Part shown: one piece after another, positions 1 through 64,000 of the stretch | How the letters are laid out: every line of letters starts with the position of its first letter | How positions within the stretch are numbered: the stretch's first letter is position 1 | NCBI GenBank assembly: GCA_963765495.1 | Contig: CAVXWP010000001.1 | Span: 384,001 to 448,000, forward strand | From: Blastocatellia bacterium | Lineage (GTDB): Bacteria > Acidobacteriota > Blastocatellia > UBA7656 | Length of the DNA stretch: 64,000 nucleotides | Direction: 5' to 3' | Made by a program: the position numbers and the translations under genes | Notes under the pieces: model-generated | What the model saw: only the letters and a program-made list of their open reading frames with translations | The model's database searches: none | What the model was told of the DNA's origin: nothing

Positions 1-339
1 GAGCGTCCGGCTGCCGAAGATGCCGAGCAACAGGGTGGCGAAAAGGAAGAAGGAGACGCGGGCAAGCTTGGAATCTTTCCCCAGACAGTCTCTCCTGAAA
101 TCGCTCGCCAGTTGAAACTGCGGATAAAATCGGGCGTGGTGATTCAAAACGTCCAGCCCGGCAGCCCTGCATCGGAAGCAGGTTTGCAACAGGGTGATGT
201 GATCCACCGTGTAAACAGCACCGAGATCACAAACAACCAGGATCTGGTCAACGCATTGAAGACGCCCAATAAGGAAGTGGTCTTGCAGATCGAACGCGAC
301 GGGCGGCTGACATTTGTGACTGTGTCGGTTGAAGATTAA
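1..339 (+). CDS. C-terminal PDZ domain of an HtrA/DegP-like serine protease (5'-truncated by window edge)
   Basis: GVVIQNVQPGSPASEAGLQQGDVIHRVN...LQIERDG is a typical DegP PDZ2 sequence; the reading frame is open upstream of the listed ORF. Confidence 0.8.
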   Translation, partial: ERPAAEDAEQQGGEKEEGDAGKLGIFPQTVSPEIARQLKLRIKSGVVIQNVQPGSPASEAGLQQGDVIHRVNSTEITNNQDLVNALKTPNKEVVLQIERDGRLTFVTVSVED

Positions 340-369
340 GCAAACAAAGATGAATCACGTTGTTTGGTG

Positions 370-400
370 AAAGGCGGCCTTAAATTGGCCGCCTTTTTTT
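370..400 (+). terminator. Rho-independent terminator, probably bidirectional
   Basis: AAAGGCGGCC-ttaaatt-GGCCGCCTTT followed by a T tract, between convergent genes. Confidence 0.85.
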
Positions 401-437
401 ACGCCCTCTTTTTATGTTCTGTGCGAACGCGACGATT

Positions 438-812
438 TTATTTGAATTTGAGGCCGCAATTCAGGCATTGGTTTTGATCTTTGATCAGCAAAAAGAAGAG
501 AGAAAAGAGACAGATGACGAAGAAACCGACTACGGTCAAAATTATGGCCCAGGGTGGAATGCCGCCCTTGATAACGCTTGTCGAGCCGCAACGCGGACAC
601 ATGATCTGGCCCGGGACGGACATCATCTGCGGTTGTGGCTGCTGGTAGCTTGCCGGCGGGTTATAAGTGCCGTAAGAGGCGTCCTCAGGCGGAGGCACCG
701 AAGGGATATAGCCGGAAGGTGGTCTCTGCTCTTCGCTTGCGAGCGGCGTTGAGCAGTACCGGCAAAAATTGGAATCCTCGCGGTTCTCAGCCCCGCATCT
801 TTTGCACTTCAT
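438..812 (-). CDS. Zinc-ribbon plus LITAF-like membrane protein
   Basis: N-terminal CxxC...CxxC ribbon, Pro/Gln-rich linker, then CPRCG - hydrophobic stretch - CLNCG; upstream GGAG RBS. Confidence 0.75.
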   Translation of the reverse strand: MKCKRCGAENREDSNFCRYCSTPLASEEQRPPSGYIPSVPPPEDASYGTYNPPASYQQPQPQMMSVPGQIMCPRCGSTSVIKGGIPPWAIILTVVGFFVICLFSLFFLLIKDQNQCLNCGLKFK

Positions 813-967
813 AAAGCTCTCCTGAATGATCCACGTGTTTTGTAGAGACCACAGCAGACTAATGCCGGAGACTCGATTGTGTCAACGACTCGCAGGCGCG
901 CTGTGAATCCGAGATTTGAGATTTGAGGTTTGAAATCCGAGATAACCGGCTAAACTCTATTCACGTC

Positions 968-976
968 TGGTATAAT
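968..976 (+). promoter_or_regulatory. Extended -10 promoter (TGgTATAAT)
   Basis: TGGTATAAT ends 14 nt before the ATG at 991. Confidence 0.55.
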
Positions 977-990
977 CGTATCCGGTAATT

Positions 991-2223
991 ATGGAGAAGA
1001 TGAGGATTCGACCGGGATATCTTCCCTACATGCTTTCAGCCGCTGTGCTGTTGACGGCCGGTTCGGCCCTGCTCAAAAACGGGGCGCTCGTGCCCGCGCT
1101 CGGGTGTTGGGCGCTGCTCGTGCCTCTGGGTCTGGCTGCGGCCCTCGACTACATAGAATTTGACGGAGAGGTGATCAGACACAAAGGGCCGCTCGCTTTT
1201 CTGATGGCCAATCTCGCAAACGTCCGCCGAGAGATTCCCATCTCAGAGGTGGAAACCATCACTACTGAAACAAGCAGCCTCGGCCTTGCCAGCGGCGAGG
1301 CGCGAATGAGCTATCACACGCGAATCAGCGGAGCGGGTGTCGAGATAATAATTCGCTCGCGCCGCTCCGGGTATGTTCCCTTCATAAGGGCGCTCTTTAA
1401 GGCGGCAGGCCCCGACAAACTCGATCCTCGATCATTCGAGCTTTTCGAGTACTTCGAATCTCGCGGCGCGCTCAAGAATACGCCTGTCCTCAGAAGCGAA
1501 ATAGCCGTCCTGCCCGTGCCGCTGCTGCGTCGCATAGCCAATTCGCTCAGACTTGCCGGTAGGCTCACGCAGGCGTCCAGCTATTTTCGAATCGCTTATG
1601 AAAAAGAGCCGCGCAATCCCGAATTGCTTTACGAAATGTCGCGCTTTTTTCATTCGTCGGCTCAGACCGAAGACACGCGATTGATTCAGAGGTCGGATGC
1701 GTGTCTTCGTCTGGCCTCGCGGCTGGCAGGTACGGAGCCGGGTCTGCTTGAGAGAATCGGTGAGGCTTTTTTTGAGCGCCTCGATTACAAGCGGGCAAGC
1801 GATTGCTTTCGGCGTGCTCTGGCCGTCGAACCGGGCCGCTTCCGCGCAAATGTAGGTCTGGCCGAAATCGCGCTGCGAGACGGAAAACTTGCGCACGTCG
1901 CGCACTTTTACAACGCGGCGGCGGCAAGCGAAGACGGGGCGCTCTCCAGGCTTGCGGCACGCGAAGCCCGCTATTACGAGCGTCTTGTCCGAGACGACGA
2001 TTTTCTCGAATCCGAGCTTCGCCGCATTCGCATAGCAAATCAGATTCGCTGGCTCAGACGGCTTTCGGCGCTGACATTCTTTGGAGCGTGGCTTGTGGGC
2101 GGACTTGCGGGCCGCCTTCATTTTGTGTTCGAGCAGTTCGGCTGGGCATTGATGGCTTCAAGCGGGCTTGCCTGGTGCGTAGCCGCTATCGCCTTGCGCT
2201 ACCTGCTCAGACGTAATACCTGA
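991..2223 (+). CDS. Membrane-anchored TPR protein
   Basis: Two N-terminal and two C-terminal hydrophobic helices around a PH-like segment and TPR-like repeats (ASSYFRIAYEKEPRN, ASDCFRRALAVEPG). Confidence 0.75.
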   Translation: MEKMRIRPGYLPYMLSAAVLLTAGSALLKNGALVPALGCWALLVPLGLAAALDYIEFDGEVIRHKGPLAFLMANLANVRREIPISEVETITTETSSLGLASGEARMSYHTRISGAGVEIIIRSRRSGYVPFIRALFKAAGPDKLDPRSFELFEYFESRGALKNTPVLRSEIAVLPVPLLRRIANSLRLAGRLTQASSYFRIAYEKEPRNPELLYEMSRFFHSSAQTEDTRLIQRSDACLRLASRLAGTEPGLLERIGEAFFERLDYKRASDCFRRALAVEPGRFRANVGLAEIALRDGKLAHVAHFYNAAAASEDGALSRLAAREARYYERLVRDDDFLESELRRIRIANQIRWLRRLSALTFFGAWLVGGLAGRLHFVFEQFGWALMASSGLAWCVAAIALRYLLRRNT

Positions 2224-2268
2224 CGATTGATCCGAGCCGCGCAGGACTGATCACAACGCGGAATTGCC

Positions 2269-4557
2269 TTACGGTAAGAACTCTTTCACCTTTGCCAGCA
2301 CCGCGTTTATCTCGTCTAACTCCTTCTCAATATCTTCGGTCTCCTTGTCGCCCTCGTCATAACCGAGATTGGTCAGCACCCGGTTGGCCTGTTCGATAAC
2401 ATACCTGTTCAACTGATCCAACTGATCCGCGAATTGAACTCCAAGCTCGGTCACACCTTCAACCAGTTCCCGCTCGATGCTATCAAACATTTTGGCGGCG
2501 CTCTTGCGCGCGTGCGCCTGGATTATGTCGAGCATAGCATCCTTTACGCCTCGGCCCGTCTTTTGTCTGGCGCGGGCGTAAGCCGGCATCATCATCTCTT
2601 CAATCGTCTTGACTATGGACGAGGCCAGATCGCGCCGAACGCGATCAATCGTTTGCTTGAGCGCCTTCATGACTTCGTCTACCTGAACGCGCAGGTTGCG
2701 GCGTGATATTTCGATATCGCTTTCGATCTGGTCGAGCGTAGCCCGGTCAAACCCACCCGAGGCGCGTGCTTCGGCTTCCAGCCGCACCATAAATATCTCG
2801 TTGCGGCTGCCGAGTTGTTCACATAATTCCGCCAGCATAGTGTCGAGGTTATTGCCGAAAAAGTCGTCCCAGACAAAGATTATCGCCTCAAGCACGGGCT
2901 GAGCGATGTCGGCATTCAGGTTATGGCGCTTGCCTGTCGAAGGACTGTTGAATTTACCGTCGCGGGCGATGATTGCCTTCAGGGTCTGCCCGTTCAACTG
3001 CGACCAGTCGGCAAGCTGTAATTCCACGCCTCGAACGGCCTGACCTACGGCGATCTTTAGCCGTTCTTCAAAGGTTCTTTGCCGCAGGCGAAAGCTCCCT
3101 TCCGTGTGATGGCGAACTCGCTGAAGTTCGCGGTTGAGCACCTGACGCAGACCCTGAAGCCGGGCGCGCATCTGCCCGAGGTTCTTGCTTATTTCGCCGC
3201 GCCGGTCTTCGAGCAAACGGCGGCGCGCATCGAGCGAATGGCTCACCTCTTCAAGCAACAGATCAACCTTGCGTTCGAGGTTTACGACGTGTGACCACGG
3301 CCCTTCATCGCCGCACGCGGATTTCAGATAGTCGAGCAACTCGGGCAACCCCGTGTCTGCGGCCTCAGGGATGCCGTAGTCTCTGAGATGAGCACCTATC
3401 CCGCGAATCTTCATATAAGCAGGGGCAGAAACGCTGAATATGCGCGTGCGCCCGAGTGTCTGCCTCAGACGCAAAAGCATCGGCCCGTCGGTTTCGGTCT
3501 GCTCGGCCAGTTCGATGGCGATTTCGTCGAGGTCGCGCCGGACGTTTTCGATGACTCGTTCGTTGCGTTTGCGAACGATGTCAACGATCTCGAAATTTTC
3601 TGCCAGGCCAAAGCCTTCCACCTCGCTGTCATTGAAGCTGTCTGCGTGTGTGCCGACAAAAGCCAGCGCGTTGACCTTGCCGTCCAGAAGAAGCTGCTGC
3701 AAGAGGCGTTGTTCGAGCAGGAGCATGCGGATGTCTCTGGTCAACCCCCGGCTAAAGACGACCCAGATGAAAGGCGCGTCTCTGAGGTATTTGCGAGTAA
3801 TCTCTTCGCGGGCTTCGTTGGGATCATTGATGCCGGGAAGGTCTATGAGGATTGCGCCGCCCGAAAGCGCCTCGAACGGCCCGAATATATTGACGTATTT
3901 TACAAGCGGCCAGTAACGGCCCTCGCCGCTCAGAAAATCGGTCAATAGCAAGCGAAATGCTGCCGGGTCGTCGCGCTCAAGGATAAGCGGGCGAGCGCCC
4001 TCCTGCATGTAGGCCAGCACCTCTTCGGGCAGGCTCAGGGAGTCGAAATTTATGCGATCTCTCAGGGAAAATTCGTGGGCGTGATAGACGGCGCGCAGTT
4101 TGTCGCGTGTGGCTTTGGGCAACGAGCGCCACTCGCCCGCGCCGGTTGTTTCCTCTTCATCGCCGTTCGTATCTCTGAAAAACTCCGAAGCGCGGAGTTC
4201 GGATTCCCACTCGGCGCGAGTCAGAAAATGCACGTGCGCCTGATAGGCTTTATTTGGGGCGAAGCGAACAGTTGTGATTACGGCCGTGCAGGCGACTATG
4301 GAACTCGTCGGCAGAACCTGCGCCCCCAGGAGCGCGTTTAACAGCGTGGATTTGCCCGCCCCCGTAGGCCCTACCATCGCTATCGGGGTCTGTGGGAACT
4401 CTTCTATCTCTCGCTCAATCTTGTTCAGACGCTCGCGCCATGACCTGACTTCCGCCTCGCGTCTGCCACGAACCAGCCGCGACAACCCATCCGCAAACCA
4501 GACTTCGAGTTCGTGCAGCCGCTCGAACAGGGCTATGACCGGGTCTTTTTTCACCAT
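2269..4557 (-). CDS. Dynamin-like GTPase (Dynamin_N domain plus helical stalk)
   Basis: G1 GPTGAGKST, G2 ACTA, G3 DLPG, G4-like THAD; long coiled-coil C-terminus. Confidence 0.85.
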   Translation of the reverse strand: MVKKDPVIALFERLHELEVWFADGLSRLVRGRREAEVRSWRERLNKIEREIEEFPQTPIAMVGPTGAGKSTLLNALLGAQVLPTSSIVACTAVITTVRFAPNKAYQAHVHFLTRAEWESELRASEFFRDTNGDEEETTGAGEWRSLPKATRDKLRAVYHAHEFSLRDRINFDSLSLPEEVLAYMQEGARPLILERDDPAAFRLLLTDFLSGEGRYWPLVKYVNIFGPFEALSGGAILIDLPGINDPNEAREEITRKYLRDAPFIWVVFSRGLTRDIRMLLLEQRLLQQLLLDGKVNALAFVGTHADSFNDSEVEGFGLAENFEIVDIVRKRNERVIENVRRDLDEIAIELAEQTETDGPMLLRLRQTLGRTRIFSVSAPAYMKIRGIGAHLRDYGIPEAADTGLPELLDYLKSACGDEGPWSHVVNLERKVDLLLEEVSHSLDARRRLLEDRRGEISKNLGQMRARLQGLRQVLNRELQRVRHHTEGSFRLRQRTFEERLKIAVGQAVRGVELQLADWSQLNGQTLKAIIARDGKFNSPSTGKRHNLNADIAQPVLEAIIFVWDDFFGNNLDTMLAELCEQLGSRNEIFMVRLEAEARASGGFDRATLDQIESDIEISRRNLRVQVDEVMKALKQTIDRVRRDLASSIVKTIEEMMMPAYARARQKTGRGVKDAMLDIIQAHARKSAAKMFDSIERELVEGVTELGVQFADQLDQLNRYVIEQANRVLTNLGYDEGDKETEDIEKELDEINAVLAKVKEFLP

Positions 4558-4600
4558 TCAGATTTCTCCTATCGAGAGGCCATTATACAAGTTCCGGCAA

Positions 4601-4711
4601 TAATGCGTGATGCGTGATGCGCGATTTGTAAATCAGCAGATTTGTAAACCGTCTTTAAGAGGCACTCCGGCTAAAAGTCACGCATCACGTATCGCGCATC
4701 ACGCATCACGC
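4601..4711. repeat. Heptamer-arm inverted-repeat element, copy 1
   Basis: (TGATGCG)n left arm, (TCACGCA)n right arm, ~55-bp spacer. Confidence 0.85.
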
Positions 4712-4779
4712 TTTGCGGTTGCACATTTATTGTGCATCGTGCGAGGATAGTGCTTAAATTTGCCCAGCGAGGTATAGGA

Positions 4780-5199
4780 ATGTCAGCCGAGCCGCCTTCG
4801 GTATTGCTGGTTGAAGATAATCAGGATACGCGCAAAATGCTTGAGCACCTTTTTGAAGAATGGGGTTATCGCGCGACGATGGCTGGCACTGCAATCGAAG
4901 GATTAAAACGCGTCTTTGAGCGCAGGTTCGATATTATCATCCTCGACGACTGGCTGCCCGACCTTGACGGGATAGAGCTTTGCCGCCAGATGCGGGAGGT
5001 AGACGATCAGACTCCTATCATCTTCTTTTCGGCGGCCGGTATGGGGAGCGAAGACAGCCGGGCATTTGCCGCAGGCGCCAATGCTTATATCCATAAGGGA
5101 ACGGGGCTTGGCTTGCTGCGCGAGGCGATGACTAAAGTCCTGAGCAAGAATAATCGCCAGCCCTCTGACAATCTCCGGCTTCCCACAACTGACGATTAA
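4780..5199 (+). CDS. Single-domain response regulator (CheY-like)
   Basis: VLLVEDN, DIIILDDWLPDLDG, PIIFFSA, GANAYIHK; start placed at ATG 4780. Confidence 0.9.
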   Translation: MSAEPPSVLLVEDNQDTRKMLEHLFEEWGYRATMAGTAIEGLKRVFERRFDIIILDDWLPDLDGIELCRQMREVDDQTPIIFFSAAGMGSEDSRAFAAGANAYIHKGTGLGLLREAMTKVLSKNNRQPSDNLRLPTTDD

Positions 5200-5310
5200 T
5201 TGGATTTAATCCAAAAAAGTAGTAACCGGCCTGCACTTTTGGCGGTATATATGCACTTGAAGCGGTTTTCTCATAATCAAACCAACAACTGAACTCACCC
5301 GGAGGTAAAA

Positions 5311-6963
5311 ATGAAGAAACGATATACGACCGTTTTCCTGCTGGTATTGAGCCTCTTAATATCCGGCGTTGCGGCCACGGCGCAGGCCCAACAGGAGAAA
5401 GTGGATCTTGAGGCGATTGCCAAAATCAAAGAGGAAGGCGACAAAAATTCTCAGGTCATGGATATTCTCAGCTACATGACCGATGTCTACGGGCCCAGGC
5501 TTACCGGCTCTCCCCAACTCAAAGAAGCGCAGGAATGGGCGAAGAGTACCTTAGCCAAGTGGGGGCTTGAAAACGCGCATCTGGAAGCCTGGGGGCCGTT
5601 TGGACGCGGGTGGTCGCTGGAAGGGTTTTCAGCTAACGTAACCGAACCGCATTTCACACCCCTGATCGCTTATCCGAAAGCGTGGTCTCCGAGCACGAAC
5701 GGCGCGGTTCGCGGTCGCGTCGTCTATCTTGATGCAAAAAACGAAGCCGACCTCGAAAAGTATAAAGGCAAGCTCAAAGGCGCAATCGTTTTGATCGCTT
5801 CGCCGCGCGAAGTAAAGGCGCACTTTGACCCGCAGGGAACGCGCAGGGACGACGCAAATCTGTTGAAGCTCGCGGATGCCGACATGCCTGCGGGCGGCGA
5901 TCAGAGACGCCGTTTCCAGATGAGTGACGAACAGAGGGCGGCCTTCGCGCTCGCAAACAAGAAGATGATGATGGCCAACGAGGAAGGCGCAGCCGTCGTG
6001 CTTGAGCCGGGACCGGGCGATGGCGGAACAATCTTTGTCAGCGCGGCAAGCATTCCCGCCTCAGGCGAGACGAACCCCTTCAACAGACCTCGCCCGTGGG
6101 CTACGGACGCGCCAAAGTTCTCGCCCCAGGTGGTCGTGGCCGCCGAACATTACAACCGCATCGTGCGGATGATAGAAAAGGGCGTGCCCGTTCAGATGGA
6201 AGTCAACATCAGCAGCAAGTACTATGATAAGGATTTGATGAACTACAACGTGATTGCCGAGATACCGGGCACAGACCTGAAAGACGAAATCGTCATGCTT
6301 GGCGGTCACTACGATTCTTGGCACGCGGGCACAGGAGCTACAGACAACGGCGCAGGTTCAGCCGTGGCAATGGAAGCCGTGCGTATAATCAAATCTCTCG
6401 GCCTCAAACCGCGCCGCACGATCCGCATAGCTCTGTGGAGCGGTGAAGAGCAGGGGCTTCTCGGGTCGCGGGCCTATGTCGCCGAGCATTTCGGCAAGCG
6501 GGTGGATCAGAGAGGCCAGAACGCCCCTGATACAAATCCGCAATTCGAACTCACGCCCGAATGGAAGAAGCTGGTCGCTTACTTCAATCTCGATAACGGC
6601 ACGGGCAAGATTCGCGGCGTCTACATGCAGAGCAACGAAGAAGTGCGCCCGATCTTTAGGGCGTGGCTCGCTCCGTTCAAAGATATGGGCGCGACCACGT
6701 TGACGCTTGCCAATACGGGCGGAACCGACCACCTCAGTTTCGATGCCGTAGGCTTGCCCGGGTTCCAGTTCATACAGGACGAGATCGAGTACGGCAGCCG
6801 CACTCACCACTCGAACATGGATGTTTACGACCGCATACAGCCGGACGACATGAAGCAGGCGGCCACCATCATGGCGGCCTTTGTTTACAACGCGGCCATG
6901 CGCGACGACAAGTTGCCGCGCAAGCCTCTGCCCGGTCAGCCCGAAGCCCGCTCCGGGAACTAA
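5311..6963 (+). CDS. Secreted M28 family metallo-aminopeptidase / carboxypeptidase Q-like
   Basis: Signal peptide, [30 protein letters not shown] zinc ligands; GGAGG RBS. Confidence 0.92.
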
Positions 6964-6964
6964 A

Positions 6965-7058
6965 GTGATGCGTGATGCGTGATTTACAAGTCTTGCAAAT
7001 ACTCTTTTTACAGGCAGGCTCTTGATAATCACGCATCACTCTTCACTCTTCACGCATC
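6965..7058. repeat. Heptamer-arm inverted-repeat element, copy 2
   Basis: GTGATGCGTGATGCGTGA...TCACGCATCAC; the right arm overlaps the stop codon of the 7043..7918 gene. Confidence 0.8.
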
Positions 7059-7918
7059 GTGCTCTTGCGCCGCGCGGCCCGCAGGAACTGATCATCGAAT
7101 CTTCTAGCAAAAGGAATAAATCGGTGCTTCTCTTTGAAAGCTTCGGTCTCGCGCATCGCGTTGAATCCGCAACCTGTGATAATGCGATCAGCCGAAGGGA
7201 AAAAAATCGACGCAGGGTAAAAATCGAGATGCGCGATTCCTGAACGCAACTCCTCGGGTCGCTCGGGCGAGATCAGAACTATTTTTGGATTGCCCCCCTC
7301 TATCCGGCTCATCTCTTCGCCGTAGGCGATAAGCTCCGCTATCTCTTCTTCCGGCCCCGAGTGAACCACTAACCAGACGGGGCGGCCCTCGCTTCTCAAT
7401 TCTTCGATTATCTTTCCGGCTTTCCTGCTCACGCTTCGATCAGGTTCGCCGAGCGTCAACGGCGATATTTTATTTGAATGGGTGTGAAGGAACTCCGCGT
7501 GGGACGCGGCCAGCGGCTCAAGCATCCACGTATGGCGAAAAGTCGGAGGCTTGCCCGCAAGCAGTTTCGCGTACTCCGGCCATCGAAGAAGACGCGCTAT
7601 GTGATAAATTCCGGTGTTGTCGGGAAAAGAAAAATCGCAGAACTCGCCGATTATACCTGCGGGGAAAGTATCTATAAAAACAGCCGAGGGGCGAGTGCGC
7701 GAAAAGACTTCCGTGAGCCACGCCCTGTAAAGCGGCGGGGCAGAAGCCATCTCAAAGGGAACCGCGATAACACCCGTGCCGCCCGTAACGCGCCTGTCTC
7801 TGCCAAAGGAAGAGGCCGTCATAATGGCGGTCTCTTCGCCTGCGGCCAAAGCATTGAGCACAGCGCGAGCGCGGGTCAGATGGCCTAGCCCACCTCCCTG
7901 TGCGTAATAGAGAATCAT
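7043..7918 (-). CDS. GT-B fold glycosyltransferase-like protein (GT28/GT1-like)
   Basis: YAQGGGLGHLTRA N-terminal motif, IDTFPAG, ITGCGFN, DDQFLRA. Confidence 0.7.
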   Translation of the reverse strand: MILYYAQGGGLGHLTRARAVLNALAAGEETAIMTASSFGRDRRVTGGTGVIAVPFEMASAPPLYRAWLTEVFSRTRPSAVFIDTFPAGIIGEFCDFSFPDNTGIYHIARLLRWPEYAKLLAGKPPTFRHTWMLEPLAASHAEFLHTHSNKISPLTLGEPDRSVSRKAGKIIEELRSEGRPVWLVVHSGPEEEIAELIAYGEEMSRIEGGNPKIVLISPERPEELRSGIAHLDFYPASIFFPSADRIITGCGFNAMRETEAFKEKHRFIPFARRFDDQFLRAARRKSTMREE

Positions 7919-8610
7919 CGGCCTCGCGTGAGGATTTCGGCCATGATGATGTAGCGTTCCATCTCTGGAATCTTATCCATAAGCATCACGCCGTAAAGCG
8001 ACGAATAACGGTCGGTGTTGATGTCGTAGAGTTCGGCTTCGGACGTGTTTTTGACTTTGACCTTTCCACGGTCTCGATAGAAATTGACCTTGCCGATCTC
8101 CGTTGTGTCGCGCAGTACTTTCACGCGATCAGGAGTCTTTGTCTCAAGCACAAAGGGATTTGCGCCTTCTTCATTGTCGCTGATCTTGATCTTGTCTACG
8201 GCGAGCTTGACCTTCCACAGCAGCTTGCCGTCATTGTTTCTGACCTTGAAACCTCTCTCGCCCTCTTTGACTTCGGCAAACTGGCCGCTGCCTTCGATCA
8301 CGTATTTGCGCTTGCCGGTCTCTTTCGATTCGCCTTTGAGCACCCTTGTCTGACCGTTGGATGTGAATTCGATTCGCATGTCCTGGCCCTGCGGTTCGAA
8401 TTCGACTACGGGTTTATCGTCGGGAGTCTTGACCTTGATCTTTCCAGAGGCCGCCGCGCCGGTTGTAGTCGAGGCGCTGGTATCTTTTCTGGCGCTGTTT
8501 GTATTGGCCGCGCCCTCGGGCGCTTTTTCAGAAGCCGCCTCGTGGCAGGCCCCCGTTGCCACAAGGATTATTAAAGAGAGGATATAGAAAAGCGTGATTC
8601 TGGTTTTCAT
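7915..8610 (-). CDS. Hypothetical lipoprotein, beta-rich and Lys-rich
   Basis: Signal peptide with lipobox ATGAC, low-complexity linker; 4-nt overlaps with both neighbours. Confidence 0.75.
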   Translation of the reverse strand: MKTRITLFYILSLIILVATGACHEAASEKAPEGAANTNSARKDTSASTTTGAAASGKIKVKTPDDKPVVEFEPQGQDMRIEFTSNGQTRVLKGESKETGKRKYVIEGSGQFAEVKEGERGFKVRNNDGKLLWKVKLAVDKIKISDNEEGANPFVLETKTPDRVKVLRDTTEIGKVNFYRDRGKVKVKNTSEAELYDINTDRYSSLYGVMLMDKIPEMERYIIMAEILTRGR

Positions 8611-9836
8611 TGATGTTCTCCTGTAAGCGTTGACGAATCGTTCTCGAAGTATTCTTTAATACCATAACCGGCAAGCGCGCCATCACCCGATTTAAGCGTT
8701 TCCATAAAGAGAGAGAGATAGCGACCGGTCTCGGCGTGGCTGCTCAATTGAGTTTGAACAAGCTGTCGGCAGTTATCGCCAAATCGTTTTAACTCTTCTG
8801 AGGAAGCCCTCGCGGCCTCGTCTATCGCCCGGCGGCACGCGTGACGGTCTCCCGGATAAAAGAGAAAACCGTGACGGTCTTCTTCAAGCACATCGGCCAT
8901 GCCTCCGGCAGTCGAGGCAAGAAGCGGGAGACCGAGACCTGCCGCTTCAAGCAATACATTTGGCAGCCCATCGTAAAACGATGCGATCACGACCAGATCA
9001 CACGCCGGATAATGATTCAACAGGTCGTAGCGGTCTACGAAGGGGTATAGGCTATAGGCGATTTGCGTCTCGTGGCGAGCAAGCCAGTCGAAAATTTCTT
9101 CTTCCAGATCACCTACAAAAAGAAGGTGAAAGTTTTCGGCGTGACCCGATTCGATAAGGGTTTCAAGAAAGAAAAGCCCGCCTTTTTTCTGCTTGATCTG
9201 ACCAAACATGCCAAGCACACGTCGCCCGCCACCTGTCGTCGCCCGCCACCTGTCGGCGCGCGAAAGATGCGAGGGAAGCGGTTCCCACCCGCTCAAATCA
9301 ATCCCGTTTGGAATCCAGACCGGATCTAGCTCTGGAAAGAGCGCCCTGATCTTTGCGGCCTTGTCGCGGCTGACCGCGCAGATGCGCGCCGACCGCTTGA
9401 GCGCCTCTCGCAAAACGTCGCCGCGTTTGGGCGAGAATATCCCTATGTCGAAATCGTTCCCGCGAACAAGGGTGATGAGCGGAAGGCCGAGCCACGCGGC
9501 ATAGACCGGACCGGCAAGCATCGGAAGCACGCCGCCAAAGGCTACGATGTGAGTCAGGGGATTTGCCCCCGCATCGGCCGATATGACGTTCCACAAACAG
9601 TTCATCGCGTGCGCGGGGTCCTGCCCCACAGGACAGGCGATGTAGTTGCCGTTTCTTTTGGCTTCGATTTTTATCTCCTGTTGAGCGTGCGAGAAATGAG
9701 CTACGTCAACGAGAACGCCCGCCTGCCTGAGCGAGTGAACAATGCGGTCGCAGGACTGAGCCATGCCGCCACGGCTCGGATAGTAATTCTCAGTCAACCA
9801 GAGTAAGCGCAAGTTTGGCAGTGAAATGTCAGACAT
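8607..9836 (-). CDS. Glycosyltransferase family 4
   Basis: YYPSRGG, IPNGID, YDGLPNVLLEAAGLGLP (E-x7-E variant with first D). Confidence 0.88.
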   Translation of the reverse strand: MSDISLPNLRLLWLTENYYPSRGGMAQSCDRIVHSLRQAGVLVDVAHFSHAQQEIKIEAKRNGNYIACPVGQDPAHAMNCLWNVISADAGANPLTHIVAFGGVLPMLAGPVYAAWLGLPLITLVRGNDFDIGIFSPKRGDVLREALKRSARICAVSRDKAAKIRALFPELDPVWIPNGIDLSGWEPLPSHLSRADRWRATTGGGRRVLGMFGQIKQKKGGLFFLETLIESGHAENFHLLFVGDLEEEIFDWLARHETQIAYSLYPFVDRYDLLNHYPACDLVVIASFYDGLPNVLLEAAGLGLPLLASTAGGMADVLEEDRHGFLFYPGDRHACRRAIDEAARASSEELKRFGDNCRQLVQTQLSSHAETGRYLSLFMETLKSGDGALAGYGIKEYFENDSSTLTGEHQ

Positions 9837-9848
9837 AAATCAAAGCTG

Positions 9849-10214
9849 TCAGCTATCGAGAAAGCCCGCGCCCTCCTCCTCTCCGTCGTCTATGTAATCG
9901 CCCTCTTTTCTATCGAAGGCGCGAACGTCGTAATCGTCATAATAGCTGTCGTTATAATATCCCGTGTAGAAAGGATAATAATCTGTCCTTGAATAATATC
10001 TGTGCCGGTAAGAATAGGCCCAGTTTGAACCGTATTGATTGTCGTCGAGTTCTTCCTGTCGCCTGGCGTTGCATTCGACACAGACAGGGCCGGTCGGCGG
10101 AAAGAACATATGCTCGGGGCAGACCGCCCGCCCGCAGACCGGGCAGGAATTGGCCGCCATTTTGTCGCAATTGCGGAGCACGAAAAAACCTTTTCTTACA
10201 GCGCATCTTGTCAT
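9849..10214 (-). CDS. Zinc-finger (AN1/B-box-like) protein with Tyr/Asp-rich tail
   Basis: C..C..CPVCGRAVCPEH..CVEC followed by 14 Tyr in about 50 residues; GGAG RBS; 2-nt gap to the upstream gene. Confidence 0.75.
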   Translation of the reverse strand: MTRCAVRKGFFVLRNCDKMAANSCPVCGRAVCPEHMFFPPTGPVCVECNARRQEELDDNQYGSNWAYSYRHRYYSRTDYYPFYTGYYNDSYYDDYDVRAFDRKEGDYIDDGEEEGAGFLDS

Positions 10215-10216
10215 AA

Positions 10217-11089
10217 TTATTTTTCTCCATCCCCGGCAGGCTTGACTCGTCTGTACGCTCCCGCGACCAGATCGAGAAAATTATTCAGGTCGGGGACCGA
10301 ATCCAGAGTCGTAGATATTACGGCGCGGCGAAGACTCACGACGTTGCGTTTCTCTCCGGCGCGCGCAGCCACACGGTCGCCTTTGAATGTGCCCGAACTT
10401 TTATCGGCAAGGGCATAATCCGTGCGGCGCAACTGAACCTGCGCTTCAAACCGCGTCTTGATTTTGTACTTTGTCTTGGTCTTGCTTTTGCCGCTCGCGC
10501 TCCGCTTATTTATTACCCGCTTGCGAATATTATCTGTGATCATCCATTGCAGGCGCGAACCGTCGGCAAGCAGTGCTTCGCCTTCCATCCAGGGATTGGC
10601 GTAGAAAGTCTCTTTGATATTGCCGGGCATGTGTCGGGCTCGCGTGGGGAGGCTTGTCTCTTTCTCTTTTTCCGTGCCTTCCCGGAAATCGAGTTTCAGA
10701 TAGAGCGGCTGGCCCGGCTCCATCTCTTCTTTCAGGATCGAAATCAGAGGCACGGTGAACCGCCGGAGTCTATCCGACAAATCTCTTTTCTTTCTCGAAA
10801 TGTAAAATATCAGCAGAGGTATTCCCGCAAGTAAAACCAGCACGAAGGGGATAAAAAATCCGGTCACGGCAATAAAAAAAGTTATGGCAAGCAAAACTCC
10901 GGTCGCGCACCCCAATCTGCCAATGGTCTTTCTCGCGGCATCGCCTATGCGGTCGTATTCGGCCAGTTGCGCGAGCAAAGCGAACCACTGGTCGGGAGTG
11001 TAGGTTGCCTCAACCTGCTTTGACCCGAGTATCCGCAATTGGTCGGGAGTGAGCGTTTTATGGAGTTGATATTCCCGGATGATACTCAT
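10217..11089 (-). CDS. Hypothetical membrane protein (2 TM, basic soluble domain)
   Basis: Two hydrophobic helices, KRSASGKSKTKTKYK motif, ATGA overlap with the upstream GT4. Confidence 0.75.
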   Translation of the reverse strand: MSIIREYQLHKTLTPDQLRILGSKQVEATYTPDQWFALLAQLAEYDRIGDAARKTIGRLGCATGVLLAITFFIAVTGFFIPFVLVLLAGIPLLIFYISRKKRDLSDRLRRFTVPLISILKEEMEPGQPLYLKLDFREGTEKEKETSLPTRARHMPGNIKETFYANPWMEGEALLADGSRLQWMITDNIRKRVINKRSASGKSKTKTKYKIKTRFEAQVQLRRTDYALADKSSGTFKGDRVAARAGEKRNVVSLRRAVISTTLDSVPDLNNFLDLVAGAYRRVKPAGDGEK

Positions 11090-12318
11090 GCAAATTGCTC
11101 CTTTGTGCCGACAGTCGGTGAGGGATCGGTTGCCGAAAAAAGTTCAGGGCAGATCGAGCGATAGCATTCAATCAGAAGCTCCGTCGCTCGCCGCCACGTG
11201 AAATCCTGTTGAATGCGCATTCTCGCCCGTTCACCCATCGCCCGCAGATAGTCGGGATATTCGAGCAGCACACGAATCGCTCGCGCAAGCTCCGAGGGGC
11301 GGTCGGGTCGGACGAGGCACCCGTCTACCTGATCGGTTATTATTTCACGGACCGAGGGAAGATCCGAAGCAACGACCGGGACACCTGCCGCCATGGATTC
11401 CAGTACCTTTAACGGCGAGCAACCCTGCTCAAGATTGCGAGAGCATTCGGTAAGCGGCGCGATTGATAAAAGCGCGTGAGCGCGCCACGGAGCCAGTTCT
11501 TTTTCAGAGAGCCTGAAAAACCATAACACGCGGTGAGCAATCTCAAGTTTTTCGGCCAGCTTGTGATACGGCTTTGCGTAGCGCGGATGAGTGGACGCGC
11601 ACACTACCAGATAAAGATCATCCATATCGGCAAGTCTGCCGAAGGCTCGGAGCAATACGTCTACGCCCTGCCATCGCTGTAGAGCGCCGAAATAGATAAG
11701 ATAACGCGCGGGCGCACACGCTGGTCGAGGAGCCGGGTCCGCCTGTTCGGCTCCATTTGCGATGACCGTGATTTTGCGCGCAGGCGCGCCAAAAGCGATC
11801 AGATTCTCTCTTATCGTATGCGACGGAGTGATCACCCGGTCGGCGTTGGTCCAGCAAAATTCTTCCGCCGCGCGTATCCGGGCAAGCGTTTGAGGCGCGG
11901 CCTTCGGATAAGTGTAAGGAAGTTCTATCGAGGGAAGCCCGTTTACTTCATAGACGGTTTTATAAGGCCGGTCGCCGCGCGCGAGCACGGGAATCCCGCT
12001 CCAGGGATCGCGGAAATGACATATCCGCAACGAGTCGCTTTGTTGTTCCAACAGCGCGCCGAGCCTGCGACCGTACTTTTGAGTCCGTTCCAGAAAATTA
12101 GTGACCGGACGCGAGTAACGAAGAATTTCAATATCGCCTTCTCGCTGATAAACGGGCAATTCTTCATCGCCCAGAACATAGAGCAATCCGCCTCCCATGC
12201 AATCAAACAGTGTCTGCGCCATTCGATTGATGTGAGTCGCCGCGCCTTTTTGAGAGGGAAAGCGGTCAAACGCGGAATAGAGGGCGCGATGACTAAGTTT
12301 GAGCGGCATATCTACCAA
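11086..12318 (-). CDS. Glycosyltransferase family 4
   Basis: YEVNGLPS, YFGALQRWQG, PLKVLESMAAGVPVVASD. Confidence 0.9.
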   Translation of the reverse strand: MVDMPLKLSHRALYSAFDRFPSQKGAATHINRMAQTLFDCMGGGLLYVLGDEELPVYQREGDIEILRYSRPVTNFLERTQKYGRRLGALLEQQSDSLRICHFRDPWSGIPVLARGDRPYKTVYEVNGLPSIELPYTYPKAAPQTLARIRAAEEFCWTNADRVITPSHTIRENLIAFGAPARKITVIANGAEQADPAPRPACAPARYLIYFGALQRWQGVDVLLRAFGRLADMDDLYLVVCASTHPRYAKPYHKLAEKLEIAHRVLWFFRLSEKELAPWRAHALLSIAPLTECSRNLEQGCSPLKVLESMAAGVPVVASDLPSVREIITDQVDGCLVRPDRPSELARAIRVLLEYPDYLRAMGERARMRIQQDFTWRRATELLIECYRSICPELFSATDPSPTVGTKEQFA

Positions 12319-12388
12319 ACGTCCACGTAAAGATCGGGCGCAATAAAATTATGGGGTTGACTGCGAGGCGCCCGAACCCACGAGCGTG

Positions 12389-12416
12389 AGTATACTTTTC
12401 ACAGGGTGGAAGTCAA
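12389..12416 (-). promoter_or_regulatory. Sigma70 promoter of the glycosyltransferase operon
   Basis: Minus strand TTGACT-N16-TATACT. Confidence 0.6.
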
Positions 12417-12442
12417 GATATGACCGCGCTTGATGCGGGATT

Positions 12443-12523
12443 GTGATGCGTGGAGAGTGATACGTGATACGTGATACGTGAAAATATTCATCTCTCCGGT
12501 CACGCATCACGCATCACGCATCA
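12443..12523. repeat. Heptamer-arm inverted-repeat element, copy 3 (short core)
   Basis: GTGATAC x3 ... TCACGCA x3. Confidence 0.8.
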
Positions 12524-12531
12524 TCCCTGAT

Positions 12532-13905
12532 CTATTTGATCCAGACGGTCTTGATGTTCACAAATTCGCGTATGCCAAAGAGGCTCAGTTCCCGGCCGTA
12601 GCCGGAGTGTTTGACTCCGCCAAAGGGCAGACGCGGGTCGCTTGCCACCATGCCGTTGATAAAGACCGCTCCCGCTTCTATCTCTTCAATAAATCGAGCG
12701 CGCTCCGATTCGTCGTTTGTCCACGCGCTGCTGCCAAGTCCAAAGCTTGTGGCGTTTGCAAGCCGAATCGCTTCATCTATGTCGCGCACTCGAAAAAGCG
12801 AGGCCACCGGGCCAAACAACTCTTCTGTGTAAGCGGGGGCATCTTCGGGTATATCGGCAAGCACGGTCGGCGGATAATAATTTCCCGGCATATCCAGCCG
12901 TTTGCCTCCAGTGAGAGCGCGCGCGCCCGCATCAACGGATTTGCGCACCTGTTCTTCCAGCTCAGAGAGAATATCAGCCGTCGCAAGCGGACCGATGTCG
13001 GTCTTCTCATTCATCGGGTCGCCCACCTTGAGCGCCTGCATCGCTTCGACAAAGCGGCGCTCAAATTCATTCGCGATCTCTTCGGCTACGATGAAACGTT
13101 TGGCCGCGATGCAGGATTGCCCGTTGTTTATGGTGCGAGCAGTGACGGCCGTCCTTACTGCCTGATCGAGATCGGCGCTCGGCATAACTATAAACGGGTC
13201 GCTGCCGCCGAGTTCGAGCACGGTCTTCTTTATTTGCTTGCCTGCGCGGGAGGCTACCTTGCTTCCGGCGGGCTCGCTGCCCGTGAGTGTAGCCGCACGC
13301 ACGCGATCATCATCAATCACGCGACCGACTTTGTCTGAGTCGATAAGCAGCGCCTGAAATGCGCCTTCGGAAAACTCGGCGCGACGAAAGATTTCTTCTA
13401 TCGCAAGCGCGCACTGAGGCACGTTTGAAGCGTGTTTGAGAAGCCCTGAGTTGCCTGCCATAAGCGCGGGCGCGGCAAAGCGGAAGACCTGCCAGAAAGG
13501 GAAATTCCACGGCATCACGGCGAGCACGATTCCGAGCGGCTGGTAACGAATAAAGCTTCGCGCGGCATTGGTTTCAACCACTTCGTCAGCCAGAAAATGC
13601 TCGGCGTTCTCGGCGTAATAGCGGCAGACCCACGCGCATTTCTCGGCCTCGGCGACGGCAGATTTGAGCGTCTTCCCCATCTCGGTCGTCATTATGCGCC
13701 CGTACTTTTCTTTGTCGCTTTCCAGAATCTTTGAGGCTTGCATCATCTTTTGGGATCGCTCGCCAAAGGCCGTGCGCCGATACTTGTGAAAAGTTTCGTC
13801 CGCGAGTTTGAGTTTCTTCTCTATCTCGGCATCCGAAAGAGGCTCGAAGGTCTTGAACGTCTCACCCGTCGCCGGGTTGATGGTAGCGATTGCCATTTGT
13901 TTCAC
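12532..13905 (-). CDS. NAD(P)-dependent succinate-semialdehyde dehydrogenase (GabD1/Sad-like aldehyde dehydrogenase)
   Basis: [25 protein letters not shown] (catalytic Cys), [19 protein letters not shown]. Confidence 0.9.
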
Positions 13906-13914
13906 CTGCTCTGA

Positions 13915-14020
13915 GTGCGTGATTCGTGATGCGTGATTTGTGAGTTACCAGGATTGCAATTTGTCTATAACAAGCAACCTCCATAAAAATCACGCATCAC
14001 GGATCGCGCATCGCGCATCG
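13915..14020. repeat. Heptamer-arm inverted-repeat element, copy 4
   Basis: GTGATTCGTGATGCGTGA...TCACGCATCACGGATCGCGCATCG. Confidence 0.82.
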
Positions 14021-14121
14021 TTTAGAGGTTTCTCAAGCGCCCAGGAGAAAAGCTTATCATAACTTTTTGATCGTCGCCGTCTTTGATAGCATGACCTGGC
14101 GGATCGAAGAAGGGAGCCAAA

Positions 14122-14979
14122 ATGTCTAAAGCTATTGACATGCACGTGCATTTGCCTACGGCGAGTTTTATCGACGGAGCCATCAAGCCGTTTGCATCGG
14201 CGGCAGAAAAATTCTTTCGCAGCAAGGTGCCGATCACAGACATGGCGGAAGTTGCGCGTTATTACGAGCAGATCGACATCACGGGAGTGTTGCTTGCCTG
14301 GGATGCCGAGACCGCTACGGGCCTGCCTCGGCTCACAAACGACGAGGTCGCCGATGTAGTGAAAGCCTACCCGCACCAGTTCATAGGCTTTGCTTCGGTT
14401 GATCCGTGGAAAGGCAAGTGGGCAATCGAAGAGATGGAACGCGCTATCACCGAACTGGGTCTTCGGGGCGCGAAATTTCATCCCGGCATACAGGCTTTTT
14501 ATCCTAACGATACGCGTTTTTATCCTCTGTATGAAAAGATCGCCGAGCTTAAAGTCCCAGCGCTGTTTCACACGGGGACAAACGGACTCGGGGCAGGCGA
14601 GCCGGGCGGCATGGGCGTCAAGCTTGATTACACGCGACCGATCTATCTGGATCACATAGCGGCTGATTTCCCAAATCTTACCGTCATCGGCGCGCATCCG
14701 GCCTGGCCCTGGCACGAAGAGATGCTCGCCATAATCGGGCACAAATCAAATGTATTCATGGACCTGTCAGGCTGGTCGCCTAAATATATTCCAAAAATGA
14801 TAATGGACGAGGCGCGCACCCGTTTGCAGGACCGCATACTTTTCGGAAGCGATTATCCGTTTATAACGCCTGAACGATGGCTCGCGGATTTCGACTCTCT
14901 GGAAGGATTTTCATCCGAGGTGCGGCAGAAAATTCTGCACGACAACGCCGCAAGGATTTTGAACATTAGACAGGATTAA
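14122..14979 (+). CDS. Amidohydrolase_2 family protein (CouO-like)
   Basis: IDMHVH, KFHP, FHTG, AHPAWPW, FGSDYP. Confidence 0.85.
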   Translation: MSKAIDMHVHLPTASFIDGAIKPFASAAEKFFRSKVPITDMAEVARYYEQIDITGVLLAWDAETATGLPRLTNDEVADVVKAYPHQFIGFASVDPWKGKWAIEEMERAITELGLRGAKFHPGIQAFYPNDTRFYPLYEKIAELKVPALFHTGTNGLGAGEPGGMGVKLDYTRPIYLDHIAADFPNLTVIGAHPAWPWHEEMLAIIGHKSNVFMDLSGWSPKYIPKMIMDEARTRLQDRILFGSDYPFITPERWLADFDSLEGFSSEVRQKILHDNAARILNIRQD

Positions 14980-15040
14980 CAAGATTCAAGAAGATTAAAA
15001 AGAATCTTGTTCAATCCATAAAAATCCTGTTAATCCTGTC
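14969..15040. repeat. GACAGGAT-type inverted repeat, probable bidirectional terminator
   Basis: GACAGGATTAACAAGATT...AATCCTGTTAATCCTGTC between convergent genes; related to 19146..19200. Confidence 0.7.
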
Positions 15041-15051
15041 AGAAACTCCGA

Positions 15052-15540
15052 TCAGTGATTGAAAAGCCAGTTTTCAAAGACGCGCGCTTCTTCGCTCTTG
15101 CCGCTCCACCGCGCTCGGTTGCGGCCCGTCAATGCCAGCACCTCGGCGTGGTGTTGACCCGCGCGATCACCTATGCGCTCGAAATAGTTGTAGAGCCTTG
15201 CGATCTCGGCCACCGATTCCCTAGCCGCTTCCACGGTCTTGAAAGAGAGCACATTGCGGAAGTGCCGGCTGTAGAGATTCTGGTCGCGTGCGGTCGTGGT
15301 ATAAAGATCGAAGTATCCCTTGAGCAGCCCGGCATTCTGTAAGACGCTCGCCACATAGCTGGGCCGGGTTCCGACCGTCCGCGCGATCTCTCCGAGGTCG
15401 GTAACACCCGCCCGGTGAAGATCGAGAATCTGGTCCTTCTTGGTGATCTTTGGCCGCGCGTTTTGCATCCGGCTCTCTTTGACGCCGTTGGCCATTGAGG
15501 GAAGGACGCCTTGATTGAATTGAATCTGTTGTTCCTGCAT
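15052..15540 (-). CDS. Hypothetical protein with probable N-terminal HTH
   Basis: TKKDQILDLHRAG..LGEIARTVGTRPSYVASVL is HTH-like; GGAGG RBS. Confidence 0.75.
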   Translation of the reverse strand: MQEQQIQFNQGVLPSMANGVKESRMQNARPKITKKDQILDLHRAGVTDLGEIARTVGTRPSYVASVLQNAGLLKGYFDLYTTTARDQNLYSRHFRNVLSFKTVEAARESVAEIARLYNYFERIGDRAGQHHAEVLALTGRNRARWSGKSEEARVFENWLFNH

Positions 15541-15592
15541 TTTATAACCTCCAAGCTTCTTCCAGCAGCGAGGCGGAGAGCCTGGCGATCCG

Positions 15593-16582
15593 TCAGCCCG
15601 CGTGGCGGATTTCGGTTCGATCTTCGGCCAGAGCCTTGAGGTGATCTATGAATGCGCTTGCGGCGCGGCGCGAAAGCTCTTCGGGGCGGCATTCGAGTAC
15701 GGCAAGGCATTCGGCCTCGGCATTCACACCCTTGACGTTTGAGATAGCGCGAATTGCAACCAGTTGTTTGGGCGTCACAAGATCGGCCATCGTCTTTGCT
15801 ATCGCATCGCGGGGGAACGCAGGCTGATGACCCGAAGCAGTGTTACCGTTCTTATGGATCACTTCCTCATCCTCCTTGCGATATAGCTCGCGCGCGATGC
15901 CGAATTTGACCGCGGCGCGTTTGAGCGCATCGTGCTCGGCCTTCTTTATTCCCACCTCATCGTAAGCCGAACCTGTGCCTACGCCCTGCCGCCTCACGCC
16001 CCGTATCGTTATGGAAGCCGTGACGGCGACGAAATCTCCAATCTGCTTTACATCGGTAACCTCGTGCGACCAGTCGGGGCAGATGCGATCAAGCAAATCC
16101 GCAACCTTGTGCCACTCCACATAATCGACTTCGTGCTCGCGGCCTGCCCGGTCTGTCCAGCCTACACGTTGTTTTACGATCTCGGGCGAGACGGCTTCCG
16201 ATAACTGCTTCAGCATTCCGGCAAACGGAGCGGGAGCCAGAAAAGGCATCTGCGCCTGCTCATCCTGCGCACTCTCTTCCTGCGACTCAAGCGATGGCTC
16301 CTCGATATGCTCTTCGCCGGTTTCATTCTGCGGCTCGAGATGGAATTTCACCGCGAGTATATGCTCGCATCTGAAGCGAATCTCTTCGGCTGCGCGCTGC
16401 TCAAATTCGGGGCAACTGCACCGGACCCGCCCGTCTTCGTCGCGCCAGATTCGGAATTTCTCTTTTCTGATTCCAGACGAATAGACGTTGAACCCTTCAT
16501 AATCGCGCTCGACTCCGCCCATGGCCGCGATTGCTCTGGCCCTGTTGATAAGCAAATTTGAATCTTCGATTGCTGCGCTCAT
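15593..16582 (-). CDS. SWIM zinc finger fused to a Rad52/Rad22-family single-strand annealing domain (DdrA/Sak-like)
   Basis: CSCPEF-x10-CEH (SWIM); DLLDRICPDWS...KKAEHDALKRAAVKFGIARELY (Rad52 fold); C-terminal helical TPKQL...LSRRAASAFIDHL. Confidence 0.85.
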   Translation of the reverse strand: MSAAIEDSNLLINRARAIAAMGGVERDYEGFNVYSSGIRKEKFRIWRDEDGRVRCSCPEFEQRAAEEIRFRCEHILAVKFHLEPQNETGEEHIEEPSLESQEESAQDEQAQMPFLAPAPFAGMLKQLSEAVSPEIVKQRVGWTDRAGREHEVDYVEWHKVADLLDRICPDWSHEVTDVKQIGDFVAVTASITIRGVRRQGVGTGSAYDEVGIKKAEHDALKRAAVKFGIARELYRKEDEEVIHKNGNTASGHQPAFPRDAIAKTMADLVTPKQLVAIRAISNVKGVNAEAECLAVLECRPEELSRRAASAFIDHLKALAEDRTEIRHAG

Positions 16583-16806
16583 TTACCTATTTCTCCTTCA
16601 CAGATCGAATTTGGATTAACACGTTCGGAAAGCCCGACCCGCAAATCAAAGCCTCGCTCAACTCTGTGCGCGTCTGCTTGCTCTACCGCTTCAAGTCGGC
16701 TCTCAAGCTCGCTTACCTGACGCGCGAGCATCTTTATCCTCCGCCAGAGAGCGTCGAAACTTTCCCAGACCTCTTCAGAATGAGAGTGCTCAGAATGGGA
16801 GTGCAT
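16579..16806 (-). CDS. Small coiled-coil hypothetical protein
   Basis: LARQVSELESRLEAVE heptads; ATGA overlap with the next gene; GAGG RBS. Confidence 0.6.
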   Translation of the reverse strand: MHSHSEHSHSEEVWESFDALWRRIKMLARQVSELESRLEAVEQADAHRVERGFDLRVGLSERVNPNSICEGEIGK

Positions 16807-17002
16807 CGTTTAGCCTCTCTCTCTGCCCGCAGGCGGCCTGATCAAACCTGATCTTGCCCGAAACTCCGCCGGCATATTCGGCTAACGACTCCCTTGCCTC
16901 CAGTTGCGACGACCAGAACTCATATCCTTTCCAGCCGTCCCATCCGGTCAAATCCTCTGCCGTTTCCAGCTTCAATAACCCTCTTTCGCCCGCTTCTCTC
17001 AT
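16790..17002 (-). CDS. Small hypothetical protein, first gene of the leftward operon
   Basis: GAGGT RBS before the ATG, directly downstream of the promoter at 17036-17064. Confidence 0.55.
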   Translation of the reverse strand: MREAGERGLLKLETAEDLTGWDGWKGYEFWSSQLEARESLAEYAGGVSGKIRFDQAACGQRERLNDALPF

Positions 17003-17018
17003 ACTATTACCTCACTGC

Positions 17019-17036
17019 TGTTTCATACGTGAAACA
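17019..17036. promoter_or_regulatory. Putative repressor operator box 1
   Basis: Perfect inverted repeat TGTTTCA-TACG-TGAAACA over the predicted leftward transcription start. Confidence 0.7.
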
Positions 17037-17064
17037 TTGTACCATTGTTCCTCGTTTGTTTCAA
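17036..17064 (-). promoter_or_regulatory. Sigma70 promoter for the Rad52-like operon
   Basis: Minus strand TTGAAA-N17-TACAAT with extended TG. Confidence 0.75.
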
Positions 17065-17074
17065 GTATAAAATA
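17057..17074. promoter_or_regulatory. Putative operator box 2
   Basis: TGTTTCA-AGTA-TAAAATA, 2 mismatches to the arms of box 1, overlapping the leftward -35. Confidence 0.6.
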
Positions 17075-17076
17075 AA

Positions 17077-17111
17077 GTGTTGCATGCAACACGGTTTTCG
17101 TGTTATAAAAT
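17077..17111 (+). promoter_or_regulatory. Rightward promoter of the XRE gene with a 16-bp palindrome over -35
   Basis: GTGTTGCATGCAACAC (17077-17092) contains TTGCAT; TGtTATAAAAT at 17101-17111. Confidence 0.55.
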
Positions 17112-17140
17112 GGGACAAGGATTAAGGAGGTGCCTGTAGA

Positions 17141-17566
17141 ATGGGAGAATCCGCTTTAAATATCATTGAGTTAGGAGAGTATGTTAAGCGCAAGAGGCAG
17201 GACGAAAAGCTTTCCTTACGGCAGGTTGCGATGAAAATTCAGGTCAGCGCATCTACGCTTTCGCGCATAGAAAACGGCATAGGCATTCCCGACAGTGCTA
17301 CGCTTGCGCGTCTTGCGTCCTGGCTTGGGATACCGCTTGAGAGGCTGATGAGAGGGTCTTTCTTAGGTGAAACAGTCGAGGGAATAGCCGCGGGGCCAGG
17401 CATAGAGCCTGTTATCTATTATCCGACCGAATCTACGCCGAACATAGTCGAAGCTCATCTGCGAGCCGACCGCAATCTGAAGCCGGATATGGCAAAGGCC
17501 CTGGCCGAGTTGTTCCGTGTTGCATACACGCAATTCTCCGACAAACAGACCGATCAAAATGGCTGA
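17141..17566 (+). CDS. XRE-family HTH transcriptional repressor (DdrO/ImmR/CapH-like)
   Basis: LSLRQVAMKIQVSASTLSRIENG..PDSATLARLASWL; AAGGAGG RBS. Confidence 0.9.
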   Translation: MGESALNIIELGEYVKRKRQDEKLSLRQVAMKIQVSASTLSRIENGIGIPDSATLARLASWLGIPLERLMRGSFLGETVEGIAAGPGIEPVIYYPTESTPNIVEAHLRADRNLKPDMAKALAELFRVAYTQFSDKQTDQNG

Positions 17567-18191
17567 AGGTTACAGAACCGAGACCCCCTCAATCGAAGAG
17601 ATGTTGCCTCCGACGGCGAAACGGCGCGTACACGAGCGCATCGCGCTCAAGATACGCGAATTCGCCGGGGTTCCCATAGACCGACCGCTCAATCCCTGGA
17701 AACTGGCTCCATACGTAAAGATTCGAGTGATGAATCTCAAGGATGTCGAGGGGCTTTCCGAAGAGAGTCGAAGGTTGCTCGTAGGCGATAACGGCAAGAG
17801 CTGGTCGGGTGGGGCGACTCGTCCTCTGCCTGACGGGTCCCGGCTGGTCTTTCTCAATCCAAACCATACTACCGAGCGGCAGGCGGCTACATTGATGGAA
17901 GAGATATGTCACGTCATACTGGGGCACTCACCCACACGGCTGACCTTTCAGGCGCAGGAGGACAGGGAAGTCCATTTTCGAAACTTCGATGAAAATCAGG
18001 AAGAAGTGGCTTACGCCGTAGGGGCTGCCGCGCTGGTTCCATACTTTACACTCAAGCACGCGGTTATGGCCGGGTTGAGCGCCGAAAGAATTGCCCGACG
18101 ACTGGCCGTCAGTCGGGTTCTGGTCGAATACAGAATAAAAGTCTGTCGCCTCTGGAGCGAATACAAGGAGAGAGGCAGATTATCCGGCTAG
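17559..18191 (+). CDS. ImmA/IrrE-family metallo-endopeptidase (Peptidase_M78) with EExxH motif
   Basis: WSGG...VFLNPNHTTERQAATLMEEICHVILGH...QEEVAYAVGAAALVP...C-terminal HTH IARRLAVSRVLVEYRI; ATG overlaps the XRE gene end. Confidence 0.85.
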   Translation: MAEGYRTETPSIEEMLPPTAKRRVHERIALKIREFAGVPIDRPLNPWKLAPYVKIRVMNLKDVEGLSEESRRLLVGDNGKSWSGGATRPLPDGSRLVFLNPNHTTERQAATLMEEICHVILGHSPTRLTFQAQEDREVHFRNFDENQEEVAYAVGAAALVPYFTLKHAVMAGLSAERIARRLAVSRVLVEYRIKVCRLWSEYKERGRLSG

Positions 18192-18365
18192 CGACGACTC
18201 GCGCGCACGCATTTCGATACATATTGAATCACTGAACGAGGACGCTCGTTCTTATTTGGTGATTTTGACTTCGAATTCCCCCAAATAGTATATAGACAGC
18301 GGGTTTCTATTCCAATATAATGCACTTACCCCTTAGGTTGACTACTTTGAGTCGGAGGTGACAAA

Positions 18366-18722
18366 GTGGACAACCTTATGAAGGTTAAGGTGGTTGGCGG
18401 GCGTGAGTGGGACGCGCTGTCGGGCACGTTGAGAAAAGAGCAGCACCTCATCCGCGATGATATAATCTACAGAGACGAGCAAACCGGCTCGCAGGTCGAA
18501 TCTTCATCAAATCACCTCAACCACACTTATATTAAGTTTTGTAACGTTTCTAACCTTCCTTTTGAGCAAAATTCGTTCGCAAGACTTCTACCCCCAGATT
18601 CAGCAGCCAAAATCGAGAAAACCATCGCTAAACGGCCGCCCATTTACTCATCTCCCCCGTATGTGCCTTTTGGGCCGGGCGTATTTGCCGATAAAGCTAC
18701 TGAGAGGAAGTGCCTACAGTGA
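18366..18722 (+). CDS. Hypothetical protein (uncertain)
   Basis: GGAGGTG RBS before a GTG start; no recognisable motif. Confidence 0.3.
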   Translation: MDNLMKVKVVGGREWDALSGTLRKEQHLIRDDIIYRDEQTGSQVESSSNHLNHTYIKFCNVSNLPFEQNSFARLLPPDSAAKIEKTIAKRPPIYSSPPYVPFGPGVFADKATERKCLQ

Positions 18723-19114
18723 CGAAAAAGATACTTGTTGTTGATGACAGCGACGATACACGCGAAATGATGGCCAAGTTATTGGAGCTTGAATCCTTCG
18801 ACGTGATAACGGCCGAAGATGGTCGCGTCGGATTTAATGTGGCTCAGAACGAACATCCCGACCTCATTATCACAGACATTAATATGCCAAACCTCAACGG
18901 CATCGAAATGATAAAGCTCATACGCCAGGAACCGGAGTTTGGGAAAGTACCGATAATGGCCATCACGGCTTATGGCAGCGGCATTGCGGCAGAAGCACTG
19001 GAGGCCGGGGCCAATCAGGCTACGACTAAGCCAATTGAATTTGATTCATTGATAGGGGGAATCAAGCGACTGCTGGATTTGTCAAAAACCAACGGAAAAT
19101 ACACCGGGTTCTAA
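18710..19114 (+). CDS. Single-domain response regulator
   Basis: ILVVDDS, DLIITDINMPNLNG, MAITA, TKP. Confidence 0.92.
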   Translation: MPTVTKKILVVDDSDDTREMMAKLLELESFDVITAEDGRVGFNVAQNEHPDLIITDINMPNLNGIEMIKLIRQEPEFGKVPIMAITAYGSGIAAEALEAGANQATTKPIEFDSLIGGIKRLLDLSKTNGKYTGF

Positions 19115-19145
19115 TGGATATTCTGTGCGGGACCGGATACTAAAA

Positions 19146-19200
19146 GACAGGATCAACAGAATCAGATCAAGAAATTCTTGCCGGTTCTGCTGGTCCTGTC
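19146..19200. repeat. GACAGGAT-type inverted repeat, probable terminator
   Basis: GACAGGATCAACAGAA...TTCTGCTGGTCCTGTC between convergent genes. Confidence 0.6.
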
Positions 19201-19243
19201 CGAATAATTCCCACCTAAGCGTGCGATCCCAATCGATTCAAGT

Positions 19244-20212
19244 CTACTGTAGCACCTGCGCCAGGAGTTCTCCCGGCAGAATGCCGACTATCTTGACATC
19301 ATTGTTGACGCCGGTAACGGTAACGGTCTTGAGCGCGCTGGCAAACATAGCCATCTTCGGGTCTTTGGAAGCGCCGAGAAAGCCTCTGGCCATATCGAGC
19401 AATCCATTAAGCTGATTGGCAATTGCCAGAGCGTGCTCGGCCGTGTCGTTGCGCAAGGTTGCGTTCAGGTCTAAACCTGTCGTGACATCAATTGATCCGA
19501 ATATCAAATTGATGGAAGAAAAATCGGGCAGAGGCAACTGGCTGGCTTCGACGGAGTTGGCCAGGGCCGGGGTCACAACAAAGGCGAAGCGGATTGCCGC
19601 GGGCAAAGTCTCTGACATCGCCTGTCCCACTTTAGCGTTTTGCGCTATGCCGGGCTTTTCACCCTTACGGGTATCTATCGAAGCCCGAACACCCGCGCTG
19701 TTGCCAAAGGCGACCGTCGCCGAATCGTAAAAAGCAAAAACCATGTCATCGTGCTTCACATCCGTATTGGCTGTCCGCTCAGAGGGCGTGGCTGTGTATA
19801 CGTCTACACCCTTGTAGTTTTCGGATGTGATCTTGATTTTCTGGTCTGCGCGGAGGCGCGAAAGCAGGTCGGATTGATTGAACGAGCCCGTCACGACTCC
19901 TGTGAAATTGCTAAACCCCGAAGACGGCAAAACAACCGCGACGGTGTGCAGATCTTCAAGCTTCAATCCCAGTTTCCCAATATCGTTTTGCGCCTTATCG
20001 AGTGAACTCTTTATCTTGCTTTGAGCAGAGATTGTAGACCACAAACTGCTCGATGTGATTTTCTGAACATCAACGATGACGACACCAGAGCCGTCCGGCA
20101 ATAACGGCAACAACTCGCTGCCGACCTGAGCGGCGGGCTGCGCCGATGTCCACTTCATTCCGGAGCTTAAAGCGAGAGCCAGCACTATTGCTGCTAGAGC
20201 GAATCTTTTCAT
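19244..20212 (-). CDS. Secreted hypothetical protein (DUF3352-like)
   Basis: Signal peptide MKRFALAAIVLALAL; LLPDGSGVVIVDV and ENYKGVDVY motifs; start moved to ATG 20212. Confidence 0.7.
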   Translation of the reverse strand: MKRFALAAIVLALALSSGMKWTSAQPAAQVGSELLPLLPDGSGVVIVDVQKITSSSLWSTISAQSKIKSSLDKAQNDIGKLGLKLEDLHTVAVVLPSSGFSNFTGVVTGSFNQSDLLSRLRADQKIKITSENYKGVDVYTATPSERTANTDVKHDDMVFAFYDSATVAFGNSAGVRASIDTRKGEKPGIAQNAKVGQAMSETLPAAIRFAFVVTPALANSVEASQLPLPDFSSINLIFGSIDVTTGLDLNATLRNDTAEHALAIANQLNGLLDMARGFLGASKDPKMAMFASALKTVTVTGVNNDVKIVGILPGELLAQVLQ

Positions 20213-20570
20213 AGCAAATTCCTTTCTGATCCTTTCTCTCATCTCCACCTGACAATGATTCCAAATTATCATACCAGCCGTACGTATCGAGTCGAATTTC
20301 AATTATAAGCTTGAACGGGGCTTGACCAAAGCTAAATCTTGCCTGTGCTCGCATATTAGAACGTACGCAGCATGCCGAAGGTTTGCCCAAACCAAAAAAA
20401 AATCGCTAATCTGAGCGAACTGATCTGGCTGATATATTCCCTCGGCTCGCTTTTCGAGTACTGCCAGCCTTGCGGGGCCGACAGATGCTTGCTTAGAATT
20501 AACCTTCTTATGAATAGCTTCTCTTCAGGTTGTCTATACATAGTGCGGTCCCGAAAACGCTTTTTAAATC

Positions 20571-22514
20571 ATGTCTAAAAAGAAACAAGCAAACAGAGAT
20601 TCACGCGCAGTTGAGGTCTCATTAACGCCGGAAGAAGGTGGTGCTGCGGTTACACGCGAGCCATCGGCAAAAGGCCGTCCTCTCACCGAATGGCGAGACG
20701 CTTACCGGTTGATCCCGGTGGCATTGGCGATCATAGCTTCGATCAATGTGATCTGGAACGGCTTTGTTCTCGATGATATTCAGCAGATCATAAGCAGACC
20801 CTTTATCGGAACACTGGCCAAGCTGCCTTCGGTCTTTACGACCGGCGTAGCGCCTTCGACCGCCGAAGCGCCTTTTCTGTCGGATTTTTCCTATCGTCCG
20901 GTTTTAAGCGTCCTGTTTATGATAAGCCATGCGCTGTTTGGCGATTCGCCGTGGGGCTGGCATCTAATGAGCGTGCTGATACACGCAGCAGTAACCTGGC
21001 TGGTCTTTGTGATGCTCAGCGAACTGACTGGCCGCCAGATGCTTGCCGCGCTCGCCGCCGCTTTATTTGCCGTGCATCCGTCACACGCCGAATCCATAGC
21101 CTGGGTTTCAGCCGTGGCCGAACCTCTGATGGCCCTTTTCCTTGTGCCGTCGTTCTACTTTTATTTGAAGTACAGAAAAAGCGGCGCGGGAAAACATCTG
21201 TGGCTTGCGCTGGGTCTGTATTTATTTGCCCTGTGGAGCAAAGAATCTGCCCTTGTATTTCCGCTGCTCATTGTCTTGTATGAATTTATCTGCTTAAGGA
21301 ATCGAGCGCCGATAAAGGCTGGAACAATGCGCGCTCTGAAAATTGCCGGGATTTTTGCGTTGCCCGCCGTGATCTATCTCGGTCTGCGTTACGCAATCAT
21401 CGGTCGTCTGTCGTTTGGAGGCGATCCGATTTATCCGGTCATCTCGGTCATTCGAACCGCCCCGCTTGCTCTTGTAAAATATCTGAAGCTTGCGCTGATC
21501 CCGACAGGCTACAGCTATCTCCACTACACGGTTCTTGTCGCATCCTTCGCATCTCTATCTTTTCTCCTTCTTCTGGGATTGCTTGCGGCGCTCACGGCAG
21601 TTGTAGCATTCATCAGATCGCGGGCGCTTACGTTTGCGGCTCTGTGGTTTGTCGTGATGCTTGTGCCTGCGCTCACGGGGATGCGTTATTTCGATCCCGA
21701 ACATTTGATCCAGGAAAGTCTGCTCTACTTGCCGTCAATCGGGTTCTGTCTGGCCGTGGCAACAGGCATCGAGTGGCTCGCAATCCGCAATCCGTCCTCT
21801 ACGACCGGACGAGTGGCGGCGGTCGTGGCCACGACGGTTATCGTGATCGTCTGGGGCGCTGTTTACATCAGACAAAATCACACGTGGCAAGAGACTATGT
21901 CGGTGTACAGGAATGCGGTGGCTGCCGCTCCGTCCTCGCCCGTGGCGCACGCATCGCTCGGCCATCTCTATTTTGATTCCGGCAGGCCGCGCGAGGCCGA
22001 AGCCGAGACTCAAACCGCGCTCGATCTTGATAGCAAGTGCGCAAGCGCCTATATCAACATGAGTTACTTCGCTCAGGGCGCGGGCAAGACAAACGAGGCG
22101 ATTGATTATCTTGAGCGCGCTACAAAAGAGATAAGCGAAGAACCGATGACGCGCAAAGATCTGTCTGCCATCTATCTGAATCTGAGCCTGCTATACATCA
22201 GGCGCAATGACATCGCGCAGGCGGAGCAGTCAGTGCTTCGATCTAAAGATATATGGCCGCGCCCGGCTGCCTGGTACTATGCGGGGCTTTTTTATTACGA
22301 TCAGTCGCGCTTTCAAGAGGCGCTGGATATGTTCTCAAATGTGCTTGGCGACATCTCTCCAACATATCCGACCATTTACTTAAAGCTTGGCGACATTTAT
22401 GAGCAACTCGGGCAAAAAGAGCGCGCGCGAGCATCTTATAGAAAATTCCTTGAGATAGCGCCCGCCGATGCGCCGGAGCGAAGACAGGTAAGCCTGCATT
22501 TGCTCAGACTGTGA
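20571..22514 (+). CDS. TMTC-like GT-C membrane glycosyltransferase with C-terminal TPRs
   Basis: FVLDD, YRP, FAVHPSHAESIAWVS, LWSKES, LYLPS, then TPR repeats. Confidence 0.85.
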   Translation: MSKKKQANRDSRAVEVSLTPEEGGAAVTREPSAKGRPLTEWRDAYRLIPVALAIIASINVIWNGFVLDDIQQIISRPFIGTLAKLPSVFTTGVAPSTAEAPFLSDFSYRPVLSVLFMISHALFGDSPWGWHLMSVLIHAAVTWLVFVMLSELTGRQMLAALAAALFAVHPSHAESIAWVSAVAEPLMALFLVPSFYFYLKYRKSGAGKHLWLALGLYLFALWSKESALVFPLLIVLYEFICLRNRAPIKAGTMRALKIAGIFALPAVIYLGLRYAIIGRLSFGGDPIYPVISVIRTAPLALVKYLKLALIPTGYSYLHYTVLVASFASLSFLLLLGLLAALTAVVAFIRSRALTFAALWFVVMLVPALTGMRYFDPEHLIQESLLYLPSIGFCLAVATGIEWLAIRNPSSTTGRVAAVVATTVIVIVWGAVYIRQNHTWQETMSVYRNAVAAAPSSPVAHASLGHLYFDSGRPREAEAETQTALDLDSKCASAYINMSYFAQGAGKTNEAIDYLERATKEISEEPMTRKDLSAIYLNLSLLYIRRNDIAQAEQSVLRSKDIWPRPAAWYYAGLFYYDQSRFQEALDMFSNVLGDISPTYPTIYLKLGDIYEQLGQKERARASYRKFLEIAPADAPERRQVSLHLLRL

Positions 22515-22566
22515 GGCGACATAGAAGATAATTGTTTCGATAAGAGATAAGGGTCAGGAGGGTGAT

Positions 22567-23412
22567 ATGATAAAATCGATTGGTGTGATAGGGGCAGGAA
22601 CTATGGGCAACGGCATCGCACAGGTTGCGGCGCGGGCCGGCCTCGGGGTAATAATGCGCGACCTCACCGAAGAGTTTCTAAGTCGCGGCCTTTCAGCTAT
22701 CGATAAAAGCCTCCAGCGAGACGTTGACAAACAGCGTCTGACAATCGAAGCAAAAGAAGAGATCAAATCACGCATCAAATCCGTCACAAATATTGAGGAG
22801 TTGCGCGACGTGGATTTTATAGTCGAGGCCGTAAGCGAAGACCTCGGTGTCAAGTCAGAGCTTTTTCGACAGGTTGATCGCGTAGCGCGGAAGGACGTCT
22901 TACTGGCGAGCAACACAAGCTCGATTTCAATCACAAAGATTGCCGCGGTCACATCGCGCCCGGACAAATTTATAGGCATGCACTTCATGAATCCCGTGCC
23001 GGTGATGAAACTGGTCGAGATAATACGCGGCGCGGCCACCTCTGATGAGACCTATACCATCACGCGCGAGCTTGCAGAGACTATGGGTAAGATTCCTGTC
23101 GAGGTGAATGACGCGCCGGGATTTGTATCAAACAGGGTCTTGATGCCGATGATAAACGAAGCGGCCTTTGCGCTCTACGAAGGAGTAGCAACAGCCGAAG
23201 CGATTGATCAAATAATGAAACTGGGCATGAATCACCCTATGGGGCCGCTTGAGCTTGCCGATTTCATCGGCCTTGATGTTTGCCTCGCGATAATGAATGT
23301 GCTATATGATGGGTTTAATGATTCCAAATACCGGCCGTGCCCTCTGCTCAAAAAGTATGTTGATGCAGGCTGGCTCGGTCGCAAGAGCGGAAAGGGATTT
23401 TATAGTTACTGA
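22567..23412 (+). CDS. hbd: 3-hydroxybutyryl-CoA dehydrogenase
   Basis: GAGTMGNGIA, SNTSS, GMHFMNP, PGFVSNR, HPMGPL, GRKSGKGFY. Confidence 0.92.
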   Translation: MIKSIGVIGAGTMGNGIAQVAARAGLGVIMRDLTEEFLSRGLSAIDKSLQRDVDKQRLTIEAKEEIKSRIKSVTNIEELRDVDFIVEAVSEDLGVKSELFRQVDRVARKDVLLASNTSSISITKIAAVTSRPDKFIGMHFMNPVPVMKLVEIIRGAATSDETYTITRELAETMGKIPVEVNDAPGFVSNRVLMPMINEAAFALYEGVATAEAIDQIMKLGMNHPMGPLELADFIGLDVCLAIMNVLYDGFNDSKYRPCPLLKKYVDAGWLGRKSGKGFYSY

Positions 23413-23508
23413 TCGCCGACGAAATAAGATGGCGAAACCGGTTGCTGAGACCGATTTCAAAACCTTGGGCCGGATGGCAAGCAACGAGAAACTGGTAGCT
23501 TAATTGAA

Positions 23509-24756
23509 ATGATATTTTGTCAACGATGCGCTCATGCCAACCCCTATAACCGTGAAAGCTGTTACGTCTGCGGCAGCAAGCTGTTGATAATCACCAACAC
23601 GCGAACGGCAGCGGCATACGGAGGGGTTGAAAACCTCATAAGGCCCACGATAGAAGAGCATCTGCTCGAACGAATCAGCGCGCTCGAATCGGCGCTTCAG
23701 CAAGCGCACGAAAGATTGGAAGTCATGCTCGATCTGGTCCATCGCCAGGCTACGAGCGGCCTCTACGATCACGCTATGCTTGATGCGCTGGTCGAGCATC
23801 TCTCTGAAAAGGGAGCGGTCGAAGGCGGCAAACTCGAGACGCTCTGGCGCGACCGCGTGGCGGAACATTATGAGGAGGTCAGCGAGCAGGAACAATTCGA
23901 GCAACGCATCGAGCGGATGCTCGGCACTTTCAAAGGCGAAAACTTCGATCTCTTCACTCGCCTCCTCAATACCGGAGCCGATCTCTTTATCGAAGGGAAC
24001 GCCAGACGCGGGATTCGCTATTTCGAGAAGGCGCTCTTGATGGATGCGACAAACGCGCCGCTTGCTTTCTTTATCGGCGAACATTTCTTTGTCATAAATA
24101 AACCTGTGCTTGCGCGCGCTTATCTGGAGAGCGCGGTCGAACAGGAGCCCGAGAATTATCTTGCGATGTCTATGCTCGGGGTCATCTGCGGGGACGACGG
24201 CGATCTGAATTCCGCCAAGCGGTATTTGAGCCGGGCGCTCAAGATCAGAAAAGATTCCTTCACCGCTCATTACGGGCTGGGCCGAATACTGGTGAGCGAA
24301 GGCAAGTTACGCGAAGCCATCTCACACCTCAAGCGTGCCCTGATACTAAAACCTACGCCTGAGATGTACTATCTCGTAGGCCGGGCTTATCTTGAATACG
24401 GACGAACCGAAATAGCCGTGCATCATCTGCTCCGCTGCATCGAGATGGACCCGAAATTCGACGCGGCGCTTTATCATCTGGGGCTGATCTATCTGAAGCA
24501 GGAAGATTTTCTGCGCGCGCAAGAGCACTTCCGCGCCGCATACGAGATCAATCCGCGAGAACCGCGTTATCGCGTGGCGCTAAGGGCGCGAAAGGCGGGC
24601 CAGCTTGCTCCTCTGCCCGTATTTGGGCGCGCGGCCGTCTCTAATCGAAAGGTGGTTACAAACGGGGATGTACGATTGATAGAATTGCTTCGCAGCGATT
24701 TGCTCGAGTCTCAACCAACGGGCGTTGATTTGAGAAAAGGTCAAAAGCGAGGCTAA
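23509..24756 (+). CDS. Zinc-ribbon / coiled-coil / TPR protein
   Basis: CQRC..CYVCG, coiled coil, several TPRs (AHYGLGRIL, YYLVGRAY, LYHLGLIY). Confidence 0.85.
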   Translation: MIFCQRCAHANPYNRESCYVCGSKLLIITNTRTAAAYGGVENLIRPTIEEHLLERISALESALQQAHERLEVMLDLVHRQATSGLYDHAMLDALVEHLSEKGAVEGGKLETLWRDRVAEHYEEVSEQEQFEQRIERMLGTFKGENFDLFTRLLNTGADLFIEGNARRGIRYFEKALLMDATNAPLAFFIGEHFFVINKPVLARAYLESAVEQEPENYLAMSMLGVICGDDGDLNSAKRYLSRALKIRKDSFTAHYGLGRILVSEGKLREAISHLKRALILKPTPEMYYLVGRAYLEYGRTEIAVHHLLRCIEMDPKFDAALYHLGLIYLKQEDFLRAQEHFRAAYEINPREPRYRVALRARKAGQLAPLPVFGRAAVSNRKVVTNGDVRLIELLRSDLLESQPTGVDLRKGQKRG

Positions 24757-24772
24757 AGCGACGGAAACGGAA

Positions 24773-24829
24773 GAAACCGAAAGAACAAAAGCGGAAGCAT
24801 CACACCTCCGCTTTTGTTCTTTTTGGTTT
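24773..24829. terminator. Long hairpin, probable bidirectional terminator
   Basis: AAAGAACAAAAGCGGA...TCCGCTTTTGTTCTTT between convergent genes. Confidence 0.65.
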
Positions 24830-24851
24830 GAATACCGTACTTTTAATCCCG

Positions 24852-25115
24852 TCAATGTGCCGTGGCACTTTCGTGCGAGCGACTGCCGTTAGGCAAAACC
24901 TCGACACTGCGTGTTGTGGTCTTGAAAGCCGCGCGTGTATTTGATGTCAAACTGTAGCTGTCGAAACCGAACGAATCCAGATAGGTGGCCAGATCATCGC
25001 TTGCCGATATGTAAAGCACCGGCTTGTGCCCAAAATAATCTGTGATTTCAAGGAGTCGTTCGATGACCTCTACAGGGGAAAATGTTCTTGCCGGGTCTCG
25101 GAAACTAGCCATCAT
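24852..25115 (-). CDS. Small hypothetical protein
   Basis: AAGGAG RBS; protein-like composition. Confidence 0.55.
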   Translation of the reverse strand: MMASFRDPARTFSPVEVIERLLEITDYFGHKPVLYISASDDLATYLDSFGFDSYSLTSNTRAAFKTTTRSVEVLPNGSRSHESATAH

Positions 25116-25395
25116 AAACTCCTTTCTTTTTTTTATACGGGCCGGAATCTTAAATAGTTTTCTTTGGCCGCTATTTTAAGATGCCTCCGCTCCGGGTGAA
25201 GTTGTAATGCATTTCTTCACTCATTAATTGAGAACGAGCCTTGTAAAGCAATCTTGCGCTCGAAGTCGTTTGATGTGAGGACAAGGGGGCAGCCGTCTTT
25301 CAGCTTATGACGCGTACAACAGAATGAAACTGGCGAAGCAAACGGCGAGGCCGGCTACAGCCGGCCTCGGTTCATCAAAATGGCAACAGATTCGA

Positions 25396-25665
25396 TTACT
25401 CACTGGAACCGCTCTTAGCGCCGGTCGAGGCCTTGGTTTCGGACTTTTTTTTCTCAGCCGGTTTATCGGCGCTCGCGGATGCAGATTTGCCCGAGTAATC
25501 AGTGAGATACCAGCCCGACCCTTTGAGTTGAAAGCTTGTGCGCGACATAATCTTTTCAAGTTTGCCCCGGCACTTCTGACAGCGCTTGGGTGGCGCATCT
25601 CCAACTTTCTGTATTACCTCAAGGTGAGAGCCGCATTTCTCGCAAACATACTCATAAATTGGCAT
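25396..25665 (-). CDS. FmdB-family zinc-ribbon protein
   Basis: MPIYEYVCEKCG...CQKCRG...FQLKGSGWYLTDY. Confidence 0.92.
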   Translation of the reverse strand: MPIYEYVCEKCGSHLEVIQKVGDAPPKRCQKCRGKLEKIMSRTSFQLKGSGWYLTDYSGKSASASADKPAEKKKSETKASTGAKSGSSE

Positions 25666-25750
25666 ACGGTTGCATCACCTCCAATAGCTGAATCGTAAAA
25701 CCTTACATTGAAATACTAGCACGGCGAACCTTCTGCTTCAAGATACTTGC

Positions 25751-25779
25751 TTGACTTCGGTTGGAGCAGATTTTAAATT
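25751..25779 (+). promoter_or_regulatory. Sigma70 promoter
   Basis: TTGACT-N17-TAAATT, 6 nt before ATG 25786. Confidence 0.6.
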
Positions 25780-25785
25780 TTATCT

Positions 25786-26358
25786 ATGCCGGTCGATTCA
25801 GACCTGCGTTTTCATTATTTACAGCGGGCTTTTGGAGATGAATGGATGGAGACTAGATGCTGTTTCAATTCAATCCAGATGAAGGCTGTTCACACAGCAA
25901 AAAGGCGGGCAGGCGACTTGATAACCGATTATTACAGGGTTGCCCCCCGCGAGTGGCGGCAGATGCCTTACGAAGTAAAGACCTTAAAGGCGCTCGATTC
26001 GACCGAGATAACCGATGAGGCGCTGGCTCAAACACTCTGCTACGGCATCAGGCGGGAAGCCGGACCTCTGGTTCTCGAAGAAGGCGAGCTATATCGTATC
26101 TGCCTGCAGGATCATCGCATACTCGGAGCGGCGCGAGACACCCGCGCGCGCCTCGATGCGCTGCTCACTTATGTGCTCACTCATGAGCTTGTGCACGTTG
26201 TCAGATTCGGCCAGCGATTGCAGGCCATAGATTTACCCTACGACCTTCGCCTTCACGAAGAGCAGAGGGTTGAACGGACTACGCGAGCCATCCTGGCAAA
26301 GACCCATGATCCTGAAATAAGCCGCATACTGTCAGAAAGACCCGATCATCTAATTTGA
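25786..26358 (+). CDS. Putative zinc metallopeptidase-like protein (HExxH); start uncertain
   Basis: LLTYVLTHELVHVVRF followed by HEEQRVE. Confidence 0.7.
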   Translation: MPVDSDLRFHYLQRAFGDEWMETRCCFNSIQMKAVHTAKRRAGDLITDYYRVAPREWRQMPYEVKTLKALDSTEITDEALAQTLCYGIRREAGPLVLEEGELYRICLQDHRILGAARDTRARLDALLTYVLTHELVHVVRFGQRLQAIDLPYDLRLHEEQRVERTTRAILAKTHDPEISRILSERPDHLI

Positions 26359-26768
26359 TCTCCCTTATTGCTCCGATTTTTCTTGTCCAGGTCACCTGAT
26401 TCCCTCATTCCTCAATGAGAAAATTGTAAGTTCTGACTGAGAGGTGCAAAAAACTACTGCTCCTTTCCGTCTGAGTTTATAAAGGGAGTTTAGAGCTTAT
26501 GCCCAATCATGTACCTATAGGTGAGCGTGAGAATGCTCCGCTGGCCGTTTGTATAAACGATTGCAAGATAGATTTTGGCCAGCATCAGTCAGAACTGGTT
26601 GAAGTATGCTTTCTGCTCGGATGCGCTTTCGCTGAAATGCGTTGGGGGAGGCCTGATAATGAAAGTTCCGATCCTGTCCCTCTCTTTTCGCAAAAAACAT
26701 GTCCCCTTACACTGGCAAGAGATCAGGGATAACAAAAAGAAAATCTCAAATTGATAATAAAATAGCGA

Positions 26769-28706
26769 TTATTGTATGAAAGAGACTACGGCGCGGTCTG
26801 CCTGATGCACCCGGTCAAAGAATGATTTGACCGTGGGGTATTGAGCTACAGTAAAAGTTATGGCATTGACAATCAGGCTGCGTTCGTAGATTAGCTGGCC
26901 TTCTTCCCTGATAAAAGCTGAATGATATTTCGCCGCGCCTATATCTATGTCAACGGGGTCGGGTAACTGTTCGAGCGCAAATCCTTCCGGCGCTTCTATA
27001 ATCACCTGCTCGCTCTCGGACCACGGATAATTAAAATAAACGCCGTTTGCACGGCGAGGAGCAACCATCAAGCTCTCATCGCGGCGTGAAAGCAAAGCCG
27101 GGCGCAGAAGCAAGCGTTTCTCGGTGCGGATGCCGAATTGCGGAACTGTAAAACTGATCGAGGTTTCAAGCGGCGTGGCAGGATTAGTCAGATTCGAGAT
27201 TGCCGCCGAAGATTCGTCAACGGTTGCCCCGGGCAAAAGCTCGCGCGTGGCCGAGATTATCTGCTTGCGCTGTTCGTCGGAGGTCAGATCGTTCAATTCA
27301 TTGCGAAGCTCAAGCGCACGCTGTCCCGTTATACGGGAATCTACATGCGCGCCTACGCGACCGTCAGCGTAGGCTGTCAGACGTATGACCCGGTCCTCTG
27401 AGTTTGAGACGGCCTCGGTGACCGGCGTCTCCACAAATCGAAAATCGCGTTTGCCGTATACGAGCGCCGTCACTGCTTCCTTCTCCCACGAAAGCATTCC
27501 GACCGGGCAATAGGGGGTGCCGGGATCATAGAAACGTACCAACCCGTCGCGCATTATAACCGCCGTCACTTCGCTGTTGAGTTGAAACGAATCCGGGAAC
27601 GAATAACGGAAGAAGTTTTCATCGCGCGTGGTCAACTCTGCCACACGCGCATCGAGCCCCGCCGCCCGCAACATTGCGATGAAGAGACGGTTGATCTCGC
27701 GCGGCGTGCCGTATCGGCGGTGAATTGTATCATCGGCCGTATCGTTTCGCTTCAGTCCCGCGTTGTTTTCGCCTTCTTCTCTAAATCCGACATTCTGTAT
27801 TTCGGTTCGAATATACTCGTAAATCCGACTGATCTTCTCCTGCGGGCCGTCGCTTGCGAGCGTTATCGAGTTGACCACCCGGCGAATCGCGCCCGTAGGC
27901 TTTGTTTCGTAGCTGGCGCGGTCGTGGCTGCGATGCGCATAATCGCGCCAGTACTTATCCGGGTTTGTTTCCGGCTCGTTGGAATAATAGAGCCATCCCC
28001 AGATCTTGACCGTCTCTTCGGGCGGCATCATCGGTTCGCGGCGAAATGGAGGGATGTTTTCTACTCTTATATTGTATGTGCCGTCCCAGGTCGGAGCGAA
28101 CCGTTTTGAGTCAGCGGCATTGAAGGTGACCCAGCGAACATCGAGTCTCGCCGCCGCCTGCGGCTGAATGCTGTAGTGAAGCTCTTTTGTAAACAGCTCC
28201 GATTGCAGATCGAGCGCAAAGTAGCGAAACCCCTGGGGGTAGGTCTGGCGGTATCGGTATTCTATTATGGAACCGGCCTCGACTGCGGGCATCGAAAAAA
28301 CGCGAGCGCGCCAGACGGCGTGGCTGGTCTTTACAAGCAGCTTGTCGAATATGTCACGCCCCTCGACTTCGATCGCTGTTCCGTCCGGGCGTATGGTTCG
28401 GGCGTGCACGTCCGTGATCTTGCCAAGCTCTACCTTGTAGGGAAGTTCCACATCTCCGTAGCGGCGTCCGCGTTCATTGAAGATTTTTATTCGGATATAG
28501 ACCTTGAGGCTCGTGCCTTCGGGGTCGTTATCATTCAACTCGCCTTCACGAAAGAGTATGGCCGCATCGGCTTCGGGGTCTCCGATGTCGGAGGCCGTTA
28601 TCTTCAAATCCTGAGATGTGACCGGTTTCCACGACGAGGCCGCGCCTGTTCGCTCGATGACGGGCGCTATAGTTAAGATTGATAACAAAACGATCCAGCG
28701 GCGCAT
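26769..28706 (-). CDS. Secreted DUF3857 / transglutaminase-like / DUF3858 protein
   Basis: RIKIFNERG, ARTIRPDG, GSIIEYRY, EPMMPP, MLRAAGLDA, FYDP; signal peptide from ATG 28706. Confidence 0.85.
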   Translation of the reverse strand: MRRWIVLLSILTIAPVIERTGAASSWKPVTSQDLKITASDIGDPEADAAILFREGELNDNDPEGTSLKVYIRIKIFNERGRRYGDVELPYKVELGKITDVHARTIRPDGTAIEVEGRDIFDKLLVKTSHAVWRARVFSMPAVEAGSIIEYRYRQTYPQGFRYFALDLQSELFTKELHYSIQPQAAARLDVRWVTFNAADSKRFAPTWDGTYNIRVENIPPFRREPMMPPEETVKIWGWLYYSNEPETNPDKYWRDYAHRSHDRASYETKPTGAIRRVVNSITLASDGPQEKISRIYEYIRTEIQNVGFREEGENNAGLKRNDTADDTIHRRYGTPREINRLFIAMLRAAGLDARVAELTTRDENFFRYSFPDSFQLNSEVTAVIMRDGLVRFYDPGTPYCPVGMLSWEKEAVTALVYGKRDFRFVETPVTEAVSNSEDRVIRLTAYADGRVGAHVDSRITGQRALELRNELNDLTSDEQRKQIISATRELLPGATVDESSAAISNLTNPATPLETSISFTVPQFGIRTEKRLLLRPALLSRRDESLMVAPRRANGVYFNYPWSESEQVIIEAPEGFALEQLPDPVDIDIGAAKYHSAFIREEGQLIYERSLIVNAITFTVAQYPTVKSFFDRVHQADRAVVSFIQ

Positions 28707-28981
28707 AACCTTTGACCTCAAGCTTAATACGGCCTCGCACGCGGAATTGCAAAACGACAACTCTGGAACTTGAGATGGAGAAGATTCTACTTCGGGTCGC
28801 TCTCTCGATCAACATCGGGCAACGATTCTAAGATTCATCAGCCCGTCTGCCCTTTATTCTGCCTTCGTGGGCAGGCGGCTCAAACTGATGTTACTATCGC
28901 AACCGCAAGCCTTCAAGCGCAGACCCGTTCGGGCAGGCTTAATGCACAGGTTGGTCAAGGGCTTTTATTTTTCTGGAATAA

Positions 28982-29048
28982 CTTTGCGTACTTCGCGTCT
29001 TCGCGTCTTAGCGAGAGTCTATTTCCCGCAAAGCCGCAAAGCCGCAAA
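28982..29048. repeat. CTTTGCG/CGCAAAG octamer-arm inverted repeat
   Basis: CTTTGCGTACTTCGCGTCTTCGCGTCTTAGCG...CGCAAAGCCGCAAAGCCGCAAAG; related to 49871..49932. Confidence 0.7.
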
Positions 29049-29112
29049 GTCGCAGAGCAGGCAAAGACTTGCCGGAGAGCTAATAAGCCATGGCTGAGAT
29101 TAGCGGCTGAGA

Positions 29113-30276
29113 TTAGCGATTTGCGGTCTCGCTCACGATATTTGAAGACTTGCTTTCGTTGTTGAACTGGTCTACGGCGGTCACGCGATAATAGTATCTC
29201 TGATCTGGTGTCACCTTATCGTCGTGGTATGTGACTGTAGCGATAGGCTGGGCGGTCAGCTTTACCCAATCCTTCTCCGGCGCATCCATCGCATCCGTTC
29301 TATAAATGTTATAGCCGATAACATCGGCTTCGGGGCTGGTCGGCCAGAAGAGGCTAATAACAGCGTTTGCCGATGCAATTGAAACCGGGTCGGGCGGCAA
29401 AGGCGCAAACGTGTCTATCGGCTTGAAGGTCAAAGCAGGGCTATCGGCGCTTTCTATCAATCCGGTCGCGCCTTGAGAGAGAGCGCGAACCACATAGTTG
29501 TATTCGACCTGATAGCGGAATTTCGTATCGGTGTATTTCGTATCGGTGACAGGCTCGGAATTGAGCGGTTTGCCGAAATCTTCGCGCTTCGCGGTCCGGC
29601 GATAGATGTTATAGCCTACGATGGAGGCGGGCTCGGTGCTGTCCACATTTGCTTTGGGAGCGCTCCACGATATCGTGACGGCATTCTGTGCCTGATCTGC
29701 CAGTTGCACGTCACCGGGCGGTTCGGAAATCCCGGGCACAGGCTCGAAGGCGACGGTGTTTGAAAACGGCGCGGTCTGTTCCCTCTTATTCACATAGCGC
29801 ACGGCATAGCGAAGTCTCAAATTGGCAAGCTCTTTCGGGCTGCTCATATTCACAACATCGCTGTATTGCAACTTGCCGGTTGCCTTTACCTGCTTTTCAA
29901 TCATAGCGCGGTCGAGAGAGCCAACCACCCGGGCCGCCTCTTCGTAATCGCTCTCATTTAAGAGAGGCTCCTGATCGCGCTGCTCAACCAGTCGGTAGAT
30001 GTCTACGCGATGAATGTAAGAGCGATTATCCTGCTGTTTGATGAGCGGAGGCGCAGGCCACGAAAGAACTATGCGGTCGCCGCGCTGAATGGCCGTCAGG
30101 TTCTGGGTGCGGACGGTTATGCGCGCAGGCGCGACAGGCGCGCCCACCTTGCCGCAGGCGAGACTCAGAGTCGCCAAAAGCAGGAGAGCCACCGGCAAGA
30201 GGTCGGTAATGCGAAGATGTTTGATGAGAAAACGGACACGCTCCAGATGCGTGCCGACTTGCGGATCGGGCTTCAC
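29113..30276 (-). CDS. Lipoprotein with three fibronectin type III domains
   Basis: Lipobox LSLACG; [22 protein letters not shown] motifs. Confidence 0.85.
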
Positions 30277-31662
30277 AGTATGTACCGGCTCAGGTCTTCG
30301 TTCTTCACTATGTCGGCCAGTTGTTTTTGAACATAGTCTGCGCCGATCTCTACGTTCTTCTCTTCAAGGTCCGGCCCCTCGAATGAATACTCATCCAGCA
30401 GAGTCTCCATGATCGTGTGAAGCCTGCGAGCGCCTATGTCTTCCGTGTTCTCATTCACGGAAAAGGCGAAGCGCGCTATGGCGTCAATGGCTTCTTCGGT
30501 AAAGCTCAAGACTATGCCTTCGGTTTCGAGAAGGGCCACATACTGCCGCACCATAGAGTTTTTCGGCTCGGTCAGGATGCGCTTAAAATCCTCGATTGTG
30601 AGCGGCTTCAGCTCTACGCGAATCGGGAATCGGCCTTGCAGTTCCGGTATCAAATCCGAGGGTTTTGAGACGTGGAATGCGCCCGCCGCGACAAACAGGA
30701 TGTGGTCGGTCCTGACCATGCCGTAACGCGTGTTGACCGTGGTCCCCTCGACTATAGGCAGGATGTCGCGCTGCACGCCCTCGCGCGAAACGTCGGGTCC
30801 CTGCCCGCCTTCGCGCCCGGCTATCTTGTCTATCTCATCTGAGAAATATTATGCCCGCCGATTCCACGCGCTCAATCGCCATGCGCGCCACCTGATCCAT
30901 ATCGATCAGTTTCTGCTCTTCTTCCTGTATGAGGTATTCCATCGCCTCATCTACGCGCATTTTTCGCATCTTGGGTCGGCCTCCGAACATATTCGGAAAC
31001 ATGTCGCGGAGGTTAATATCCATCTCTTCGATGCCTTGCGGGGTGTAGATTTCAAAGTGGCCGGGATTGGATCGCTCCTGCACTTCGATCTCGACCATTC
31101 GCGCATCGAGTCTCCCCTCGCGCAATTGCTGGCGGAGTTTCTCGCGCGTTCGCTCGAACTGCTCCAGAGAGCTATCGCCTTCGACGATCTCATCCACCTG
31201 TCGAGTGCGCGGCAGCAGTAAATCGAGCATTCGCTCTTCGGCATTGTGCTCGGCCTGTTCGACGACCTCGGCTATCTTCTCTTCGCGCACAAGGTCTATG
31301 CCGATCTCGACCAGATCGCGGATCATGGATTCGACATCGCGTCCGACATAGCCGACTTCGGTGAATTTCGACGCTTCCACTTTCAGGAAAGGCGAATTTG
31401 AAAGCCTTGCCAGACGGCGGGCTATCTCGGTCTTACCTATCCCCGTAGACCCGATCATGATGATGTTCTTTGGTATGACATCCTGGGCCAGTTCGGGCGG
31501 CAATTTCTGCCGACGGATTCGATTCCTGAGCGCGATGGCAACCGCCCGCTTGGCGGCATCCTGACCGACTACATACTTGTTGAGTTCCTGCACGATCTGG
31601 CGCGGTGTCATCTCGTCAAGTCTCGGCTGATCTTTAACTTCACCTGATAAATATATGACCAT
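30273..31662 (-). pseudogene. hslU: HslU ATPase subunit split by a +1 frameshift at 30840 (true pseudogene or sequencing error)
   Basis: N half TPRQIV, GSTGIGKT, KVEASKFTEVGYVG; C half [26 protein letters not shown]. Removing one base restores IIFLDEIDKIA. Confidence 0.9.
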
Positions 31663-31779
31663 TTCGATAAAAACTATAGAATACTTCCGGCAGAGCTACA
31701 AGCCGCAAGTTGACGCGCTCAACACGCTCCTTTTCCGCTATTCGGTTTTCTTATGAATTGAGGCAGAGGTGCTGCTAAA

Positions 31780-31873
31780 TGACGCGTGATCCGTGATTCG
31801 TGACCTTAAAGACGGGCTTCTCTTAGCTGCGAAGCTCAAACCTCAAATTTCACAAATCACGGATCACGCGTCA
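31780..31873. repeat. Heptamer-arm inverted-repeat element, copy 5
   Basis: TGACGCGTGATCCGTGATTCGTGA...TCACAAATCACGGATCACGCGTCA. Confidence 0.82.
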
Positions 31874-31884
31874 GCCGGAGGGGA

Positions 31885-32802
31885 TCAGTTTATTTCCTGC
31901 TTCAGATAAATCGTGTCGTAATAGCTTACAAGGCTGTACCCGGCTCTTCTGTAGAAGGACTGCGCCACCTCGAACTTCTCGTTTACCAGCACGCAAACCC
32001 TTCCCGTGCGCATCAGGAAATCTCTGCCGAGTTCCGACATGCATCGCAAGCCTATGCCTTTGCCTCGCTCTGCGGGATTTACCCACACGCCTTCAAGATA
32101 GACTACATCCGGCGTGTCGCTGACTATTTCGGCCTTGAACAAGAGCCTGCCATCCTCAACCCACACCCGGCTTTTGCCCGTCTCGATGCGGTGAGCGCAT
32201 CGCCGCCGGAATCCTTCCGGGTCGGTTTCGAGCGGATCTATGCCGCTTTCTGCCAGCGCCGATTCGGCGTGCGCCGGGACGATGAGATCGAGATCGCTCA
32301 TCGTCGCCACGCGCAAACCCGACATCTCTGTCTCTGTCTCAACGGGCCACCCCTGCTCAAATAAAAGCTCGCGGCAGTGGAGGCGGACTTCCTGCCCGCC
32401 GTCGGAATAGTATTTCCAGAACGCCTGCGCCTTTTCCGGCTCGGCCAGTAACATAAACGCGCTTGGGCACTCCTTGGCCAGACGAGCGAAACCTTCGATG
32501 GCCCGGTCACTCTGGGTCTCGAAAAGGATGAAGTGACCTATCAACGCTACGCCCTCGATCTCGCCTGTCATATCGCGGCAGGCATAGAAAGTGCCACGGT
32601 TGTGAGGACTGACCATACCATTACTTCGAATGAATCCGGCCATTCCAAAAGTGTGAACCGGGCGTTCGGAAAGAAACGCCAGGACCTCGCCTTCTTCCTC
32701 ACAGGTGAGCGCAGTGATTGATACAGGATTCTCTTGGCTCTTATTCATGCCTGGTACGGCTTCTATATTTTTTCTGTTTCTCGCCGTTGCATACATAATC
32801 AT
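31885..32802 (-). CDS. GNAT N-acetyltransferase (DUF4081 plus FR47-like)
   Basis: FKAEI, GVWVNPAERGKGIG, VNEKFEVAQSFYRRAGY; start placed at ATG 32802 after a GGAG RBS. Confidence 0.85.
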   Translation of the reverse strand: MIMYATARNRKNIEAVPGMNKSQENPVSITALTCEEEGEVLAFLSERPVHTFGMAGFIRSNGMVSPHNRGTFYACRDMTGEIEGVALIGHFILFETQSDRAIEGFARLAKECPSAFMLLAEPEKAQAFWKYYSDGGQEVRLHCRELLFEQGWPVETETEMSGLRVATMSDLDLIVPAHAESALAESGIDPLETDPEGFRRRCAHRIETGKSRVWVEDGRLLFKAEIVSDTPDVVYLEGVWVNPAERGKGIGLRCMSELGRDFLMRTGRVCVLVNEKFEVAQSFYRRAGYSLVSYYDTIYLKQEIN

Positions 32803-32883
32803 TTCTCCCGATCTCAATTCAGTCAATCCTTTTCCGGCGCATGATGAACCATCAAAAGCCATGCGCCCTGTTTACTCTACGCT

Positions 32884-34809
32884 CTAGTTGTTCGGGTCTG
32901 GATCGGGTTCGACGAGCATACTCGCCGTCTGCTCGCCACCAATCGCGGTCTGAGCAAGAGTCGATGCGGCCGTGGGCGATGTGGTAGACGCCAGATAACT
33001 GTCAGAGAGTATGGTCCCGCTGCCAAGCAAAGTTCCATCTGTGATCAGCACACCATTGCTGAGCAGCGTTCCTGCCGACAGCAGCGTTCCATTCGATAAG
33101 ATCGTACCGTTTGATAATATCACTCCTGCCGACAGCAACGTGCCCGTTGTAAGCAGCACACCGTTGCCAAGCAATACGCCATTGCTAAGCAATACGCCGT
33201 TGGTCAGCAGTGTCCCCGTACCGTAAATGCCCTGATACTTGAGTATCAGATCGTTGCCGTAGACGAAGTTCCATTTCTGAATCACTCCGCCGCCCCACGA
33301 GAAACTCTGTCCGCCTATCGTGGTCGATTGCGTTGGGGCCGCGCCGGTAAGCAGGCTTGCGCCCATGCTCAGCCCGGAAAGGTCCTGACGCACGAGCCCC
33401 GCAAGCCTCACCGCGCCTTCTACGTTTAACTCGCCTGCTCCCTGCTCGATGTTGGCAAACCCGGCAAGAGGCTGCGCCGTGTATTCGAGCATTGCTTTCA
33501 CCAGATTGGGCGTGAGGCTCGGATTTCTTTGCAGAATCAGCGCCGCCGCGCCGGCGACCGCCGGTGTGGCCATAGAGGTGCCGCTCATATACATCATGTC
33601 GTGCCCGGCAAACCAGCTTACGTTTGCGTCGAGCGAAGGAGTTTGCGCGACCAGCGCGTTGTTCGGAGATTTTGCTTCGATGATCTTGTTTCCCGGGGCA
33701 ACGAGGTCCGGCTTGATAAGGTTGTCGTAATTCTTCACGCCCAGCACGTTTGTCGTGTAACCACGTGTCGGCCCGCAAGAACTGTAGGTCGCAACCGTGT
33801 CGTCTGCGCGAGAGTTCGTCCCGTAAGTGTTCGTCGCCCCCACGGTGATGGCCGAAGGCTCGATGCCAGGCGAGTGTATCGCTCCATAGACCTTGGTTCC
33901 ATTGGCACTCTTGCCCAGGTTGCCTGCGGCCACACACACGACGATTCCGGCGTCGAAGGCCCTTCGAACCGCCTGGCACAGAGGATCGTTCGCATAAGAA
34001 TCGGTAGCCGTTGTGCCAAAGCTGAGATTGAGAACGCGGATGTTGTAAGCGACCCTGTTAGAGATACACCAGTCAATGCCCGCGATGGCGCTTGAGACCG
34101 AGCCCCGGCCCTGAGAATCGAGCACTCTGACATTGAGGATGCGGGCGGCGGGCGCGATACCGGTGTATGCCCCGTTGGCTACGTGAGAGCTCCCGGCTGC
34201 GACCGAGGCGACGTGTGTGCCGTGTCCATAAGGGTCGTCGGTTCTGCCTTCGCCTGTGAAATCCACATTGGCAGCTATCCTGCCTATGAAAGAGTGATGA
34301 TTGGCGTAGATGCCGGAGTCGAGGATGGCGATGCCTATGCCGGAGCCGTTTATCGTTCCAGTCGCGGTGGTGCCATAATTTCTGGCCATCGCCGCGCCGG
34401 TCGTGGTTTCAAGATGACCAGTCACCTGAGTGGGTCTGTCAAAAGAGATATAGCCCACGTCGGAGCGGCTGGTCAAAGCGGCTACCGCGGCAGGAGGCAG
34501 ATCAACGGCAACGAAATCCATATTGTTGTACATCTTGCGAAGGCTGCCGCCAAGCGCCCCCACCGATGTCAACAGCGCCCCGCGAGGCGAAGAATTGGTC
34601 TGAATGATGACGGGAATAAGCTTGTCGGTCTTTGATGCCATCTTCAATTGCAATTCGGGCGAAATCTTGTCGGATGATCCTTGCTTACTCTTCGAACCCG
34701 CCTGAACTACGCTGCCCGGTTCAAGCGACTGCCCAAAGGGGATGCCTACAAGGTAAGAAAGCATTATGACTGCCACAAGAATGCTCGATGGTTTCTTTGT
34801 TCTTTTCAT
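32884..34809 (-). CDS. Secreted S8 subtilase (AprX-like) with C-terminal hexapeptide repeats
   Basis: Signal peptide, I9-like prodomain, ILDSG, HGTHVA, AAGN, SGTSMATP. Confidence 0.92.
   Translation of the reverse strand: MKRTKKPSSILVAVIMLSYLVGIPFGQSLEPGSVVQAGSKSKQGSSDKISPELQLKMASKTDKLIPVIIQTNSSPRGALLTSVGALGGSLRKMYNNMDFVAVDLPPAAVAALTSRSDVGYISFDRPTQVTGHLETTTGAAMARNYGTTATGTINGSGIGIAILDSGIYANHHSFIGRIAANVDFTGEGRTDDPYGHGTHVASVAAGSSHVANGAYTGIAPAARILNVRVLDSQGRGSVSSAIAGIDWCISNRVAYNIRVLNLSFGTTATDSYANDPLCQAVRRAFDAGIVVCVAAGNLGKSANGTKVYGAIHSPGIEPSAITVGATNTYGTNSRADDTVATYSSCGPTRGYTTNVLGVKNYDNLIKPDLVAPGNKIIEAKSPNNALVAQTPSLDANVSWFAGHDMMYMSGTSMATPAVAGAAALILQRNPSLTPNLVKAMLEYTAQPLAGFANIEQGAGELNVEGAVRLAGLVRQDLSGLSMGASLLTGAAPTQSTTIGGQSFSWGGGVIQKWNFVYGNDLILKYQGIYGTGTLLTNGVLLSNGVLLGNGVLLTTGTLLSAGVILSNGTILSNGTLLSAGTLLSNGVLITDGTLLGSGTILSDSYLASTTSPTAASTLAQTAIGGEQTASMLVEPDPDPNN
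33001..33216 (-). repeat. 12 tandem 18-bp coding repeats, G[VT][LI][LI][STG][NATDS]
   Basis: GTLLTN GVLLSN GVLLGN GVLLTT GTLLSA GVILSN GTILSN GTLLSA GTLLSN GVLITD GTLLGS GTILSD. Confidence 0.95.
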
Positions 34810-35349
34810 ATTTTTTCCTTTGATTTCCCGGTCTCAAATTGCAGCTTCCCTCTGGCCTGAGAAGAGAAATAATCCTGCCGACCGGCATCGGTAAGGCTCA
34901 TGATTTGTGTCTTAGCTTATCTCTTTCAACATTTATCCTGAGTTGACCCTTCGATAACTCTTCTTCAAGTTGTGTGCCATACCCGTCAGACAAATGACCG
35001 AAGCAAGGCAAGAGCTTTGCCCGAGAGCATTTTACCCAGAAGCTAAATCAACCGACATAAGCACTTAAGCGCCAGGTGGTCACAACCGGGCGGGGGTCGA
35101 AAAATCAAAATCATTTGATTGGAAACTCTGCAATAAAGATCGGAGCAGGTGTGCTCAGGCGAGGCGTTATTTCATTCAAATCGAGATGCATCAATCTGAA
35201 AAGTCATTTTGACCGATCCGCCCTACCCTTGCCGCCTCATATTCTGGTCGGACCATTCGGGCGAGCGACTGCCCCTAAATTGAAACTGGTCGCCGTGCAT
35301 GCTAATCTTTCTCCGACCGTTTCCTCTGACAAATCGGAGAGTACAATCG

Positions 35350-36330
35350 ATGTTGAAGGATCAAGTGCAACACCTTCTCAATTACAGGACCCCTCTCGCC
35401 GTGGGTTTGATGCTGATATTTTTCATACTTCCCACGGCGGCGCAACAGGGCGACAAGGCGATAAAGCTCGAATCCAATCTTGTCACGGTTGATGTGACGA
35501 TAACTGACAGAGACGGCAATTTCATCAGGAATTTGAAACCCGAGGACTTCACAATTTATCAGGATGACAGACCGCAGAAACTCGACTTCTTTGAGGCGAA
35601 CGAAGAAGCGACGCTGACGCGACCTATCGCTGCCGTCTTCGTGCTCGACATCTCAGGCAGCATCAAGCCCGAAGAGATAACCAGACAGCGCGAGGCGGCC
35701 GAATCCTTTATAAAGTTGCTCAATCCCGAATCAATGTTTGCGATCATCGCATTCAACCACGAAATAAAAGTCATTCAGGATTTTACAAACGACCCTCAAA
35801 AGATCAGCCGGGCGTTCCAGCACGTAGGCAAGGCGGAAGGCTCCACCAGATTATTCGGCTCGATAGACAAAGCCGTGGCGATGCTCAAGCGCGGGCCGCG
35901 CTTCCGCAAGGGCAGACGGTTGCGTCGCGTCGTCATCACGATAAGCGACGGCTACGATTCTGTGGACACCGTGGATCAGCGTGATTTGATACGCCGCGCA
36001 AACGACGCCGAGGTGACGGTCTATTCGATCACACTGCCTTCTTATACGCCGGGGCTCGGCAACAACCGGGCCATAACCCTGCTCGATGCCGCGCGTATCG
36101 TGCCGATGACGGGGGGGGCGGATTTCTCGGCCGACACAAACGATTTTACGCCCGTCTTCAAAGCGATTGCCGAAGAGATCAGGTCAAGCTACACGCTTGC
36201 CTATTATCCGAATGATGACGCGCGCGACGGGCGAACCCATAACATCCGGGTAGAAGTGAAACATAGCGGCGCGATTATTCGCACAAGCCGCAACAGCTAT
36301 CAATCTCAATCGCGAGGCGGCGAGCGGTAA
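35350..36330 (+). CDS. Acidobacterial-type VWA domain protein
   Basis: LVTVDVTITDRDG, LKPEDF, DISGS MIDAS, ISDG, TGG, YTLAYYP. Confidence 0.9.
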   Translation: MLKDQVQHLLNYRTPLAVGLMLIFFILPTAAQQGDKAIKLESNLVTVDVTITDRDGNFIRNLKPEDFTIYQDDRPQKLDFFEANEEATLTRPIAAVFVLDISGSIKPEEITRQREAAESFIKLLNPESMFAIIAFNHEIKVIQDFTNDPQKISRAFQHVGKAEGSTRLFGSIDKAVAMLKRGPRFRKGRRLRRVVITISDGYDSVDTVDQRDLIRRANDAEVTVYSITLPSYTPGLGNNRAITLLDAARIVPMTGGADFSADTNDFTPVFKAIAEEIRSSYTLAYYPNDDARDGRTHNIRVEVKHSGAIIRTSRNSYQSQSRGGER

Positions 36331-36356
36331 TTCCTCGCCTCAGACCGTACCCGGCC

Positions 36357-36398
36357 TTGTTCGGGAACTTTTGTTCGGGAACTTTTGTTCGGGAGCTT
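36357..36398. repeat. 14-bp tandem repeat x3 (TTGTTCGGGAACTT)
   Basis: Two exact copies and one copy with one mismatch, upstream of the 36451 gene. Confidence 0.8.
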
Positions 36399-36450
36399 TT
36401 ATTCGAGAAAGATTCCAACTCATTACAAACATCGACAGGAGCGCGCAAAG

Positions 36451-37692
36451 ATGGCGATAAAACAATTCGAACCGCAATTCATGAAAATCGGCGTGTTGAC
36501 GGCGGCCTTGCAGGAGCTTACGCCGAGAGAGATACGCGACCCCGACCCCGACCGCGCAATAGAAGACTGGCTGGCTTTTGCCTCCGAGCTTGGCGTCGAT
36601 TACATACAGTTGTCGGCGGCGCTGCATCCTAGCGAATCCGACGTTCCCGCAGAAGCCATGCTCGACCCCGTGGCCAACACTCTCGACCTCCGCGAGCCTT
36701 TCAACGAGCGCCGCGCCGCCCGCGTGCTTGCCGCCATGAAAGAGCATCACATAGGGCTGTCCGACATCGGGTACTTCGACAACATGCTCCACAACGATCC
36801 GGCGATCAGGCAGAAAAAGCACGATTTCATGTTGAGGATTTTCGACACCGCGACCCTGCTCGGAGTAGACGCCGTCTGCGGATTCGTAGGCCGAAACCAG
36901 ACCTTGAGCATGGATCAAAACCTGATCGATTTCGCCGAGCATTTCATCCCTCTTCTAAAAGAGGCCAAAGCGCGCGGGCTGACCTACAGAGTCGAGCAAT
37001 GCCCGATGCCCGGATGGACCACGGGCGATAATTTTCATAACAACATCGCCTACACTCCGGGAACCTGGATAGCGCTTCATCAAATATGCGAGAAGGCGGG
37101 CGTTGGCGATCATTTCCGCATCCATTACGATCCCTCGCACGCGATACTGATGGGACAGGATACGCGCTCGATATTCCAGTATCTGAAAGACTCGGGCTAC
37201 GGCTTCCTGATAGGCGGCTTCCACGTCAAGGGGCAGGTCATTGACGCGAAAGGCGTGGCCGCCTGGGGATACGGGGGGCAGACGGTCCAGCGCGGCGACT
37301 GGGTAAACGGCAAGCCTTCTGAAAACCCCGCCGATCAGGCCAATGCGTGGCTGAAACAGACCGTGTTGTGCGAACACGAATTGCCGGGAACGGCCCGTCA
37401 CGACCCGCTCGCTTATTTGCAGAACCGCACGGTTGACTGGCTGGATCATCAGCTTGCGGCGCGTGAACTCCTCGACCTCGACGTGGCAAACACGCACCTC
37501 ATAGTCGAGCACGAATACCCGCCCGCGAGGATTCAGGACAAAGAGCGGCTCAAGCCAATCCTCAAAGGCTCAATCGCTTTCACACGCAAGATAGATGAAG
37601 CGGCAGCCTGCATGTACGCCTTGCAACACGATGTGCTGGCATCGCAGGACATCCCGGTTCAGGGCGTAGGCAGACAGGCGTACCGCTCTTGA
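36451..37692 (+). CDS. Sugar phosphate isomerase/epimerase (AP-endonuclease-2 TIM barrel)
   Basis: [25 protein letters not shown] metal ligands. Confidence 0.8.
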
Positions 37693-37720
37693 GGGATGAG
37701 GGATGAGGGATGAGGGATGA
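37690..37720. repeat. Heptamer tandem (TGAGGGA)x4
   Basis: Begins with the TGA stop of the upstream gene. Confidence 0.85.
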
Positions 37721-37982
37721 AAAGGAGATATGGTCAACCTGTTTCAATCTCGGGGGATTACGTTGGCCTGACTGGTTTTGATCAGATCCGCGAAAATCCG
37801 CCCGATCCGCGTCCGTCCCGGGCTATTTCTATTTTACCGAACGAGAGTTTGCAAGAAACCGCGAGGTCGGATGGTAGAGTTTGCAATTCACCGGCTTGAC
37901 TTTTTGCGCTCGTGTAATAAAGTAAAGCCTGCATACGCAATCAGCTATCTGATCTCAAACGAAAATTTTATGGAGGCGCACG

Positions 37983-38600
37983 ATGTCAGAACAGCAAGAT
38001 AACATTACGCGGCGAGAGGCTCTCAAAAACATCTCGGTCGGCGTGGGAGTGATCGCCACTTTGCCCGTACTCAGCCAGTCAGCGCTCGGCGGGCAAGAGA
38101 TGGCGCACCAGCACATGCACACAGCGACGCAGACCGCGACCAGCGCGAAACCGCAGCCGCTCAAGTTTTTCACTCCTGCCGAAAACAAGACCGTCATCGA
38201 GATGTCTGAGCATATCATTCCGGCCGATGACTCTTCGCCGGGCGCAAAGGCCGCGCGCGTGAATGAATACATCGACCTGATCGTGAGCGAATCGGCCGAC
38301 AATACGAAAAAAGCGTGGCGCGACGGACTTGCCGCCGTCAATAAAATGAGTAAGGACAAGTACGGCAAAGAGTACGCCGAGGCGAGCGCCGACCAGCAGT
38401 TGGAATTGCTCAAAGAGATAAGCAAAAACGAGATGTCGCCAAAGACGCCGGAAGAGTATTTCTTCCGCACCATCAAGAGCATGACGATTGACGGCTATTA
38501 CACGTCTGAAATCGGCATACACACGGAGCTTAAATACAAGGGCAATTCGTACCTGAAAGAATTTCCCGGCTGCACGCACCCGGAGCATCAGAAGGGATGA
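37983..38600 (+). CDS. Gluconate 2-dehydrogenase subunit 3 family protein (Tat signal)
   Basis: [34 protein letters not shown]. Confidence 0.88.
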
Positions 38601-39373
38601 GAAGACTCTTACAATCACTGCCGGGCGTACTCCTGATTATTCTGCTCGCCTTTGCGGGATCAGGGCTTTCTACAGGGCGCGCTTTCGTCAGCCGCGCCAA
38701 ACATAAGGTGCTCTACCTGACTCACTCGGCCGGATTCAAGCACGATGTCCTTCCGCTTTCCGAGCAGATACTGGCGCAGATCGGCGAGCGAAGCGGCGAG
38801 TTTGAAGTGACGGCGACAGGGGATTGCTCGGTTTTGAGCCGCGAAGGGCTAAAGCCTTACGACGTGGTGGTCTTTTACACTACGGGCGAGTTGCCGATTT
38901 CCGATGAGCAGAAGGCGGCGTTTTTGAATTTTATAAAATCGGGCAAAGGCTTCATAGGCATTCACAGCGCCACCGATACGTTTTACAAGTGGCCCGAATA
39001 CGGTGAAATGATCGGCGGCTACTTTGACCAGCATCCCTGGCATCAGGAAGTCACCATCAAGGTCGAAGACAGAAAACATCCATCCACAAGCCATCTGGGC
39101 GAATCCTTCAAGATCACCGACGAGATTTATCAGTTTAAGGATTTTTCACGCTCTCGCGTGCACGTACTGCTCAGCCTCGACCCCGATTCAGTAGATCTGA
39201 ATGCGAAGAATGTTCACCGAACAGACAAAGATTTCGCCACCGCGTGGTGTCGCGATTACGGGCGGGGCCGCGTCTTTTACACCGCGCTCGGACACCGCCC
39301 GGAAGTCTGGCAGGATGAGCGATTTCAAAAGCATCTGCTCGGCGCATTGCGCTGGGTGACGGCAAAACATTGA
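38597..39373 (+). CDS. ThuA-like domain protein
   Basis: [33 protein letters not shown]. Confidence 0.88.
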
Positions 39374-39375
39374 AG

Positions 39376-40230
39376 TCAAAACTGCAACGTCTTCAGGTAA
39401 TCGTAGCTCGTTTTGATGCTGTCAAACGGAGACCCCGGGCACTGATCCTGCTCAACGAAATAATGCTTGACGCCCGCCTTCGCTGACTCGGCGAAGATCG
39501 CTTTGAAATCGATCTGCCCACGGCCCACTTCGGTGAAACCGCGCGCGGGCGTGCGGTCCATGTCCTTTACGTGAAAGAGCGGGAACCGGCCCGGATAAAG
39601 GGCGAAATATTTCGCAGGCTCCTGATCGGCCTTTCTCATCCAGTAAAGGTCCATCTCCAGTTTGACGAGCGAAGAATCCGTGCTTGTGAGCAGCACGTCA
39701 TAAGGAACCTCGTTGTCGAATTTCTGGAACTCAAAATCGTGATTGTGATAGGCAAACTGGATTCCCGCTTTCTTACATTTTTCTCCGGCCTTGTTAAATA
39801 GCTCGGCCAGTCGCTTGTAATCGTCAAGCGATTTCCGCTCTTCGGGAAACAGATAAGAGCAGACCAGATATTTATGGCCTATCGCGTGCGCCGCTTCGAT
39901 GTTTTTATCAAGCTCGTCGCGCACAACTTTCGCTATGATGTGAGCCGAAGGCGCGACCAGCTTGTTTTTGTCAAGCACCATCCTCACCTGCTTGGGCGTG
40001 CGGTCGTAGTAGCCCGCAAACTCGACTTCTCTGTAGCCGATTCCCGCCACACGGGCGAGCGTCCCTTCGAAATCATCCTTCATCTGATCTCTCACGGTGT
40101 AGAGTTGTACGCCTATCTTTTCTATTTTGTGACCGGCGTAATTACCCAGACCCGATTTGGCCGCCCACAACATAGGAACGCTCATCGCCGCGTATCCGAG
40201 AAAGCTTCTTCGATCAATTATTTTTGCCAT
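39376..40230 (-). CDS. Tat-exported sugar phosphate isomerase/epimerase (IolE-like TIM barrel)
   Basis: DRRSFL, GVQLYTVR, YHNHDFEF, EMDLYW, HVKDM, VEQD. Confidence 0.88.
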   Translation of the reverse strand: MAKIIDRRSFLGYAAMSVPMLWAAKSGLGNYAGHKIEKIGVQLYTVRDQMKDDFEGTLARVAGIGYREVEFAGYYDRTPKQVRMVLDKNKLVAPSAHIIAKVVRDELDKNIEAAHAIGHKYLVCSYLFPEERKSLDDYKRLAELFNKAGEKCKKAGIQFAYHNHDFEFQKFDNEVPYDVLLTSTDSSLVKLEMDLYWMRKADQEPAKYFALYPGRFPLFHVKDMDRTPARGFTEVGRGQIDFKAIFAESAKAGVKHYFVEQDQCPGSPFDSIKTSYDYLKTLQF

Positions 40231-40279
40231 TTTGAAGCACTCTTATGATCACTCGTTAGAATTTAAACCAAAACAGGGA

Positions 40280-41371
40280 TTACGGCCGGGCGACGCTGAA
40301 CTCGCTCGACAGCACCCCGTCTGAATTTTTCACCTGTATCAAGACAGATTCGCCTGCGGGCAGTTTCTTGATTTTCTTGCCCACTTTCTTGCCGACAAGC
40401 GTTGTCGGGGCTTGTCCGTCGTGGATGGTTTTTTGCTCTTTCCCGTTCATCAGGATTATCGCGCCGCCGTCGAAATTATGCCCTATCACTACCAGATTCT
40501 TTCCCGTGATTGTGGCGCTGTCGATGACGGGGTGATCGAAATCTGAGTTGGAGTCCTTATAGACTCGCACATAATCCACGGTCATGGTTTGCGGGAAGAT
40601 GGATGTTGAATCAGGGTTGCCCGGCCAGCCCCCGCCCACGGCCACGTTCAGCAGAATAAAGAATGGGTGGTCATAGACCCATCGCCCGCCCGAGGGGAGG
40701 TCTGCCGGAATCCTGGTCTCATAGAGTTTTCCGTCTACATAAAATCTGATGGCGGTCGGCTCCCATTCGATACCGAATACGTGAAAATCGTCTGAGAAAT
40801 GCTGGCCGTTTTCAAGCGAGATGGATGAGCCGATAGAGTTGCCGCCTGAATAGCCGGGGCCGTGAATGGTGCCGTACGCGGTGGACGGTTCGCGGCCTAT
40901 GTTTTCCATTATGTCTATCTCTCCGCAACCGGGCCAGCCGACCGCCCCAACGTCATTACCAAGCATCCAGAAGGCCGGCCATATCCCCTGACCAAACGGC
41001 ACCCGTATTCGCGCTTCGATGCGTCCATATCTCTGACTGAATTTCCCCTGCGTGAGCAGGCGAGCCGATGTGTAGCCGCGTTTTACACGATCAGCCCCCT
41101 TATAGTCTTCCTTGATGGCTTTTATGACGAGGTTCCCCTGTCCGTCAAGAAAAGCGTTTTCAGGACGATTCGTATAATATTCAAGCTCGTTATTGCCCCA
41201 TCCGTTTCCGCCTATGTCGTAATTCCATTTCGTAGGATCAGGAACCGAACCCGCCGGGCCGTCAAATTCGTCGGACCAGACGAGCGTCCAGTCCTGCGCC
41301 TTCGCAGTCCCGGCCTGCGCAATCATCCAGACAAAAAATGCGGCAACGATCAAATATTGCTTTCTATTCAT
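40280..41371 (-). CDS. GH16 laminarinase / beta-glucanase with C-terminal Ig-like domain
   Basis: LVWSDEFDG, WPAFWMLG, GEIDIME catalytic motif, LNVAVGG, VDYVRVY. Confidence 0.93.
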   Translation of the reverse strand: MNRKQYLIVAAFFVWMIAQAGTAKAQDWTLVWSDEFDGPAGSVPDPTKWNYDIGGNGWGNNELEYYTNRPENAFLDGQGNLVIKAIKEDYKGADRVKRGYTSARLLTQGKFSQRYGRIEARIRVPFGQGIWPAFWMLGNDVGAVGWPGCGEIDIMENIGREPSTAYGTIHGPGYSGGNSIGSSISLENGQHFSDDFHVFGIEWEPTAIRFYVDGKLYETRIPADLPSGGRWVYDHPFFILLNVAVGGGWPGNPDSTSIFPQTMTVDYVRVYKDSNSDFDHPVIDSATITGKNLVVIGHNFDGGAIILMNGKEQKTIHDGQAPTTLVGKKVGKKIKKLPAGESVLIQVKNSDGVLSSEFSVARP

Positions 41372-41382
41372 ACTCGCCCCAA

Positions 41383-41482
41383 TGATAAGTGATTCGTGAT
41401 GCGCGATTCGTGATAGTCAGGTACATGACTGTTAACAGTCAATTGAATATTTCACGAATCACGCGTCACGAATCACTTATCA
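41383..41482. repeat. Heptamer-arm inverted-repeat element, copy 6
   Basis: TGATAAGTGATTCGTGATGCGCGATTCGTGA...TCACGAATCACGCGTCACGAATCACTTATCA. Confidence 0.85.
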
Positions 41483-41487
41483 GCCCT

Positions 41488-43356
41488 TTAGTAAGTCAAT
41501 CCGAACCCGTATTTGAAGAGAGGGTCATAGTTGGCGTCTCCGACATTGATCGGAATTTGAGCCATCGAGCGCGGCCAGGAAACCGAGAGCTTGCCCGTGG
41601 GCTTGTAATCGCCAAACAAAACATCCGTCACTCCTTCGCCTTCCGTACCGGGCAGCCACGCGGCTACGAAGCCGTCGCATTTGTCCCAGACCTGATCGAT
41701 GATCATGGGCCGTCCCGACAACAGCACTACCACTACAGGGATGCCCGCCTTCTTCATGTTTTCAATCGCGGCTACATCTTCCTTGTCGAGCGTTAAATCT
41801 TCTCGGTCGCCCATCATCTCGGCATAGGGCGTTTCGCCTACGACCACTATACCGATATTTGCGCCCTCGGCCCCCGATCCGTCCTTTGAAAAAGTGACCT
41901 TCGTATTCTTTGAGACCGATTTTTGAATGGCGCTCAGGATGGTCGTCCCACCCGTCGTCACATTCCCTGTTTCGCCCTGCCACGTTATAGTCCAGCCGCC
42001 GCACTGATTTCCAATATTATCGGCGCTCTTGCCCCCGACGTGTATTCGGGCGAGCTTTTTGGAAACGGGCAACGCTTTGTTTTCGTTCTTGAGCAGGACT
42101 AAGGATTGGCGCACACACTCGCGCGCCACCTGCCGGTGCGCGGCGGAGCCAAAGGATTTTTGCAACTTCCTGTCGGCCAGAAGCGATGCGCCTTTATCCA
42201 TCATTCCCATAGCGAATTTGACGCGCAATATGCGCCGCACGGCATCGTCAATCCGCGACATAGGAACTTTCCCTTCTTTGACAAGGTCTCTCAGAGTGTT
42301 AAAGAACTCCTCATATTTGCCGGGAACCATAACCATATCCATACCGGCGTTTATTGATTGCTCCACATCGCTTTTGTAATCTCCGGGCAACTGATCGATG
42401 GCCGCGTAATCAGAGATCAAAAAACCTTCAAAGCCCAGCTCCCCTTTCAGTATCTCGGTCAGCAATCTCTTGCTGCCCGAACATTTCTCTCCGTTCCAAC
42501 TGTTATACGAGGGCATGATCGAGCCTACACCGGCCTGTATCGCGGGGATATAGCCCTGCATATGAAGCTCTCTGAGTTCGACTTCGCTCAACCGCGTATC
42601 GCCCTGATCGAGCGGGAAGCGGTCGGAGGTTCCCTGTTTTGGCACCCCGGTTCCCCAGCTTGTGCCGCCGTCTCCGACAAAATGTTTCGCGCAGGCCAGA
42701 ACGCTCAGTCGCCCCCCGAGATCATCTCCCTGAAGCCCCTTCACGGCAGGGCCGCCGAGCATCTTTGCAAGCTCGGGAGTCTCGCCGTATCCTTCGTAAC
42801 TCCTGCCCCATCGTTCGTCACGGGGTACGGTCACACACGGAGCAAAGGCCCAGTTGATCCCGGTCGCTTTGACCTCTTCGGCGGTTACGCGAGAAGCCTT
42901 TTCGACCAGTTCGGGATTTCTCGTGCACCCGAGCCCGATGTTATGCGGGAAGACAACAGCGCCCAGCACGTTGTTGTGCCCGTGTACGGCATCCACGCCG
43001 TAGAGAATAGGTATTCCAAGACGGGTCTTCATCGCGTGAGTCTGATACTCGTCATACATATCGGTCCAGGCTTGCAGACTGTTTCCCGCCTTGGGGTCCG
43101 AATTTCCCCCGCTAAGTAGCGAGCCGAGAAAAAATTTCTGAATATCATTGACATCTTTGAGCGCGCTCTGTTCGGCCTGAGTCATCTGCCCGATCTTCTC
43201 TTCGAGCGTCATCTTTGATAATAGTTCGTTGACCTTCTCGTCATAGGAAGAGAGCGGTTTTGGACTCGTCGAGCGAACAGGTTTACGTTCTGCCGGCACT
43301 CTGGGGAAAGCGGCGCTCACGAGTACCAGGAGAATGATGGCGCTGAATATCTTCAT
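41488..43356 (-). CDS. GH3 beta-glucosidase / exo-1,3-1,4-glucanase
   Basis: [30 protein letters not shown] nucleophile, GETPYAE. Confidence 0.93.
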
Positions 43357-44039
43357 GTTATCTCTCCTTAGCAAGTATTTTTATGATTCTTCAAGTTATT
43401 GCTCAACAAGCTGTTTGCAAGTTTAGACAATAGCAAATATTCGCAAATTTTGCCCGTCTTTCAATTGAAAAAATTTGAGTGGTTGTGAATCGAGCGGCGA
43501 TTGATGCGGGCTTTCAAGTTTGCGCCGGGCCTTGAGGGAAGGTCCATAGCTCAAAATGAGGATGCGGCAAGCAGTTTCGATTGCGCGAAACCGGCACCGC
43601 ATCCTCTTCAACCAGTGCCAGCAAGTTCTCACTGAAGCTGTAATCACTGGGCACCACGCTCACATCTGTATCCGGCCCGCCTACGCCGCTGCTATTTGCG
43701 TTTTCACCGTCCGCTCACGGGTGCGCGGCCATAAGCCTTTATCGTCTTCCCGGTCCTAAACTCTTTAAGGTCCGTGATTTTGATCAGGCTCATCCCCTGA
43801 AAGGCTTGATATGCCTTGAGCCTGCCCGGTCACGAATCTTTGGTTTCAGGAAAGACCCAGAAACCGCAGAGCCGAATCAATACCAGTCAAATAGTGTCAA
43901 AATATCGCAGGTCTCTTATCCTAAACCATTTTCGGGTCGTCGTGGTAGTTAATTGGAGTATCATGGTGTTACTTTCATTAACGCCAATAAAAGCAATCAA
44001 TTACGAACAAGATGTTACATCCTTCAGGCAACATGTTTC

Positions 44040-44173
44040 TGATGCGCGAAGTGTGATGCGCTCGCTGATAGGTGATGAGTGATGCGTGACTATCAGGTAG
44101 ACCACAGTATTAAGATTACCCGCAAGCCTGCTGAATCACTCATCACTCATCAGGCATCACTTTTCACGTATCA
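44040..44173. repeat. Heptamer-arm inverted-repeat element, copy 7 (core inverted relative to copies 8 and 9)
   Basis: Reverse complement of the core is GTGATTCAGCAGGCTTGCGGGTAATCTTAATACTGTGGTCTACCTGATAGTCAC. Confidence 0.85.
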
Positions 44174-44176
44174 GCA

Positions 44177-44204
44177 TTGACGAATCAGGGGAAGTGGATA
44201 AAAT
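44177..44204 (+). promoter_or_regulatory. Sigma70 promoter
   Basis: TTGACG-N16-TAAAAT, 8 nt before ATG 44213. Confidence 0.55.
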
Positions 44205-44212
44205 AGGGCGCT

Positions 44213-45970
44213 ATGAAAACGGCTCGCGTATTGATCTCGCTAATTCTTTCGCTTGTGGTTGTATTTTTGGCCTCCGCGCAGACACCAAAATATCCGGCCT
44301 CGCCCGACTCGAAGCCTCAAGACGGGGTGCCGAAAGGCGAAATCCTCAAATTCAGCTTTGACCATTCAAAGATTTTCCCGGGCACTTATCGCGATTACTG
44401 GGTATACGTGCCCGCCCAGTACACGCCCGATCACCCGGCCTGTCTTTATGTGAATCAGGACGGCATACAGTGGGAAGCGCCTACGGTCTTTGACAATCTC
44501 ATCTACAAAAAAGAGATGCCTGTGACCATAGGTGTCTTTGTGATGCACGGGCGAGTCAAGGCCCGTGACGACAACGCCGCGCTTGACAGGTTCAATCGCA
44601 GTTATGAATACGACGGCCTCGGAGACAATTACGTCAGGTTTCTGCTTGAAGAACTTCTTCCCGAAGTCGAGACGAAGAAGACATCTGACGGCAGAGCGAT
44701 CAGGCTTTCGCCGAGAGCCGAGGACCGCGCCATTGGAGGGTCGAGCAGCGGCGCAATCTGCGCCTTCACAGCCGCCTGGGAACGGCCCGACGCCTTTAGC
44801 CGTGTATTCAGCGCGATAGGCACTTACGTAGGGTTGCGCGGCGGCGACCGTTACCCCACACTCGTCCGAAAATACGAGCCAAAGCCGATTCGCGTCTTCT
44901 TGCAGGATGGTTCAGGCGATCTGAATATCTACGCGGGCGACTGGTGGATGGTGAATCAGACGATGGAGCGCGCGCTTAAATTTGCGGGCTACGAAGTCGA
45001 GCACGTCTGGGGCGAAGGCGGCCACAACGGGGAACACGGTACGTCGATCTTTCCCGATGCGATGCGATGGCTCTGGAAAGACTGGCCGCAACCCGTAAGA
45101 AACGGGCAGACAAATAACAACACTCTCAAAGAGATTCTGATTCCGGGCGAAGGGTGGCAGCTTGTGGGTGAAGGCTATACATCTGCCGCAGGCCCCGCGA
45201 CAAATGCGAGCGGAGAAGTATTCTTCACCGACGCAGCAAGCAACAAGTCTTACAGAATCGGGCTTGACGGCAAGGTGAGCCCGTTTAGTGCCGGTTCAAA
45301 GAAGAGCAGGGAACAGGCATTCGGCCCGGACAGGCGACTTTTCACAATCGCGGGTGACGGGAAAAAGATCATCGCCTATGATTCGGCGGGCAAGGCTTCG
45401 TCCGTCGCTGATGTCGCTGCTGCTCGCGACATAGTTGTAGCAAACAACGGAAATATTTATGTAACAGACGGGGGGCCAAACAGCGATGCGAGCAGGATAT
45501 GGCTCATCAAACCGAGCGGGGGAGGAAAGGTAGTAGACACAATATCCGGCTTTGCAAACGGCATCACGCTATCGCCCGACCAGACCTTGCTTTACGCAAA
45601 CGACAGCCGCGCCCACTGGGTTTACAGTTACCAGATACAGCCGGACGGATCATTAGAGTTCAAGCAGCGCTATTACTGGTTGCACGTACCCGACACGGCC
45701 GAAGACAGCGGGGCAGGCGGCATGTGCACGGATTACGACGGACGCCTTTACGTTGCGTCGCGGCTCGGCATACAGATTTGCGATCAGGCCGGGAGGGTCA
45801 ACTGCATCATCCCTACGCCAAACGGCAAAGTATCGAGCATATGTCTTGGAGGCGACAAATTCGACACGCTTTATGCGACCTGCGGCGAAAAGGTTTACCG
45901 CCGCAAGCTGAAAGTCAGAGGGGCACAGGCGTGGGACGCGCCGCACAAGCCCACCGCTCCCAGATTGTAA
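44213..45970 (+). CDS. Esterase (Fes-like alpha/beta hydrolase) fused to an SMP-30/gluconolactonase domain
   Basis: YWVYVPAQY, GSSSG nucleophile elbow; NGITLSPDQ, GMCTDYDGRLYV. Confidence 0.88.
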   Translation: MKTARVLISLILSLVVVFLASAQTPKYPASPDSKPQDGVPKGEILKFSFDHSKIFPGTYRDYWVYVPAQYTPDHPACLYVNQDGIQWEAPTVFDNLIYKKEMPVTIGVFVMHGRVKARDDNAALDRFNRSYEYDGLGDNYVRFLLEELLPEVETKKTSDGRAIRLSPRAEDRAIGGSSSGAICAFTAAWERPDAFSRVFSAIGTYVGLRGGDRYPTLVRKYEPKPIRVFLQDGSGDLNIYAGDWWMVNQTMERALKFAGYEVEHVWGEGGHNGEHGTSIFPDAMRWLWKDWPQPVRNGQTNNNTLKEILIPGEGWQLVGEGYTSAAGPATNASGEVFFTDAASNKSYRIGLDGKVSPFSAGSKKSREQAFGPDRRLFTIAGDGKKIIAYDSAGKASSVADVAAARDIVVANNGNIYVTDGGPNSDASRIWLIKPSGGGKVVDTISGFANGITLSPDQTLLYANDSRAHWVYSYQIQPDGSLEFKQRYYWLHVPDTAEDSGAGGMCTDYDGRLYVASRLGIQICDQAGRVNCIIPTPNGKVSSICLGGDKFDTLYATCGEKVYRRKLKVRGAQAWDAPHKPTAPRL

Positions 45971-45974
45971 TCGA

Positions 45975-46037
45975 GCAGTAGGGGGTAGGCAGTGATTGCG
46001 CCCCGGAGGGGCGCAATCACTGCCTACCCCCTACTGC
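45975..46037. terminator. Perfect 30-bp hairpin, probable bidirectional terminator
   Basis: GCAGTAGGGGGTAGGCAGTGATTGCGCCCC-gga-exact reverse complement. Confidence 0.8.
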
Positions 46038-47519
46038 GAGGCGCATAATGGCCTCTTCGCTGCACTCGCTGCGTTCGAGGATGCCTGTGATGTTTCCTTC
46101 GTGCATGACGGCTACACGGTCGCTCTCTCCGAGAACCTCTTCCATGTCGCTGCTGATCATAATTATCGCAACGCCGCCCTCGGCAAGCTTGCGCATCAGA
46201 TCATAGATTTCCGCCTTCGCGCCTACATCAATCCCCCGCGTAGGCTCGTCGAAAATCAGCACCTTGGGCGAAAGCGACAACCATTTGGCAAGCACGACTT
46301 TCTGCTGATTGCCGCCGCTCAGGTTTGCCGCCTTCACTTCGATAGAAGGCGTTTTGACATTCAGTTTCTTGCACATCTCGGAAGCCTTTTTTCGCTCCGC
46401 GTTTCGATCAATAAGCCCGCCCGAAGCAAAGCCGGATAGAGACGGCAGGGTTATGTTTTCACGGATAGCCATCTCTAAAACGAGGCCGTGTTTGCGCCTG
46501 TCTTCCGACACAAGATAAATTCCATGCGCAATGGCATCCTGAGCCGAAAAGATTTTGATCGGCTCACCGTCAAGCGACACCGTACCTTCAAGGGCGGGTT
46601 CTACTCCGAAAACCGCCTGCGCCACTTCCGATCTTCCCGCTCCGACAAGTCCGGCAAGCCCGAGTATCTCTCCCTGCCCGACATCGAGCGAGACTGCCTG
46701 CCCCGGGTAACGCTTTGTGCGCAGGTTGCGAATCTGAAAAAAATTGGGTTGTGCCGATGTCGTGGGATGGACGTAAAAATGATTCAAATCGCGCCCCACC
46801 ATCAGCCTCACGATGGAGTCGTGATTTATCTGGTCGCGCGCGAGCACCCCGGCGTTGCGCCCGTCGCGCAGGACGACTACGCGGTCGGCAAGATCGGTGA
46901 TTTCACCAAGCCTGTGCGAGATGTAAATTATGCTGACGCCCTGCTCTCTCAATTCCTTTGCGACCTCAAGCAGGCGGTCGGTTTCCGTAAGCGTGAGGCT
47001 CGACGTAGGCTCATCCATAATCAGGATGCGGGCGTTCAAGGAAAGCGCCTTGGCGATCTCGACCATCTGTTGCTGCGCGATTGACAGGCTCTTGAGCGGT
47101 CTGCGGCTCGACACATCGAGCCCAAGCCGTTTGAGGTAAACATCGGCCTCAGTATACATCTTCTGGCGGTCGACAAGTCTGAGCGGCCCTCCCCAAAAGG
47201 GCTCGCGACCGAGAAAGACATTCCCGGCAATATCCAGGTTATCGAGTACGTTCAATTCCTGATGTATAAAGCCGATGCCCCGGCTGATTGCATCCGAAAC
47301 CGAACGGATAGCTGTCTCTTCGCCGCCGATGCGAATCCGGCCTTTGTCGGGCTGGTGAACGCCTCCGAGGATTTTCATCAGCGTAGACTTGCCCGCGCCA
47401 TTCTCTCCGGCAAGGGCTACGATCTCGCCCGGATGGACTTCCATATCTACTTCATCAAGGGCGATGACGCCGGGGAACCTTTTACAGATTCCTTTCATTT
47501 CGAGAATAGGGTTGGTCAT
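46017..47519 (-). CDS. Monosaccharide ABC transporter ATP-binding protein (RbsA-like)
   Basis: GENGAGKST, MDEPT, LSGGNQQK, DEPTRGIDVGAK; start moved to ATG 47519. Confidence 0.93.
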   Translation of the reverse strand: MTNPILEMKGICKRFPGVIALDEVDMEVHPGEIVALAGENGAGKSTLMKILGGVHQPDKGRIRIGGEETAIRSVSDAISRGIGFIHQELNVLDNLDIAGNVFLGREPFWGGPLRLVDRQKMYTEADVYLKRLGLDVSSRRPLKSLSIAQQQMVEIAKALSLNARILIMDEPTSSLTLTETDRLLEVAKELREQGVSIIYISHRLGEITDLADRVVVLRDGRNAGVLARDQINHDSIVRLMVGRDLNHFYVHPTTSAQPNFFQIRNLRTKRYPGQAVSLDVGQGEILGLAGLVGAGRSEVAQAVFGVEPALEGTVSLDGEPIKIFSAQDAIAHGIYLVSEDRRKHGLVLEMAIRENITLPSLSGFASGGLIDRNAERKKASEMCKKLNVKTPSIEVKAANLSGGNQQKVVLAKWLSLSPKVLIFDEPTRGIDVGAKAEIYDLMRKLAEGGVAIIMISSDMEEVLGESDRVAVMHEGNITGILERSECSEEAIMRLAVGGRQ

Positions 47520-47543
47520 TACTTTGGTTTCTCTAGGCCGCAG

Positions 47544-47663
47544 GTGATGCGCTGGCTGATGCGCTGGTTGATGCGTGATTCGTGATCCGTGATTCAGCAG
47601 GCTTGAGAGTGATCTTAATACTTTGGCCCGCCTGACAGTCACGCATCACGCATCACGCATCAT
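47544..47663. repeat. Heptamer-arm inverted-repeat element, copy 8, inside the ABC operon
   Basis: Core GTGATTCAGCAGGCTTGAGAGTGATCTTAATACTTTGGCCCGCCTGACAGTCAC. Confidence 0.88.
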
Positions 47664-47670
47664 CGCCGAT

Positions 47671-48663
47671 TTAGCTTCGACCGCGAAGCTGATTGATCTT
47701 GGCGCTGAATGCGTCAACATCGTCCTTCTTGATGACGAGCGTCGGAACAATCACCTGTTTGTTGGCCGGTATCACGGATTTGTCTCCGCTCAACACTTTC
47801 GCGAGCAACTGCACCGATTGATATCCGAACTCGAAAGGCTGTTGGACGACGGTGGCGTAAATAGAGCCTTCTTTTACTCCCGCGAGCGTTTCGGCTTCTT
47901 CATCGAAAGAGACGACCTTGATCTGACCCACCTTGCCCGCGTCCTTCAGCGCGCCCAGGATGGCCGGGCCGTTGTAGCTCCACAGCCCTACCAGACACAC
48001 GATATCGGGGTATTTGACCAGCGTGTCAGAGACATTCGCCTTGGCTCGCACCCGGTCGGCATCGTCCGTGCGTACGTCTATGATTTGAATATTCGACCCT
48101 TGAATCGCTTCCTTGATGCCCTGAAGACGCTCTTGAGCATTACGGGCATCGAGCTTGCCTACAAAGACCATGATCTTGCCTCCCTGAGGGAGGACTTCTT
48201 TGATCAACTGGCCCGCCTGTCGCCCGGCCGCCACGTTGTCTGTGCCCACGTAGCAGGCGCGGTCGCTTTGCGGCGCATCGCTGTCCTGGGTTACGACGAC
48301 GATCTGTTTGGATATATCGTTGATCATCTGGGTTTGGTTGTCTGGGTCAACGGGGCTTATGGCGATGCCGGAGACGCCTTTAGCCATAAGGTCGTCAATT
48401 ATGCGGCGCTGCTCGGCCGCCGTACCGTCGGACGGTATCTTAAATTCGACTTCTATATTGGCAAGCTCGGAGTCGGCCTTCTCGCACCCTTTGCGCGCAA
48501 TCGTCCAGAAATCGGAGGCGTTGTTGGTCACAAAGGCTACCTTGTAGTTACTTCCCGCGCCAGCCCCCCCGGAGGAAGGGCTTCCAGAAGGCGAGCAGGA
48601 AACAAACAGCATACAAACAAGCGCGCACAAAAAGGCGAGCGCTGAACGGGAAAATTTCATCAT
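47671..48663 (-). CDS. Sugar ABC transporter substrate-binding lipoprotein (RbsB-like)
   Basis: Lipobox FVSC, FWTIARKG, YVGTDN, VVQQPFEFGY. Confidence 0.92.
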   Translation of the reverse strand: MMKFSRSALAFLCALVCMLFVSCSPSGSPSSGGAGAGSNYKVAFVTNNASDFWTIARKGCEKADSELANIEVEFKIPSDGTAAEQRRIIDDLMAKGVSGIAISPVDPDNQTQMINDISKQIVVVTQDSDAPQSDRACYVGTDNVAAGRQAGQLIKEVLPQGGKIMVFVGKLDARNAQERLQGIKEAIQGSNIQIIDVRTDDADRVRAKANVSDTLVKYPDIVCLVGLWSYNGPAILGALKDAGKVGQIKVVSFDEEAETLAGVKEGSIYATVVQQPFEFGYQSVQLLAKVLSGDKSVIPANKQVIVPTLVIKKDDVDAFSAKINQLRGRS

Positions 48664-48730
48664 ATCCTCCTATCAAATTCCATAACTGATCTTCTATGTT
48701 CGAATAATATTCCGGTCAAAGACGCGGCTC

Positions 48731-49714
48731 CTACGCGCTTGCAGGAGTGCTTGCCTGCGGCGCTACGTGTTTTGTCCTGGCCGCGCGCCGTTGAAGTATC
48801 TGATCGCCGATGACGCCAAGCAGAATCACGGCTCCCATCACGGCGAAATTGAGCGAAGACGGGACGCCCAGAAGGTTGACCAGATTTTGTAAGACCTGCA
48901 AAAGCGCCGTGCCTATCAGGACGCCGATGATCGAGCCTTCGCCGCCGCGCAGGCTGCAACCTCCAAGCACCGCCGCCGCTATGCCGTATAACTCAAAGAA
49001 ATTGCCGTGTGATGAGGGCGATACCGAGTTTGTGTAGAAGGCAAAGATGATGGCTGAAAACCCGGCCAGCAGGCCCAGAATCACATAGGCTCCGGTGATT
49101 ATTCTCTGCGCATTTATACCCGAATAACGCGCCGCCTCTTCGTTGCGCCCGACGGCAAAGAGATAGCGGCCATAAACCGACCGATGCAACACGACCCACA
49201 TGATCAGGCTGATTATTATCAGCAGCACAAAGGGCGTAGGAATTCCGAGAAAACTCCCGGTCGCAAGATTCTGCAAGCCCTCAAACCCCACGGCGTTGCC
49301 GAATCCCTTCGTTTCATCGTTTGCGATAAAGCGCGCCAGCCCGCGATAAAACAGCAATCCGCATAGCGTGACGATGAAAGGCTGCAACCCGAGCCGCGTA
49401 ATCAGCAGACCGTGTATGAGGCCAAGCCCCATAGCGATGCCGAGCACGGCCGTGACCGCAAGCGCAGCAGGCCATCCCCACTCCACAAGCATCATCGACA
49501 GCAATACGCCAAGAAGGGCGAAGACCGAGCCTACGGAAAGATCTATGCCGCCCGTGATGATCACTATTCCAAGTCCTATGCTGAATATGCCGTAAGCGCC
49601 TATGAGCCGCATCATATTTTGCAGATTTGGCCCGGAGAGAAAGCGCGGGTTGAGGACGGAAACGACTATGCACAGGATAACGAGCAGAAGAAACGTGCCG
49701 AGTTCTTTTTTCAT
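48731..49714 (-). CDS. Sugar ABC transporter permease (RbsC-like)
   Basis: GGIDLSVG, AVGRNEEAARYSG, IAAAVLGG. Confidence 0.93.
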   Translation of the reverse strand: MKKELGTFLLLVILCIVVSVLNPRFLSGPNLQNMMRLIGAYGIFSIGLGIVIITGGIDLSVGSVFALLGVLLSMMLVEWGWPAALAVTAVLGIAMGLGLIHGLLITRLGLQPFIVTLCGLLFYRGLARFIANDETKGFGNAVGFEGLQNLATGSFLGIPTPFVLLIIISLIMWVVLHRSVYGRYLFAVGRNEEAARYSGINAQRIITGAYVILGLLAGFSAIIFAFYTNSVSPSSHGNFFELYGIAAAVLGGCSLRGGEGSIIGVLIGTALLQVLQNLVNLLGVPSSLNFAVMGAVILLGVIGDQILQRRAARTKHVAPQASTPASA

Positions 49715-49870
49715 AAACTCAAGTCCGAAATCTGGTTTTACAGCGAATAATTACAGGTGACAGGTCGAAAGGATACTTTATTTATCATTTCTAGCCAAGC
49801 CCTCAGAGCCATTTAATTTCCGGACGGACCTTTCGGAGTCACACGAGGCCATTGATTGCCTGATGAGAAA

Positions 49871-49932
49871 CTTTGCGTTTCTTTGCGTACTTTGTGCCTT
49901 TGCGAGCAAATGAACCTCGCAAAGATACAAGG
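49871..49932. repeat. CTTTGCG/CGCAAAG-type repeat, second copy
   Basis: CTTTGCGTTTCTTTGCGTACTTTGTGCCTTTGCGAG...CTCGCAAAG. Confidence 0.65.
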
Positions 49933-49964
49933 AATGATCTCTTTCTCACCCGTTCTTGACCGGC

Positions 49965-50120
49965 CAGGGCTATAACAAAGTGGCTCGACAGGTATTGTAG
50001 GGGCAGGGCTTGTCCCTGCCCGAATCGCGCGTTAGCGCGATGACTGTCATCGCCATTTGGGCGATCCGGGCAGGGACAAGCCCTGCCCCTACATCTTCAC
50101 CCGACTTTGTTACAGCCCTG
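49965..50120. mobile_element. 156-bp MITE (ISAs1-like CAGGG ends) with a 10-bp target-site duplication
   Basis: TIRs CAGGGCTATAACAAAGT / ACTTTGTTACAGCCCTG (16 of 17 match); CTTGACCGGC at 49955-49964 and 50121-50130. Confidence 0.85.
49996..50093. repeat. GTAG-family REP doublet (REPIN-like) inside the MITE
   Basis: TGTAGGGGCAGGGCTTGTCCCTGCCCG and its exact 27-nt reverse complement, with two small internal hairpins. Confidence 0.85.
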
Positions 50121-50138
50121 CTTGACCGGCGGATGGAA

Positions 50139-50167
50139 TTGACTCACGAATTTGCCTCCCATATACT
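50139..50167 (+). promoter_or_regulatory. Sigma70 promoter of the DUF1592-DUF1552-GH9 genes
   Basis: TTGACT-N17-TATACT. Confidence 0.7.
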
Positions 50168-50231
50168 CAAACTTTCATCAAAAGCTCTTGTGTTGTGGCC
50201 ATGTATGTTAGAGGTATTTAGAGGGGAGATT

Positions 50232-52739
50232 ATGTTGCGCGGGCTGATTTTATGCTTTCTGCTGATGCTCTTAGCCGTGCTCCCGCCTGCGCGCCACGCG
50301 CAAGACGAAAAAGCCGGCGATGAGTTCAATAAATCCGTTCAGCCGTTCTTCTCTAAAAATTGCTACCTCTGCCATAATTCGGAGCTCAAGTCGGGCAACC
50401 TCAATCTTGAAGCCTACAAAACCGCCGACGCAATCAAGCAGGACGGAAATAGACTGGATCGCGTACTTCAAAAACTCAGCGCGGGCGAGATGCCTCCGAA
50501 AGGGATGCCTCGCCCCGATGAGACTGAGCTCAAGACCATCATTCGATGGCTTGAGTCCGAAACCAAACGGGCAAACGCCCCGACCGCGCCCGACCCCGGG
50601 CGTGTTACGGCCCGGCGGCTGAACCGCACCGAATATAACAACACGGTGCGCGACCTGCTCGGCGTAGACCTGCGCCCGGCCGATGATTTCCCTCAGGACG
50701 ATTCCGGGTATGGTTTCGACAACATTGGCGATGTGCTTTCGCTTTCGCCTGCGCTGATGGAAAAATATATCGCTTCCGCAGAAAAGATAGCTCGCGCCGC
50801 CGTATTCGGCCCCGAACAGATGAAGCCTACGCTTGTGCGTCCGAAGGCCATCTGGCGGATGATAAAGCCAAGCCCCGTACCGCTCAAGGATTACGACCTT
50901 ACGGGGCTCAGCCTGCCAAATTCGACTCACGTGATATACAGATTCCCGACCGACGGAGAATACGTCATCCGAGCCATGATGGGCGGCGAACGCCCGAGAG
51001 CGAGCGAAGCCATTCAGGTCATCCTGTGGGTTGACGGGCACGAGGTTCAGACGCTCGATCTCGATATCGAAGGCGGGGGTTCTTTTTCCGACGACCGTCA
51101 GGAATTTTACGGCTGGACGCGGGAGTTCCGCGCAAAGCTCACGGCGGGCGAGCACTGGATCGCGGTTTCAATCCCTCGCCTGTACGAAGGATTGCCGCCG
51201 GAATACGGCGGGCCGAACCCATCCAAAAGGCCCAAGCCGCCGCCGCCGGTATTCAAACCGCCACGCGATGCCACGCCCGAGCGAATCGAAGAGTTGAGAA
51301 AGAAATTTGAGGAGCGGCTGGCAACACCCGCGCCCGCAAACGCCGTGCGAATCAACTCGCTCGAGATCGGCGGCCCGTATCAACAGGCGAAAACGCCTTC
51401 GGTCGAAAGCCTGAAACGCATCTATGTATGCGGTCATCTCGACGGACATCATCAACCCGGATGCGCTCGGAAGATAATAGCCAGCCTCGCGCACAGGGCA
51501 TACCGCCGCCCCGTGACCGAAGAAGAGATCGACCAGCTTGTCAAACTGTGCGCGCTTGCCCGCGAGCAGGGCGATTCATTTGAAGAAGGAATTTGCCTGT
51601 CGATACAGGCGATGCTCGTTTCGCCTCATTTTCTTTTCCGCATAGAAAGAGATCGCGGCGATCAAAAGCGGGGCGATCAAAAGCGGGGGGATCAAAAGGC
51701 ACAGGCGGCCGAACCCGTAAGCCAGCACGAACTGGCCTCGCGGCTCTCTTATTTTTTGTGGAGCACGATGCCCGACGACCAGTTGCTCGGGCTTGCAGAC
51801 CAGGGCACGCTCAGCAACCCCCGCGTGCTTGCCGCCGAGGTGCGCCGTATGCTCAAGGACCCGAAATCGCGTGCGCTGGTTGAAAACTTTGGCGGCCAGT
51901 GGCTGGAACTCAGAAAGCTGGAATCGGTCAAACCCGACAAAAACCGTTTCCCCGAATTTGATGAATACCTGCGAATATCGATGCGGCGCGAGACCGAATT
52001 GTTTTTTGACTACATCGTCCACGAAGATCGAAGCATACTCGATTTCATCGACGCAAACTACACCTTTATCAACGAGCCGCTGGCTGCGCTCTACAATATT
52101 CCAGACATCAAAGGGCCTGAGTTTCGCAAAGTCACGCTGGCCTCAGACACCGGGCGGGGCGGCATACTTACGCAACCCGCCATCCTGACCGTCTCTTCCT
52201 ACGCCACACGCACCTCGCCCGTGCTGCGCGGCAAATGGATTTTAGGAAACCTTTTGAACGCGCCTCCGCCGCCTCCGCCGCCCGATGTGCCTAACCTGAA
52301 CGAAGCAGCCGTAGGCTCATCGGCATCGCTCAGACAGCAACTCGAAGAGCACCGCAAGAATGCTACCTGCGCTTCCTGTCATTCGCGGATGGACCCGCTC
52401 GGGTTCGGTCTGGAAAACTTCAACGCCATCGGCGCGTGGAGGACTATGGACGGGAAATTCCCGATAGATTCATCGGGCGTGCTGCCCGACGGTAGAAAAT
52501 TTCAGGGGCCGCAGGAGTTGAAAGCTATTCTCAAGGCCGACCGCGACGGCTTCACCGAAGGGTTGACTGAAAAGCTGCTGACTTATGCTTTGGGCCGGGG
52601 GCTTGAACCCTATGATAAACCGGCTGTGAAAGAGATAGCCGGTCGCGTAGCCGCCGACGATTACCGCTTTTCAAGCCTCGTGCTTGAGATCGTCAAGAGC
52701 CTGCCGTTTCAAATGCGAAGAGGGAACCAATCGCCATGA
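50232..52739 (+). CDS. DUF1592 (PSD1-5 / planctomycete cytochrome c) protein
   Basis: CYLCH and CASCH heme motifs, RRLNRTEYNNTVRDL, ELASRLSYFLW, TSPVLRGKW; start at ATG 50232. Confidence 0.92.
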   Translation: MLRGLILCFLLMLLAVLPPARHAQDEKAGDEFNKSVQPFFSKNCYLCHNSELKSGNLNLEAYKTADAIKQDGNRLDRVLQKLSAGEMPPKGMPRPDETELKTIIRWLESETKRANAPTAPDPGRVTARRLNRTEYNNTVRDLLGVDLRPADDFPQDDSGYGFDNIGDVLSLSPALMEKYIASAEKIARAAVFGPEQMKPTLVRPKAIWRMIKPSPVPLKDYDLTGLSLPNSTHVIYRFPTDGEYVIRAMMGGERPRASEAIQVILWVDGHEVQTLDLDIEGGGSFSDDRQEFYGWTREFRAKLTAGEHWIAVSIPRLYEGLPPEYGGPNPSKRPKPPPPVFKPPRDATPERIEELRKKFEERLATPAPANAVRINSLEIGGPYQQAKTPSVESLKRIYVCGHLDGHHQPGCARKIIASLAHRAYRRPVTEEEIDQLVKLCALAREQGDSFEEGICLSIQAMLVSPHFLFRIERDRGDQKRGDQKRGDQKAQAAEPVSQHELASRLSYFLWSTMPDDQLLGLADQGTLSNPRVLAAEVRRMLKDPKSRALVENFGGQWLELRKLESVKPDKNRFPEFDEYLRISMRRETELFFDYIVHEDRSILDFIDANYTFINEPLAALYNIPDIKGPEFRKVTLASDTGRGGILTQPAILTVSSYATRTSPVLRGKWILGNLLNAPPPPPPPDVPNLNEAAVGSSASLRQQLEEHRKNATCASCHSRMDPLGFGLENFNAIGAWRTMDGKFPIDSSGVLPDGRKFQGPQELKAILKADRDGFTEGLTEKLLTYALGRGLEPYDKPAVKEIAGRVAADDYRFSSLVLEIVKSLPFQMRRGNQSP
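51657..51698 (+). repeat. 15-bp in-frame tandem repeat, (GDQKR)x2 plus GDQK
   Basis: GGCGATCAAAAGCGG repeated. Confidence 0.85.
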
Positions 52740-54088
52740 TCATCACACGAAAGCAATTGCCAAGACGAACTTTTCTCAAAGGGATGGGAACGGCTGTCGC
52801 CCTGCCCCTGCTCGATTGCATGCGACCGGCTCTGGCGCAGGCAAACACGGTTGCGAAACCGCCCGTTCGCCTCGCCTTCGTTTACGTGCCGAATGGAATC
52901 GTCATGGAGGATTGGACGCCAAAAGCGACAGGCAGTGATTTTGAATTCACGCGCATACTCAAACCTCTGGAACCTTACCGCAAAGACCTGTTCGTGCTCT
53001 CGGGGCTTGCGGCTCATAACGGAAACGCGCTCGGCGACGGGCCGGGCGATCACGCGCGGGCGGGAGCCTCATTCCTGACCGGCGTCCATTGCAGAAAGAC
53101 CGCAGGCGTAGATATCCACAACGGCATCTCAGCCGATCAGATAGCGGCTCAACGGCTGGCTTCCGAAACGCGGCTCCCGTCCATAGAACTCGGCTGCGAA
53201 GATTCGCGCACAGTAGGCGAATGCGACTCGGGCTACAGTTGCGCCTATACCAACAGCATCTCGTGGCGCAGCCCGACCACGCCGATGCCGCCTGAGATCA
53301 ACCCCCGCTCGGCATTCGAGCGGTTGTTTGGAACAGCCGATCTGAGTCTGGACCCGAAGACTCGCGCCCGCCGCGCAATGTATCGCAAGAGCATTCTCGA
53401 TATGGTCCGCCAGGACACCGAAGGGCTCGTAAAGACGCTCGGGCAAACAGACCGCCGCAAGATGGATGAATACCTGACGGCGATTCGCGAAATAGAGACC
53501 CGAATCGAGAAGGCCGAACAGGAGAACTACGAGGCGGCACCGCCTATCGAAAAACCCGCCGGGATTCCATTCACCTTTTCCGATTACGTAAAGCTGATGT
53601 TCGATCTTCAGATAATAGCCTTCAAGGCCGATATAACTCGCGTGTCCACGTTGATGATCGCGCGTGAAGGCAGCGTGCGAAGCTACCCGGAAATAGATGT
53701 CCCCGACCCGCACCACCCGCTCACGCATCATCGCGGGAACGTCGAGTGGATAGCCAGAGTCAGCAAGATAAACTCTCTGCACGTAGAGTTGTTCTCTTAC
53801 TTTTTGAACCGGATGAAGACCACCGAAGACGGCGACGGGACCTTGCTCGATCATTCGATGATCGTTTACGGCAGCGGATTGAGCGACGGCAATCGCCACG
53901 AGCACGAAGACCTGCCCATCCTGCTTGCGGGACGCGGCGACGGCAGTCTCAAACCCGGGCGGCACATTCTTTATCCGCAGGAAACGCCCCTTACAAACCT
54001 CTATCTCGCGCTGCTGGATCGTTGCGGCGTGCGATCGGAAAGCATCGGCGACAGCAACGGCAAACTTGATCGCCTGACCGATCTCTGA
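52736..54088 (+). CDS. DUF1552 (HXXSHH) protein, Tat signal
   Basis: PRRTFLKG, YVPNG, HHPLTHH, GNRHEH; ATGA overlap with DUF1592. Confidence 0.92.
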   Translation: MIITRKQLPRRTFLKGMGTAVALPLLDCMRPALAQANTVAKPPVRLAFVYVPNGIVMEDWTPKATGSDFEFTRILKPLEPYRKDLFVLSGLAAHNGNALGDGPGDHARAGASFLTGVHCRKTAGVDIHNGISADQIAAQRLASETRLPSIELGCEDSRTVGECDSGYSCAYTNSISWRSPTTPMPPEINPRSAFERLFGTADLSLDPKTRARRAMYRKSILDMVRQDTEGLVKTLGQTDRRKMDEYLTAIREIETRIEKAEQENYEAAPPIEKPAGIPFTFSDYVKLMFDLQIIAFKADITRVSTLMIAREGSVRSYPEIDVPDPHHPLTHHRGNVEWIARVSKINSLHVELFSYFLNRMKTTEDGDGTLLDHSMIVYGSGLSDGNRHEHEDLPILLAGRGDGSLKPGRHILYPQETPLTNLYLALLDRCGVRSESIGDSNGKLDRLTDL

Positions 54089-54137
54089 AATCTCAGATCG
54101 GCAACGGCACGCGAGATTTCAGAAAGTCCGAATTGCC

Positions 54138-55835
54138 ATGAAAGCAATTATCCTCTTACTTCCCTATCTGTGGGCCATCGCCGCCGCCCCCACTCTGGAA
54201 ATCAAAGTAGATCAGGTCGGATACTTGCCCGACGCGCCAAAGCTCGCCCTTGTCGTTTCAAAGAATGCCGGGGATGACTTCACCGTGCGCCGCTCAGGTG
54301 ACGGCTCGGTAGTTTTTCGCGGCAAGCTCGCGGCAGAGGCAAAAGACGCGGATTCGGGCGACGATGTCCGCGTGGCCGATTTTACTGACCTCGGCAAGAG
54401 CGGAAAGTATTTTCTTGAAGTTTCCGGTGTAGGCAGAAGCTGGGATTTTCAGATCGCCGCAGATGTGTACTCGCGCGCCTACTATCTTGCGATGCGGTCG
54501 TTTTACGGGCAGCGATGCGGCACCGGGGTAGATTTGGGGCCGGAGTTTCCCGGCTACAAACACGAGGCGTGTCATTTGACGGGCGCCTACCACGAATCCT
54601 CCGGCAAGACTGGCCCGCGCAAATCGGCCGGAGGCTGGCACGACGCGGGCGATTACGGTCGCTACACGGTAAATTCTGGGCTTTCAACCGGCACATTGCT
54701 GTGGACGTGGGAAATGTTTGGAGACCGAATCAAAAAGATAAATCTCAACATCCCGGAATCCAATAATAAGACGCCCGATATTCTGGACGAGATAAGATGG
54801 AATCTCGACTGGATGCTCTCGATGCAGGACGCCGACGGCGGCGTGTGGCACAAGCAGACAAGCGAACAGTTTTGCGCTTTTGTCATGCCCGAAAAAGACA
54901 AATCGGTGAGCTATGTGATCGGGACGGGAAAAGAGCCCTACAAGAGCACATGCGCGACTGCCGATTTCGCTTCGGTGATGGCAATCGCCGCGCGTCTCTA
55001 CAGGACTTTCGATACCACCTATTCAAATGAATGCCTGAAGGCCGCCAGGCGCGCGTGGGTGTGGCTCGATAAATATCCACACGTGTGGTTTCGAAATCCC
55101 CCGGGCGTAGGCACCGGAGCTTACGGAGACGCCAACTGCGAAGACGAGCTATTGTGGGCTTCGGCCGAGTTATGGCGAACGACCGGAGAGGAGACCTATA
55201 ACCGCTACTTTCTTGAGCATTACGCCGAATACCGAAAAACGATTCGAGACACGGGGCCGCAAGGATGGCCAAACGTCGCGCCGATGGCTTTGTGGACTTA
55301 CGCGCTCGGAAAGGGAAAAGACCGGGAAGCCGTCGCCGCAATTCGTCAGGATACATTGAGCGCGGCCGATAAAATAGTCGAGCGGTCCAGCCAAAACGGA
55401 TACCGAATCAGCCTGACTTCGGCAGAATACGGATGGGGGTCAAACGGCGTCGTAGCAAATTACGGCATGGAGCTTCTTGTGGCAAACGCGCTGCAACCCG
55501 ACAGGCGTTACTATCAGGCGGCGCTCGATAACCTCCATTATCTGCTTGGTCGAAACACCTTTTCGCTTTCGTGGGTCACGCGAGTCGGGGAAAATCCTTA
55601 CAGGCATCCGCATCACCGTCCGAGCGGGGCCGACAACAATCAGGAGCCCTGGCCGGGACTGCTCTCGGGCGGCCCGAACCGGAGACGCCAGGATCAGGCA
55701 ATGAAGAAATTGCCCGACCTGCCCCCCGCCAAAATGTACCTTGATGAAGAAGAAGCCTACGCGGCAAATGAAGTGGCCATCAACTGGAATGCGCCTCTGG
55801 TCTTTTTGCTGGCTGGCACCCTGCCTGAAAAATGA
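54138..55835 (+). CDS. GH9 endoglucanase with N-terminal Ig (CelD_N) domain
   Basis: DQVGY, GGWHDAGDYG, HPHHR, NEVAINWNA. Confidence 0.93.
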   Translation: MKAIILLLPYLWAIAAAPTLEIKVDQVGYLPDAPKLALVVSKNAGDDFTVRRSGDGSVVFRGKLAAEAKDADSGDDVRVADFTDLGKSGKYFLEVSGVGRSWDFQIAADVYSRAYYLAMRSFYGQRCGTGVDLGPEFPGYKHEACHLTGAYHESSGKTGPRKSAGGWHDAGDYGRYTVNSGLSTGTLLWTWEMFGDRIKKINLNIPESNNKTPDILDEIRWNLDWMLSMQDADGGVWHKQTSEQFCAFVMPEKDKSVSYVIGTGKEPYKSTCATADFASVMAIAARLYRTFDTTYSNECLKAARRAWVWLDKYPHVWFRNPPGVGTGAYGDANCEDELLWASAELWRTTGEETYNRYFLEHYAEYRKTIRDTGPQGWPNVAPMALWTYALGKGKDREAVAAIRQDTLSAADKIVERSSQNGYRISLTSAEYGWGSNGVVANYGMELLVANALQPDRRYYQAALDNLHYLLGRNTFSLSWVTRVGENPYRHPHHRPSGADNNQEPWPGLLSGGPNRRRQDQAMKKLPDLPPAKMYLDEEEAYAANEVAINWNAPLVFLLAGTLPEK

Positions 55836-55932
55836 TGCGCTCAATGATGCGTGATCCGTGATTCACCAGGCTTGCGAGTTGTCTTAATACTGCGGCCTGC
55901 CTGATAATCACGCATCACGGATCACGCATCAC
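55833..55932. repeat. Heptamer-arm inverted-repeat element, copy 9
   Basis: Core GTGATTCACCAGGCTTGCGAGTTGTCTTAATACTGCGGCCTGCCTGATAATCAC. Confidence 0.88.
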
Positions 55933-55936
55933 TTCT

Positions 55937-57079
55937 TTACTTAGCGGAGAATTTATAGATGGTCGTCGTTTTGTATTTCTGCCCCGGCTTCAGAGTCGTA
56001 GTCGGAAAGCTTGGATGATTGGGCGAATCCGGGTAATGCTGAGTCTCGAGACAGAAACCCGTTCGCCTGTTGTAGACCTGCCCTCCCTTGCCCGTGATGC
56101 TGCCGTCAAGGAAATTGCCCGTGTAAAACTGCATTCCCGGCTCCGTCGTGTAGACCTCCATCACGCGCCCCGTCTCGGGCTCGTAGACTCTTGCGGCAAG
56201 CGACATCTCGCTGTCTTTTTTGTTCAGCACCCAGTTGTGATCGTATCCTTTGCCGAGAACCATCTGCTCATAATCCTGGTCTATTCGCTCTCCGATGACC
56301 ATCGGTTTTGTGAAATCAAGCGGCGTTCCCTTTACGGCTCGAAGCTCGCCCGTAGGTATCAGCCCGCTATCGACGGGCGTAAATCTGTCGGCGTTGATCA
56401 TCAATTCGTGATTGAGTATCGTGCCCCCGCCCGCGAGGTTGAAATAGGAGTGATGCGTCAGGTTGACGACCGTCGCTTTATCGGTGGTCGCGGTGTAGTC
56501 GATCCTCAGTTCGTTTTTATTCGTCAGCGTGTAGACGACCGTGACCGACAGATTGCCTGGATAACCTTCCTCTCCATCCTTGCTCAGATAGCTGAGCGAC
56601 AGACCGACACCGTCTTTGCCTTTGACCTCTTTTGCCTTCCAAATCCTCTTGTTGAACCCCTTGACCCCACCGTGCAGATGGTTTTCGCCGTCATTTTTTG
56701 CGAGCGTGTAATCGTGCCCGTTTAACGAGAATTTGCCTTTGGCTATGCGATTGCCGTACCGCCCGACGATAGCGCCAAAGAAAGCCGTGTTCCCGACATA
56801 GCCTTCGAGATCGTCGTAACCGAGCACGACATCGGCGAGTTTGCCGTTGCGGTCGGGCACTTTCAGCGATGTCACGATGCCGCCGTAAGTCGTGATCTTT
56901 GCTTCGACCCCATTGGCATTGGTCAGTGTGTAAATCTCGGCCGCCTCCCCGTCGGGCGTTTTGCCGAATGCCTGTTTCGTGATTTGCGGTTTCGTTTCTG
57001 CGTTCATATATGAGGTTCCAATGGGGATGAAAAGAACTCCCAGCAAAAGTACGATTAAAGCTTTTTTCAAATTGCTCAC
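55937..57079 (-). CDS. galM: Aldose 1-epimerase (galactose mutarotase) with signal peptide
   Basis: GRYGNRI, HLHGG, NLTHHSYFNL, FCLETQHYPDSPN. Confidence 0.92.
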   Translation of the reverse strand: MSNLKKALIVLLLGVLFIPIGTSYMNAETKPQITKQAFGKTPDGEAAEIYTLTNANGVEAKITTYGGIVTSLKVPDRNGKLADVVLGYDDLEGYVGNTAFFGAIVGRYGNRIAKGKFSLNGHDYTLAKNDGENHLHGGVKGFNKRIWKAKEVKGKDGVGLSLSYLSKDGEEGYPGNLSVTVVYTLTNKNELRIDYTATTDKATVVNLTHHSYFNLAGGGTILNHELMINADRFTPVDSGLIPTGELRAVKGTPLDFTKPMVIGERIDQDYEQMVLGKGYDHNWVLNKKDSEMSLAARVYEPETGRVMEVYTTEPGMQFYTGNFLDGSITGKGGQVYNRRTGFCLETQHYPDSPNHPSFPTTTLKPGQKYKTTTIYKFSAK

Positions 57080-57236
57080 CTTGACGTCCTCCAGATTCCC
57101 GGTTAGTTTGATCGCTGTCAGATTTCAGGCATAAGAACTAGGTACTTACCTTAGACCGCAAACCCAAGTCAAGCAGTTTTGTTCTTGAGGCGGGCGCTCG
57201 ATCACTTTAAACCGCGCCGCCGGAATTGGAAAAGGC

Positions 57237-59639
57237 ATGAATCTCGAAAAGAAAATCCCAACTGCAACCGTCAAGTACAGCGCCTGTATCCACCTCATCG
57301 TTTTTATCGCAATCGTCCTTGCAGGCGTTCCGTTTGCCGGACACCGATCAAAGGCGCAGTCGCAAGACGGGCAACCCGATTATCGGAATCCGAACCTGCC
57401 CGTCGAGCGGCGGGTTGCCGATCTGTTGAGCCGCATGACGATGGAGGAAAAGGTCGCGCAACTCGTTACGCTGTGGACTCGCAAGCCTCAACAAAAACCG
57501 CTCGACGGCGCGTTTTCCGACCGGGGCGATTTCTCGGTCGAAGCCGCGCGCGAAGTGCTCAAATACGGCATAGGCGAAATCTCTCGCCAGCGCGAAAGAA
57601 AAGGCCCTCGCGCCTCGGCCGTCTATGCCAATGCCGTGCAGAAATTCCTCGTCGAAAACACGCGGCTCGGAATACCGGCCATGTTTCACGACGAAGTCCT
57701 GCACGGCCACATGGCTCCGGGAGGCACATCTTATCCGCAACCGATAGCCCTGGCCGCGAGCTTCGACCCCGAGCTTGTGAGCAGAATCTTTACCGCCGCC
57801 GCGCTTGAAGTGAGAGCGCGTGGCGGGCATCACGTGCTCGGCCCAAACCTCGATCTGGGGCGCGACCCTCGCTGGGGCCGAACCGAAGAGACCTACGGCG
57901 AAGATCCTTACCTCGTCTCTCGAATGGGGGTCGCCTGCATAAAGGCGCTTCAGGGAATCGGCCCCGGTGTTGACGCGAGCCATGTCATCGCCACGGCCAA
58001 ACACTTCACCGCTCACGGCCAACCCGAAGCCGGAACCAATATCGGCCCGGCGAATTTTTCCGAACGCCTCCTGCGCGAGATGTTCCTTCCGTCATTTGAG
58101 GCGGCTGTGAAAGAGGCCGGTGTGATGAGCGTGATGGCTTCTTATAACGAGATTGACGGCGTTCCCTCTCACGCAAATAACTGGCTGCTCGACAGGGTTC
58201 TGCGACAGGAGTGGGGATTTACGGGGCTTGTGGCCGCCGATTATGACGGCATCGCGCAACTCGTAAGCCGCCATCACGTGGCCGCCGATAAAGCCGAAGC
58301 GGCGCGGCTTGCCATAGAGGCCGGCGTAGACATCGAACTCCCCGACCCGGATTGCTACCCTTCACTCCCTCAACTGGTGGCCGATGGAAAAGTATCCGAA
58401 GCCACCCTTGATCGAGCCGTCGCCAGAGTCCTGCGCGCCAAGTTCATGCTCGGACTCTTTGAAAACCCTTATGTTGATCCCGAACGAGCCGTACAGGTGA
58501 CAAACACCGAGGCCAATCACGCGCTTGCCGCCGAGGCCGCGCGCCGTTCGATTGTCTTGCTGAAGAATGCCGGGAATCTCCTGCCGCTCGATTCGACTCG
58601 ACTCAAATCGCTTGCGGTAATCGGCCCCAACGCCGACCGCGCGCACCTGGGCGGCTACAGCGACGACCCCGGTCGCGCGATCAGCATACTCGACGGCGTT
58701 CGCGCAAAAGTAGGCAATCGCGTAAAAATCAATTACGCGCTCGGGTGCCAGATCACAAAGGAAGGCGGCAACTGGTGGGCCGACACTTCGCATTTGAGCG
58801 ACCCGCAGGACGATGCAAAAAATATTGCCGAAGCCGTACGCGTGGCAAAAGAATCTGATGCCGTGGTGCTCGTAGTAGGCGGCAATGAAGACACCAATAA
58901 AGAAGGCTGGGCGGAAAATCATCTTGGCGACCGTGACAGCCTCGAACTCGTGGGCCGCCAAAACGATCTGGTCAAAGCCGTGCTTGAAACCGGCAAGCCT
59001 ACCATAGTCTTTCTGATCAACAGCAGCCCGCTCGCGATTAACTATATCGCCGAAAACGTACCGGCGATACTCGAAGGCTTTTATCTCGGGCAGGAGACGG
59101 GCACGGCGGCGGCAGATGTGCTGTTTGGCGATTACAACCCCGGCGGCAAACTGCCGATCAGTTTTCCGCGTTCGGTAGGCCAGTTGCCGATCTATTACAA
59201 TCAAAAACCGTCGGCCAAACGCGGCTACCTCTTCACAAGCAAAGAGCCACTCTTCCCGTTCGGCTACGGGTTGAGCTACACCACATTCGAATACTCGAAC
59301 CTGAATGTCGAGCCCAAAATCATAGGCCCCGCCGGACGTGCCAGGGTCAGCGTGACGGTGAAAAATACCGGCAAGGTCGCGGGCGATGAAATCGTTCAGA
59401 TGTACATAAGGGACGAAGTGAGTTCGGTGACGAGACCGATAAAAGAGCTAAAAGGTTTCGAGCGAGTGCACCTCGCGCCGGGCGAAAGCAAAACCGTGAG
59501 CTTTGACATCACGCCCGACAAGCTGTGGTTTTATGATCTAAATATGAGGCGAGTGGTAGAGCCGGGAATGTTTTCGATAATGGTCGGTCCCAGCTCAGCC
59601 ACATTCACAACCGTTCGTTTAGAGGTTGCAGACAGGTGA
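57237..59639 (+). CDS. GH3 beta-glucosidase / xylosidase (BglX-like) with Fn3-like C-terminus
   Basis: RDPRWGRTEETYGEDP, AKHF, AADY, FGYGLSYT, ELKGFERV. Confidence 0.93.
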   Translation: MNLEKKIPTATVKYSACIHLIVFIAIVLAGVPFAGHRSKAQSQDGQPDYRNPNLPVERRVADLLSRMTMEEKVAQLVTLWTRKPQQKPLDGAFSDRGDFSVEAAREVLKYGIGEISRQRERKGPRASAVYANAVQKFLVENTRLGIPAMFHDEVLHGHMAPGGTSYPQPIALAASFDPELVSRIFTAAALEVRARGGHHVLGPNLDLGRDPRWGRTEETYGEDPYLVSRMGVACIKALQGIGPGVDASHVIATAKHFTAHGQPEAGTNIGPANFSERLLREMFLPSFEAAVKEAGVMSVMASYNEIDGVPSHANNWLLDRVLRQEWGFTGLVAADYDGIAQLVSRHHVAADKAEAARLAIEAGVDIELPDPDCYPSLPQLVADGKVSEATLDRAVARVLRAKFMLGLFENPYVDPERAVQVTNTEANHALAAEAARRSIVLLKNAGNLLPLDSTRLKSLAVIGPNADRAHLGGYSDDPGRAISILDGVRAKVGNRVKINYALGCQITKEGGNWWADTSHLSDPQDDAKNIAEAVRVAKESDAVVLVVGGNEDTNKEGWAENHLGDRDSLELVGRQNDLVKAVLETGKPTIVFLINSSPLAINYIAENVPAILEGFYLGQETGTAAADVLFGDYNPGGKLPISFPRSVGQLPIYYNQKPSAKRGYLFTSKEPLFPFGYGLSYTTFEYSNLNVEPKIIGPAGRARVSVTVKNTGKVAGDEIVQMYIRDEVSSVTRPIKELKGFERVHLAPGESKTVSFDITPDKLWFYDLNMRRVVEPGMFSIMVGPSSATFTTVRLEVADR

Positions 59640-59661
59640 ATTGCCTGTTTAAGAAAGTGGG

Positions 59662-59765
59662 AATAGGCCAGGACGGACGCGGATGCGACGGATAAACACG
59701 GATTAGACCATGTCAGGTTCAGATCCGCGAAAATCCGTCGCATCCGCGTTTATCCGTGGCCCATT
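59662..59765. repeat. ACGGAT/ATCCG-type inverted repeat; partial second copy at about 37780-37830
   Basis: ACGCGGATGCGACGGAT...ATCCGTCGCATCCGCGT; CAGATCCGCGAAAATCCG also occurs near 37783. Confidence 0.7.
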
Positions 59766-59793
59766 TCAAAATCCCCTGCTTTGGACATTCGAT

Positions 59794-60591
59794 CTAATCG
59801 GCGTTCTTTCGGCCGTAACCAATCTCGGCTCCGCCTGAAATTATGTGATCCACCCCGGTTGTAAACGTAGCCTCGGCCGCGATAAACAGACACAGCTGCC
59901 CCACTTCTTCAATGGTTCCCATCCGTCCTAAAACCTGCGCGGCTTCACCATCCGAACGGCACCTGTCGGGGTCGGGCGCGGCGTCAATCGCTTCCTGCCA
60001 TAGCGGGGTGTAGATATTGCCCGGAGAGACCGAGTTGACGCGGACGCCGTTTACCGCCTCATCAATCGCAAGCGCCTTTGTGAAAGCCGTGACCGCGCCC
60101 TTTGTCGCTACGTATGTCGTCGCGTGGTGTTGTCCCATCGCGCCCACAAGGCTCGCAATATTGATAATATTCCCTCCGGCCCGGCGCAGATGCGGCAGCG
60201 CAAACTTGCAGGCCGCAAAGACGCTGATGAGGTTCAGATTTATCAGGTCTTGAAAATCTTCGATGGAAAAATCATCAATCGCTTTGTGAGGCGGATGCCA
60301 CCCGGCATTGTTGATAAGGCAATCGAGTCGTCCGAAACGCCCGACGGCTGTCTCTATCAGATTCTCGATCTCTTCGGTGCGCCTGACATCGCAGAGGACA
60401 AAACTCACGTCATCCGATTGTCGGGCGAGCGCCTGTAACTCGCGGCAGGCGGCATCGCCTTCGTCTCTCTTTTCGGAGCAGATGACGACACGCGCTCCTG
60501 CCTTTATAAACTCCTGCGCGCAGCCCTTTCCTATCCCACGGCTGCCGCCCGTGATGACGACCGTTCTGTGTTCATATCGCAAATCAGGCAT
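59794..60591 (-). CDS. SDR oxidoreductase, probable L-fucose dehydrogenase (HSD17B14-like)
   Basis: TGGSRGIG, NNAGWHPP, YVATKG, PGNIYTPLW; divergent from the fuconate dehydratase. Confidence 0.8.
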   Translation of the reverse strand: MPDLRYEHRTVVITGGSRGIGKGCAQEFIKAGARVVICSEKRDEGDAACRELQALARQSDDVSFVLCDVRRTEEIENLIETAVGRFGRLDCLINNAGWHPPHKAIDDFSIEDFQDLINLNLISVFAACKFALPHLRRAGGNIINIASLVGAMGQHHATTYVATKGAVTAFTKALAIDEAVNGVRVNSVSPGNIYTPLWQEAIDAAPDPDRCRSDGEAAQVLGRMGTIEEVGQLCLFIAAEATFTTGVDHIISGGAEIGYGRKNAD

Positions 60592-60726
60592 AGCGACCTC
60601 CGATGGTTCGGCTCACTCCAGGCTGAGTAATTTGATACTGCCGGCAACCGGATGGTATTTGTTGTCGGTAACACTTTCAAGTATAATGCCGCCCGCTTGA
60701 GCCGCTGCCGCTCGCTTTGAGGGAAT

Positions 60727-62046
60727 ATGGCCATCACTATCACAGAAATCGAACCGCTCGATATTCGCTTTCCGACCTCGCGCACGCTCGACGGCTCGGA
60801 CGCGATGAATACCGATCCCGACTATTCGGCGGCTTATGTGACCATCCGCACCGACAGCCCCGACCGTCTCGAAGGGCACGGTCTGACATTTACAACGGGT
60901 CGCGGCACGGAGCTTTGCTGCGCTGCGGTCGCGGCGCTCCGCCCTCTGCTTATCGGCAGAACGCTCGAATCATTGACCGCTGATATGGGAGCCTTCTGGA
61001 ATCTGATCACAGGCGACAGCCAGCTTCGATGGGTAGGCCCGGAAAAAGGGGTCATCCACCTGGCAACGGCAGCCGTTGTAAATGCCGTGTGGGATCTGTA
61101 CGCCAAAGTCGAAGGCAAACCGCTCTGGAAACTGCTCGTAGACATGACGCCCGAGCAACTGGTCGCCTGCGTCCCTTTCCGTTATATCACCGATGCGCTC
61201 ACGCCCGACGAGGCGCTTGAGATTTTAAACCGCCACAAATCCACCAGAGCCGAACGCGAAGCCGAGATGCTCGAAGGCGGCTATCCGGCTTATACGACCT
61301 CGGCCGCGTGGCTCGGATATTCGGATGAGAAGATTCGTCAACTGCTCCGTGAAGCGGTACGAGAAGGCTGGTCTTACTTCAAGATGAAAGTGGGCCGCAA
61401 CCTCGAAGAAGACGCGCGCCGGGCCGCGTTGATCCGCGAAGAGATAGGCTGGGACCGCACCCTGATGATGGACGCAAATCAGGTGTGGGACGTGGGGCAG
61501 GCCATCGAGTGGATGAAGGAACTCTCTAAATTCAAGCCGCTCTGGATCGAAGAACCTACAAGCCCCGATGATATTTTAGGTCACGCCCGGATTGCCCGCG
61601 CCGTCTCACCCGTAGGCGTGGCAACCGGCGAACACTGTCACAACCGCGTGATGTTCAAGCAGCTTCTTCAAGCCGATGCCATCAGCTTTTGCCAGATTGA
61701 TAGCTGTCGGCTCGGCGGCGTAAACGAAGTGATTGCCGTCCTGCTTATGGCCGCGAAATTCGGCGTGCCCGTATGCCCGCACGCGGGCGGCGTAGGGCTT
61801 TGCGAATACGTGCAGCATCTGGCCCTGTTTGATTACATCGCCGTGAGCGCATCGCTTGATCGTCGCCACCTCGAATTCGTAGACCACCTGCACGAGCATT
61901 TCCTGCACCCGGTGGTCATTCGCGGCGGGCGTTATATTCCGCCGATGGAAGCTGGGTACAGCATCACTATGAAAGCAGAATCGCTCAAGCGATACGAGTT
62001 CCCGGACGGCGAAGCGTGGACGGAGCAGGTTCCCAACCATTCATAA
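60727..62046 (+). CDS. L-fuconate dehydratase (enolase superfamily, ENOSF1/rTS-like)
   Basis: DIRFPTS..DGSDAMN, KMKVG, MDANQ, IEEPTSPDD, TGEH, CPHAGGVGLCE. Confidence 0.9.
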   Translation: MAITITEIEPLDIRFPTSRTLDGSDAMNTDPDYSAAYVTIRTDSPDRLEGHGLTFTTGRGTELCCAAVAALRPLLIGRTLESLTADMGAFWNLITGDSQLRWVGPEKGVIHLATAAVVNAVWDLYAKVEGKPLWKLLVDMTPEQLVACVPFRYITDALTPDEALEILNRHKSTRAEREAEMLEGGYPAYTTSAAWLGYSDEKIRQLLREAVREGWSYFKMKVGRNLEEDARRAALIREEIGWDRTLMMDANQVWDVGQAIEWMKELSKFKPLWIEEPTSPDDILGHARIARAVSPVGVATGEHCHNRVMFKQLLQADAISFCQIDSCRLGGVNEVIAVLLMAAKFGVPVCPHAGGVGLCEYVQHLALFDYIAVSASLDRRHLEFVDHLHEHFLHPVVIRGGRYIPPMEAGYSITMKAESLKRYEFPDGEAWTEQVPNHS

Positions 62047-62068
62047 GGATTAAAAGGGAGAAGCGCCG

Positions 62069-63223
62069 ATGAGTAATCAGTTACAGGTGGCTTTAATCAG
62101 CGGCCCGGCTTACGATCCGCTCTACTCGTGCCTGCCTCAGTTCACAGAGTCTACCGGGATCGAGGTCAACGTAGCGTTTCGCGGCGATCACCCGGCGCTC
62201 AATCATCACCTCGCCTCGCTCGATGAAGTCCCTTATGATCTGGTCTCCACGCATACGAAATACGCTCCTTCTCAGTTGAATTTCCTCGCGCCGCTCGATG
62301 ATATAGTCGATCCGTCGTTGCTCGGTGATTTCGTCCCGGTCATTGTGAACCTGGCGCGTGTTAAGGATTCGCTCTACGCGATACCTCGAAACATCGACGT
62401 GCGGTTGCTTCATTATCGCGCAGATTTGATTCAATCGCCGCCCGCTACCTGGGACGACTTGCTCGAACTGGCGCGAAGGCTAAATTCGCCGCCCGAATGT
62501 TACGGCTTTCTTTATCCGGGGCGCGAATCGGGTCTGTTCGGCACATTTTATGAACTGGCGGAGATGGCCGGGGCCGCGCTTTTTCCCGACAGCCTCATCC
62601 CCGACATCGAAAACGAAGCCGGAAGATGGGCGCTCGGGTTGCTGCGCGCGTTTTACGCCGAAGGGCTCGTGCCTGTGGAGCTTCCCGAATGGCATTACGA
62701 TAAAATCCACGAGTGCTTTCGTGCCGGACGCATTGCGATGATGGGAGACTGGCCCGGTTATTACAGCCTCTATCGCGACCCGAATCTGTCGCGGGTTTAT
62801 GATCGTCTGGGGCTGAGCCCTTATCCGACGGGACCGGCGGGTAAATCGCTCGCTTACGGCGGGGGCCATACTTTTGCCTTAACAAAACGAGGCGTGACGA
62901 AACCCGAAGCGCTGAAGCTGTTGCTTCATCTGACCGCAGGAGAGCAGCAGATGCTCGAAGCTCGAAACGGCTGCGTGCCTGTGCGCAACTCCGTCATGCG
63001 GCAGATGCAGACGGAAGCAGACCCGGAGAACCGTTCGCGCCTGGCTATGCTTGAAGATGTGATTGCCCATCACCTGCTGGTCCCGCCAAAGTTTGCGCGC
63101 TACCCGGAGGTTGAGGAAGTATTGTGGCGCACCGTACAGAAGGCGATCCTCGGAGAGGCACCAGTGGATGAGGCGCTCCGACACATGAGAGAGCAGATCG
63201 AGCGCATCGTGCAAGAAGATTGA
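62069..63223 (+). CDS. Sugar-binding SBP family 1 protein lacking a signal peptide
   Basis: LYAIP..LLHYRADL, PATWDDL, GRIAMMGDWP; N-terminus has no hydrophobic leader. Confidence 0.8.
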   Translation: MSNQLQVALISGPAYDPLYSCLPQFTESTGIEVNVAFRGDHPALNHHLASLDEVPYDLVSTHTKYAPSQLNFLAPLDDIVDPSLLGDFVPVIVNLARVKDSLYAIPRNIDVRLLHYRADLIQSPPATWDDLLELARRLNSPPECYGFLYPGRESGLFGTFYELAEMAGAALFPDSLIPDIENEAGRWALGLLRAFYAEGLVPVELPEWHYDKIHECFRAGRIAMMGDWPGYYSLYRDPNLSRVYDRLGLSPYPTGPAGKSLAYGGGHTFALTKRGVTKPEALKLLLHLTAGEQQMLEARNGCVPVRNSVMRQMQTEADPENRSRLAMLEDVIAHHLLVPPKFARYPEVEEVLWRTVQKAILGEAPVDEALRHMREQIERIVQED

Positions 63224-63239
63224 AAAAGAAAGGCAGGCA

Positions 63240-64000
63240 ATGACGACAGGCTCAACAGAACAAAATAACACCCCGGCGGATAAGAGTTTTCTCGTCACGG
63301 GCGCGCACGGATTTATAGGCGCGTGGGTAGTCAAGCGGCTGCTTGCACAGGGTGCCCGCGTCGTGATCTTTGATCGCAGCGCGGATGCGCACCGCCTGCG
63401 CCAGATAATGAATGATGAAGAGATCAGGCAAGCGCAACTGGTCACAGGCGACATCACCGAAGCGACGGCGCTCTGGCCCGTGATCGAGGAGTTCGCCGTC
63501 ACTCACATCATTCATCTCGCGGGCTTGCAGGTTCCCAGTTGCAAGGCCAACCCCCGGCTCGGCGCTATGGTCAACGTCATAGGCACGATAAACGTTTTTG
63601 AAGCCGCGCTTGCCGCGGCCCCTCAGATAAGCAAAATCGTCTATGCCAGTTCCGCCGCCGTCTTTGGACTGATCGATGAAGATCGGCCCGTGATCGAGCG
63701 CGACGCGACCAGTCCGGCTACGCTTTACGGGGGCTTCAAGCGGTGCAACGAGGATAACGCCCGCGTTTATCATCTGGATTACGGATTGTCGAGCATCGGG
63801 CTGCGCCCGCTCACGGTATACGGCGTAGGGCGCGATTTCGGGCTCACAAGCGACCCGACAAAGGCCATGAAAGCGGCAGTGGCGGGCCGCCCTTTCCACA
63901 TACGCTTCGGCGGGCGTACCGATTTTCAATATGTAGCCGATACGGCAGACGCATTTATTCGAGCGGCGATTTCCGATTTAAGCGGCGCGCATGTTTTCAA
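63240..64000 (+). CDS. NAD-dependent epimerase/dehydratase (3'-truncated by window edge)
   Basis: Read directly from ATG 63240: FLVTGAHGFIG, IIHLAGLQ, YASSAAVFG, YGGFK, LRPLTVYG. Confidence 0.88.
   Translation, partial: MTTGSTEQNNTPADKSFLVTGAHGFIGAWVVKRLLAQGARVVIFDRSADAHRLRQIMNDEEIRQAQLVTGDITEATALWPVIEEFAVTHIIHLAGLQVPSCKANPRLGAMVNVIGTINVFEAALAAAPQISKIVYASSAAVFGLIDEDRPVIERDATSPATLYGGFKRCNEDNARVYHLDYGLSSIGLRPLTVYGVGRDFGLTSDPTKAMKAAVAGRPFHIRFGGRTDFQYVADTADAFIRAAISDLSGAHVF

Follow-up and report, generated by a model that had tools for sequence, protein, structure and literature searches.

Do the six genes at positions 15052-18191 of the window (the whole analyzed stretch of 64,000 nt from a Blastocatellia bacterium) form a switch by which the host responds to stress, or are they what a phage or integrative element left behind? 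Both SSAPs of the Rad52 type and pairs of XRE and M78 genes are characteristic of phages and mobile elements. We consider it probable (roughly 0.6) that the locus represents a chromosomal Blastocatellia stress switch which follows the logic of IrrE/DdrO, ImmA/ImmR, and CapP/CapH and whose regulon is a minimal one, namely two operons for Rad52-family proteins. No description of the module was found in the literature searched, as the sequence-only reading had supposed for this lineage. What would be new is an inherited switch of a soil acidobacterium which resembles the radiation response of Deinococcus but is smaller and built differently, and an operator that is conserved and common to two unlinked Rad52 operons.

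Gene arrangement, chromosomal setting, and effector operon

The six ORFs were all found as the sequence-only reading had described them. An overlapping pair on the forward strand, coding for XRE and M78, is divergent from a four-gene operon on the reverse strand (g70-g75-SWIM-Rad52-g162), the neighbors of which overlap or are 52 nt apart. The ATG of M78 (17559) lies upstream of the XRE stop codon TGA (17564-17566), resulting in an overlap of 8 nt. The HMM searches which that reading had suggested bore out its domain assignments: HTH_3 (1.1e-14), Peptidase_M78 (7.4e-15), Rad52_Rad22 (7.2e-12), and SWIM (8.8e-05) were all called above the curated Pfam cut-offs.

The surroundings are ordinary chromosomal ones, with flanking genes for a glycosyltransferase, an aldehyde dehydrogenase, an Amidohydro_2 protein, a response regulator, and a TPR protein. 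None of the 29 tyrosine recombinase matches of the genome is in the window, the window contains no tRNA, and no direct repeat bracketing the module was found. By synteny, the housekeeping genes on either side of the module are the same in Blastocatellia MAGs from many genera. The genes for g162, SWIM-Rad52, XRE, and M78 occur in the same order in 17 of the 20 fetched loci; one of the other three is broken by a contig end, and two from a different family have only Rad52 and XRE. The Amidohydro_2 neighbor is present at 14 of the 20 loci. SWIM-Rad52 and M78 are found in an identical set of 24 out of 36 same-family genomes, consistently within genera, and the SWIM-Rad52 orthologs in this set are full-length (64-74% identity). 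The distances between module proteins and the distances between proteins of the flanking genes are correlated (r 0.88, a value attained in none of 5000 permutations). The module is no recent mobile remnant, and its vertical inheritance in Blastocatellia is supported. A sister family has the XRE-M78 pair next to an ECF sigma operon and yielded no Rad52 match (0 of 5 genomes); the pair therefore has no intrinsic link to DNA repair. In another family, M78 is unlinked from XRE, which remains next to Rad52.

The first gene of the operon, g70 (16790..17002, reverse strand), belongs to no family and codes for a small protein with a W/Y-rich conserved core and the terminus ...SDV(L/F)PF; tblastn matches at E ≤ 1e-5 were obtained for 9 of 20 orthologous loci. 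It is followed by g75 (16579..16806, reverse strand), a small conserved coiled-coil-like protein with sub-threshold Pfam matches only, which overlaps the start of SWIM-Rad52 by 4 nt (tblastn matches at 16 of 20 orthologous loci, 14 start-to-stop ORFs extracted). From the N-terminus on, SWIM-Rad52 (15593..16582, reverse strand, 329 aa) comprises a SWIM zinc finger (CxC...CxH), an acidic linker, the Rad52 annealing core (residues ~120-250), and, at the C-terminus, a further conserved domain of ~60 aa. It matches Erf-like/SSAP families of PHROG, and its profile matches the N-terminal domain of human RAD52 weakly (E 0.023). Many phage SSAP modules pair the SSAP with an exonuclease; unlike these, the module has no exonuclease partner gene beside SWIM-Rad52 according to a Pfam search of the locus. 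The last gene, g162 (15052..15540, reverse strand, 162 aa), has no assigned function and is restricted to Acidobacteriota. It is conserved at 17 of 20 orthologous loci (54-78% identity), has no family in Pfam, NCBIfam, or PADLOC, and its closest Atlas clusters are unnamed Acidobacteriota proteins. The label "HTH-like" previously given to g162 is supported by no more than three short helices in the all-helical model (pLDDT 78), for which no similar fold was found in the PDB at E ≤ 0.001.

The XRE/M78 regulator pair

The XRE-family repressor (17141..17566, forward strand, 141 aa; RBS AAGGAGG at 17124-17130) consists of an N-terminal HTH_3 domain, a variable linker, and a C-terminal segment (residues ~89-132) which is highly conserved among aligned orthologs and includes an invariant HLRAD at residues 106-110. 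In the PDB, its profile matched ImmR, DdrO, SinR, and ClgR, in each case over the HTH only, and no similarity of the C-terminal segment to the DdrO CTD was detected. The likeness of XRE to DdrO is confined to a generic HTH. Weak matches were obtained to capH in PADLOC (E 0.0026) and, under the cut-offs, to HipB- and HigA-type antitoxins in NCBIfam.

The ORF of the M78 (COG2856) partner opens at GTG 17517, and the conserved start is ATG 17559 (17559..18191, forward strand, 210 aa). Its motif LMEEICHVILGH (EExxHxxxxH) lines up with HECGHILLGH of paralogs from the same genome. EExxH takes the place of HExxH in all 27 examined orthologs (14/14 and 13/13); among the best 150 representative clusters, 133 have EExxH, eight have HExxH, and nine lack the region. 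Judged from these proteins, EExxH is a hallmark of a large M78 subfamily, of the longer members of which six out of eight are HTH_3 + M78 fusions. Because the first zinc-binding His is replaced by Glu in every ortholog, the protease activity of M78 is uncertain. Residues E115, H118, H123, and E148 are invariant in 14 orthologs.

The predicted fold of M78 is IrrE/CapP-like, the top Foldseek matches of the model being IrrE (3dti/3dte), PprI (8slm/8sln), 6cyy, and CapP (7t5t). Of these, 6cyy is an XRE-M78 regulator of M. tuberculosis in which the M78-like domain is fused to an HTH. M78 has no GAF-like domain (the model ends at residue 210), no sequence match to IrrE in the PDB, and no CapP match in PADLOC; its lack of this domain and of an IrrE match, together with EExxH, rules it out as an IrrE ortholog. 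According to PMC10904395, activation of PprI by ssDNA depends on the GAF-like domain, and the known damage-sensing mechanism is therefore not simply transferable to M78.

A model of the M78-XRE complex, based on our own alignments, scored 0.71 compared to 0.27 for the best control. Of 80 solved complexes, 58 attained that mark, and of 110 mismatched pairs, two did. Contact agreement between runs was at least 58%, and partner pLDDT at least 61. The predicted interface comprises M78 residues 56-98, 111, 114-115, and 118 and XRE residues 104-137. In this model, the active site of M78 faces the conserved XRE C-terminus, which supports rather than demonstrates binding.

Predicted operators and a second Rad52 operon

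Candidate operator O1 (TGTTTCA-TACG-TGAAACA, 17019..17036) is located where transcription of the Rad52 operon is predicted to start. It abuts a predicted sigma-70-type promoter (17036..17064, reverse strand; 10/12 matches in a consensus scan) with a -35 box TTGAAA (17064-17059), a 17-nt spacer, and a TG-extended -10 box TACAAT (17041-17036). Both hexamer blocks are conserved in an alignment of 21 intergenic regions, and a half-site TGTTTCA (17057-17063) overlaps the -35 box. The XRE-M78 promoter (17077..17109, forward strand), which is predicted from the sequence and the palindrome and was not called by the consensus scan, would consist of TTGCAT (17080-17085), an 18-nt spacer, and a TG-extended TATAAA (17101-17109); it is overlapped by the palindrome GTGTTGCATGCAACAC at 17077-17092. 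The conserved columns of the intergenic alignment at this promoter are TGTTGC and TGTG.TATA. The operator-like palindromes noticed in the sequence-only reading are both real. O1 has kept its position in 19 of the 21 intergenic regions from orthologous loci; the second is perfect in some genera only, the right arm being retained just there.

The palindromes exceed chance: the exact O1 core occurs three times in the 7.3-Mb genome, compared to 0.31 expected from base composition. The orthologous module loci (347,494 nt) contain 19 sites with the core GTT[TG]CA-N4-TG[AC]AAC, one per locus in 19 of 20 and always in the XRE/operon intergenic region. The same palindrome precedes a second, unlinked operon (genome G000, the genome of the window, contig C2, ~227.0-227.8 kb), which codes for a 204-aa Rad52-only paralog and a highly basic protein with a Cys motif. 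The paralog loci (122,291 nt) contain 18 core sites, a single one at each of 18 loci out of 20, and the site always directly precedes the Rad52 paralog and overlaps a conserved -35/extended -10. A degenerate core has two to four sites per genome in six genomes, both Rad52 loci always being among them. There are four sites in G000 (1.5 expected), and the five other genomes (6.5-9.3 Mb) have 12, of which 10 are at the two Rad52 loci; the reversed pattern yielded 0-1 per genome in these five. The scan of G000 revealed no core-pattern site at recA, uvr, or ssb. Because the core is rare and always present at the two Rad52 loci, the predicted regulon consists of the two Rad52 operons and the regulators. 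Because the second, unlinked operon has the same operator, the regulator would be dedicated to Rad52-family effectors.

Interpretation and comparison with known systems

We infer binding of XRE to the palindrome, cleavage of XRE by M78, the identity of the signal, and induction by damage as follows. XRE, presumably dimeric via its conserved C-terminal segment, would bind to (T)GTTTCA-TAC(G/T)-TG(A/C)AAC(A). The site in the window would cover the transcription start of g70-g75-SWIM-Rad52-g162, related half-sites over both divergent -35 boxes would allow autoregulation, and the same palindrome would cover the -35 box of the unlinked Rad52-paralog operon. The co-translated M78 would recognize the XRE C-terminal segment with its active-site face and, upon a stress signal, inactivate XRE, most likely by cleavage, so that both Rad52 operons would be de-repressed. 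The effectors may be single-strand-annealing or DNA-end-protecting proteins, and the likeliest trigger would therefore be DNA breakage (desiccation, radiation, genotoxins). A collinear homolog of SWIM-Rad52 on a phage-like contig makes it likely that the effector came from a phage, and the SWIM-Rad52 gene is probably a domesticated phage recombinase.

A less probable variant, although one to be taken seriously, retains the regulon and the operators but treats M78 as a non-protease anti-repressor or ligand sensor which disrupts XRE dimerization via the C-terminal segment. It would fit the prevalence of EExxH in orthologs and representative clusters, the HTH_3 + M78 fusions among the long relatives, and the 6cyy-type regulators among the best fold matches; the M78-like domain of 6cyy may act alike. 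The complex model displays binding only, and PMC6868357 describes Rir (COG2856) of Streptococcus phage TP-J34 as inactivating the XRE repressor Crh by binding, with cleavage undetected. However, the substituting Glu remains a metal ligand, the four invariant residues look like a preserved rather than a decayed active site, and the predicted interface takes in residues 114, 115, and 118.

More doubtful is a fixed prophage or ICE remnant (an immunity pair combined with genes for recombination) that acts on phage or mobile DNA, not in host chromosome repair, for example in superinfection control or in inducible defence or counter-defence regulated like CapH/CapP. A collinear protein with SWIM, Rad52, and C-terminal domain (31% identity) is encoded on the phage-like contig, together with DNA polymerase A, DnaB, and ThyX. 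A remnant would also be consistent with 110 IMG/VR stretches having Rad52 relatives, with PHROG matches of Rad52, XRE, and M78, with the weak PADLOC matches to capH and SWIM_XIII, with absence of the whole module from 12 of 36 same-family genomes, and with g352 of genome G003, which is ~250 nt from the amidohydrolase. The position conserved across many genera, the divergence that follows the flanks, and the absence of integrase, tRNA, and flanking repeat argue against a remnant. None of XRE, M78, g162, g75, and g70 was found beside Rad52 in 80 viral loci, one weak generic XRE match aside; 50,697 GenBank phage records yielded no match, and no PADLOC system match of the locus proteins is significant. 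The other Rad52 operon with the operator is at a different chromosomal site, the context of which is conserved. Most improbable is that XRE and M78 form a toxin-antitoxin-like pair of type II (metalloprotease as toxin, HTH protein as antitoxin), with the Rad52 operon incidentally nearby. XRE/COG2856 pairs have been interpreted as such systems (PMC10538038), in line with the weak HipB- and HigA-type matches. The conservation across genera of the operator, which recurs at the second Rad52 locus, the vertical inheritance, and the family in which M78 is unlinked while XRE stays with Rad52, unlike an addiction pair, all argue against it.

The preferred stress switch shares features with several known systems. 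The precedents cited in the sequence-only reading hold as far as the sources describe them. CapP/CapH (CBASS and other defence operons) is a divergent XRE + M78 pair which, in the published cases, activates the neighboring operon upon DNA damage sensed as ssDNA. The likeness lies in the CapP fold match and the weak capH match; the module would instead control Rad52-family proteins and no known defence system, M78 lacks a PADLOC CapP match, and equivalents of the second domain and the cysteine-switch loop of CapP were not identified in it. Rir/Crh may show how an M78 protein works whose motif departs from the canonical one, but is a prophage induction switch, and Rir retains HEXXH (PMC6868357). 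ImmA/ImmR of ICEBs1 (Bacillus subtilis) likewise has adjacent XRE and M78 genes divergent from the controlled operon and a short M78 without GAF domain, and the ImmR HTH (7t8i) is among the PDB matches of the XRE profile. That pair is on a mobile element and governs its excision and transfer (PMC6868357), whereas the module has a conserved chromosomal position, a second, unlinked predicted target, EExxH, and no integrase or transfer genes.

The effector shares the Rad52_Rad22 core with DdrA and phage Rad52-like SSAPs (Sak/Erf), and this domain was also matched in control genomes (D. radiodurans, T. thermophilus). The window protein adds the SWIM finger and the conserved C-terminal domain, as does the phage-like contig protein; to our knowledge, this architecture has not been described for DdrA. 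The Deinococcus operator is the RDRM, from which the predicted operator GTTTCA-N4-TGAAAC would differ. IrrE (PprI)/DdrO also comprises an XRE repressor with an M78/COG2856 partner, an autoregulated repressor gene (here predicted), and a Rad52-family target, ddrA (PMC6300522); IrrE and PprI are the best folds for M78, and LexA coexists (two LexA-like genes in the host genome). The differences are that the two regulator genes of the module are adjacent and overlapping, that its M78 has 210 aa with EExxH and without the GAF-like domain, that its XRE C-terminal segment has no detectable DdrO CTD similarity, and that its predicted regulon comprises two Rad52 operons rather than the ~20 genes, including recA and uvr, which are controlled in Deinococcus.

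Layout of the module and its operator

The module occupies positions 15052-18191 of the window, and all six ORFs of the layout proposed in the sequence-only reading were found by ORF calling at the described places. On the minus strand, the two small genes g70 (16790-17002) and g75 (16579-16806) overlap each other; g75 in turn overlaps the gene for the 329-aa SWIM-Rad52 protein (15593-16582), and g162 (15052-15540) is located 52 nt past the Rad52 gene. On the plus strand, the 141-aa putative repressor XRE (17141-17566) is followed by its 210-aa partner M78, which has a conserved ATG start at 17559 and ends at 18191; the M78 start and the XRE stop codon overlap by 8 nt. The four proposed family assignments all pass the curated Pfam cut-offs: HTH_3 for XRE (1.1e-14), Peptidase_M78 for M78 (PF06114, E 7.4e-15, 55.3 bits for a cut-off of 22), and both Rad52_Rad22 (PF04098, 7.2e-12) and SWIM (PF04434, 8.8e-05, 22.4 bits for a cut-off of 19.6) for SWIM-Rad52. 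For g162, g75, and g70, no family was found in Pfam, PHROG, NCBIfam, or PADLOC searches. The g162 protein has no PDB fold match at E<=0.001, and the Atlas returned only unnamed Acidobacteriota clusters for it. PADLOC matches in the module are restricted to a weak SWIM_XIII match (E 0.01) and generic HTH matches, none of them a significant match to a defence system.

The intergenic region between XRE and the operon is 138 nt long. It contains the palindrome TGTTTCA-TACG-TGAAACA (O1, 17019-17036), an extra half-site TGTTTCA (17057-17063), and the perfect palindrome GTGTTGCATGCAACAC (17077-17092). The predicted promoter of the Rad52 operon, a promoter-like TTGAAA-17-TACAAT on the minus strand, ends at 17036, so that O1 covers the predicted transcription start. 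When 21 orthologous intergenic regions were aligned, conservation was found to gather in two blocks. The first reads TGTTTCATAC(G/T)TG(A/C)AACA followed by TGTAyCA, the latter being the extended -10 on the minus strand. The second, TGTTkCAAG...TGTTGC...TGTG.TATA, holds the -35 of the predicted minus-strand promoter together with the -35 and extended -10 of the predicted XRE promoter.

A core, GTT[TG]CA-N4-TG[AC]AAC, is present at the O1 position in 19 of the 21 aligned regions. The fetched module loci, 347,494 nt in total, contain 19 copies of it, one in each of 19 out of 20 loci and none outside the XRE/operon intergenic region. Of the operator-like palindromes noted over both promoters, O1 is kept across orthologues. 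The 16-bp palindrome at 17077-17092 was rejected as another conserved operator, since all genera share no more than its left arm, TGTTGC. The overlap of the two genes, combined with palindromes kept over the -35 boxes and the predicted transcription start, is the layout of an XRE/M78 switch.

The Rad52 proteins and the predicted regulon

The genome to which the window belongs (G000, 7.3 Mb) encodes a second Rad52_Rad22 protein on a different contig (204 aa, devoid of SWIM; PF04098, 5.8e-12). This paralogue and its partner g322 form a second operon predicted to be operator-controlled (contig C2:225,980-227,780, corresponding to 8981-10780 of the fetched locus L003). Upstream of the paralogue is CGTTTCATACTTGAAACG, which overlaps a TTGAAA -35 and is kept at 19 of the 21 paralogue loci compared. 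A scan of 122,291 nt from paralogue loci gave 18 copies of the core, one in each of 18 out of 20 loci and always at this site.

Across G000, three exact copies of the core were found (0.31 expected) and four copies of a degenerate form (1.5 expected). Five other genomes (6.5-9.3 Mb) have 2, 2, 2, 3, and 3 degenerate sites, compared to 0-1 sites per genome for the reversed pattern that served as control, and 10 of these 12 sites are the two Rad52 loci. Neither the exact nor the degenerate scan of G000 returned a site at recA-, uvr-, or ssb-like positions. A wider regulon was rejected, as only two G000 sites fall beyond the two Rad52 loci. Because core copies are mainly confined to these loci, the predicted regulon consists of the XRE-M78 operon and two Rad52-family operons. 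This two-operon Rad52 regulon is the chief addition to the sequence-only reading, and the shared predicted operator makes the link between regulator and Rad52 much stronger than adjacency alone.

The core site at C2:511093 is inside an ORF and probably occurs by chance. The third exact copy, GGTTTCATAACTGAAACC (C16:318,632-318,647; L043 6633-6648), overlaps the start codon and ribosome binding site of a gene for an 824-aa Ser/Thr kinase-TPR protein; it probably occurs by chance as well but may be a translational site. The paralogue operon is divergent from an ECF sigma/RskA anti-sigma pair, the start of which is ca 150 nt from the operator. G000 also carries two LexA-like genes with LexA_DNA_bind, at C2:87,035 and C8:124,689 (frames of 212 and 218 aa).

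In SWIM-Rad52, an acidic linker joins the SWIM finger to the Rad52 core, and a conserved domain follows at the C-terminal end. The CSC...C-E-H columns of the finger are kept in all 14 SWIM-bearing orthologues aligned. The Rad52 profile is collinear with the N-terminal domain of human RAD52 (E 0.023); as a single sequence, SWIM-Rad52 has no match in the PDB. A protein having finger, core, and C-terminal domain, collinear with SWIM-Rad52 at 31% identity, is encoded on a phage-like IMG/VR contig that also carries DNA polymerase A, DnaB, and ThyX, and a total of 110 viral stretches encode Rad52 relatives. These relatives point to a phage ancestry of the effector, and we consider SWIM-Rad52 to be probably phage-derived. 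The whole module is absent from the viral contigs examined: none of the 80 viral stretches that were kept has XRE, M78, g162, g75, or g70 of the module nearby. A tblastn search of SWIM-Rad52 against GenBank phages gave no match at E<=1e-5.

The C-terminal domain of SWIM-Rad52 (LVTPKQL...ELSRRAAS..I.HLK; residues ~253-325, window ~15605-15825) occurs as separate frames (80-139 aa) in six further places on contigs C1 and C2 of a relative (G015) and was found again in the phage-like protein of locus L065, which suggests a mobile adaptor or interaction domain. The g322 protein has an N-terminal Cys-rich motif, a long histone-H1-like repeat tract rich in Lys, Arg, and Pro, and a conserved C-terminus; it matched no Pfam family and had no usable Atlas match. 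A relationship between g162 and g322 was ruled out as they show no similarity.

The M78 protein, the putative repressor, and their predicted complex

In addition to its Pfam assignment, M78 matches the metallo-protease family phrog_87 (7.2e-11). The structural model (pLDDT 81.8), in which short helices close the protein after the peptidase domain, has the zincin-like fold common to IrrE, PprI, and CapP. Foldseek ranks 1-11 (E 5.6e-4 to 1e-2, probability 1.00, TM ~0.42-0.49) comprise IrrE (3dti/3dte), PprI (8slm/8sln), the entries 6cyy/6cz6/6cyj/6d2s, and CapP (7t5t), with the 6cyy-type fold being that of an XRE-M78 regulator from M. tuberculosis. When compared to the PDB as a single sequence (phmmer) or as a profile, M78 gave only chance-level matches, none of them to IrrE.

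The canonical HEXXH is not present. The motif is EEICH (E114 E115 H118), followed by G122-H123, and LMEEICHVILGH aligns residue by residue to LFHECGHILLGH of M78-like paralogues in G000. From the alignment to their HECGH...GH, the first metal-binding His is replaced by Glu. EExxH is invariant in all 14 aligned orthologues and also in each of another 13, drawn from MAGs and three other families. A profile search of 1.84 billion representatives returned 975 clusters with E<=1e-3, of which 436 pass E<=1e-10; among the best 150 representatives, 133 have EExxH and 8 have HExxH, with the region missing from 9. Being this widespread, EExxHxxxxH marks a sizeable subfamily of M78 proteins and is not the product of decay in a single lineage, and to our knowledge the biochemistry of this large subfamily (the 436 representative clusters) is unexplored. 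Among eight longer members, six are fusions of HTH_3 with M78 and thus provide a Rosetta-stone link between XRE and M78. With 210 aa, M78 also has no GAF-like domain and does not fall into the IrrE/PprI orthologous group. The likeness to IrrE extends to the Peptidase_M78 family and the fold but not to HEXXH and the GAF-like domain.

The M78-like paralogues in G000 (C2:56,844, C2:101,190, and C8:934,473; two of ca 274 aa, one truncated) have canonical HECGH/HELAH...GH. Both genes on C2 are near tyrosine recombinases (C2:64,783, C2:98,105, and C2:107,404), pointing to mobile elements integrated in that contig.

The HTH domain of XRE, which is N-terminal, is generic. Its profile matches ImmR, DdrO, SinR, and ClgR at residues 11-73 only, so that the matches to DdrO do not reach the part where DdrO has its three-helix C-terminal dimerisation domain with the cleavage loop; as a single sequence, XRE matches DdrOC (6rnx, E 2.4e-4). 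In the alignment, the HTH is followed by a variable linker and a very conserved C-terminal segment, with V91-I92, E97, and the H106-L-R-A-D110 run invariant and conservation continuing through F125-R126 and Y129. The C-terminal 57 aa alone have no PDB match at E<=10. The invariant HLRAD (L107-R108) may resemble the L106/R107 site of DdrO, which we take only as a lead.

For the complex of XRE and M78, the predictions from both alignments scored 0.71, compared to 0.27 for the best of three controls. Of 80 solved complexes, 58 reach this score mark, and so do 2 of 110 mismatched pairs; the calibration holds only roughly because our own alignments were used. The runs have at least 58% of contacts in common, with a partner pLDDT of at least 61. 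In the predicted interface, M78 residues 56-98, 111, 114-115, and 118 meet XRE residues 104-137. The modeled complex supports, rather than demonstrates, binding between XRE and M78.

Residence in the chromosome and comparison with known systems

A phage-derived effector might be the remainder of a prophage or an integrative element, in which case homologous modules would be found only inside such elements, or patchily and with attachment sites. One relative (G003) has an 'empty site' (L207, 8479-8731), where the 352-aa gene and the amidohydrolase gene that flank the module elsewhere are separated by ca 250 nt and the response regulator is absent as well, which indicates at least one gain or loss of the module as a whole. 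No tRNA lies in the window, no direct repeats bracket the module, and none of the 29 tyrosine-recombinase matches in G000 falls inside the window, in agreement with the earlier statement that an integrase is lacking there. The flanks are ordinary chromosomal ones, as had been described, with housekeeping-type genes on both sides (glycosyltransferase, aldehyde dehydrogenase, Amidohydro_2, response regulator, and TPR protein). The survey covered 60 relatives, 36 of them from the same family. Of these 36, 24 encode full-length SWIM-Rad52 (64-74% identity), and M78 is present in exactly the same 24; species within each genus agree.

The synteny comparison that had been proposed was based on 20 loci fetched with wide flanks. 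In 17 of them, g162, SWIM-Rad52, XRE, and M78 occur in the same order, with one more being cut by a contig end; the remaining two, from another family, lack M78 and have XRE divergent from a Rad52 devoid of SWIM. The Amidohydro_2 neighbour occurs in 14/20 loci and the 352-aa gene on the opposite side in 12/20. Distances of the concatenated module proteins correlate with those of two flanking enzymes over 12 taxa (Pearson r 0.88, reached in none of 5000 permutations). Presence is thus consistent within genera and the position is conserved, and confinement to prophages or integrative elements was not seen. Taken together, flanks, distribution, synteny, and distances argue for a module that has long resided in the chromosome rather than for a recent prophage or ICE fragment.

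The related contigs are titled as Blastocatellia or Acidobacteriota MAGs, with a few apparent mislabels. The module-bearing MAG records L146, L155, L157, and L171 are titled 'uncultured Clostridia bacterium' or 'Heliomicrobium sp.'. Their M78 is 72-76% identical to that of Blastocatellia records for the first three, whose contigs also supplied the syntenic loci L029, L034, and L038, and 47% for L171. These titles are probably taxonomic mislabels.

Other families of the class show different arrangements. In one, XRE is beside a SWIM-less Rad52, and the M78 orthologue (45-50% identity) is unlinked, between ftsY and a GAF-SpoIIE gene. In a sister family, all five genomes have the XRE-M78 pair, divergent from an ECF sigma operon, and none of the five has a Rad52 match. 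The pair thus predates its Rad52 cargo and is more widely distributed, which tempers the proposed sensing of DNA damage. In the sister-family loci (L186-L190, from G044, G060, G056, G052, and G048), the pair lies between lptF/lptG and the ECF sigma operon, which in L189, the one locus in which the ORF in question was scanned, includes an LTXXQ/Metal_resist protein; operator-like palindromes are found upstream of XRE in two of the five. The ECF sigma of this operon and the one near the Rad52 paralogue are not considered orthologues, since the latter ranks weakest of 31 matches.

As judged from its sequence, the module is a vertically inherited, putative XRE/M78 switch with a conserved operator and a predicted two-operon Rad52 regulon. 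Of the earlier interpretation, the inherited chromosomal module and the link to Rad52, now by way of the conserved operator, were retained; M78 is not regarded as an IrrE orthologue. Like the sequence-only reading, which knew of no description in this lineage, our literature search found no description of this XRE/M78-Rad52 module. Blastocatellia is a major soil lineage, mostly uncultured. It may have a dedicated break-repair response that runs parallel to LexA, with two domesticated Rad52 recombinases in one regulon under an EExxHxxxxH M78 switch devoid of GAF, a reading to which we would give roughly one chance in three. One Rad52 has the SWIM finger and the other would be paired with a histone-like basic protein, and the new M78 clade would have to sense stress unlike PprI and CapP with their ssDNA-GAF/interdomain mechanism. 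If true, a DdrO/IrrE-like response to damage would have been assembled independently a second time, outside Deinococcus, and for the first time from single-strand annealing proteins only.

We know of only a handful of XRE/COG2856 pairs for which both regulon and signal have been established: IrrE/DdrO, ImmA/ImmR, CapP/CapH, and Rir/Crh. The module described here is a complete and very small predicted circuit, with one operator sequence and two target operons, both of the Rad52 family, so that several questions become directly testable: whether bacteria other than Deinococcus employ host-encoded Rad52-type proteins as inducible repair factors; how an M78 protein in which Glu replaces the first metal-binding His, and which has no ssDNA-sensing GAF domain, senses stress and acts on its repressor; and how a phage recombinase is domesticated into a host regulon.

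Pairs of COG2856 and XRE proteins occur widely and may work either by cleavage or, as in Rir/Crh, by non-proteolytic inhibition (PMC6868357). In Deinococcus, ddrA is a Rad52-family member of the IrrE/DdrO regulon (PMC6300522), and PprI is described as needing its GAF-like domain for activation by ssDNA (PMC10904395). The regulatory logic of the XRE/M78 module is the same as that of IrrE/DdrO, ImmA/ImmR, and CapP/CapH. M78 differs from IrrE/PprI by having no sequence match to it in the PDB, no GAF-like domain, and EExxH. Because the two defining features of IrrE, HEXXH and GAF, are missing from M78, we consider the module to work like these systems rather than to be an orthologue of IrrE/DdrO.
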